DNA of 54,067 bases, filler included, from Sphacelaria rigidula (lineage: Eukaryota): NCBI GenBank assembly GCA_964200075.2. It is 3 parts of 3 records of this genome, joined end to end, with 100 filler letters (N's around TTAATTAATTAA, not from the genome) between each part and the next. Parts side by side here need not be neighbours in the genome. Positions count along the whole stretch, not along the records: positions 36,114 to 54,067 come from CAXNAA020000954.1; 2 more parts are not named here. One strand, 5' to 3'. The position numbers and the translations under genes were made by a program. Positions 1 through 54,067 of the stretch are shown here, in pieces. The notes under the pieces were generated by a model. The model was not told the origin of the DNA. It saw nothing but the letters and a program-made list of their open reading frames with translations, and searched no databases. How positions within the stretch are numbered: the stretch's first letter is position 1; each line of letters starts with the position of its first letter.

Positions 1-93
1 GGCTGATGCGCCCACATATACCGAAAGGTATAGACCGGCGTCCAGAATAGAAGGGACGACAACACAACACACACAACACACACAACACACACA
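1..93 (+). mobile_element. 3' end of tRNA-derived SINE family A (CA-rich tail), cut by the window edge
   Basis: GGCTGATGCGCCCACAT..TACCG..GACCGGCGTCC.GAAT followed by a CA-rich tail matches 44493-44588 and the minus-strand full-length copy at 52021-52360. Confidence 0.75.
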
Positions 94-233
94 TTCCTCA
101 ATATTCACCTCATTCGTTGGATGTTTTGATGACGATGTCCAAAACTTTCAAAGTGGCTCTACCCTTGATTTCTCGACTACGAAAAACGGTAACGGATAGT
201 GCTAATTTATTTTTTAAGGAGTACAGTTTCGTG

Positions 234-682
234 CTAGAAACGAAATGTTGGACATCCCTGTTTTGCCGCCAAGAAGTACTGCATGGCGACGAATTGATGG
301 TCGTCTAGACGTATGGTGTTCATCGCCATCTCAATCGTGCCAGCAACGTGCACACCTAAAAACTGGAGCGCGATCGGGCAGGAATTTAACACAAACTCGG
401 CTACATCGTCATTCTTCACCAAAATGCCATGCACCTGTTCGATCCTCCGAACGTTTTTCTCATCCCGCTGAGCTTGTACATAGCGGTGCCGCACAGTAAC
501 ATGCGCTGGCACATGAAACGTGACCAATGCCTTTGAAAACCAAGTGGACCCCCCTCCTCCCCCCCTCCCTCCCTCTCCCGTGCTCCGTCTCGAGAGGGAT
601 CCGTGGTCACTGGTCAAACGACTAAGGCAAACCACAAATGAGTACCGCCTCCCTCCTTCCCCCCCCCAAAAGCTGCCTGTTC
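234..682 (-). CDS. Possible downstream exon(s) of the large chromatin-reader gene; structure unresolved
   Basis: Minus-strand branch-point TACTAAC (~730-736) and pyrimidine tract + TAG acceptor (683-684); joining to the phase-1 donor at 975 stays in the open frame of ORF 234-788. No recognisable domain. Confidence 0.3.
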
Positions 683-975
683 CTAACCAAAAGAAGTCGT
701 GCCCGACGGGCGACAAAATGCCCGACCCGTTAGTACCGGCGTCGATGGTCATACAATACGTCAAATTGGAGAAAACAAACATACACACATAAGGACACTA
801 TGCACCCACAATTATCCTTGTCGGTTGGCTAGGAAACCACACACGCTAAGTAACACACGACGAGCCAAGAGCAAGACTTGGGGGAACATATGTCGACACA
901 CGCTCGCAAACTCCAAATGATCGGATATCTACAACACAAAATCGTCAGTTACCAACCACAGTAGCTTTTTCTCAC

Positions 976-3900
976 CTGCCCCGCTAGACGACCTCCGAAG
1001 ACCCAGAAGGTGCTTGCTGGAGTCCAGAGGTCTCATACGCGCGCTGGACTCCAGGTCTACCTCTTTCACCGAAGTGAACTCGACAGGGACTCGAAAGGCC
1101 ACGCTATCCACACCAATGATCCCCGCACCAACCCCGCCTGCTTCCAGCGGCAGTCCGCCTCTGGCTGCGGACCCTGATCCTGGCATCGCTGTCGTTCCCG
1201 CCGACGACGGTAACGGTGCTCCTATCGACAACCCCGGCGTCGTCACCGTTGCCGTGCCGTTTACGATCACGACCGATCGGAATCCCGCATCCACATCATC
1301 ATCGTGAAACGCGCCGCGCTCGACACACCCGCCTTTGGCAGCACCGTTCGGGCCTGGCCCTGGCCTTAGCCCAGCTCCGGGTCCCCCTCCACTACCTCCT
1401 CCCTCTCCTCCTCCTCCTCTTCCTCCTCCACCGCCGCCGCTGCCTTCGTTGGCGAAAAATGTTGTGATGTCTCCGTCCAGTCCTGATATCTCGGGGGGCA
1501 AAGCGAATGCGATGGGCCGCTGTGAATCTAGCCCCGCCATGACATGCGCGAATGCTCGAGCCACCGGCGGGGGGCGGGGGCGCTTCTTTCCAGCCCGCGC
1601 CACGCCACTTCCAGTTCTCCCGCCCGCGGCCGTCGGTGCTCCGTTTCTGTGCGCTTCGGATAAATCGGACACGAAACCTGCCTCGAAGGCAAACGGTCGG
1701 CTGCTGCCCGGCTTACCAGTCGGCAGCCAACGTAGACGGTGATCCCTCCGTGAGCGACGAACGTCATCATCGGCGAGGCGCCGCTCGTCGTTGGCGTTGG
1801 TTACCGCCGCCGCTGTAGGAGTGGGAGACGGGAGTGGAGGGTCGGCGACTTCGGCTGCTCTTGGTGCATCGCATCTCGGAACGTGAAAATGGGCGCGAAC
1901 TCGGCGCTGGAGCCGCTGGAGCTTGGCCTCAATACACGAGCGGCAAACCCACGGCTGCTGTTCCCCGCCACTGTTGCCTACGCTGGCGGTAGTGCTACTG
2001 CTGGCGGCATGCTCCTGATCGCCTAGACGTGCCGGAATTGCGACCGAAGGAGGTCGATACTTTTTCTGCGTGCCGTCATCACCGCCAGGGATACGACCCT
2101 GCACATCGTCACTGTCGCCCTTCATCGAAGCCAGGGAGGCTAGCCAAGTCTGTTTCAGAACACCCTTCAGCAACTTCACCGCCGGTTTTGCGGCCGAAGG
2201 TGTCGGTCCCGAAGTAGAGGAATTCTGAGCCGGAGGCGACGGACGAGATGAAGCCGGCACCGAACTGCTGCCGCCGGCGGTCGGAGCGGATGGCCGCACA
2301 GGAGGAGGAAACAGCCGAAGTACCACATCCACCAGGGGCCAGCGTGCATCGCTTGCCTGTGCTGCAACATGCGGAAATCGCTGTTTTTGCCGCTGCTCAT
2401 CCCCACTATCCCTAATATGTACACCAGTAACGCCGCGTTCCGAGACACTCGGAAGTCGAACCCACTCGCCATCCCAAGGCATGGCATCTAAACCCTCCGC
2501 TGTCGTTTTACTTTGCTCCAGAACCCCTTCAACGTAGCGTACGTAGTGCGCTCGTAAAACGGGACTCCAGCCCAGGACAAGACCGGCTCGCCAGCTACCA
2601 TCAACACAAACAGCAACCCCATGACCTACCGCGCCCTCCCCGCTGGGTGCCGCCGCCAACTGCCCTGTGGGCCCCACACCAAACTCGGTCAGGCGCTTTC
2701 TGCTGAGCATATCCTCAAACTGCCGACATCCGACTGCATGAACCCCTCCTCGGCAATAATAACATCGTGTGAGCGAGTCCGTGGGTCCAGGGGCGCTGCA
2801 ACTAGAGCACCACTCGACTCTCGTTTCCTCAGCAACACCATCGTCATCGAGCGCACAGTCTTCGTCTTGTTCCGCAACATCGAACACCGGTCCCGGCGGT
2901 GCCGCTCGAACGGCCGCTGGAGCAGCGATGATGCCTGATGTTGGCAACTTTCCATTCACTGCTCCAAAAACGTCTCGCGTGACCGCGCCAGGTGCAGCTG
3001 GCAACTTCGACATCTTCGCGGGCTGCGTTCGGCCTTGCCAGCCGGACCACTGCACCTTCATCCCGACATTATCCGGCGTGCTTGGCAGTAAGGGTGCGAC
3101 TTGTGCGGAAATTCTCGGAGTCGGTTTTGGTTTTCGTGTGTTCGTGCTAAGTGTCGTCATGTACAAGGACGGCAGGCCGTTGCGAGCGTACCACCCAGCC
3201 AAAAGCCCCTTTTCAGCACCGGTCGTACATTCCAGGCACTCGCACCGCCCCTGGCAGCACGGCCCCATCCACGGCCTTGGCCTATTGCTAATACTTTCTC
3301 CCCCATCACCATTTACAGTTTCCCTTTCCCTGCACTCCGTAGCTCCCCCTCCTCCCACCACACCCCCAGTTTTGGCTCTCGTCTCGTCACCTGGCCATCG
3401 AGCCAGACACCGCCACGAGCCCTTACCGCTGGGTGATCCGTTCTCCCGCGACCACTCCACTGCACACGGAGAGCAAAAGTAATAGCCGCAGCCGCTACCT
3501 GCACACTGCAGCAAGCTGCTGAGAGGCAGGACGTGTCGGCAGCGATGACAGAGATACAACTCCCTTGCACAGTGATGTGCGGGGCCGGCGGATAGTAATA
3601 ATGAAGGGCTCGCCGCTCTGTTTGTCACCGACGAAGACGACACCGAGTCTGCCGCGCCGGTGGGTCCGACGCTTCCAGTGCTGCTGCCACTGTCCTGTCG
3701 CATGCTACGAGCTAGTGCGCTATCCCAACCGATGACGGGGGAACAGGACCTACTACCTCCGCCCTCCCCACCAGGTGAATGATCGTACGACATCCGTTTT
3801 TTCAAAGGGTGCCACTTCTTATGTGGAAGATAGCACGCCCCGTCAGACACACTCCTGTTCAGTAGGCGCGCCTTAGCCGACCGGGGGGAGTGATTGCCTC

Positions 3901-6537
3901 TGGCAACGTCGTCCGCCGAGCCGAGTCTCGGGCTTGACGGGCCTGGGCGCTCAAAGGCGCTGCCGAGACTGGGAACCACTGATGGTAGGGGACTAGCGCT
4001 CTCTAGAGGAAAATATGCGTCGAGCTCCAGGCAGTATCGGTGGCTGAGAAAGAACTCGGCCTGTGGCTGGTAAGGGTCGTTTACAACCTTGCCTGAACAC
4101 CGATTAAGGCGTGCACTGAGGCAGTGATGAACACTTGCCAGCCGACGTGCCTCGCACGCTCTCACCCAAGAGATGACCGGCTCAAGGAGCTGGTCACATT
4201 CTACAGGTTGACGGTCATCGAGACGCCCGCATGGCACGATAGCAGGAGTTTTTGCGCTGACTTGAGCACCGCGGGGGATATGCCCGCCGACGGTTCCAGC
4301 GGTCGCTTCCCGATTCCTTGCCCTCGCATCCCTGCCCACACCGCCGCTTTTTTCGCCGACCTCCTGGACAACTCGACAAGCTTCGAATACTTCCGCCTTG
4401 CCGTGAATAAATGGGTCCATTCCAGACCTGGTGTCCTGAGGGTACCACAGCCTCGCAACCTTGAGAAAGACGTCTGCCTCCAACCCGTCCCCCGCCATCT
4501 CATTTCCCCCTGACACGGAGCCCGCTCCCGTTTCAGTTACCGTCTCCCCTGTGCTGAGCAGTCGTCGTTCGACGGCGAGCACCTTTCCGATAGGGGGAAA
4601 CATGCCGTCGCCAGCAGGTGGAATCCCTGATCGCTCCTCGAAACTCCGATCGTCCTTCGCTTTACCTTCCTCTGCACCACCTCCATCGCCCTCCGGATGG
4701 CAACCGCCGCCGCCCGCCGCATACCCGTCTCGGTCGCCGCATTCCCACCTCCATCGCCTCATCATCCAGCGCCAGTTCTCCCGCCGCTGGGTCGGCGGAT
4801 CGTGCTCATCCCCTACTAGGCCACGTACCTCGCCCCCAGGCCCCTCGCATAGCCCCGCCTCGTTCCTCCGGACCGTATCGCGGTTTCGCGGGCGCATCCG
4901 CGCCTGTAACCAGGGCACGTCGCTGTCGCCATCGCTGCACTCTTGCCCTCCGCTGCGATCATCTTGGTGCATTTCTGCTGGTTTCATCAGTCTCACGTCC
5001 TCCACCGCACCGTCTTCCACGAAGCGGACCCTGTATTGACCACTGGTGGCGTTGTGCTGCACAACATCCGCCTCCGCGAAAGTGCCGCCAACACCTCCAC
5101 CGCCTCCCGCACCACCGCTTTTACTACTAGCAAAACTGTTGACGCTACGCCACACTCTTATTCGCTCGCCCGCAAGCGCGTTACCGGACAACCCATCGTG
5201 ACGGGGGGTCGCGAACTCTCCTTCAGACATAAGCGAGCGCTGCACTTCCTCGGATGCCGCGGTGCGTAAGAACACGTACTGACCGGGTCTCGCGGGCCCT
5301 TCCGCCTCACCCACGACTCCTGCGCCTATAGAAGAGGGAGTAATAGAAGCTTCCTTATCCCTGCTTCTCGTGGTGCTCTCCGCACGGTGGGTCTCTTCGC
5401 ACATCTCCGCCTTGGTCAAGGATTTCCCTCGGCATATGGCACACGGCTCCCCCCATACCACCGCACGAGCAGAGCCCCCTTGCCGCACCTGCGGCGGCTG
5501 TGGCCGTGGACGCTTGTATCTTTTCGAGGAGTTTGGAACGCCGCCACAACCACCAACACCACCGACACCACCAGCCGCTCCGACCGGACTCAATGCCTCC
5601 CGCCTGCTTGGAAAGTACCCAGTCTCAAAGTCCTCGTCTCCCTTGGCTGGACGCTCGTGCGCGATATACGTGAGCAAGGTCTCATCTCTCGCAAAGCTGG
5701 CATTGCCGCGGGTGCTACTCCCTCCGCTGCCGCCGCCGCCGCCTCCCCCTGTCTTGGCCAACGATCTGCGTTTCTTTATCGACTCCTTCCTCGGCCTGCT
5801 GCTGCTCAAGCTGCTGACGCTCATCGCATCTCCGTGGTCCAGCTCCGCGTCAGTCGCGGCACCAGTAATGTCAGTGTCAGCGCCATCATCACAAGAGCCC
5901 TTCGCATCCCTGTTGCCCTCTCCACTGCCGCTACCCCCGTCAGGTGCGCCAAATAGACATTTCGACAACGAGGATCCCACCTCCGCTTCTGTTTCACGAT
6001 TGCGCGCCCTCTTCGGTGACACCCCCTCTACTCCTTCGATCGCCGTCTTTGAACGACGAGGAGAGCCGTTGTTTCTTTTCCCACTACTGTGCTTGCTAGC
6101 TGCTTTTTTTCGTTTCTCGCTCGGCGTCCGGCTGCATAGCTTGCCACCCTGTTCAGCGCGCCGACTATCCTCTCTAACCTCGAGCGACGACCGAACGCGT
6201 CCACCGCCGTCACTGCTGATCAAACTAGACTTATCCGCCCCTGGCCCCCGTATGTGATTCCGTGGTATGTCTAGGTGGGAATAGACTTCCGACTTCAGCG
6301 GGCTTCGACGTGAGTCTCCCAGGATTCGGCTCGTATCTAGCCCTGCCTCCCGCACCCCATTAGACAGACCACTTTGCTCTCGCGAGCTACGATGGTTGTT
6401 CTTACGTTGCTGAATAAAGTGCAGAGTTTCAGCGGAAAGCGACGAACAAACGAATGTATCGTAAGGGGATTCCTTCCAGCGGGCGACAAAGGACGATGCC
6501 GCCAATAGCCCGGGGCCAACGGTCGGATTCAACACAC
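976..6537 (-). CDS. Main ~5.56-kb exon of a large multidomain chromatin-reader-like protein (Tudor-like, BAH-like, zf-4CXXC_R1-like, split PHD, second Tudor-like)
   Basis: 1868-aa GC-rich open frame; acceptor TGTAG ending at 6538; donor CAG|GTGAG at 976/975. Motifs: GERIRVWR..YRVRFVEDG (Tudor-like), VARLWYPQDT..AEVF..FFLSHRY (BAH-like), CHRCR..C..C..FCSPC..W..PCCQGRCECLEC (zf-4CXXC_R1-like), CSSC..CYYC..HAVGC..WVCRSC (PHD). Confidence 0.88.
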
Positions 6538-6617
6538 CTACATAGATCGTCGCCTAAATAATAAACATTCATCTCACAGTTTTGCCGGTCGCATTCAGAC
6601 ACCCGGTAACCAGATAC

Positions 6618-7629
6618 CACTGACGTAATCTTGATGTGTCTGCGCGACATGAACGGATCGCCGTTTGAATTTTCTACCAACACTGCGGAAACTCTGTTGT
6701 ATGTGTATCGGACCCACCTTGCTATCGCCATTTCGATAAGCATCACAAGCATTAGCTCGTTTGTCTTCCTCGGTTCCATCTCCCACTCGTCCTCCTGCAA
6801 CTTCTCTTTCCCCCCCATCGCCATCTGCTCTCTTCTTGTCTCGTCGGCCCTCAGCTACATCCCGTCTCACCGAGTCTTTCCGACCTTGCTTGTCCTTCTC
6901 ATGCTGCTCCTCCATCATCATCCCCGTCACAACCTTCACCTCATTATGTCGCGGGGGAACACTTCTCGTAGCATTGGTCATCCAACCAGACCACGCGCTT
7001 TTCTCCGGAACCGGATGAATGCCACGCACCTCCTTGTTACCCTCCCGCGTCCGGCCGCTGTCATCTCCCCTATCCTCCCGCTCCTTTCGCACTGCCGCTG
7101 CATTCTCGGAAACAAACTTCTTTCCGCGGAATTTATGATCCTCCGCCTTCCGTTCGTGGAACGACGGGCTCTCCCGTCTTCCCGATACTTCCTTGGCGAC
7201 GCGCATCGTCGTCCCATCACTTTTCCACTTGCCGTCACCTCCGACGCCGCCACGGGGGGTGCTTCCCTTCACCAACATATGGGGGTCATACTTCGAGCTT
7301 TCCCTGCCATTACCAGCGCTGATGACACTTCTCGCTGCGAAATTGGGACGCTCCTGCTCCTCGTACCTGCTTTTCTTGTACTTTTTTTTCTTCTTCTTTT
7401 CGAGTCGTCGCCCTGTCATAAAGTCGGTCTCATTTTCTGGGGTTCTCGTCGCGACCACAGCGTGAGGCGATGGCAACGGCGAGTGCGAGTGAGGAGATGA
7501 GTTATCATCGTTTCGCCGAAACGGTTTGCCGCCATTAGTGGTCGCTGCCGTGCTGTTCATCGCGTCTTCTGGCGGTATTGCTGCCGAGGACGCATGGTTT
7601 TGTCGAGCCACGGTCACCACGGAAGGCAT
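6618..7629 (-). CDS. Probable first coding exon of the same gene (basic, low-complexity N-terminus with a KKKKKKYKK NLS-like run)
   Basis: 344-aa ORF from ATG 7629 ends ~60 nt before the next ORF; phase-1 GT donors at ~6617 or ~6602 join in frame to the acceptor at 6538. Exact donor uncertain. Confidence 0.72.
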
Positions 7630-8524
7630 TCATGCCCCCCGGCACCACCGGCTACTGCACTTTTTTCACACGCGGGGCAAGGCGGTGGACAGGAGGGATT
7701 GAGGTCAACATAATGTCACGCCGATCAGCAATCTCGATGAACAAGGTAAAATAGAGCACACCACGAAGATGAAGAACCAAAGCACTACTAGCATCGTTGA
7801 CAAGGGGAAGAGGTACAGCTTACTCCAGTCGGGGCACAGTCTTGTTCTGCAGCCTTCGGACGAGGCATCATCAGTAGCCTGGCCTTTGCGTGATGCAGCG
7901 CGTACTTATTGTAGCGCTACTACTGTATTCAACAGCTTCAGGATCGAGTCATGCTTCATGAAAGAACGCAGGTTCACTTACAATACGTATATCCTGTTCG
8001 CTGACTCTTAGTTAGCGAAATCATCTTCGCCTCGGTCGTGCAGTGGGATAGCGATATCAAGAGAGCCCCGACTGCGAATGAGAAAAGAATCATCACACAG
8101 CGGCTGATTCTATCCGCGTACTGAGCTGTGGTGTACCGTAGAAAAGACGCTTGTGTCATGGCTCGTATGTATACGTGGGGTTGTGTAGCACTGGTCTGGA
8201 GGTATGGCTAGTCATGTTCACGGCAACAGGACCATCGACATCAACAGTTTGCCCACGGGTCGATGGTCCTGTGATCAACTTGACTTCGGAACTATCGTGT
8301 CGTTCAAGTGACAGCATGCCCAGTTACGTCGAAAGGTTGGTGTCGAGCACTTGTATGAGAATAGGTGCCGGAGAAACCCTGACCGGTTTTGAGCGGTGTA
8401 AACAGCGTGCATGTTTTCGCTGAGCCAATTCCATCAAGCACATGTCTTCATGCTTGGCAAGTGATGCATGCTGCCCATCACTACTGCTGTGATACATGCA
8501 AACGACGTTCTCCTCGCCTATGTA

Positions 8525-9634
8525 CAAGCTGGTCCAGGTTGGATTCCCAAAATTTATTCCCCGGCTAGTGACGAACGCAATACCCAGCCAATATGAACAA
8601 ATTTGGTATCATACTGACCGCAGTGAACAGACGAAAAGGGTGACATAGCCGGATTTTTGTTCAAGGCTATATAGCGGTGGCGCTATGGACAAAAAAGTGC
8701 CTCAACCAATCAGCGCCTTTCAAATGGTTCCGAAATTGAAAACACGAATTCCGAGCCCAATTTCCACCGAATCTCCACATGGTTCAAATCGTAGTAACCG
8801 TCATTAGCTTGGGAACCTAATGGGAGAAACAGATTTGAAAACGGTTCCAGCGGGGTCGAATTTTGCCCAAAACCGTCATGTTTCGGTGATGTGGAGCTAT
8901 GGCGTCGTCTAATTGCCACTCATGATACGTACGAACGACCCACGGAGCCTCGAGATGATTTCCCTTCTATCTGTTGGAGAAAAGCTCAGATTATCCTCAA
9001 ACTTGGCAGTTCTATAGGTATTGATGCTCCAAATGGAATATTACATTATTGGCAAAATTTCAAAGTTTCTCCGTTCTGTACCGGCTTCCGGGGGTCCCAG
9101 CATAAAGACCCCAGGAAACCGGTACAGAATGCCCCAACACCAAAATTTTGACATCTTAGGTTTAGGTGGTATCCCAAAGAACATTTGCACCAATTTTCGT
9201 TGCTCAACTAAAAAAACTGAATCGGCTGGGTCTCTTACCGTGAGAACAATCCCCCAAAAGAGCGATTCTGTACTTTAATCAAGTAATTACAGACTTTTTT
9301 ATACTTCAGCGCACGTTTTGGCATTTCCTCACGCCGTTATTTCGAGTTAGACCACGAAAATTTGCACACATGTTCTGGAGGGCACTATCTGAAACCCGAA
9401 GACCGTTTATTTTCATTTTTCTTTCATGGTTTTTTATCCAAGGTCGCGGTTGACCAACTTGACCGGGGCAGGGGTCAGATCCCGACTATCTCGACACCAA
9501 AAAAAACAAACGGTCTTTGAGTTTGAGATAATGCCCTCAAAAACGTGTGTGCAATTTTTCGTAGTCTAACTCGAAAAAACGGCGTGAGGAAATCCCGGGG
9601 AATGAATTTTGGGCGTTCACTCCGAACCAGCTCG
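8525..9634. mobile_element. TA-flanked non-autonomous DNA transposon (Tc1/mariner-like MITE), family member 1
   Basis: TA|CAAGCTGGTCC ... GAACCAGCTCG|TA; imperfect TIR extends ~40 bp (CCCAAAATT.ATTCCCCGG); internal inverted repeat 9323-9593. Confidence 0.75.
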
Positions 9635-9807
9635 TACTTCGAAGAAGTTCTCAAGCCAAAAGGATCGAAAGTATACCCCACCCGAGTGTCGATGCAAGAC
9701 CATCGACACCTTTGGATATGTATATCGAAATTTTCATCTTGTTCGTGTTACCCATGTGATGTGCGTTCATGGTTAACAGCACGTACGACACACATACCCC
9801 TGAACGC

Positions 9808-10045
9808 TGTAGCTAACCTTAACCCTAAAGTCGCCGCCATAGCTCCCCATTGTGCGTTCGACGGGTGTACATCTTGATCATCTGTGCCAAGTGCCTTGGT
9901 AGGGTGTATACCTACATTAGTTTTGTCTGTAAGGTACTTACTGTGATAACCGTTTTGTGCTGCACCTGACCGCATAGCTAACTCTAACCCTCAGGTCACC
10001 CATGAGCCTGTCGTGTGCGTTGGAAGGGTGTTCGAGTGGATCAAC
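9808..10045. repeat. Diverged repeat pair containing telomere-like TAACCC motifs
   Basis: GCTAACCTTAACCCTAAAGTC..CCAT..TGTGCGTT.GA.GGGTGT..GATCA at ~9812 and again at ~9977. Confidence 0.5.
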
Positions 10046-11819
10046 TGAGTTGATAGAGAGTACATCTGCTGTCTGTATCGCTGTACCGTCTGTACTTCTG
10101 CAGCTGCGTCTTCAAATCTGGGCTAAGTGCGCCGGTAATGGGGGAGGGTTCAATCTGGGCTATGTGAAATGGTAGGGTGAATGTCCATGGCACGTGCATC
10201 GATAGGGCATTAATCTGAGTTTTCGTAGGCGGTGGCAGGAGGTGACACGTAGTTGGAAGGGGGTGCCTCGAAAGCTCGACCTTGACGCGCATCTCTCATG
10301 ATCCAAGGGTGTCGATTGTCTTGGATCCAGTACACTTCACCACTCGGTCGGATATAACTTTCTCGGAACATGGTTACTTGATATGAGCAGTAGAGTTCAT
10401 CACTTGGTAGTACTGAATTTTAGTGTGGTGTAAATCCGGATGTTCGACCTTCGATACCGGGCCTGCAGAACGACCAATGAGGCTGGTCAGGAATGACGTG
10501 TCTGACGTCTGCACGAAACAGTGGCTTCATGTTGCTGGAAATCCATGCATGTAAGCGAACCGAAGGGTTAGGAGGGAGACCGAAAGTTCCATCCAATCTA
10601 TTTTCAGGTGCAGGTTCAAATTGTAATTCGGGTGGGGTGCGCATTAGGTAATGTACAGATGAAACAAGCGGTATGGTCGCCGTAGAGATGGTCGCCGTAG
10701 AGAGCTTGCAACAGAATCTGGCGACCGGGGGCCGCCCGCCACCCATGGCTTTGAATGATATTACTGTCTACATCATCTTGCCACACAGCCCTCTGTGGTC
10801 GGGGTGGGTCGCAATTTCCCTCTTTATTGCAAGCGGCAAACTCTTTCGAAAGGGCATGGGCGTTGCGCCGCACATACAGTGCAGTACCCCTCTCCGGCTG
10901 CAGCAGCAGCTACCGCTGCATACTCCCTGACACGTTTTGGGCAGTTCTCAGCTACGGAGATCAACTGCCTATACACAGCTTGTTCGTCCCCTTCCACTAC
11001 AAACATGTTTACTGCACACTGCAAGGCATCGGCAGAGGGATAGGCGGAACTCATAACTATAGCTCCTTCTCTTGTCCCACGGCCAAGCTGGGTTTCGTGC
11101 CCTCGTGAAAATAACCACAATGTAGCTTGTACACTTCCCCCCGACTTTTCCCCTCCAATTATGTGTTGATGCAAGTACCACGTTTTAGTATAGACTGGCG
11201 ACCCAAAACACATCCGGGAAATCACGGGAGTGCTATACTGAATGTAAGTAAAACGAGGAATTGTTCTCCGACCATCCGGGCTTTGGATATCTGGGAAGGC
11301 GTTTATCTGGGCCAGGGACAGGGCCCCCACACGATCCTAGCAATGATATCAAATTCGGTAACAATCCCTGCACTGGTCGTTCGGGTCTGGACGATAAATT
11401 TCGCCTCGCCGTGATTGGGCAGGTCACTCCCTGACTGTTTTATTATCTTACCAACACATGGTCAACCCCGCGTTAGTCGGGGGGTCGGTGTCAAAAGGGT
11501 TGATGGGGGTGCGGTGCTCCTGACGTGCTACTAGCGTGCGCAGAACGCGTTCTTGTCTAAATCGGCGCCTGGGGCGATGATTTGAGGTCTGGCAACGCAC
11601 ACTTTGTCTTGAAGACAATTCGCGCTTCCCTTGCCCGAGGGTTCTCGGTATGCCTTCGTTGAGGTTGGGATTAGGGTTAGGGTTATTAGTGTCAGTGTTA
11701 TTCGAAATCAATAATTTCGGAGAAACTTCCGATACCTACAAAGTGGTAAACTAACCTCTCTTGAGTGTGAACACCGATACTCGGATCTTTGCTGGGGTTG
11801 ACCGACCCAAGTGCTCCTA

Positions 11820-13465
11820 CGAGCTGGGCCGGCCAAGGCCCTATGGCAACAGCCCACAGGCCACGCGCCGCTCAATTTTCCGAATTTTGAGGGTGAAAAT
11901 TTGACATCACAGAAACAACAGTTAGGCTTACCGCGTGACTCTTCTGACTTTCCACTTATTTTTTTATCCAAAATTCGACATTTTTTTCCTGGGGGGGGGG
12001 GGGGGGGGGGTTTTTTTTTAATCTTTTTGCTGGAGAGGGGAAAAAAAAAAAAAATCGTATAAAGAAAGGAACTGGAGCNNNNNNNNNNGATGAAGTTCGT
12101 TGGGTTTTTGTGTGCTGGGTGGGGAGGGTTGTGGGGGTGGGGGGGGGGGCTTTTTTCAAACCCCTTGCAGTAAGCGAGAAAACAAGAAAAATATGAGCCA
12201 AAGCAGGGACAGGGTAGGGCTGCCTGCGATTTTTCTGGTGCCAAAAATTCCCCCCCGAAATCCGAAAAAAATGGTGGCGCGTGCTCGTTGTAGTGTTTCC
12301 GCGTAGAGAAAGTGCTCCCGTGATCTAACGGTCAGACTGAACGTCAGGGTAAAGAGGAAGTGGGTTCAATTCCCGCCTGATCTTTTTTTCTTCACTTCCG
12401 TAAATATGATTTCCGCCGTCAAAAAAAGCGTGAGGATGTCGAGAGAGATGAGCTGATCCCTTGAGACCGCGGACGCGTCCCGAGGAAAGGAAGGGGTTTA
12501 GAGTGTAACGGAGAAAGAAAAAAGGCCGTGTGCCGGTAGAGAGTGAAAAAAAAAAACGGGCGCAGATAATATACTACGTTAAGTAGTACTGCAGGTGCCC
12601 GAATGTTCGGCAGGGAGACATTAGTGCCGGCGATTCTGCTCGGGTGGGACGATGAAATATCTTCATGTTTGCGCACCATGACGTTACCCGCTCGATCGGC
12701 GGTTTTCACATGCACGAGTCCCACAACCTCATCAGGTGTGTTGAATATTGTGCACCACACGTTGCAAGTCCTGGCTTGTCAGACCTCCTTTCGGAACAAT
12801 ATCATCGCGGGACTTTCTGGGGCCGATCCCGGGGCAACATGAGCTTTGATCCCATGTGCTTACAGACGCCGTTGACCCACACCCTGCTGCTTGCTTGGCA
12901 GCTTGAAGACTTGTCGCCTCCACGGGCTTCCCACGATGCCCTAGTTGCCAACTCAAACGCCACGAACGCAACCTCGCGTCCGCCTCCTCACAAGAGGCGA
13001 ATGGTCGCAAGGTGCAGTTGACAGGGCGTTTCTTTGGTCTTGTGTACCATAGCCTCAACGTCCACGACTTCTTCTTAGTATTATAATATATGGTAGGAAC
13101 CGAGGCCCTCTCCCATCGCTGATATCCCGGCGAGCTTGAGGCCATGGCGGCGAGCATGCGCAATGGGCCAGCGTGTGGTACGCAAACGGCACTCCCGAGC
13201 ACATGAAATCACGCCGCATCTTGAAGCACTAGTTCCGCCGCATCTTTCCACGGTTTCGCCCTGTACTTGACGCAGTACGTTCTCGGCACACGATCTTTTC
13301 TTCTTTTCCAAGGCCGTCGTGTACTCTTGAGCACACCAAGAGTTGTAGGCGCATAAACGTGGCGATTCCTCCATCACAGGGGTATGTTTACTTTGCGATA
13401 ACTCGCCGCGGTTCTTGAGGTATGTTCGGTGGAAGGAATGTCACTTTTGCGACCGGCCCAGCTTG
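11820..13465. mobile_element. TA-flanked non-autonomous DNA transposon, family member 2 (contains a 10-N gap and a nested SINE)
   Basis: TA|CGAGCTGGGCCGG ... CCGGCCCAGCTTG|TA. Confidence 0.75.
12314..12557 (+). mobile_element. tRNA-derived SINE-like element (family B) nested in the MITE
   Basis: GCTCCCGTGATCTAACGG (A-box-like) and GGTTCAATTCC (B-box) at tRNA-like spacing, followed by a body ending in an A-run at ~12546-12557. Confidence 0.5.
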
Positions 13466-16387
13466 TACTACAGCGTGCGCAGAACGCATTTCAGTCTATT
13501 TTGACGCCGATTTGAGGTCTACCACCGCCACATTTTGCCTAGGGAACAATTTGCACCCCCCTCGTCCATGAGTTCTTGGTACGCCTTGTGTTAGGTTTAG
13601 GGTAAGGGTTAGGGTTCAGGGTTAGAGTAGCGCTAGTTCGAGATAACATATTTCCGGGAGATTTCATGTCCGACCAAGTGGTAAACTCATCTTCCCTGGA
13701 TCGGCACCCGGGTCGGGATTTACCTTTTTGCTCAAATTGACCGCAGTCCATCATGATCCACATGCGAGGGGGTCGAAATCAAAGGGTTACAAGGAAGCGG
13801 AAGCATGTGGAGCACAATGCACATCAGTTCAAATCGGTTCGCTTTCTTGAACCTTGCACCACAACACCCCCAGAAACCGCACAGACGAGAGATATATGGT
13901 TGAAAATATCAAATGCGGCTTTGCGCGGGCGAAAATGTTCAAACATTGAAACATTTGCCCGCACATAACGATGTCAAGGTGAGTCTCGGGTAAAATAATG
14001 GAGATGTAAAAGTTTGACTTTATACTACAACTCAACATCGAATGCCACGGACTTTTCAATTTTCCCGGAATTGGTGGGCTGGCGAGCGGAGGACAGGTCA
14101 TGAGGGTCACGCGGCTCCTTTCTTCTAGGATCGCTCGGGCTGCAAGGTTCTGCTGCACCGCACTGCACTGTGATTGGTCAATGTTGTCCTACTCTTTGTG
14201 GAGGCGCCTCGCAGACCTGGATACTGGGCATTCGCCGACGTCGCTACTGAATAATGGTCAGTATACAGACAACGGGAGAGTGTAGTGCTTACTTACCCCC
14301 ATGTGTGTGTCTGTGTTGTCATCCCATTACCCCCATGTCATTCTTTATCTACGGTCATCTCGTCTACACGCCCTTGATGCATAGCGGAAGAATCGGCGAC
14401 ATGCAAACTAAGATACGGGCTGCCTCTAGGAATATAGGCTGTACTTCAACACAGACGGAGGTGCTGTGCTACACCATCGCCATTTGGCGCACCTAATCGA
14501 GGTGACGGAGCGCAATGAGCACCGAAGTCAAAGGGCAGAACATGTCTAGCCCTTACTTGATGGTGCAGGTCGGAGATACGGGTGTCCATCCGTTGAATCG
14601 GCATCACTTTGACTTGAAAAATTAATACGATACACGGGTGTCATCTGCGCGCTCTCTGAACCGGTTTTGCTCGGGCTCATTTGAGATTTTGATGCGTATG
14701 GCCTTCTAGTACTCAAGTAATATTTTCAGAAGATATAACAATGTAGCGAACAGGAACAATACTGCATCAACACCTCCCAAGGAAACGAAGGTGACCAGGC
14801 CTAGTGTAAATGATCATACTTTGATCATCGTCCCGGTGCACCTCGTTCCGAGATTGCTCGGCTACGACTAGAGTTGCCGGCCACTGAAGACACATTGTTT
14901 GGGCCTCGAGATTTACCGAAGGGAGGGACGACCCATACCAACCCACACGAATGATGCTCAAAAAGTTCAAAGTTATCCGTTTCTGAGAGGGATAACACGC
15001 TAACGCACAACGCGTGCTGCTAGGGGGGTTGCTGTCCATCGGAGATCCACTCTGCATGGCTGTTGAAAGCACAAGTTAAGCGGTACACAAACCAAGCAAA
15101 CCCGCACTAGTCAGTTCGGGCAGTCTGTGAAGTAAGAGTATAGTCTAGTAAACGAAACTAGCACCTCCTCGTCTGTATCATACTCTTGGTTACCCCCGGT
15201 TTTTCGTGATAACAAATATCGGCAAAACGCCAGCTAGTCGAAGGAAACATAATACATGATGACATGAGGTTACAACAATCGGATATTACGCTCATTCACC
15301 TTATATGTTGGATGTCCGTGCTTCGCTTTTCCAAATAACGTAATCCCACGAAGGCCCACACCCTCTGCCAGCAAACCCCGATGTTGCAATAGCTTGGCGG
15401 TTCCCTAGCGCTGCGCTGGCTGGTTCCTCTCTTGATTAAAATCTTGTTCCATTATTTGCAAGATATCTGGTCATTTCCTACTTCCGTCGGGGTATGTTTT
15501 ATTTTTCCCTGTGTTACCAACTCTTAGTTTCCAGCATAGAAAGGAGGAGAATAATGTAGTTTATTCAAATAAATTATAATACTATCCAAGGAGTAATACG
15601 CTGGAGTTTCCTTTGATGCTGACCTAAGTTGCGTTTGGAAATCTTCCATCGCTGTACCTCATACTGCAGATCTGAATGTTAGACCTAATATGAGCATTGC
15701 AAAGGACGGGTGAAGATGTGTCGAGATTCCACCGAGAGGAGAGCGCTGTGGAGAGCATGAATCCGCCAGGCGGGAATATCAGCCAAACCGTTCCCTGGGA
15801 AGAACTTGACAAGCCTAAATTGTGAGAATCTTGTTGCTCTAGAGCTGCATCTGCCGTTACTGACGATAGATAGTAGTGGCCAAGGTACATACGTGGCACC
15901 CGCTTAGCGAGAGCGCTGCTTCGTATATTGTAGAGCGCTCTGGCGCGCCGTGCCGGTGCATTTCTAGCCATGCTTGCAATGAGTGTGGTAATTTTTAGGG
16001 TGGGTAGTAGAGGTAATCGTAATTAGCGGGAGGAAGCCACACCTCGAAATCACAATATCGATTTCCAACAACCCATCCGTGTTCTGCTGCCACTACAGTA
16101 CTGCTACTACAGTACTTTGTAACTGCCAAAATATTGCAACACCACTACAGTACTGTACTGTACTGTACTGATTGTTTTCGAAATACGGTACTGATTGTAC
16201 CACCTTGGTACCACAGTGTACTGCAGTACCACTGAATGTGCTGCACGCCATCTGGCTGACGGCATCAGCGATGCAACTATTGGGACACGCAGGGTTACAT
16301 AGTTCCATCCCAAGGGGTATGGTGGCGCAACTGTTTATTCATAATTACAGACGGTACTTGCAGCCCCAAGAAAACCGAGATATAGTA

Positions 16388-17589
16388 CGAGCTGGGCCAG
16401 CCTAGACACGGATTTAAGCTCTCAAAGCAAGATCTCGTCGACACGGACGAGTTGGGCCATGATCCGCATGTTGTAGTAATCGTCTAACCAAGGGGAAGGT
16501 GCCCATCTGCTCAAAATTTTGGGCTATGTTTTCTCGTTGAATAAACCCCGTGTCTAGTAATTCCTATCCCTAAGGGAGATAGCGTCCGTACTAAAATCTA
16601 TATGAAACCCCCGATCGATGCATTCAGCGGACGACGAATTTTGGTGTGGACGTTCTCTGGAGCACGGGGAGACGATGCTACAGTATAGATACCCTCACCT
16701 TCACCTAATTCGTAATCTATCCCGACATCTGGCGCACATAAGTTTCCATACTAAAATCAGTATATTACGAGCAGATGCGCTAGATTAGCTGAACCTGGAT
16801 ATCGCGTCTCAGTTTTTGAGAGTTATGCTATAAAATTTCGTATGGAGAACCGCTAGTGCATAACAAAGCTTATAAACACAGCTTTTACGATTGTTTCGGG
16901 TTTTTGGGGCAGTTTTGAGGAGAAATGAACACTGCTTTTGGGCCTTATCTCATTTTTTTAGCTCACATTTTAGCATTGTAATTTGAAACTCAGCATGGAG
17001 GACCAGAGGGGTATGCAAAAAATAAAAATAAAATGGGCCTTCATTTTTTTTAGAGAGGTTCGGGCGTTCTTGTGAAAAAATGGTCTTTACCAGACTTGAA
17101 CGCCCTAAACCAGTGAAGGAAAAAAAAAAACGATCTCACCCACTTTGTTTTGTTGATTATGCCCTAGCCACGCCCAACACAAAGTTTCAATACACAAACA
17201 CCAATCGTGGGCTGGTAAATGGCCTGCAAAATACTGCTCCGAGTTTATTCTGACCCTGTCACTGAACGGCCCATTATACGGCCAATACTTGAAGTTGGGC
17301 CCTGAAACTTGGCATGGACAATAAGCAGGGTATAATAATAAAAATTACTGGCGCACACTTGGCGCACACAAGTTTTTTTTTTTTCATGAGTTGAGGGCAA
17401 GAATCAGTTTTCAGATATCGGTAAAATGCCTCTAACTCATGGAAGAGGAAAAAAAGACTTGTGTACGCCAGTATTTTTTTTTATTATGCCCTACTTATTG
17501 TCCATACCAAATTTCAGGATCCAACTCCAAGTATTGGCCGTATAATGGGCCTGCAAACTGCAGAATCGCTTCTCGGCTGGCCCAGCTCG
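16388..17589. mobile_element. TA-flanked non-autonomous DNA transposon, family member 3
   Basis: Perfect 15-bp TIR: TA|CGAGCTGGGCCAGCC ... GGCTGGCCCAGCTCG|TA; internal inverted repeat 17268-17551. Confidence 0.88.
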
Positions 17590-17958
17590 TACTCATTCTT
17601 CAACTTCACCATTTGAAACCGCAGTCTACCTCGGTGGTGGTGCTTGGGTAGGGTATCGTGCCGTGCTGAACTGTTGTAAAGTACTGGTGCGTTGCGCTTG
17701 TATATTGCGTACTATTGCTGTATCGCATTTCCGCGGCCGTTTCACACTGCATCAGCTTACCGGTAGCATCAGCAGAGTGTACACGTATTGATACCCTTAT
17801 CCCCCGTCAAACTCCGTGGCTGAAACAGAAACAAATTTTGCTCAGGTGTGGCCGTCACATTCGGATCTTTCGGGGGTTGACAGTCCCTAGGGCACCCTAC
17901 CCACCCCCCCTAGCCTGGTCCGGCGAGAACCCGGCATGCTCCGTCCCGGCTTTGTAGG

Positions 17959-18058
17959 NNNNNNNNNNNNNNNNNNNNNNNNNNNNNNNNNNNNNNNNNN
18001 NNTTAATTAATTAANNNNNNNNNNNNNNNNNNNNNNNNNNNNNNNNNNNNNNNNNNNN
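17959..18058. other. Assembly gap with artificial TTAATTAATTAA linker
   Basis: N44-TTAATTAATTAA-N44; identical structure at 36014-36113. Confidence 0.95.
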
Positions 18059-19292
18059 CTATTTTGTTTTTCTTGTTTTTTTTTTTTCTAGCCTGTGACC
18101 ACGGAAGGCGTCCGCATCAGATGCCCAGTACGAATGTACCGCGCAGATGTCGGAACGGTTTTTAATGTGAAGACAACAACAACAAGCATACTTTTTTTTC
18201 ACTTGAAATTGATGCCGATTCAACAGAAGACTAACCTCGTGGTGTAAGGGTTAAGCTGGCCCAGCTCGCAATTCATTCGGGGTTTCGTACAGACTTCATT
18301 CCGTGCGGATCCTACAATATCTGCACGCCACAGGATTCGACATGACATTGAATTGACAAGAAATCAAATGCCCAGGCTTTAGAGCAGGTAGGCATCTTTC
18401 CCTTGATCATACGATTAATAAGATATGCTGATGACCCAATTTGTCTCCGTCGATGAGATATGGCTGTGAGACTTGACTTGCTTCGAGGTACCTTTTCGAC
18501 TGCGGGTCTGAAGTACAGTATGGACCAACCCAGGAGGGAGGACAGGGATGTACAGGCGGGTGGGGTACTGGCAGACTCCTGATGGGAGAGTCGGCCCACA
18601 TTACGCATGGCGAAAGCTTGTGGGAGCGATTGGATGTGCTCCGCGACAAGGGCTCACACGGAGCCAAGACATGCGTCTCGATGTCGACTTTTCTAAAGGA
18701 ACGCGCTTCTCTGGAAAACGTGTACGGCCAGGTGCAACCGTCGGCCGTCATTCGCAGCGAGTTTACTCACACAGATCAGCAAGACAGTAGCGTGCTGTAG
18801 CAGACACACTGCCGACATGCCTTCGTTGCTATTGTAACCTCCTGCTTCACGACGCAGTGTGCATAGCCAGCGAGTACTAAGGGAGAAGATCGCAATATGT
18901 GCTGTTCGCTTGAATTTGCATCAATGACACGATAGGCACTCATAAAGGCTTCGACCAGGGCAAGGTCCAGCCTGGCGAAGTCCGCCGTGGGAGTCGGAGC
19001 TACGTGGGGGCAAACGGCCACTCAGGAAGTAGTAAATTGGGCGCCTTCGCTTGTGAAGAGGGGTTTGGATGGAGTGATAGCAGCAGTCAGCAGCTGGGGA
19101 AAGCAGCATGTCGGGTGGGCGCTTTGCATCGATCAAAACATATCCAAGGTACCTACTTGTAGCAAAAACAATATTTAAATACAATACCCTTGTAGGAGTA
19201 GGCACCGAGTTCGTGGGTACGATTCGTCATGAAATAATTAAACTCAAATCATCTTTTTTCGTTGTTGTCCATGATCTCGAACGGATTTAACC

Positions 19293-20509
19293 TAGGCTTT
19301 AGTTCCGTATGCGCGCATAAGTTTTAGCTTAATTTCGTTTTTTTGAGCTTGAATAGACCTGTTTAGCTCAAAGCTCATAGTCGACTTGACATGCTCGAAA
19401 CGAGCTCAACTTGCTTGAAACGCGCATAAACGCGCATAAAACGCGCATAAAGTTGCGATATTCTTGCTCGCAAATGTTTCATGTGGCGTAACTCGTCACC
19501 AGACAGGCCGACAGGCGTCAGGCTTCAGGCTCCAACACGCAATACTTCATTTCCCAATTTTCCATGGTTATGTTTCGTGTTCCTATTTTGTTGCGGGTCT
19601 GATGAGCAGACTGCTCCACTTTACATTTAACACACATGGTACGAGTACTATGTTGCTTTCAAAAATATGACAAGATATTAAATAAATTTTACACTTGTAC
19701 AGCAGACAGCAGACAGCAGTAGTAACAGCAGCACCACCAGAGAGAAGTGACAACGAGTGATGGCAGCGTTTGTAACTCACGAGGTCATGACGGGCCTACT
19801 GTCCGAGAAGGATTACTTTTTGGTAGCGACCTCAGGCGCGCCCTCGGAGTACGGTTTGCTGTCGTTTTGAGATGACAACAAGAACAGGCTTCCCAGTTGG
19901 TATCTCGTGGCGATGGATATTGTACTTATTCAGCCATCGTCCGCGTCTATGGAGCGAGTGCTTTCGATTTTGAGGCGGTGCTTGAACTCCCCGCAGGAGA
20001 AGGCGTTGACCGGCTCGAATCCGCAGTTATGATGAAGAACAATCCGTACCGGTAGTTCGACAAGATTTTCAATTTCGACTGACGGTAGATAATGCGGGGA
20101 GGGGTGGTGGTAGCTGGTAGCTTGTAGCTTGCCGGGCGCGAGAGGCCAAAGGCTGCAATGCCCTGTGTCTAGAGGCTACAATGCCGTACTGCTGTATCGT
20201 AAGTGTAGTTGCGTTTGTTGTTTCCGTACGTAGGTTATAGGGTGTAGGTCTGCAGGTTGTGGTCGCCAAACTCAAAAACTAAAAGCTTCATTTTTTAATT
20301 ATGAATAATCGAAAAAACTTTGAATGCCCAACTTGTCTTGTCCTCATGCTAGAAGACGCGCCTCGTGAGGGGATATACTACTGCCACAACGCCACAACAA
20401 GGACGGGAATAAGGCGCATAAAGCGCGCCTGATTTGCGCTAAAAAAGCTTATAAAAAATAAATGGCGCTTAATTTCAAGAAAAAAACGCGCATACGGAAC
20501 TAAAGCCTA
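19293..20509 (+). mobile_element. hAT-superfamily deletion derivative retaining a transposase dimerisation-domain remnant
   Basis: Perfect 23-bp TIR TAGGCTTTAGTTCCGTATGCGCG; perfect 8-bp TSD ATTTAACC (19285-19292 and 20510-20517); subterminal GCGCATAA repeats; ~19856-20010 reads LLSF*DDNKNRLPSWYLVAMDIVLIQPSSASMERVLSILRRCL. Confidence 0.92.
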
Positions 20510-22494
20510 ATTTAACCTGGGACAGTGGTACGCCCAGTTTAGTGTCACATTTTTCACCACCACCCCAAAAATGAGGACTCCACGGGATCAAAGAAGTGAA
20601 CAGAGCACGAAACGGTAATTATGTTGATACATAGCTGTAGTATATGTCTGCAGCTATGTCCTCAATGAAGTTTGACTCAATTATATCCAGTACAGCGCAC
20701 AAACCAGCGACGGATAGCCCAAAAAAAAGTTGCAACTATTTGTACAATCGAAAAAGTCATTTTCCAACAAGTCCCTCAACCACGCGATCGTCGATTACTG
20801 ACGCTGCACGGATGCATGTAAGCCGAAACTCTACAGGCAGGCACAACTATATACTGGCCGTCGTTCAAGCCCAAGATCGCATCAACGTACTGTCGGGATA
20901 GAGCAAAATATGCGGTAGATGACCTTCGCTTCACCTCGAAAATTTATTTAACAGCAGGGACCTGCGCCGCTGGAACATAGACCCGTTCATAGATGTGCGT
21001 TTTGGCTACACAGAGAAATTTGATTTGTCTCTGCACCTCCAGTATGTGTCGAGATATTGTCACCCAGGTGCGGGATGTTAGAAAATGTGGAATGTGGTGA
21101 AAAAGCGCTTCAAAACGTCGGTGGTATCCAAAATGAGCAGGCGGCAATTGCGCCGCGTTCAGGTGCTTTCAAATCGCGGACACCGTCGCCCGAATGATGC
21201 GTCGATAGCCCCCCCCCCACCCGGACCACTCCCTGTCGGGAAGAATACAGTTATACAGCGCATGATAACTGGTTTCAGATTGCAACAAGCGTGAACTGTG
21301 AGCGACACTGGCGGAAATAATGCAAGCACGGGAGTTCCGAGCTGCGCCAGAAGTCACCACTTGGGAAATCAAGGCTCAGATTTTTCAGGTTTTAAGAAGT
21401 CGATAATGACAAAGTTTGCTCAGATCAAGGCGAAAAGAAGGGCAAGAAACCGAGAGATTCAAGAGGCCCGGCGAATAAAAATTCTGTCATCGACACTGCA
21501 GCCTTGGGAAATAAGAAACTGGTGGCAGACCCATCAGCCCCTCGACGCAAGGATGCCCCACCCCCCTACTTCCCCCGCCGCCGAATACGGTACAGTAGTC
21601 AGTACATACTCTTGTACAGTACTACAATTGTTGTACAATATTTTATATATTACCTAACCTTTGAAGGCAAAAAAAGACGTTTGTTTTCGAGAATTCCATC
21701 ATTTTTTACGAGTCCGGAAAAAATAAGAAATTGGCCTTCAAGAGATTCATCATTGATTGCACGTGTGCGGAAAGTAAAAAAATGGCTCTGAGAAGTGTAC
21801 TTGGCCCGGCGATAAGAATAAGAAACGAGCCTCGCCTCAGATGAGAGCTTCTCAAGTAATGTCGCCACCTGTACTGCGCCGATGGCTTCCACCGTCTGCT
21901 ATACCGTTACTCCTCCGCATCAAAAGGGGGCGGTACTGCTGAAGGGGAACTGTGGTACGAATTGGAAGCAAGGTAGTCACATCGGCCATCCGCTGCGCTG
22001 CAAAGTGGTTTAGCTTGTAGAAGAGGAAGCTTTAAAAAGCGCGTTCGGACTTCCCTCCCCCCAGCGTTCATCACAACTCGTCACAGTAGCGATTGCCGGC
22101 GGTTCGTTTGATGTCAGACCACCGTTCATTCCAGCCACAGACTAGCGCCGATGACTGTGCAATGATAGACGCATGTAGAATTAGCAAAAGACAAACTTGG
22201 ATATCGTGGTTTGGTTCAGAGTTGGACCTACAGTCATCTTTGATACAGGCTCGTCCGGAGTTCATTAATACCTGCACTCACGCACGACCGGAGATTCGTC
22301 CAGGGGCGTCAGCACACCAACCTCAACACATTTGTGCCCCAAAGAGCGCACTGCACCATGCGAAGAACATCATTGCCATGTACACGAGGCGGAGTCTGTG
22401 ACCACCTCTTGGAGAAGACAATCTTGGATGACGCAAATGCAATAGTCCACTTTACAAACCAAAATAATATTTACAATTTGTCCATCAGGCGCAA

Positions 22495-23975
22495 TCAAAA
22501 CATGAAATAATCATAGTTATTCTCTACCTCCGTTGCCGGATCATCTGTATCCGACCCGCTGCACTCCAAATCGGAACATCTAATCCAGATGCCGGCTGCA
22601 CTTCTTGACCCGACGCTGTTGTAGTCTTCATGTCCACCGTCGCGATAATAACGACTATTCGGGGATATTTCTAGACCCCATCCCTCTCCCACCACACTCT
22701 CGCCGCCAAACCGGCGCGGCTCATCGCCGTGCCTCACGCTGACTGTTGCCCTCGACGCGTTGGTCGCTCCTCTCGCCTTGGCCCTTCCACGGTCCGCCGT
22801 GGATCCGCCCCTGCCGCGCTTCGCTGTTGATCCGTGCCTCCCACGGTTCGCCGCGGATCCGCCCCTGGCAGAAATAGATCGTTCACGTGCACCGCCATTT
22901 CTACGGTCAGCATCACCACTGGAAGTCGCCTCGGTTGCCCCAGAGGACGGCGAGGGTAGCAAGCAGCGACCCTGGCAGCCGCAGCTCAGCGTGCAGTTCC
23001 CCAGACACCTGCATTTTTTGCAGCTGTGGTCTCTTTGTGGCGCCTTTGCCGGCTTACATAAACACCTCAGGGTCCGCACGTTCCCGGACCCATCATCATA
23101 CGTGTGGCTTGATAAATAAATAATGATGTCATCCCGCGTGAGCGCCTCTGCCTCTCTGCCCTCCAGTTTTATGCCCCGCTTGTGATGAGTATTCTTCCGG
23201 GGTTCAACAACCCAATCGCGGCCGTTGAAGTCCACCGTGGGCATCTTCTTGTGAAACCTCCCTACCCAGTGTTCGAATACCGCGTCAGACTCACTCATGT
23301 GCTTAGGAAAGGCGTCCAAGTCTGGGCAGCACCGGGAAGGCATATGCCCATGTACTGTGGTGATACACAGGCGGATCTTGTTGAAATACGATCCCAAGTC
23401 CCACCCCCCCGTGGCGAAGAGAAGCCCTGGATCCGTGGCAATTTGTGCAGAAGCGTTTTCGTCCCCGGAAAAGAACATGGCGGCCGGCAGCTTCACACCC
23501 TCATCGATGTCCACTCTCAGGATGCCACCCTCTTCCATCAGTTTCGGTGCTGTTAACAGATTCGGCGTACGCAGGGCCTTCAGCACGAAATCCCACATCT
23601 TGAGGAAAGGAATCCTGGACACATATGGTAAGAAGTCGCATCCAGCCAAAAGGTAGGTCGACACAAATAGATGACGTCAATCACGTATACTGTCCGGCGG
23701 GCGGCCAAGCGCTCTCACTCCCATCCCTCAGATTCTCGGTGGAGCTGAACACCCTGTCCTCGAGGATGTACCGGCGGCCACCGTTTGCAATCGTTTAACA
23801 GTGACTTGCACTGAGTCGGAGCCCTGCGGCGTAATATACCCGGAGGACATTGCTAGCAACACCATAATCCACAGATCAGTATCGATCGAAGTCACCAGCC
23901 ACTTCTTCTAGTACTTCTTGAACTACCTCTCGGAGTGGATGATGAAGTGGACCGTGGACACCTCACCCTCACCTA
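22495..23975 (-). pseudogene. Decayed XPG/FEN1-like (PIN) nuclease plus C-terminal Cys-rich zinc finger; AcademX-like transposase remnant
   Basis: In order on the minus strand: GEGEV..H, VTSIDTDLWI, LLAGCDFLP, then CLCK..SCKKCRCLGNCTLSCGCQGRC; in-frame stops and frameshifts between 23665 and 23930. Confidence 0.65.
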
Positions 23976-24651
23976 TCCCGGGTCCAGCTGCGCTGTGGAT
24001 ACTCTGATCAGGCCCACTGCCATTACGCCACCATAGCAAAGACTAGAAGGCTCGGGAAGCGCCGCACCACGCAGACCTTGGTCCGCTGCCGCCGCTAATT
24101 CCCCGCTGCCTCTCAGTACCGCAATATACGATGGTGGAGTCTTCCGAACCGCCGCGCGGGTGCCAACACCCACCCTTGGCACCGTCGTCGGCACCGACGC
24201 AGCCCCGCTCCCGCGTCCGTCTATCACCACCGCAAGATATGCCCGCGGTGTCGGCCCTGCGAAACCTTGCCGTCGAAACCTCCGCGTGCCGCAGTTGCCA
24301 CCGTCCGCGGCGTCGCCGCTCCTCCCGCGCCCCATCTGGCTGACTCATTCGGAGTCTGTCCGTCGAGATCCACTCCCAACAACGGATGTGGTACGAGTTG
24401 GGTGGAATGGAGGCCGGAGTGATACAGTTGCTTCACCACCTGTCTGGAGGACATGAGATAAATCGATGTGTGGATGCAATATGTCAGCTGTCTCGTCGGT
24501 TTAAAATTGGGAGCGTCGGAGTCAAATACTCGTACCAAGCTCTGAAAAGCAAAACTGTAGGCCCCATTAATTCCGATCGAAATCACAACCATGATCCCAA
24601 ACATGAGCCAAGAAGTCAGATGCTGCTATCATTGTGCTTTGCAGAATCATG

Positions 24652-25258
24652 CAAAGTTGTGTCCTGTAGGGTGTGAGACTCCTTATAGAACTTGAAGAAA
24701 TATAGGGTACCGATATGAGAGTCTCACATAAATTGAAAAACTGCCGGGTACCGGTTTGAAAATCTTACAGAAATTGCAGAACTTGTCGGGTACGGTACGG
24801 GAGACTTAGAGAAAAACCGTACCGACAATGGGGTTCGTCTTCAAGAGCATACCCGCGCTCCGGGTACGGGTAAACACTAAAATTATGTACAAAACTCACA
24901 GAACTGTCGGGTAAGGGTATAGGAGGCTTACAGAACTCATGAAAACTGTCGGGCAGGGTATGAAAGTTGCACAGAAAATCGTGCCCGCAATCGGGTATCT
25001 TACCAAGAGCATACCGGCGCCTACCGATGACGGTACGGGAGGCTTGCAGAACTCACAGAACTATCGGGTAAGGGTATGGAAGTCTGAGAGAGATTACACA
25101 ACTGTCGGGTACCGATATGAAGGCCTTACAGAAGTCACAGAGCTGTCGGGTACCGGTATAAAAGTCTTACAGGAGTCACAGAACTGTACGGTACGGTAAA
25201 TACCAGGGAAAATACCCCAGTTATACAGAAAAACCGTACCCTACAAAACACGACCGTG
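24652..25258. mobile_element. MITE with internal CAGAACTGTCGGGTA sub-repeats, copy 1
   Basis: Imperfect ~20-bp TIR (CAAAGTTGTGTCCTGTAGGG / CCCTACAAAACACGACCGTG); about 500 bp colinear with 28871-29482; TSD not clear. Confidence 0.7.
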
Positions 25259-25540
25259 GTTTTATCATCATTCCTGTGGTGGACCTTCGTCACTACCGTG
25301 GCGAACTACAGATGACCGTCAACAAAAACTCTGAACAACTTCACGGGGCTGATAGAGAAATACTACACGAACACATGCAATAGTACATGTGCACGGGATG
25401 GTCAACATCTATCGGCTTCACGTACATCCCCACGGTGTACATGAAGGAGCACCCTCAGCTGCCCGCTCTCTCGAAGCCCTTCGGCACGACAAAATCGTCG
25501 ACGGCCTTGACTTCCGGTAGCAGCTAATATTCTCTGCTGT

Positions 25541-28500
25541 GATTTGATTGATTGATTGATTGTCGCACTTAAACTGACCCCCCCGGGGTCCAGCCGTGGT
25601 CTCATGATGGACGTACCCAAGAAAAACGAAACTCAAACACGCTCTAAGGAAGAAAAAAAGGAACAGAAGAAAAAAAAAAAATAGAGAGATCGAACAGAAC
25701 GACATATTAGACTAAGTCGTGACAAAAAAAAGTGATGAAAAGTCAACACAAGCAAAGCACAAAAAGAAATGGCCGACCTAAAGCAAGAAAAAGCAAAACA
25801 AGAGGAATGTACAAAGCAAATAAATTAAAATTCAAATAAAATGAAAATAAAAACAATGAAACGATGGAAAAAAAAAAAACAGGGTCTAAGGGATTCATGG
25901 CAGCAGAGTAGATACACACACACCAGTGGGCACCGCGGAGCCACCGACTCAGGACATAATCAACAACCGATATGAGAGGACAGGATTTTCCGACTGGCAG
26001 CCCTCGACGTAGCAGCCTCTCGCTTGTGACATCGGTCTGATTTTCGCTTGTCCGCCCGTCGCCACGTGTCCTCAAACTCTTCCGCCCCCTTTTCGACTCC
26101 AATATGCCATTTGCCCAGGTCCTTCGCCGCAGTGACCCAATCGTATGCATCGTTAACCTCTACAACGTAGACGAACCACTTTCGTCGGGCTCCTTTGTGC
26201 GGGACAGCCCCTAGCGCACGTAGGTTCTCCTTTAGGGTATCCTCCCATTGCTTGGAGGGGCGGCCGACCTCCTTGGGTCCTTGTGTGGAAAGCCGACCGC
26301 TCATGACACGCTTAGGGAGGCGTGTGTCCTTCTGCCGGACAAGGGCTCCCGCGAAGCAGAGTTGACGTTTGCGGATAGTCGTCTCGATACGTTCGCAGTT
26401 GGTCATCTCGAGAACCGCTCTGTACGAAATAATCTTGTAACCATTTCGATCGTTCCTGCGGAATCCAACCACTCGCAGCAAGAGCTTGTGATGTGTAGTG
26501 CGCAGACTGTCGGAGTCCTCAGAACGTAGCGTCCATGTGGCACACCCATACAACAGAGCTTCCACCACCTCCGCTTTAAGCAGTCGAACTTTCAAAGATA
26601 GCTCGGCGTTGGGTCGGTCGTAGAGTTGGGAGCTATATTTTCGGATACGCGCCCACGTCGCGCTGATACGGCGGTTGATTTCGGTGGACATTTTCGCATC
26701 CGTGCTGATAGCTCCACCAAGGTAGATGAACTTCCCCGTCTGCTTATACCGTCGACCGGCAGCTCTGATATCCAGAGTGGCCTCCGTGCAACTGGGTACT
26801 GACCAAAGGCGCATGGACTCTGTCTTGGTCTCGGAGACCATCAGGCCAAATTCCTGGCAGGTCATCACTATCACGGCCGTTATTCGAGCAAGGCCTTCTG
26901 AGGTCTTCGAGGCTATGCCGGCGTCGTCCGCATTAAGCATTGCCCCTACCGCGCGTCGCACCTTTTCCAGTGGCGTCTCTTCTACTGGTTCACCGCCGAC
27001 ACCTTGTGGCGTATCATCTAGAAATACCAAGTCTGAGACGATGGGTGGGTCCGCCGCAAACCGTTGGACGATCACTTCCACCAAGCCTGCTCCGAAAATG
27101 TTGAACAACAGTGGAGACGTCGAACCACGCTGATCGCCACTATCTAGCTGTACTCGAGCTCGGATGCCTTCGTGAAAAATACGGATGATCTTGATCATTC
27201 CCGACGGGACTCCGAACCGAGCAAGCAATATCCACAGGAGCGTGCGGTCTACAAAATCGTGGGCTTTCTGTAGATCGATAAAGCACATGTTTATTGGGAT
27301 GTTGCTCGCCCGTCCCAACTCCTGGAGTCGGCGTACTACGAACATCATGTCTATGGTCGATCTTTGGCGCCTAAATCCACAGTGCTCTTCCGGGAAGACA
27401 TCTGTTTCCTCACAAAAATCACCAAGCCTGTTTGCTACGATTTTGAGGAGAACTTTAGCAGTATGTGCCACATGTGAAATGCCTCTGTAGTTACAACACT
27501 GGGTTCTATTTTGTTTTTTGTGTAGCACTTTGATGGTGACATCTTTCCATTCTTGCGGCACCTCGCCAGATGTCCAAACCGCATAGACGATGTCGTGGAA
27601 GTGGTACAAAATGTCCGACCCCTCCCCGCTGAGTCCAAGCTTCAGATTTCAGCAGGAATACCATCCGGACCCGTTGCTTTGTTGTTCGACATAGCTCTCA
27701 GAGCCTCCACAGTTTCACTTAAGCTTGGTGGGTCTCCTAGTGACAACGCTATTGGTCGTTGAGCAATCTTCTCGATGATGGTGCGGTCGATAGTTGTCGA
27801 TATGGCGTTCAGCAATGTAGAAAAGTAACGTTCCCATCTCCCACTGATTAAATCTCTGTCCTGCAGTAAATTGCCGTCCTCATCTCGAATGTATTGCTCA
27901 CTCTCGATTGGTCGTCCAGACAGTCTCCACCCTCCGTTGAAATGTCTGTACCATCCTCTCATGTCCCCCGCTCGGGTATGCTCTTCTAGTTCTCTAGCAT
28001 ACACATCCATATATTTGTCAACCCCAGCTTGGATCGTTTTTTTTTATTTTTTTGCTTGCTGTTCGCAATGTGCGGCATGCGAGTTTATCTCGGGATGACC
28101 CCAGTCTCACCGTTGATCTCGCCCTTTCTCTCTCCTTCCAAGCGATTTCGAAGTCCGCTTTGATTTCAGCATCCTCGAACCATCCCGGTATACGTGGCTT
28201 TCGGGTCAGACGGGGTGCCACCTTTTCAGCGGCACTCAAGAGTACGTCGGGAAAGTTCGTAGCCAGTGAGCTGACTGTATCACCAGGTATACTCTGTTCG
28301 AGCTCGCTGATGATGAGCTGGGTGAGCTGCTCACGTCTGACGGGGTCAGATACTACTGCTCGTCGGTCGATCGGTGTACGCCCAGTTGGGATTCGTCTAG
28401 GTCTGTTGTGTGCGAAGTGACCAAGGAGCCGTACTGAGGCGCACACAATGTTGTGGTCAGAGTCCGGCGAGTTGGGGGGTTGAAGGTGGACGGCGACATT

Positions 28501-28645
28501 GCGAACGAGCCTGCGGTGATCTTGCCGTGTGATGATGTAGTCAATGCGTTTTCTATCCGCGGGGCGACTCGCAACACCGTTGAACGTACGCGAGGTGTTT
28601 CCCTTGGGAGTGGAAAATAACGTGTTGACCAGCGAAAGCTGTGCA
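25541..28645 (-). mobile_element. 5'-truncated, decayed RTE-clade LINE (endonuclease C-terminus + reverse transcriptase, (CAAT)n tail)
   Basis: RIDYII..SDHNIV (APE endonuclease C-terminus), KATGPDGIPAE, NYRGIS, GFR, FIDLQKAHD, MLNADD (YADD mutated), FIYLG, LLYGCATW; frameshifts near 28015 and 27630; 3' tail CAATCAATCAATCAATCAAATC at 25541-25562. Confidence 0.92.
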
Positions 28646-28870
28646 TGTCGATAACGGCCTGGGGTTCGATGACCACGACACAACCACCAAGGGGGTGATC
28701 CATTGAGACTGTCTGCAATGCTGCTCATGTTTCGTGTTTCCACTCAGCAGTACCTCGTATCCCGTCAAATTATAAACTAAAGAACTTCCCAACATGGATT
28801 TTTGGTTGGTGTGCAGTGTTGAATGAAGGAGTAGGGTGGATTGCTCGATGGGAGGTACATGTTCAGGTCA

Positions 28871-29482
28871 TGAGGTTGTGTTTGGATTCAGCCTATATTC
28901 ATACCTCTCCAACGTATATACCTGTGCTGTACCTGCAATCGGGTATATCTACAACCGTATACCCTAACCCCAGGCGGCGGTATGGGAGGCTTACAGAGCT
29001 CACAGAACTGTCGGGTACCTGTACTGAATAAAAGCCTTATGGAAATTGCAGAACTTGTCGGGTATGGTATGGGAGACTTACAGAAAAACCGTACCGACAA
29101 TGGAGTTCGTCTTCAAGAGCATACCCGCGCTCCGGGTGCGGGTAAACATTATGTACAAAAATCACAAAACTGTCAGGTAAGGGTATGGGAGGCTCACAGA
29201 ACTCACAGAAACTGTCGGGCAGGGTATGAAAGTTGCACAGAAAACCGTACCCGCAATCGGGTATCTTATCAAGAGCACACCCGTACCCCCCAGTGACGGT
29301 ACGGGAGGCTTACAGAACTCACAGAACTATCGGGTAAGGGTATGGAAGTCTGAGAGAAGTTACACAACTGTCGGGTACCGATATGAAGGCCTTACAGCAG
29401 TCACAGAACTGTCGGGGACGGTACATACCCGGGAAAATACCCCAGTTATACAGAGAACCGTATCCTACAGAACACAACCTTG
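28871..29482. mobile_element. MITE with CAGAACTGTCGGGTA sub-repeats, copy 2
   Basis: Termini TGAGGTTGTGTT ... AACACAACCTTG; colinear with 24652-25258 in the same orientation. Confidence 0.7.
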
Positions 29483-30387
29483 GACTCATGGAGCAACCTG
29501 AGACTCGTGGCGCTGTTACCTCGAGATCGACATTGGTGTCGTATGCAACGTTCGGATTGCCCCCGCCGACGTCCAAGCAGGCATCCAGACGTTGCACCTC
29601 CTGAGTGAGTGTAGGGGATCCTCCACATCTACCGTCAAAAGGGAGGGAATGGACCGGGGGGTGAATGGGTGGAGAGTTTAGAATCAGTGCGTTTGACGTG
29701 GCGTGCCTTCCAGCGTGTGTTTTGTTCGTCGGAACGAACTCCACCACTGAGCCACCCAGTGAACGCTGACTGAGTGGCTCAGTGATGGAGTTCGTTCTGA
29801 CGAACAAAAGAAGTGCGAGGTCGATTCTCGGCGCGATCACTTCTTCTCTCCCATAGTCGAAGAAATATCTTTCCCATAGTTGTGGAAATATATCATAACG
29901 TCCACGCCCACCCTGGTCATTTCGGCAGCGTCGACGAGGGGTAAACCGGAGAAGGCACCGGGAGTACGAGCTCAAGAACACTCGTGCAGTACCGGCCTAC
30001 GCCAGCGGAGCTGTGGTTTCGATATATGATACTTGTATCTGATGCTGCAGCGTTCGATTGTGGTATTGTAGCACCGTTCAACTCATCAAGTAGGTTTGTA
30101 TGTCTGCGTCAACTCCGCAGGTGTTGCTCAACGTTTACGGCCGTAAGAATCCGGACGAGGATCCGAACATACGCTCCAGAAGCCAACATGGGCACTATCA
30201 GCGATGTGCGTGATGGACGACGCAACCCAAATATATGGACGTTATCCACGCACACAGTGCGCAGGATCTGATTCTTGCAGGATTCGACCCGACCGCCCTT
30301 ACGAAGATACACTTCATGAACTACCCTTATCTTTGGCGGACTGCACTATGCCCTGGGTGGCAGTGCAGTACACAGCACCATGTTCTA

Positions 30388-30455
30388 CTGTGCTGTGCTG
30401 TGCTGTGCTGTGCTGGTGCAGTGCAGTGCAGTGCAGTGCAGTGCAGTGCAGTGCA
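30388..30455. repeat. Compound pentanucleotide microsatellite (CTGTG)n-(CAGTG)n
   Basis: Directly visible tandem pentamers. Confidence 0.9.
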
Positions 30456-31260
30456 CTGGACTCCACTGCGCTGTAGCAGGTACTGTACTGTACTGAAGTA
30501 AGGTATTCTGTTATCACCATATCTGGCACTCCAGAGCAGACGTGCACGGGTGCGGAGCAAAATTGAAACTTTTCAAACTAGAGCCGAGTCGTTTATTTAA
30601 CAGCACGGATGAAGTTCAATACATCCTTTTGCAATGGAAAGCTTTTTTTTATGTAGATGGGGAAACAGCTCTCCATATCTCTGTCAATGGTGTAGCACGA
30701 GCGCGGTGCTCTCCCTAAACACCGGAGGACAGGTTGCACGGGGGTGAGTGGTGTTTACCCTCGGCCATGCGGATTCTGCGATTACTCGTTGCTTCCGTTA
30801 CTCTTGCCGTTAAAACTTGCAAGAGGTACTGTCTGTCTGTATTTCAACACACCTCTATCGCCCTCGCGTCCCCGCCTTCCGCCAGAGCGATGCTGTTTGG
30901 TCCGCTACTGTATGCACAGCAGGCGCAGACCCTCCGTGCGAAATCGGGATACTTGCCGTCATCCAGCTTTTTACAAGGAGGCGTCTAAAAGACTAAAAAA
31001 AAAGAAATTTTTACTGGGCGTAACACTGGGGATTCCTGTGTTGGTGTACACACATGCGCTATTCAAACCCCTTGTACCGCAGAGAGGTCAACAAGGTTGA
31101 ATTCATGGGGGTAGTTTTTGTCGAGGTCCGGTCTGGATTTCATTTCCCTCCTCGAGCTAGCTACAGCCCAGAACAGTACATTACATCGATGATATTTTTC
31201 ACACGTCGCACGAGTCATTACTCGTCGAAACGAGTGCACTCGTGGATGTCTTTTGAAAAC

Positions 31261-31693
31261 ACAACGAGCATGACTCGTGCGCTCGAGTAATTGCTCTATC
31301 TTACAACGAACAATGAGTCGTGCGCTCGAGTCATTGCTACATCTTACAACGAGCAATGACTCGAGTGCTCGCCCCATTCGTTTGTTTCCACAACGAGCAA
31401 TGACTCGAGTGCTCGCCCCATTCGTTTGTTTCCACAACGAGCAATGACTCGAGTGCTTGCCCTATTAATTTATTTCCACAATGAGCAACGACTCGAGTGC
31501 TCGCCCCGTTAGTTTGTTTCCACAACGAGCAATGACTGGAGTGCACGCCCCATTAGTTTATTTCAACAACGAGCAATGACTCGAGTGCTCGCCCAATTCA
31601 TTTTTTTTCACAACGAGCAATGACTCGAGTGCTCACCCTATTAATTATTTCCACAACGAGCAATGACTCGAGTGCTCACTCTATTAGTTTTTA
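31261..31693. repeat. 44-bp minisatellite: 8 conserved units plus 2 degenerate leading units
   Basis: ACAACGAGCAATGACTCGAGTGCTC-GCCCCATT.GTTTGTTTCC units start at 31346, 31390, 31434, 31478, 31522, 31566, 31610 and 31653. Confidence 0.92.
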
Positions 31694-32353
31694 TGGCCAA
31701 TGAGCAGCTCAACGAGTGCGAGTGCTACGAGTCACACTCGTGCTCGTCCGACGTTTGATAGTTTTCACAAATCGGTGCGGCAGGTGCCGGTTGGGGGTGA
31801 TCGGTATGCCTTGGGTTAGTGGTACGGGTAGTGTTTAACTGAAACAAGTAAGAAGGCTTCTTTCTGGAACGATACAAACAGCGAACAGAACAAAAAGCAC
31901 CCCCACTTTCGAGTGATTTTTTCACCGGAGGAGGACACGAGATTACTTTCAATTGTGCACGTTGTGGGCACAGGTGGCACCTTTTTCTTCAACGGTGGAG
32001 TTGTGTATGCCTTGTAAAACAGCACTGCACGACAGAAAACCTGCGCCGGTGATGGAATATTCGATAGCCACCCAGCCACGACCACCCTATGGTCAAAGCT
32101 AGCTTTGCTGGAGAAGTCTACTTGTAGCAGTAAATACTGCAAGTGGAAGCTTGCCGCGTCTCGGCTCGGCCATGAATCGAATGATGGACCATAACGATAG
32201 AGAAGGTTTGTGTGTGTTTGTTCACGGCGGAAGGGATGACAGATGAAAAAAAGTACTTGTTACTTGAAGCATATTTGTTTGGGGTGTTAAGAAAAATAGA
32301 TGAAACGTAGATTTGGTCTCACGCAGTGCCTGAGCAGCTTCACAGAACACATA

Positions 32354-33477
32354 CAGGCTGGGCCGCCTAAGAAGCGGACTTTCCTTCAGCCGGGTCTAAC
32401 TGACGATCTGTGGCGAGTTGTGCTTACTATGACACATCGTGGTAATCTACAAATCAACGCGCGTGTTTCATTTCACGTCGTACTGCGATCTGACAAGTTC
32501 CCATCAAACGAAATACCAAACTGTAGTCAGGTGCGAAGTGTAAAAAGTTGAGGGTGGTATGTGGGGCGGAATTAGGGGGGAAAAGCGGCTGAAATCGCCT
32601 TCACGGTTACAGTCGGTTGTGCCGCGGCCGCAAAGTGATGGTGTTGCACTAGTTGTTGTTCCACAACAATGCATGTCGTACTGTAGGCGCGCAGGGTCTG
32701 AGGTGGCACACAGAAGAGACCTCCAGCGCCCCAAGGCGTCGGGCTTGTGGAAAACGTCAAAGTTCCGGCTTAGGTTGTGGTACTCTTGAAGCAAGTGAAC
32801 CGGTTCTCGACAGAAAAACGCGATTTCACTGCTCGATTTCAAGTCGTTTTCCATGAAATTTTGACACGATATACATTAGGTATATATGTAAAGCCCCTAC
32901 CGTTTCTCCCTCTTGTATTTTGTTTTCCCCTCGTGAGTTAGGGGTGATATAAACGTCGGAACAGTTTTTTTTTGGTGCGAAAGTGTCGACAACTCATTGA
33001 AAAAGAAAAATGTCAAGGGGGGACAACAGGGAGTTCAAAACATACCTCATGCGCATCGTGTCGAAATTTCGTAAAAACATACTTGAAAGTCAAGAGCATA
33101 ACCGCGTTTCATTTTTTCGTGGCTGGTCCATCTGCACATAGGAACCAGTCTTGGGCACGAACACGCGATTTAGCAGCTGAATTTTAGATCGTTTTCAATG
33201 AAACTTTTACATGATGTACAGGATGTAGGTGCAAAGACGCCACCTTTTTCAGCCTACATTTTTTTTTCTCCGTGAGTTATCGGCGACCAAACATTTCACA
33301 ACAATTTTTTCGGAACAAAATCGTGAATATGTTGAAAAAAAAATGTAGGGTGGAAAGAGTGGCGTCTTCGCACATGCATCCTGAACATAGTGTCAAAATT
33401 TCATAGAAAACGACCTGGAATTCAGCTTCTAAATCGCGTGTTCACATCCCTGTCCGCGTCCTAGGTGGCCCAGCCTG
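32354..33477. mobile_element. TA-flanked non-autonomous DNA transposon, family member 4 (variant TIR)
   Basis: TA|CAGGCTGGGCCGCCTA ... TAGGTGGCCCAGCCTG|TA; internal inverted repeat 33159-33443; a related arm copy starts at ~32818. Confidence 0.82.
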
Positions 33478-34340
33478 TAGAGAGTTCCAGTGCGTACCCT
33501 GCTTAGCTACACGCACAAATATTTCTTCGGTGGGAATCCAAACAGTAGAGCTGTCTTGGGCGCGAAGGCCGATTGAAGCGTTCAAAACTTGCTGTAATTC
33601 CTTTGCATGGTATTGTATTGTATTGTATTGTTTTGTATCGTGTTGTTCGTTTCAGCGCTACTGCCTTCGAGTTCATGCTGCGCCAGAAACAAATCCAGGC
33701 GATCTTTCATAGCTCCTTGCCCAGCTCGGAACGAGGGGGTCATTGCGGAACCCCAGGCGTGTACAGCATTTGCCACGGCTCTGTTTGCTCTTGCATGTCT
33801 TATGATTATAAATGCAGGGCTATGTGTGTTGTGTGTTCGACCTGTATTTCGTCGAGGGAGGCACCAGCGATTCGGCTATGATGCTCAGCGGTGCTACGGT
33901 ATCAAAATGTGAAGACGATGCACTTTTGACCGTAGAATAATGCTGATTGAAGTTTCATGTCTTTGTCAGAAGTCTTGGCTACTTTTCGTCCGCGAGCGAA
34001 AGTACATGAACCTTAATTTGTAATAAAACAGCCCCATAACGTGGTATTTCCGGAAAACATCGATGAAAATGACGGAGAAAAAAAATTTCTACGATATTTT
34101 GTCCCGATGAAAGTGGCCTGTGTACCACGTCGTGTGTGATATGATGAAATACATCTTGTACCATCTTCGTTAGTCTGCCCATCCCGACCCAAGTGCCCAA
34201 TCTATTCAGCGGACCGGTTTTGCACAAGAGGCGCGTCATGTCACATGGTGTCAGAGTTACCGAGCACCGACTGTAAAGTACTTGAGTTCAACAGAAGCCA
34301 GTCAACTACTGGGATATACTGTTAAAACCACTAGAGAGTA

Positions 34341-34993
34341 CGAGCTGGGCCTGCATATTAACGAATTCATGTTTTCATCGCAATTTCTCATCGAGGCGGA
34401 CGAAGTGGGACGTAATACGCACATGTTGTTCGTCGTCGAATCAAGGGTCAAATAACCGTCTACTCAACAGCTCGATCAGATGTTTTCTCATTGTTTAAAC
34501 GCCATGTCGAGTAAATTCTGTGACGTAGGAAGATATTTAGATACTCAATCTGAACGCAACCCCTTCACAATGTAATCAGCGGATGACGCTGATCTGTGGT
34601 GTGAACAGTCTCTGGGGCACGGGGAAACGATCAATACTGTCACCTTTACCTGATTCGTTATATATATAGAAAGAAATGCAGCGTTTTAAGCATTCCGCAC
34701 CAAGTTCAACATTTCACCTGATGCACTTGATGGAGTATGCAGGTGGGTTTTGAGAGTTGTGCTTCGAAATTTGGCGTGGAGAGTCGCAAGGGTATCACAG
34801 GAAACGTTTTTTTTTTTTATTTGGGATTTTTATTGTCATTTACTCATGAAAGAAACGAAGCTTGACGTCCCAGCAGAACTTTTTTTTATCATGCCCACAC
34901 GATTCTCCATACCAAACTTCAAAGCACAACTCTCAAAATCGAGCTGCGCAATCGCCTGGAACGCTTGAACTCGTTTTAGGCTGACCCAGCTTG
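34341..34993. mobile_element. TA-flanked non-autonomous DNA transposon, family member 5
   Basis: TA|CGAGCTGGGCC ... GACCCAGCTTG|TA. Confidence 0.72.
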
Positions 34994-36013
34994 TAACGTG
35001 AGCACATAAACCCTGCACACCCTAGCGGTCGGAGCACAACTGGTCGGGTTGCGCTTACCGTAGTAGCGAAAAATGGCGACATATCAACTGGAAAAAGACT
35101 TTGCCGTGACCTCATCAACCCCTCCCCGACGAGCGAGACCATGAATTGATCCCTGGTTTGTTTCTGTACGCTCGTATCTACCCTTTGTCCTGTAGAGTTG
35201 TCAATCAACGCGTGTATTATACAACCTACCCAAGCTAATACGATTTATTCTTATCGCTGCGTGGAGCTGCTTCATTTGCTAGCCAGCTCATCTAAAATTG
35301 GGTATTCACAGGTGAGCACGGAGGAGCGCGGGGAAAGACGTGTCGTCCCTCACCGATTTCCAGGTGCTTTTACTGGAGGCGCGAACGCGACCTGGGTTTG
35401 CCTTGAACTCGAATATTAATCTCGGATACCCGACCTTTAGGCACACATTCAAGTTTGTAACTTGTAAAGTGCCGGATCTGTACAGTGAGTCTGTCCCGCT
35501 CCCGGTGTAGGAGAACACGGTTTGGCGTGGGCGCACAAGTGGTGTGGGGCGCCCGTCCTTTCGTCGCCCAACGGTAGTCATGCCCCTCATTTGTGCCCCA
35601 TACTTTGTCGTGGCTGAACAGCACCCATCTTCATCCACTTAACGTTCTCCCTGTCCGTGATCGATTCGGCGGTGGGTGGTGGGTGAAGTGCTGTATACTG
35701 TGGTATTCCTTACTCTCACATGGGTTACGACTAGCCCGTTTCTCTCGAGGAGATCTCGCCGCTCGCGAATTTTGTTTCTTGCTGTCGCCATAGGACCTGA
35801 GCCAGTTCGCCGCGAAGCATCAGGGCCACGTGGCAAGATTGTGGGCCGAAGCTCAGGAGCTCGTGAGTGACCTCAACGTCGTGCAAGGCGAGTACTACAG
35901 GGCAAGGGGCGCATACGAGAGTGCGTGCATCGACGCTAGCAGGTACGTCCCCCCCCCCCCCCCCCCCCCCCACTACACCCCCCTTTTGCCACCTTTCTCC
36001 GTTTGGTTCGCAG

Positions 36014-36113
36014 NNNNNNNNNNNNNNNNNNNNNNNNNNNNNNNNNNNNNNNNNNNNTTAATTAATTAANNNNNNNNNNNNNNNNNNNNNNNNNNNNNNN
36101 NNNNNNNNNNNNN
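36014..36113. other. Assembly gap with artificial TTAATTAATTAA linker
   Basis: N-run / 12-mer / N-run identical to 17959-18058. Confidence 0.95.
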
Positions 36114-36133
36114 GGGAAAGCACTGTTTTAGGC

Positions 36134-36907
36134 TTGAACCTCATCTCGGAGTTAAACCTCGATTCGCACAATTCGTTGTTGTTTGTAGATCAAGAACATC
36201 ATTTAACGCCTGCCATTCGTGGCACACAGTGTTCTTCTGGGTCTTCGCAGACCTTGCGTGTCGCATTCACGAGTACTTCCGCGTCTCGTGGACGCACTCA
36301 CACTTTGTCCAGTAGTACTTGGACACCCAACTCTGTCGGTGGATCGGTCATGTCTGTTCGTAGCAAAAAAGACCCGTTCCGAGCAAGCTTCGATGCTTGG
36401 CCTTATTCGGCAGACACTTTTAATGACGTTTATGTCGCTTCCACAACTGCTTTCATCACAGATTACCCACATTTGTGGACCCCCTTGCTTTCGCCTTCGG
36501 CTCGTAAGGATGCTTTTCGTCGCCATGCTAATACATGCATCAACTGCTATGGTACTGGCCACAGTATGCGTGACTGCCCTGAACCTTGCATCAATACTTT
36601 TTCGCTCATGAACCCTGAACTTCAGAGCAACGGACCGGCGTGGCGCCGATGGCAAAAACGCATGCGCGAGTATCGTACACCATCTCGCCACCATCGCCAG
36701 CCTTACCACAATCATAGCGACTCTCGCTCAAACAGAGACCATCGCCACACCACCAACACCATCTCAGGTACTCGCCATAGAGATAGTTCTTTCCGCCCTT
36801 CTCAGTCTTCGCATGGTCATCACCAGCGAACGGGGCCGAGTCACGACAACTCAAACCCCAATGCCAGAAACCCTGGTTCTTTTAAGGCGGATCGTAACGA
36901 CCCATGA
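36134..36907 (+). pseudogene. gag: gag C-terminal part with CCHC zinc knuckle
   Basis: CINCYGTGHSMRDC = C-X2-C-X4-H-X4-C; N-terminus runs into the gap. Confidence 0.8.
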
Positions 36908-37503
36908 CACGCCGACGACGGCGTGAAGTCTTCGGCGCCGCCAATAGCAGAATCGAAGACTCATCCAACATGCACCGCCGCTCGGGCGACAAAACGTTCA
37001 CACCCAAACTCTTCCACGCTATGTAGGAGATCTAATGACGGCCGTTCTTCTCGACCCCCGTCTTCATCTTCATCCACACAGCGTAACCGTTGTGTTGACC
37101 CACTACCCAGCTCTATGCTTGGCTCCAGACTTGATCCTCCGGAACTAAGCATAAATCTGAGGTGTGGGAAAACCGATCGTGGACCCTTGAGGCACAGGCT
37201 TCCCTCAACGACCGCACGCACCGGTTGTAGTAGACTTCCTTCAACTGGTTATGGTATTGATGGTTTGAAACTGACCACTTCAAATCCTTCGACTCCTACC
37301 CAGCCTGATCGCAGTCGTTCCTCGCGCCACCCTTCTGCCGCGAAACTACCCCGACATGCAGCAGACAACACTCGTCCCCTTTCATATTTACCAGTGCCCT
37401 TTGTACCGAGCTTGCCAGCGGACAGTCTACAAGTTTCGGACGAGCATGACCCGATCTGACAACATCACCTCAACTGGACGCAGTTGCAGTTTCCCAAGAA
37501 GTC

Positions 37504-40500
37504 TTGGAAGTTCCCAGCCATTTGTCACGGCACGAGAGGAAGCCTCGTCCTCATGCCCCCAAGGAAGCGCGAGCATTGACACGTACCCCTCCCGTCAGCG
37601 GAAAATTCCGACCTCATTCTCCCCCAAAAGCGGCGACTTTGAGCTCGAGGACATTGCCAGGCATCCAAGAGGAATCCAAATCGGACCTTTCAGACGGTAC
37701 CGCTTCCTCCACTGATGACCCCTGTGGCCCTTCACAGCAATCTATCTTCAATGATGACCCTTGTACTTCCAAGCCGGTCATCTACGAGATTGATCAAAAT
37801 CCTGATTCACGCTGCCCTTCACGATCGGATCACGCCTTCGTGCTGTCTACCGATACCTTTGAACCCCCTGCGGATCACCCGCCATCCGTCTTCGCGGTCC
37901 GTCCGACTAATCCTTACCAATTCACGTTATCTGAACATGGCCCTGACCTCGTTGGTGGTAAGGTGTCCGTTGATCCTACCACCTTCACTACCCGCGTAGC
38001 ATTACACTGCGGCCCTTACGCCACCACGCGCGCCAAGTGCGTCTCGTTGTTGGACAGCGGTAGTCCACAGACATTCATCGAAGAATCCATGTGGAATCAT
38101 ATGAAACAGACTAGCGCTGCTTCCGATGTTTGCGACATCACCACCCAACCTCGCGTTTGGGGCGGTTTCGGCGACCTCAAAACACCCTTGACGACACGAA
38201 AATCTGTTCGTCTTAGTGTGCAACTTTACCATAATGATACACGTTTGGCTAGACTCGCAGTCTGGACTTACATCGTCCCTGATAGCACCATGCATCATGC
38301 TCTCCTTCTTGGCAGAGATAGCTACATGCGGTTCGACCAACGTACGTACCGCACCCTCCCACCATTATCGCCTCAGTTGGCGCCTCGTGGAGAACTCCAT
38401 CTAAAACACTGTGGTACCCTCAGTGGTGCCTTAGCCTGCAAAAAGAATTAGCACGCTACCGGAGCGGCATACCACTTTCGGTACAATGGCAGTTATGGTG
38501 TCACCCTTTCCGACGAGCCTCAACTCTTGGACGTTCTGCTTGTTCGCCGCAACGGTATGCTTGCCCTCACCGGCCACTACCTTGCGGAACTGCTGCCTAA
38601 AGTTGGTGCGCCCGCTGGCACTGAGCATTTTGTCTCGGACGGCGAACAACTCCTGCCTCTCACAGGCCATGCTAATTTGGAATCTGGCGATATCTTGGGG
38701 ATCGCCGCGGCTCCTCTTATGCACATTCCTCTAGATACCTGTGTAGCCGACCCTCCGGCGCTGGGTCCCACACCGCCGACTGATGGTTATGTTCACTGCG
38801 TTGATGAGCCATACTTTGATCTATCCCCCTCACCCTCGACTCGGATTTCTGCAGTGGAATCCGACCGACCACCTGCTGAACCTCCTGATGAAGTGCTTCA
38901 ACGCTTATCGGTCGAGTCTCGGGAACACTTCCTGCAAATGTGACACCAACTTCCACCTCATTTGCGTGATATCCATTTCGACCTACATGGTCCGGGCTGG
39001 GAGCCCGCTGTCATTCAAGAGTTACACGATGTTCTCCTGGAATACCAGGACAGGTTTTCCTTATCCAAGACGGATCTCGTGCATTGTAAAACATTGCCAT
39101 TCGAGATGACCCTGCAACCTGGCGTTTCGACCATCTCATCTCGACCATATCGAACAAATCCCCTCCTCACCAAAACAGTCAATGCTATTTTGGATGCATA
39201 CTTTGGAGCTGGTCTGATTCAACACTCGTCTTCGCCATGGGCCTCACCCCTCGTGGTCGTCCCCCAAAAAGATGGCAACATACGCATCACCGTGGTTTAC
39301 AAACGGCTGATTCGCGTCACTGTCGTGGGAAAACTCCCCAGACCTCGCATCGACGAAGTCTTCGACTCTCTCGGCGAAGGAAAAATATTCAGCACCTTCG
39401 ATCTCGCATCTGGATTTTTCCAAAACTCAAAACACCTCGATACAGTTCCCTTGACAGCGTTCTGTACAACTTCAGGGCTTTATGAATGGCTTCGTATGCC
39501 ACAAGGCGCTGCCACAGCACCTGGCTGTTTTCAACGCCTCATGCAACGCGTTACTGACGGTCTCGAGCATGTTATCATATATCTAGACAATGCTATCGCT
39601 TTTGATGCCTCCCCCAAGGCGCATGTTCGCGCACTACGGGAATTCCTCTCCCGCTTGCGTACACACAACTTGAAATTGTCTCCATCCAAAGCTCGACTCG
39701 GAGCAACTGAATTGGATTCTTTGGGACACTCTATCTCTCCTGCTGGATTGCACTCAGACACGAATAAAGTCAAGGCTATGACTGATATGCGCATGCCCAC
39801 CAATATTTCGCAGCTTCGCTCGCTGTTGGGCGGACTTTCTTATTCTCGCAATTTTTTTCCCAATTTGTCCCCGCGGATCCGGCCCATCACCGATTTATTG
39901 AAGAAAAACGTCCCGTTTGTCTTCACTAAAGAAATGGAAGCTACCGTCCGCGAATTGCTCAAAACAGTGACCGAAAAACCGGTTCTTTGTTTTCCGGATT
40001 GGGATGCGGAACAAGACGACTCACGTCTTTTCCAACTACACACCGATGCTAGCACAGGTGGGTTCGGCGCAGTTTTGAATCAGCCCCAACTGGATAGCTC
40101 TGTCCGACCTATTTTTACATCAGCCGCGCAACCCTCCCAAACGAGGTACACTGGGGTCCACTCGAACTCGAAGGCGGAGTCATAACTTGAACTATTAAAC
40201 GGCTTCCACAGTACTTGTTCCACGTGCCTTTCCACATCTATACAGATCACGGAGCTCTTGAACAACTCGCTAACCTTGGAGAACATAACCCCCGCGTACA
40301 ACGGTGGCTGGAGTTCTTGACTGCTTACCAGTACACTGTTAAACACCGTCCGGGCAAAATCAACGGCAATGCTGACCTTCTTTCGCGATTGCCTCTGCCC
40401 CCTACAGCGGTAGATTTCAATCCCGCTTGCCGCTTGACTGAACCTGATGAACCAGGCGTCTACCCCATTCGGCGTTTTTCTACGCCCATCTATGCGCTTG

Positions 40501-43240
40501 ACCTGCAATGCCCCGAAACAGGTCTGCACATGGGGGGTCCCCGCCCTCTGCCCCCTGATGCAGTTTCGGATGGCTTAGCGCCCACAGCTGCTGACTTTGC
40601 CGACTTCTGCACTTCCGGCCCTCGCGCGAACATCTCGGCGCTGCCACCACCAACTTTTCACCTCATCTCCGACAATACGCGTTCTCGGACGGTAGCTCGT
40701 GCAAATTCTTCGCGTGACGTGATACCACCGCCGCCGTCGGCCGCTTCTAGCAATGCGTCGTCGCCGCCGCCTCGTGCCCCCACGAGCTGTACAACACCTA
40801 TCACAACCGGCCGCGCGCCCACTGTTGTACCGATAAAGTCCGCGCCCCTTGCGCGCCCAACGCGCCGATCACGTTCACCAGTTCGCGTTACCCCCACGTA
40901 GAATTCTGGGAATCTCCCCGCACCTGCGCCTCTGATTCGTGATCCGCATGCGTCAGATCCGCTTCCGGACCAAAATGCTAACGTCGGTACCCCTGCTTCC
41001 TCACCTGTGCCACCCCCCCCTGAGCCACCATGTTTGGTCGGCTCTCCGGCTGAAGGAAAACTTCAATAATTTACCGCTAGCTACTCTCACCGCGATTGGG
41101 CTTGCGACCAACAGCAGGGACCGCTTTGTCGCGCGACAATGCGGCTCTTACGGCTTAACTGCCCCATCCCTTTCCCGGCTGAGATTCTGACTCCCGTGGG
41201 CACTCTACCCGCCCCCACCGTTTCTGAAGTGCTCGAGCTTTCACGCAAAGGTACTCTCCTCGCGACTGACGACGACGCCCATTTGCTTGTACGCCGACCC
41301 ACCTCCCATTTGACCACAGCTGCCACAGTAATAACTGCCACTCCGGCACATATGCATCATGACGCCCCTATCCGCATCTATCTCCCCATCATGATGCGCC
41401 CGTGGGTCATGAAGGGCTGTCACTCTGATGTGTCCTGCCACTTGGGTATCACGCGCACGTTAGCACTCCTTAAAACGTTTTTATTGGTGGATCGGCATGG
41501 AAGCATCCACGGGTTTTTGGATCCGACGATGTTTCAAATGTCAGGCTCGCAAAACCTCTCGACAGACTATACGATGGCCGGTGATTTCCATGGAGCTTCC
41601 AAACGCTCCTGGGACTCTTCGTATCATTTGACTACTTCGGCCCTTTACCCACCACTGACCGTGGTAATACCTATATTCTGCTCTTCACCGATCGCTTCAG
41701 CCGTCATGCGGACATTCTCGTCCATGACTACATTAAGTACTATGGCTGCCCGAAATGGCTCCTCTCCGACAATGGTCAACAATTTTGCTCCGAACTCTCG
41801 GATGCTTTGTACAAGCTCCTCGGCATTCGCAAAATTGCCACGAGCGCCTACCACCCTAACGGTAGCGGTGAAACTGGACTTGTGAACCACACTACAGCTC
41901 AAAAGCTCTCCATGGTCGTAAACGACCGCCAGAATGGCTGCGACCTTCATCTTTCGCATGTCATGCTGTCTTACAACAATTCGGTCAACGCGGCTACAGG
42001 CCTTTCGCCCAACGAGCTACATCTTGGACGCTACCCTCGTCTGCCCATCACCGTTTTCGAAAGACATACCTTCGATGGTCACCAAGGTCTGGAACAGGAT
42101 CAGATGTCCTACCACGACCTCGCCAGGGCTCGTCAGCACAAGGCTTTCACTTTGGTGCGCGAACAACACGCTATCAACGCCTCACGCCTTGGAAGATCCA
42201 ATACCGCCCTCTATAATTTGATGCACAAACGCCCTACTTGGAAAATCGGCGATTGGGTCTGGATCTACAACAGTTTAGCCACCATCCGTCAAGGCGCTGA
42301 CCGCACTGCCCAGGCAACAGTCTTGAAGACCACACTGTCTCTTATTTGGACGGGTCCGTTCAAGATTCTCATCGTAGGACCCTCGCCAACGTCTCCAGAT
42401 GGCAAGCCTGTTGGCGACAAGCTCCTCTACCTCGATTCACCTCGTGACCATCAGGGGCATGACGCTAAATATCGCGTCTCTGTGCATCGTTGCAAGCCTT
42501 GCACGAACCCGCATGACACTACTGACATGCCTCAATACCTGAATGCAGGTCTCACTCAGTACGTGCTCAACAGCTACTCAACAAAATGTCCCCCGTACCA
42601 CGTCACCACCGATGACGTGACTGAACAACCTCTCCGCTTGGCAGTGCCTCACATTTCCGACCACCAAATCACTCGAGGCCCTGGCGGCAAAATTGCTGTC
42701 GTGTACAAGACACACTGGCAAGGTCTTCGGCGTGCGTCTTGGGGACGCGAGTCCGACCTTCAACTGCACCGTCGTGCTATCCTTCTTTATTGAACGCAAT
42801 CCCCACAGCAACAGCTCGCTGACAACAAAGGATATCGCAACATGAGACGCGGTGCTGAAGCCCGCGAACTCCACCGCGACAAAGGATTACGGTTTGTAGT
42901 CGATGGTTACGAACTCGTACTCACAAAACAATGGGACGAAAAGATTCGCGCGAAAGAACAACCGCTCTCGAAAGGTCCCTATTTGTGGTATTAAGGCAGC
43001 GATTACCTTTGGTGGCTAGGTCAGATCCACTCCGTCGATGCCCTCGCGGCTGACACATACATCGTGCGTTTCCTCGACGACCCTGGGCCCGTTCAGCATA
43101 AGCTCCGGCCCAATTTATACACGACTAGCCCCTCCGCACCCCGCGGTTCTTGGTGCCTACAACGCCTTAAGTCACACGGCCTACGCCGAGGCTTTCAGCG
43201 CAATATCGATCGTACACACGACATCAATGCACCATCTTGA
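37504..43240 (+). pseudogene. pol: pol (protease, RT, RNase H, integrase, chromodomain-like, Tudor-like), disrupted
   Basis: LLDSGS and LLLGRD (PR); SPWASPLVVV, FDLASGFFQ, RMPQG, IYLDN (YLDD mutated; RT); LHTDAS..GFGAVL, IYTDH (RH); H..H/C..C, LSDNG, SAYHPNGSG, WTGPF (IN); ISDHQ..VYKTHWQG..SW (chromo-like). Confidence 0.9.
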
Positions 43241-43842
43241 GTCCTCTCTTTTTTAAGTCCCTTTATCGCGATTTTTTCTCTCTCCTCCCAGTTTGGTTCT
43301 GGTACTTCCCCTATCCCTACTCACGTACGCTCTCCTCTTCACTGCTTCACCTACTATGGCTCTCCTATCGCGGCTCATCTCTGCCCTCATCGACCGCTTT
43401 GACGCCTTACTTTGGATCCCCTTCGCCCCCTTCCATTGGCCTCTACGCTGCCACCACTTTGTCCGGCTGGCACCCAACCCTCTTCGGGTCCTTAAGTTTC
43501 TGTTTCCCTGCTTGAGATTGCCACTGTGTCCCTTGAGACGTTTTCCTTTGCCTTTATCTAGCTAGCGCGTCAAAGCATTGTGTGCTTTTTCCATCTGTTC
43601 GCTAGCTCGCGGCAGCATTGTGTGCTACTGCGCAGTCAATCGCAATTGCGTAATTGCGCCTTTTGAGGCACCTTTGGTCTTTCTCGTTTGAGGTGTGGGA
43701 GGATCGGGCATGGGCTGGTCTTTGCCCTCTTGTTTTGTTTTCGCGTTGTCTCCTCAAAACTTGATGGGTGAGACAAGCCTCAATTTTAGTTGCTCTTGAG
43801 ATTTCATCGCAACTCAAACAGAGGTTCGTCTGGGTAGGTGAG

Positions 43843-44185
43843 TGTCATGAGGAAGGAAGAGAGAGAGGCCTTATTTGTTCCTACAGACACTTTTGGGGCA
43901 GGTTGGCTTACAGATCATCCAATCGGTCCATGAGGATTACTCCCATGGTTTTGGGGAAGGTTGGCATGCAGGCTTGCCTACCCTAGCCTCGACAGGGAGG
44001 AACGCCTTCTCGGGCCTAGGTCAGATAGGTTGCGTTGCATGCATCCTCGGTCACTCTCTGAGCTGCCCTCTGAGCTGGACCATCTGCTCCTACTGCTTAC
44101 CTTTGGTGGGAGCAGTGCGCTAGGCGAGCAAGAGAATAATAAGCGAGAATTACAAGATATCAAGCCTTCGAGCTACTGTTGACCA
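43843..44185 (+). repeat. Putative 3' LTR of the Gypsy element
   Basis: Starts TGTCA directly after a purine tract; candidate end TGACCA at 44185; no second copy in the window to confirm the boundaries. Confidence 0.5.
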
Positions 44186-44327
44186 TCAGTCACGTGAACC
44201 TGTGTGTGTGTGTGTGAAACACATATCTCTGGGATACATCATTGTACCTTGTATAGCCTGCGGCACATTGATCTATCAAGAAAGGTGTGTGGAGCCTTAT
44301 TCATATCCATCCATATTACAACAATGT

Positions 44328-44588
44328 CGTGGGTGCACAAAACAATCGCCGTAATGGTCGACGAGGGAAAGGGATTGCTGAAACCCTCTCGCGATACAAA
44401 AGAAAGCCAAGCACCGCAGAAGGAAGGTGGAGAAATAAAGCAAACAAAAAAGAAAAAAAACTCGTGTGTTGCCCTTCCTCCTGCGTGACCCCGGCTGATG
44501 CGCCCACATGTACCGCGAGGTGAAGACCGGCGTCCGGAATAAATGGGACAATAACACACACAACACACACGACACAAAACATCAACAC
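44328..44588 (+). mobile_element. 5'-truncated SINE family A copy
   Basis: CGTGGGT.CACAAAA..GGTCGA.GAGGGAAAGGGA..GCACCGCAGAAGGAAGGTGG..GACCCCGGCTG..CA tail matches the reverse complement of 52021-52243. Confidence 0.8.
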
Positions 44589-44639
44589 GTTAAACGTACT
44601 ACACAGTATAAACTCTGACCACGTTGCCCTATGTTGTAT

Positions 44640-45237
44640 CCAAGGAGCATTGCTGCGGCAATGCGATCATTATAAGAGTTTGCCCCTGTCTACTACACAG
44701 GCACGCCCGGAGGATAGAGAACACTCGCTCTATGAAGCATGACAATGGCCGGATTAGCGCCAGACCCATCGCCACGCTGTGCCAAGCTGGCAGACGGCTC
44801 CTGTTTTCCCTCAAAAACGTCAATAGGTCGTATTTAGCATCAACGTCGGTTGCCGCTAAGCGATACTCGTCCCTTTCGATAACGAGCTTGTCGACGATGT
44901 CATTCGCCACAAACAGAAACACCGTCAAGATGCTGATGTCATCCTTCGGGTACATGTGTTGCTTCATGTACGTCAAGTTCGCGAGCTTGGCAGCTTTGAA
45001 GAGTTGTATGTGTGTCGCCTCCGAGCAGGTCTCCTGGTACCGAATGCGATCGTTGGCGTATACACATACCTCGTGGACTCTATCCTGCATTCTGTTACGC
45101 AGGAGATCAGACTTGGTACTGAATGTTGTTGAAAATGGGAGCATAAATTGAGCATATATTCCAATTTACGAGCATAATTTTTGGTGAGATTACTAGCATA
45201 AAAAAATGTCCTTACTAGCATAATAAGTAGAAGCCTA
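44640..45237 (-). mobile_element. Truncated hAT remnant (dimerisation domain plus one terminus) related to 19293-20509
   Basis: LLTFLRENRSRLPAWHSVAMGLALIRPLSCFIERVFSILRACL aligns with the 19.9-kb remnant; terminus TAGGCTTCTACTTATTATGC (minus, from 45237) with GCATAA subterminal repeats; other end not found. Confidence 0.75.
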
Positions 45238-46076
45238 GATCCAACGTTCATGTGAACTCAACATATTGGGGTGACATACTACATCCGTATAGTATTAGTA
45301 TATTTCTGTGTTTTCGATCACGCATGTAAAAGGGGGTCAACCATCAAGCTATCACAATCTTACATGTCTGGGCTTCTGTCTTTGGTGCATGTCTCAGACC
45401 CACTTTTATGGCAAAAAAACTCGATTCTTTTGAGACGCCCATTTTGAAAAAAATTGGTGGGACTCAAATTCGCGGACTCGAAATCGGGGGGACCGTTTTA
45501 TGGCGCAGACAGTGCAGTATCACAGGTTTGTGAAACGGTTCTGTACACAGACGGTTATTTTCTGCATGACTGTGGTACTGCGTACTCGTGCATGAAGCCG
45601 AAGAGCAGGCAGGCGGTAAACAATCCTTCGAGTACAGTGTCGTACCTTGGTACCCTAGGGCAATACAGTGCAGGACACATCAGTACAGTACATGATACTG
45701 CTTTGTGGTTGTACATGATGGCACAGTCGGTGTTGCGAGAACGGAGAACAAACAGTGCGCGAGCAGAGTTCAGTAGTGCAGTGCCGTACATCACCCCTCA
45801 GGTACAGCGACAACAGCTAGGAGAGTACAGTAGCAGTTGTTATTATAGTGATATATATGGCAGCGCAGCGCAGCAAGAATTGTTACTAATATCGCCGCAG
45901 GGTATGGCGGTAGCACTCATTATCCGCTTGTCAAACCCCGTGCGAAGTTGCTTCAGCAGCTACGGGTGGGCAGTAGGCACGCCCTGTGCTGTAACGAGAC
46001 TGTCTTCTGCTGCCTTTGCAAATAATATCAAACGCATCATATTATAGCGTTGTACGTCGATGCACGTACGTCCCCT

Positions 46077-46174
46077 CAAAAAAATCGAGAGAAGTCACGA
46101 CCTCGGAACGGTTTGCCCCGATTTTTTCGAAAAGTCAGGGAAACCGTTCCGAGATCGTGACCCCCCGATTTTTC
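46077..46174. repeat. ~100-bp imperfect palindrome
   Basis: AAAAATCG..GTCACGACCTCGGAACGGTTT..TTTTCGAAAA..AAACCGTTCCGAGATCGTGAC..CGATTTTT. Confidence 0.8.
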
Positions 46175-46597
46175 CGCCCCTGACTTGGTCCAAATCCGTG
46201 TCCGGGTCATGCTACGATGAGGGGGGGTGTTCGATTCCACGAAAAACTTGGCTCATAGGTGCGTCAGATGATCCCACACACTCGCGATGCGCTTGTATTT
46301 GGGTAAAAGCTATGTCGAAGAGTATAAATGAGCGTTATAAATCGGAAGCATGCGCGTTCGAACTACCGTTGCTGCTATCAACGACGATTGCAAGTAGAAT
46401 TTCGTGGAAGAAAGCGGCCCAAAGTACCCCCCCCCTATCGTAGCATCACTCATCCATCACATGCGTTCCCCGATTTTTTCCCCCCCGATTTCGAAAAAAT
46501 CGAGATTCGTGCCTGCCATAAAAGTGGGTCTCACCTTTGTTGCGATATGAGCGACAGAAGGCCGATCATTGTTTTCTCTTGATACGAGGAAACACGG

Positions 46598-47012
46598 TAT
46601 GGTTACCTCCGTTATTTCATGCCTATACCAGTATCTGGTCCGTGTTTTGGTTAATGAACAGGAGGAAATGGCTAGCTTCGGTATTTCGTGTCTGCATCCG
46701 GTCTGTGATATGGTGATGGGATAAAATGGTTAGCTAAGTTATTTCATGTTTGTGCCCGGCCTGTGTTTTGGTTAGGACAAAGATAGAAATGGTTAGCTTC
46801 GTTGCATGACTATATCCGGTTTTGTGTTGATGTGAAGAAAAAATGGTTTGTTTCGCTATTTCGCTTTCATGTCCTGTCTGTGTTTGGGTACTGGGGTGAA
46901 AAAAAAGTGCTTGACTTTTGTAGCTCAAATCGATGTCTGGGCTATGTTATGGTAATTCAAAAGAAGAAATGCTCAACTTCGTCCCTTCATGTCTGGATCC
47001 GGTCTGTGTGTG
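46598..47012. repeat. Diverged ~55-65-bp minisatellite (~7 units)
   Basis: Recurrent AAATGGTTAGCTTCG..TTTCATG..CCGGTCTGTGTT. Confidence 0.7.
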
Positions 47013-48289
47013 AGGAAGGCGTATCGCTATCGTAGGGTAGACAGACTGGAGGAGGAGGCTATCTCGGGAGAGATCGTCTTGATGCCGAGGGAACTCCGGG
47101 GTGGGCGATGATTTCCTCTCGTGACATGTAGGCAAGATGTTGGGTCAGACGAGAAGTGGTCGCCTGGTGGCGACCAGTTCCTCGGGGAATGTTGGGTCGT
47201 CCTAATATCAGGCTCTTCCTGGCATCACCCCAAATTGTCTAGAATACTGTAGTTGTTTTCATTAATACAGGGTCCTCGGTAATCTGCTGGTTCCTACGTT
47301 GTACCTGCTTGCTCTGGTTCTTCATACATGTGTAGCAGCAGTCTCTGATTGTCACTGCAAAGATATGTCTTCCCAAGGTCATCCACATGTGTCCTGGTTC
47401 CACAAAGAAAAGTGGTTAGCTTCATTAATCCATGTTCACTAGGCTCTTGCTTCTTATGCGCGCATATAATTTCACATAACACAGGGGGTTAGCATGTGCG
47501 TTTTTTTTTCAAGTATGTATGTTTTGGAGATTTCGGCATACCAAAGGCATCAAAGCCAAGCTTTACGCATAACTTGGCGCATCTAGTACTCCAACAGGAT
47601 TGTGCACCTCATGTTCAGCAGCGAGCACCTGCCCACGGGTGCTTCATGTGGCGTGCTTCGTGGAATCGTGGCGGTTGTGTTCGTAATTTTTTTTTTGAAC
47701 TATGTTGCGGGTCTTATACCGGTTTAGGCTCTGTATGTGAGCTACTCATGTCCATATGAAACTTATGAAAAAACAAATGTGTCATTTTTCACATCAAACA
47801 GCGGCTCCCGTCAGAACGCCACACGCCAAACAATCCAATCCGCAACTGTACAGTGTACAGCGCACAGACCAGTACAGTGCACGGACAGTACAGCAGTGAG
47901 CACTCCACTACTCTGGCAGAGCAGAAAGAGGTCGAGGTGACCGAGGTGCGGACTCCGGCGCGTCAACAGCGCGACGCGACGGAGACCGCCGAGGAGCAGA
48001 GGGCGAGAGAAAAAGCGCAGAAGTTTTTCTAGTATGATTGATTTCTAGTAATTTTCTTCGTTTTTTTTCACCTTCTACTCTTTCATTATTATTTTCGCTG
48101 TCCTTCAAAACCGATGGACGAAGAAAAAAACGAACGAGCCTTCCTTCCAAGCAATCGTGAGATCTCGTAGTGTCCAGCGTGCAGTCTTGTTTTTTTCTGG
48201 AAGGTACATTCCATGAGCGGTGTCGCCAGGAACCCGCCAGGAACCACCTCAAGAACGACGTGAAAAAGGCCCGTAAGACCGACTCTATT

Positions 48290-49000
48290 GGGAGCCGTTC
48301 AAAATTCATGTTCAAAACTGCCCTCTTGGCCCCACTTCATCGTTTCACGCCTGAAAAGAGGGGTAGACGGATGTTGACGCCTTGAAATGACTTGCTCTAC
48401 TCGTTGAGGCCTTTCCATGGCAACGTAGCATTTCCCGCTGGCCGCACTTCCACTTTTTGCCGAACACGGATTTCAACAAACGACGGTCAAGCGACCAGAA
48501 ATCAGGGGGAAATTTTCATGGGTCGGACAAATAATGATTCGCCTGAAAATCACTCGATCCTAGTATGATGAGTCGACTCGTGAAGAATCGATCCCCAGGC
48601 TTTATTTCAGCGTTGCAACCCAGGTACAGGCAGCCCAGCCACATGGAATGGCGCAAAAGTTGCGTGGATATCACTTGGGCCAGCGACCAACGTTTTTTTC
48701 CCTCTTGGACAACCAGGCCGAAGAAATCGTAAAAATTGGTGATTTTGAGTCGTGATGATTTGTCCGAACCGTGGAAATTTTATGTCAACACCTGCCGGTT
48801 TTGTACTGAAAAATCGCGTTTGGCCTAATTTGGCCAGAAACAAAAGTGCGGCCGACGGAAATGCAAAGTTGCCCTAGAACGGCCTTAACGAGTAGAGCAA
48901 GTCATTCCAAGGCGTCAACATCCTCGAAGCCCTATTTTCGGGCGTAAATCGACGGAGAAGGGTCCAAAAGGCGGTTTTCGAGGAATTTTGAACGGCTCCC
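48290..49000. mobile_element. MITE with ~165-bp TIRs and apparent 3-bp ATT TSD (PIF/Harbinger-related group)
   Basis: ATT|GGGAGCCGTTCAAAATTC ... GAATTTTGAACGGCTCCC|ATT; arms share GATGTTGACGCCTTG.AATGACTTGCTCTACTCGTT.AGGCC. Confidence 0.85.
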
Positions 49001-49691
49001 ATTAGAGTTGGGCCAAGTCGCGCTCACCACCAAAATACGCATAAATTGGTGCACAATGTTCACTTTTGAACATGAGAAAAAAGAAGAACGCGCATTGAAA
49101 AATTGCGCACGAGAAGCAAAAGCCCGATGTCCAGACTGTACTGCACTTGGGGTAACGCCCCGTAATACCGGGCCGGACTGTACCACACTACAGTGCATGA
49201 ATGTTACGGAAGGTACGACAAATTTACCCCATTCCTCGGGTGTTCTATTTTGTTTCGCATATCCTGGACAAGAATACACGGTCCGATTGCACCGAACCAC
49301 GCGACACCCACGCGACACCCCACTCCTTCAGAAGATGACCTCCGATGTACAAGATTATGCAACCTCTCCTCTCACCACATGGGTCAGCTTTCCCCATTAG
49401 AAAAAATAACGGTGTCCCAGTCCCAACACATCGCCTACTCTGCATGGTTACGGGGTTGACAAGAGGATCAATTCGCAGAAGAGATGAGAACTGGTCTTAC
49501 GTCACGCATCTTGTCCACAGTCGGGTCTCCAAAAGTTATATCAGTCGGGCGTGCAGTGCTGGTGTCGCAGCTCGGCCAGTGACTCGTCAGATGCTGCAGT
49601 CTTCATTCCTGCCAGTCGGGTGTACGATGTCGAGGTGCGCATCTGTGCTTTGGGCATGGTGGTCGATACGATACTCGTTTCTTTTCTGCAA

Positions 49692-49716
49692 GGGTGGTGT
49701 TGAGTAAACACCAGGG
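49692..49716 (-). terminator. Histone 3' stem-loop element of H2A
   Basis: CCCTGGTGTTTACTCAACACCACCC on the minus strand ~80 nt after the stop; identical to the H2B copy. Confidence 0.82.
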
Positions 49717-49794
49717 GTTTATTTTGGCCACACCTCGCGGCGGGCACAGGTGGTGTGCCAGAGTCGAGACTTTACACGTTAAATCCGGGCAAGC

Positions 49795-50172
49795 TCAGTC
49801 CTTCTTCGCCACCTTCTTAGGAAGGAGGACAGCGTGAATGTTGGGCAGCACGCCGCCTGAAGCGATCGTCACCTCGCCGAGCAGCTTGTTCAGCTCCTCG
49901 TCGTTGCGCACAGCCAGCTGGATGTGGCGGGGCACGATACGGGCCTTCTTGTTGTCGCGAGCAGCATTACCAGCCAGCTCCAGCACCTCAGCAGTCAGGT
50001 ACTCCAGCACAGCCGCCAGGTACACGGGGGCACCGGCGCCCACACGAGACGCGTACTTGCCCTTCTTGAGGAAACGGCCGACACGGCCAACGGGGAACTG
50101 CAGGCCCGCCTTGGCAGACCTGGTTACCGACTTCTTGCCCTCACCACGTCCGCCCTTTCCCTTCCCGGACAT
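49795..50172 (-). CDS. H2A: Histone H2A, canonical type, intronless (125 aa)
   Basis: [69 protein letters not shown]; no C-terminal SQ motif. Confidence 0.99.
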
Positions 50173-50527
50173 GATTGATAATTCTGATGGATTTCAAAAT
50201 GCTGAAGATGTGTGTTGTGGTGGTAGATGGAAGTGTGGGAAGGAGGTAGGTCACAAGAGCAGCACAACATTGCGATCGGTCTGTCTGCCTCAAATTCAAA
50301 TTTACAAACGTTCAAAGGCACCCCTCTCTCAACGGCTGTAACATCGCTGATTGGCCCACACAAACATGAGGTGCGAACGGGAACATTGAACGAACATGCC
50401 TCCTCCACTCCCAATTTTGAATTTTGAACTCGACCTGGAGCACAGTGCGAACCTCGACAACTCCACACCCCACTACAACCACATCCCACCGTACCCAAGT
50501 TCAGATCACACACATCAAAGAGTAAAG
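50173..50527. promoter_or_regulatory. Bidirectional H2A/H2B promoter (355 bp between ATGs)
   Basis: Divergent ATGs; CCAAT boxes (ATTGG 50350-50354, CCAAT 50411-50415); TTTGAA motifs oriented towards each gene (minus 50295-50300 and 50311-50316; plus 50416-50421 and 50423-50428). Confidence 0.7.
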
Positions 50528-50878
50528 ATGGCCAAAACACCCTCGAAGAAGTCTGCTAAGGCCCCCAAGAAGGCCGGAGACAAGAAGAAGAAGGCCAAGA
50601 AGGTGGAGTCGTACTCGTCGTACATCTACAAGGTGCTTAAGCAGGTGCACCCCGACACGGGTATCTCCAAGCGCGGCATGTCCATCATGAACTCGTTCAT
50701 CAATGACGTGTTCGAGCGCGTGGCGGGCGAGTCCGGCAAGCTGACCCGCTACAACAAGAAGTCGACCCTGTCCTCTCGCGAGGTGCAGACAGCCGTGCGC
50801 CTGATGCTCCCCGGAGAGTTGGCGAAGCACGCCGTGTCCGAGGGCACGAAAGCCGTGACCAAGTTCACTTCATCCTAG
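50528..50878 (+). CDS. H2B: Histone H2B, intronless (116 aa)
   Basis: [78 protein letters not shown]; the homologous start is ATG 50528, not 50396. Confidence 0.99.
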
Positions 50879-50933
50879 ATCATCTGTAGGGGGTCTTGGT
50901 CTGAAACAGTTCCCCGCAGTTCTCCTTGCACAA

Positions 50934-50958
50934 CCCTGGTGTTTACTCAACACCACCC
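50934..50958 (+). terminator. Histone 3' stem-loop element of H2B
   Basis: CCCTGGTGTTTACTCAACACCACCC ~55 nt after the stop; stem GGTGTT/AACACC, loop TACTC. Confidence 0.82.
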
Positions 50959-52020
50959 ACCAGCAAAGTGAAAATGCGCCTCGATACGTATACACACAAG
51001 ACCCGGTCTGCCCGAAGCATGCGAAGATGGACTTGCGGCTGCCATAACCGAAAACACGAGGTCCATAAATGAGGTGATGTTCAGATACAGCTGATAGCCG
51101 GTGAGAGGGCCTACGGGGTTTCACCGAAGATCATAGTCGGCTTGTCGAAAGAGGGGGGGCGTTGAATGTATTTGAACAAAACGTACGGTGACTGCTGTAC
51201 CGCAGGGTGACCTAGTCTCGTGGCAGTAACGGTTAATGTTTCATTGTCCTATGATCGATTGTTGCCAACGACACAAGAGCCTAGTGAGAAGATGGGCACC
51301 GTTGGAAGAACCGGTTGGAACCCAGATACTTGACGGACCTGTACCGGTTCCAGTTCTGATTTCATAAACTAGAGTTTTTTTCTCGGTTAAATCAATTTCG
51401 GCCAAGTTTGACAACAAGAGCATGCCATACGGCACGTCACACGCTACAGCGTGTGGTCGTTGTCTTCACATTAGAATCGTTCCGACATCTTTGCGGTGCA
51501 TTCGTATGGGGCATCTGATGCAGATGACAACTTTCGTGGTCAAAGGCTAGCCACCGATAATAATGTATGGGGAAATCAAACAAAACAAGAAAAAACAAGA
51601 TGGCCCTAGATTCAAACTCACAAAACGCGATGCAAGCACCAGAGCGAGGGGTCCATATCGGGAAATACATGAGCCACCCCCTAATCCCCCCCCTCCCCCA
51701 CCCGCGGTCGAGATTGAGGAAAATGCCAAATCCATTTGGGAACATCATTCTTCCTATTTCTACTAGTATACCGAATTGAATGATCATTTGAATATCTCCA
51801 GGTTCGCCTCAACGTGACCAGCCCAAAACCGAGGAGTTTTGGTGTGTCAGTTGTTCTTGTGGCCATCGGGGAGCAATTTTGCCGGCTAGAAAATCACTTT
51901 TGGGTCGCGGTGACTGGATAATGAATGCCGAGCCCCGCTGGCTTTCGCAAGACCGGTCGTTATTACCGACCGCCATGTTGAGGAGGGCGGTGTACGACGT
52001 ACAGTTCTGTACTGCCACCG

Positions 52021-52360
52021 TGTTGTATTGTGTGTATTGTCATTTCATCAATTCTGGGCGCCGGTCAACATCTTTCGGTATATGTGGGCACACCAGCCGG
52101 GGTCACACAGGGGCTCTTTCTTTCGATTTCTTATTTATATCCCACCTTCCTTCTGCGGTGCATGCCTTCATTTTTTATTGGGAGAGGTGTTTAGCAGTCC
52201 CTTTCCCTCCTCGACCTTTAGGTCGAATTTTGTGTACCCACGTCGCTCTCCACTGTTGGGCATTGTGTGAGAAAAAGTCCCAGATCGCTCCGAGAATTGA
52301 ACCCACGACCGAACTGTAAGAAGGCTTCGATGTTACCAACTGAGCCACCGGGGCGACCGG
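52021..52360 (-). mobile_element. Full-length tRNA-derived SINE (family A)
   Basis: Minus-strand head GCCCCGGTGGCTCAGTTGG (A-box) ... GGTTCAATTC (B-box); body shared with 44328-44588 and 1-93; CA-rich tail. Confidence 0.85.
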
Positions 52361-52470
52361 CTCTACTGAATGACTGAATCGTACATCCAGTACTCGTAAG
52401 TTGACTGTGGTGTTACCAGCCGATACGAAAATGTTCTGATATTATAGACGTGCACAATGTGTGAGTTGCA

Positions 52471-52964
52471 GAGAATCACGTACTTGGCCCGCATTTGGGC
52501 AGAAAGCCGTGCTCGTACACCGCCTATATCTACATATCGCAATTGATACTGTACTGCGATACAAAAGAGGGAGAGGTTGCGAACGGGAATGTTATGGCCG
52601 TGGCGTTGCGACAAAGAATATCCAACATCGAGGTAGCGGCAGTCATGAAATGTAATAAACGTGATATTAATATATTGTTATGCCCGCAACGGCAGATCCA
52701 TGCAAACTCCTGGGTGCCAGGCGTGCGTGCCCACTTCACGTTCACCCCTTGCAAGAGAATCGCGTACTTGGCCCGCATTTGGGCAGAAAGCCGTGCTCGT
52801 ACACCGCCTATATCTACATATCGCAATTGATACTGCACTGCGACACAAAAGAGGGAGAGGTTGCGAACGGGAACGTTATGGCCGTGGCGTTACGAAAAAG
52901 AATATCCAACATCGAGGTAGCGGCAGTCATGAAATGTAATAAACATGATATTAATATATTGTTA
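52471..52964 (+). repeat. Near-identical ~210-bp direct repeat with 284-bp period
   Basis: 52471-52680 matches 52755-52964 (GAGAATC.CGTACTTGGCCCGC...TTAATATATTGTTA). Confidence 0.9.
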
Positions 52965-52992
52965 CAAGGGCTTCGGACGCGGGGGCCTACGG

Positions 52993-53208
52993 CCCCCTCG
53001 TCCTTCGGTGTACTGTGGTGTCATGACGTTTAGACTTGTGAGAAATGTTACCAAGAGTGACGGTGATGTTGGAAAGAAGGAGGACAGACTTGGCAGGAGG
53101 CCCCCGCGTCCTTTGGTGTACTGTAGTCTCATGACGTTGAGACTGGTGAGAAATGTTACGAAGAGTGACGGTGATGTTGGAAAAAAGGAGGACAGATTTG
53201 GTGGGAGA
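52993..53208 (+). repeat. 108-bp tandem duplication
   Basis: CCCCC.CGTCCTT.GGTGTACTGT...GGAGGACAGA.TTGG at 52993 and 53101. Confidence 0.9.
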
Positions 53209-53589
53209 AGTTTGTGGCGTGTAGATGAACACCTGTCGTGTAAACGGGTGCAACGTTGTTGCAGTTGCTTGAAAGCTGCACGAAATAGCGCACGAAAGAG
53301 CGACGATCGAAAGTCGTTCAATTAACATATTGAAATCCAAAGTCTTCAATTCATGTAGACTTACGTCTCGAGTTGAATTGAGAACCACATCGGAGCCGGA
53401 AATGTGAAGGACTGTGGATGAAGGAGAGCACAGTTGATGTCAACATGACAACAATTTACGGATGACGATTTAACTACAACGTTAGAAGCTAAAACGCCGT
53501 TTAGGACGACGAAAAGAACGTTCAGAAGCTATCGTAATATTTAGCTACTGCTGCAGGTCAGCTGCCGACGTTTGACAGTAGCTAAATAT

Positions 53590-54067
53590 CAGGGATGTGT
53601 ACGGAGGACAATCCGCTCCGCGGTGCGGATTTCTTTTTTTCGAAACCTCACGGAGCGGAGCGGGGCGGAGCGGGGCGGATATCCGTATGTGTGGAAAATC
53701 ACGGATTACGACGGTGCGGATATCCGCCACTGAAAATGTCACGGATTATTGCGGAGCGGATATCCGCCGACGAAAATGTCACGGTGCGGTGCAGATTTTT
53801 TTTATATGGTACGGAACGGAGCGGAGCGGATATCCGTCAGTGGGAGAAGTCACCAATTTTCACGGGGTGGATATCCGCCAATGAAAATGTCACGGATTAT
53901 TGCGGGGCGGATATCCGTGGCATGGATTTTTTCACGGAGCGGATTGCCCCCCTCCGTGGAACAATCCGCACAAACCGCGGCAATTCCCCGCGGTGCACCG
54001 TCGCAGTAGTCCGTGAAACCGATACGGGTATCCGCGAAAAATGTATGGATATCCGCGGATTTACACC
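53590..54067. mobile_element. Probable hAT-like MITE with GCGGATATCCG sub-repeats; right end outside the window
   Basis: Starts CAGGGATG (Ac-like terminus); several GGATATCCG palindromes alternate with GAAAATGTCACGG. Confidence 0.55.

Follow-up and report, generated by a model that had tools for sequence, protein, structure and literature searches.

The stretch of DNA analysed here, 54,067 bases from the brown alga Sphacelaria rigidula and called the window throughout, contains a histone H2A gene and a histone H2B gene arranged as a divergent pair, such that both are transcribed outward from a 355-bp spacer (Table 1). The reading frames of H2A and H2B are unbroken, so introns are not needed in either, in agreement with the sequence-only reading of this DNA, which had taken both genes to be intronless. 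The H2A protein starts with SGKGKGGR and its tail is without an SQ[D/E]Y motif. Over its full length the H2B protein matches an NCBI protein from S. rigidula at 100% identity, and its identity to the H2B proteins of Laminaria digitata, Discosporangium mesarthrocarpum and Ascophyllum nodosum is 94–97%. Pfam searches were carried out with 102 ORF translations, three frames overlapping the histone genes being excluded. Beyond H2A and H2B these searches identified only retroelement RT/RNase H domains; no H3, H4 or H1 gene and no H3/H4 signature was found among these translations of the window. Brown-algal H2A.E genes are described as multi-copy, intronless and paired with H2B, and the authors of that description suspect that this multi-copy, intronless, clustered class fills the role of replication-coupled H2A (Rousselot et al. 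2025, PMC12459048). Judged by its sequence and arrangement, the H2A of the window fits the published description of the H2A.E class.

Table 1. Features of the H2A–H2B locus, in coordinates of the window
Feature	Position	Strand	Description
Extended block around the H2A hairpin	49690..49726	-	~37 nt; common to other genomic copies, flanks diverge outside
Purine run AGAAAAGAAA	49678..49687	-	+9 to +18 after the H2A stem; candidate histone downstream element, putative function
H2A 3′ hairpin 25-mer	49692..49716	-	5′ flank CCCU; stem GGUGUU/AACACC at 49696-49712; loop UACUC; 3′ flank ACCC
Histone H2A gene	49795..50172	-	Intronless ORF, 125 aa; Pfam Histone 3.7e-16, Histone_H2A_C 2.1e-19
Shared divergent promoter and 5′ UTR region	50173..50527	.	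355 bp; assigned from sequence, putative function
Histone H2B gene	50528..50878	+	Intronless ORF, 116 aa; Pfam Histone 3.5e-18
H2B 3′ hairpin 25-mer	50934..50958	+	Same sequence as the H2A copy; stem and loop at 50938-50954
Purine-rich AAAGUGAAAAUG	50965..50976	+	+11 to +22 after the H2B stem; candidate downstream element, putative function

Within the spacer, a TTTGAATTT core is present at 50291–50303 and at 50412–50428, in gene-sense orientation and ~100–130 nt upstream of each ATG. Contig joints in the DNA-like sequencing runs described below indicate that other copies keep a block at ~50336–50434 and skip the variable spacers.

The 3′ regions of the two genes share the 25-mer CCCTGGTGTTTACTCAACACCACCC, which lies in gene-sense orientation behind both and starts 78 nt past the H2A stop codon and 55 nt past the H2B stop codon; the distance given as canonical for a histone stem-loop is 25–60 nt (Zhao, Bond and Ni Leathlobhair, preprint 10.64898/2026.10.14.759114). 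The 25-mer occurs exactly twice in the window; allowing up to 3 mismatches gave no third match there, and two matches were not reached in any of 100 dinucleotide shuffles. When the H2A and H2B 3′ regions (~345 nt each) were compared by blastn, the 25-mer was their sole similarity (E 6.6e-10), the remaining matches being 7–19 nt long with E values of 0.14 or worse. The earlier claim that an exact 25-mer is common to otherwise unrelated 3′ regions was therefore borne out. As a pair of inverted 25-nt sequences with 100% complementarity, the copies constitute the only strong internal repeat in 49300–51400, and they form a perfect inverted repeat around the 1.27-kb gene pair. An AAUAAA is located at 49718–49723, inside the extended block (Table 1) and 5 nt before the 6-bp stem of the H2A hairpin, and none is present near the H2B hairpin.

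RNAfold predicted the same hairpin in both contexts. It consists of a 7-bp stem, in which the 6-bp GGUGUU/AACACC helix is extended by an outer U-A pair, and the 5-nt loop UACUC (−6.7 kcal/mol for the isolated 19-mer), and no alternative register yields a 4-nt loop in either copy. The stem is Watson-Crick throughout, its pairs 1 and 2 being G-C and its top pair U-A, and the first loop base is U. The 3′ flank is ACCC in both copies and the 5′ flank is AACCCU or ACCCCU, not CCAAA; read in the antisense direction, the flank corresponding to ACCC would be AGGGG. The fold, the U-A extension and the ACCC flank had all been proposed from inspection of the sequence, and the predictions confirm them. 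A strict scan of the whole window for Watson-Crick GG..CC stems of 6 bp with 4–5-nt loops identified four loci, of which three fall within the two histone 3′ regions. Besides the two copies of the 25-mer, these three include another hairpin of the H2A 3′ UTR.

A relationship to the Rfam Histone3 family (RF00032) held in alignment and failed in score. The Infernal alignment is in register, accommodating the six stem pairs, the first loop U and an ACC.AC flank, with the A of the loop treated as one inserted base. Taken literally, loop position 3 is C; when the inserted A is set aside, a U falls on model loop position 3. A G-C at stem pair 2 and a U at loop position 3 are the diagnostic SLBP contacts according to the preprint cited above, which gives 6 bp and 4 nt as the canonical stem and loop (Zhao, Bond and Ni Leathlobhair, 10.64898/2026.10.14.759114). 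The scores were 15.4 bits (E 1.2) for the H2A copy and 13.3 bits for the H2B copy, with E values of 0.42–7.9 even in short stretches. As 13–15 bits is below the gathering score of 34, the copies are not members of the family by score, and at gathering level the whole window gave no Rfam match. Histone3 was the only family that matched both sites among the 8 Rfam matches listed for 1.9 kb.

Contigs of four public sequencing runs from three studies were aligned to 49300–51400 at a likeness of at least 88%. Two of the runs (X1 and X9) covered all 30 bins and were DNA-like; the other two (X4 and X6) are RNA by guess only. The number of histone-family contigs that aligned was 274 for X1 and 254 for X9, from which we conclude that the histone family, as judged by sequence likeness, is large. 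Two places of the stretch were fitted by 23 contigs in X1 and by 21 in X9; as the stretch has no other strong internal repeat, these contigs carry the hairpin. Loose contig ends were present at 49690 (5 contigs in X1, 5 in X9, and 1 each in X4 and X6) and at 49726 (5 in X1, 6 in X9, and 1 each in X4 and X6). As contigs break away at these two positions, a block of ~37 nt must be common to loci with differing flanks, indicating that the hairpin element is multi-copy and embedded in different surroundings. Summed depth was 5109 and 5018 (X1) and 1831 and 1672 (X9) in the hairpin bins and 150–900 in neighbouring non-coding bins; summed contig depth is not copy number, and contig counts were used in its place. 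X4 and X6 gave little or no cover of the promoter (50294–50506) and of the far H2B downstream region (51217–51400), which was not counted as evidence. Similarly, X4 contig ends at 49691 that overlap the next contig by ~30 nt look like assembly-graph branch points and were not counted.

Downstream of each stem lies a purine-rich run (Table 1). By hand reading, comparable runs 9–12 nt past the stem were present in all three further downstream flanks among the loose-end rows listed, and a run like AAAGUGAAAAUG occurs in an X9 loose end behind 50961. The purine runs look like the histone downstream element and would be candidate pairing sites for a U7-like snRNA.

Sequence collections from other sources were also searched. 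A scan of metagenomes with a hairpin 20-mer gave five matches, which were rejected as chance: none of the five had a histone-like ORF within 1.5 kb upstream, four (L001–L004) lay at the end of an unrelated coding frame, and the fifth (L005) had only 50 nt of upstream sequence. The hairpin motif had no match in the viral contigs searched. These contigs encode nine H2B relatives with 53–66% identity, five of them on contigs of 1.8–2.5 Mb; they are not algal.

Current opinion places the origin of histone 3′ stem-loops and SLBP early in eukaryote history. The most plausible explanation of our results is that the 25-mer is a histone 3′ stem-loop of brown-algal type that operates through an SLBP/U7-like pathway, a reading that we consider probable, with some reserve. 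We infer that the hairpin is bound by a protein adapted to the five-base loop, that the message is cleaved there and that it has no poly(A). In such a mechanism, the intronless H2A (of H2A.E type) and H2B genes would be transcribed outward from their common 355-bp promoter, and the RNA of each 3′ UTR would fold into the hairpin, with its GG..CC stem of 6 bp, or 7 if the outer U-A is counted, and its UACUC loop, followed by ACCC. An SLBP-type protein would bind the hairpin and its flanks, and a U7-like snRNP would pair with the purine-rich run 9–22 nt downstream. In the U7-like snRNA, a UUUCUUUUCU-like 5′ end complementary to the purine runs would precede an Sm site and a terminal hairpin. A CPSF73-type nuclease would then cut a few bases past the stem. 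The resulting message would be short and non-polyadenylated, and it would rely on the hairpin for its translation and for a stability limited to S phase, while part of the transcripts would read through. Homologues of LSM10 and LSM11 are reported in the brown alga Ectocarpus; for brown algae, the passages found in the preprint name LSM10/11, not SLBP (10.64898/2026.10.14.759114). The description of the hairpin as the strongest regulatory signal in the window seems fair to us.

Several observations speak against this reading: the shortfall in the Histone3 score, three departures of the hairpin from the animal consensus, an X6 contig that crosses the H2A hairpin, the position of the AAUAAA, and the fact that the hairpin was seen directly behind two genes only. 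The X6 contig (895 nt, 0 differences) covers 49300–49909, bridges the H2A hairpin and continues past 49300, and an H2B-like X4 contig with 40 differences spans 50813–51184 across the site of the H2B hairpin. If the X4 and X6 contigs are transcripts, some transcripts read through the hairpin. Read-through of this kind speaks against complete cleavage and fits a different explanation, namely that the hairpin is conserved and perhaps bound by an SLBP-type protein for stability or translation, with the messages being mainly cleaved and polyadenylated downstream. The preprint proposes such an 'intermediate state' for early fungi and some plants, and reports that stem-loops coexist with poly(A) signals outside animals (10.64898/2026.10.14.759114). 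In the case of H2A, sequence continues in the X6 contig from the coding region through the hairpin and for >390 nt further, and a poly(A)-type reading of this copy retains some likelihood because the AAUAAA lies so close to the stem. However, the kind of run was guessed for X4 and X6, and their contigs show neither ends, strand nor a single transcript. Read-through is also compatible with cleavage, because selection for poly(A) would retain the read-through forms alone, because contigs lack ends and strand, and because animal stem-loop genes likewise give minor polyadenylated read-through products (e.g. PMC3661734). Moreover, no AAUAAA accompanies the H2B hairpin, and an ACCC flank with a purine run at the canonical distance is what a cleavage site needs. 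We therefore regard predominant polyadenylation downstream of the hairpin as rather unlikely. The best-covered H2B contigs of X4 and X6 (1024 and 1330 nt) are ~89% identical to the window in the coding region and leave its sequence exactly at the stop codon. As they diverge at that point, we conclude that a second H2B message type with a long, different 3′ UTR exists in the X4 and X6 samples.

The 25-mer might also have nothing to do with SLBP. It could be the site of another protein, a pause or termination hairpin, or a DNA inverted repeat that ends a duplicating H2A–H2B unit and whose identity is maintained by gene conversion. The perfect inverted repeat that brackets the gene pair and the multi-copy nature of the block are in keeping with this possibility, as are the failed Rfam membership and a loop size and 5′ flank unlike the animal consensus. 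However, a divergent gene pair with histone stem-loops predicts the same inverted arrangement, and gene conversion by itself would not explain why identity is restricted to 25 nt of otherwise unrelated UTRs. The canonical ACCC flank also appears in the sense reading, that is, in the direction of transcription. Furthermore, the copies remain similar beyond the block, as other copies have like purine runs downstream of it, which places the edge of the duplicated unit elsewhere. Taken together, these points make an element without a role in SLBP recognition quite improbable. Chance resemblance or an assembly artefact has nothing in its favour beyond the low Rfam score. The shuffles without paired matches, the recurrence of the same block in contigs from all four public runs (three studies), and the presence of three of the four such hairpin loci of the 54 kb in histone 3′ regions make an accidental origin extremely improbable.

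Having weighed these alternatives, we return to the SLBP/U7-type stem-loop and its place among known elements. A 5-nt loop is rare among curated histone stem-loops: the preprint counts 36 non-canonical structures among 44,646 in Rfam, a group that includes those with 3- or 5-nt loops (10.64898/2026.10.14.759114). Outside animals its authors, whose survey is the broadest in the literature searched, scanned for structures with a 6-bp stem and a 4-nt loop only, and they concede that other loop lengths may be missed. They describe stramenopile stem-loops as lying 'further downstream' and having 'reduced sequence conservation' (10.64898/2026.10.14.759114). As the UACUC pentaloop would fail a scan for 4-nt loops, the real stramenopile element may have been missed, and the stramenopile picture of the preprint may have been built on the wrong hairpins. 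This preprint was the only relevant paper among the matches listed in a literature search for 5-nt histone loops, and the 10 papers listed in a search on SLBP in stramenopiles were all unrelated. The terms stem-loop, SLBP, polyadenyl and UTR have no occurrence in the text of Rousselot 2025 (PMC12459048), supplements aside, and 'stem-loop' has none in the texts of Bourdareau 2021 and Denoeud 2024. In the literature searched, we found no description of a brown-algal histone stem-loop, with listings in supplements possible, and no paper containing the hairpin sequence. Histone stem-loops outside animals being already known, the five-base-loop form in a brown alga is probably a new variant.

A broader proposal, which we put forward tentatively and would not yet count as the likelier outcome, is that brown algae end the messages of their clustered H2A.E and H2B genes, and probably those of other core histones, at a pentaloop read by an SLBP with shifted loop recognition. 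If so, the H2A.E/H2B cluster genes, with their non-polyadenylated messages, would be the true replication-coupled histone genes of a lineage said to be without replication-coupled H2A, and the weak, distant stem-loops attributed to stramenopiles would be a mis-scoring by surveys that looked for 4-nt loops alone. RNA-seq based on poly(A) would under-report the cluster genes, and expression estimates from poly(A)-selected libraries would need to be revisited. A conserved pentaloop in a brown alga would exemplify what a 4-nt scan misses and would provide a natural variant for studying how SLBP reads the loop. The hairpin would also give brown algae a sequence mark for replication-coupled histone genes, in a group in which cell-cycle expression is described as not yet measurable and H2A is classed by protein signature alone (PMC12459048).

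Of the known systems, the metazoan histone stem-loop (RF00032, SLBP/U7) is the standard of comparison, set here against an algal counterpart known from its sequence and predicted fold. Both lie tens of nucleotides past the stop codon of intronless, multi-copy core histone genes, and the algal hairpin has the 6-bp stem, the G-C pairs 1 and 2, the U-A pair on top, the first loop U, the ACCC 3′ flank and a downstream purine-rich run in common with the animal element. In animal SLBP, features such as loop size, stem position 4 and the type of 5′ flank matter for binding. The algal loop has 5 nt rather than 4, position 4 of the 5′ strand of its stem is a purine (GGUGUU versus GGYYYU), and its 5′ flank is C-rich in contrast to the A-rich CCAAA of animals. 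In addition, the 78 nt that separate the algal H2A stop codon from the element exceed the 25–60 nt quoted for animals (10.64898/2026.10.14.759114). A second comparison is with the stem-loops of green algae and protists (Chlamydomonas, Volvox and Dictyostelium). Divergent histone gene pairs, the arrangement of the window, are reported, with stem-loop mRNA ends, for single-celled algae, including Chlamydomonas (PMC13525598, citing Fabry et al. 1995), and in Chlamydomonas and Volvox stem-loops with purine-rich elements follow all four core histones (10.64898/2026.10.14.759114). Those hairpins were identified as structures with a 6-bp stem and a 4-nt loop, whereas the hairpin of the window belongs to a stramenopile and has a 5-nt loop. 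A parallel in gene organization is provided by the H2A.E/H2B clusters of brown algae (PMC12459048): the H2A of the window is likewise intronless, without an SQDY tail, paired with H2B and multi-copy. The classification of H2A in that work uses the protein signature only and its text does not describe a 3′ hairpin, whereas the genes reported here carry, in addition to these features, an identical predicted stem-loop behind both members of the pair.

The shared H2A–H2B promoter contains a TTTGAATTT core approximately 100–130 nt upstream of each ATG, and we consider this core a candidate histone promoter box. Contigs of the DNA-like public runs showed that a promoter block (~50336–50434) is retained in other copies, with variable spacers skipped.

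Features identified in the window, with positions along the joined stretch
Feature	Position	Strand	Basis or remark
Single 1874-codon open frame	932–6553	−	Within 57–61% G+C stretch
Reverse-transcriptase/RNase H ORF	25963–27648	−	Pfam
Reverse-transcriptase/RNase H ORF	38944–40898	+	Pfam
AAUAAA hexamer	49718–49723	−	5 nt 5′ of H2A stem, within ~37-nt block common to other copies
Second hairpin, H2A 3′ UTR	49743–49759	−	GGCACA/CCACC/UGUGCC, 35 nt past stop
TTTGAATTT core, H2A–H2B promoter	50291–50303 and 50412–50428	Each in gene sense	Sequence

The best-covered H2B contigs of X4 and X6, two public runs guessed to be RNA, were 1024 and 1330 nt long and matched the window from 50623 to 50878 (+). 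These contigs carried 28 differences in 256 nt relative to the window H2B coding region and parted from it directly past the stop codon (50878), continuing into long different 3′ sequence. The divergence points to either a second H2B gene class or H2B of another organism.

The two reverse-transcriptase ORFs matched RVT_1 (1.2e-15 on the minus strand and 6.2e-20 on the plus strand) as well as RT_RNaseH and RT_RNaseH_2. Both represent remnants of retrotransposons and, in the joined stretch, lie close to the histone genes. The long open frame had no match in Pfam; G, S, A and R are abundant in its translation, which also has runs of glycine and patches rich in Cys. The window also contains five N runs, at 12079–12088, within 17959–18058 and within 36014–36113. 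Four of these are 44 bases long and form two pairs, with 12 bases between the members of each pair; these four sit in joining filler, and the run at 12079–12088 is either a gap or a masked stretch.

The AAUAAA hexamer beside the H2A stem is absent from the H2B hairpin copy. The second hairpin in the H2A 3′ UTR (−7.6 kcal/mol in the computed fold) is without an ACC flank, and in the aligned contigs of public runs it does not look multi-copy. In build it is like the main hairpin, the identical 25-mer found 3′ of H2A and H2B, each consisting of a 6-bp GG..CC stem and a 5-nt loop.
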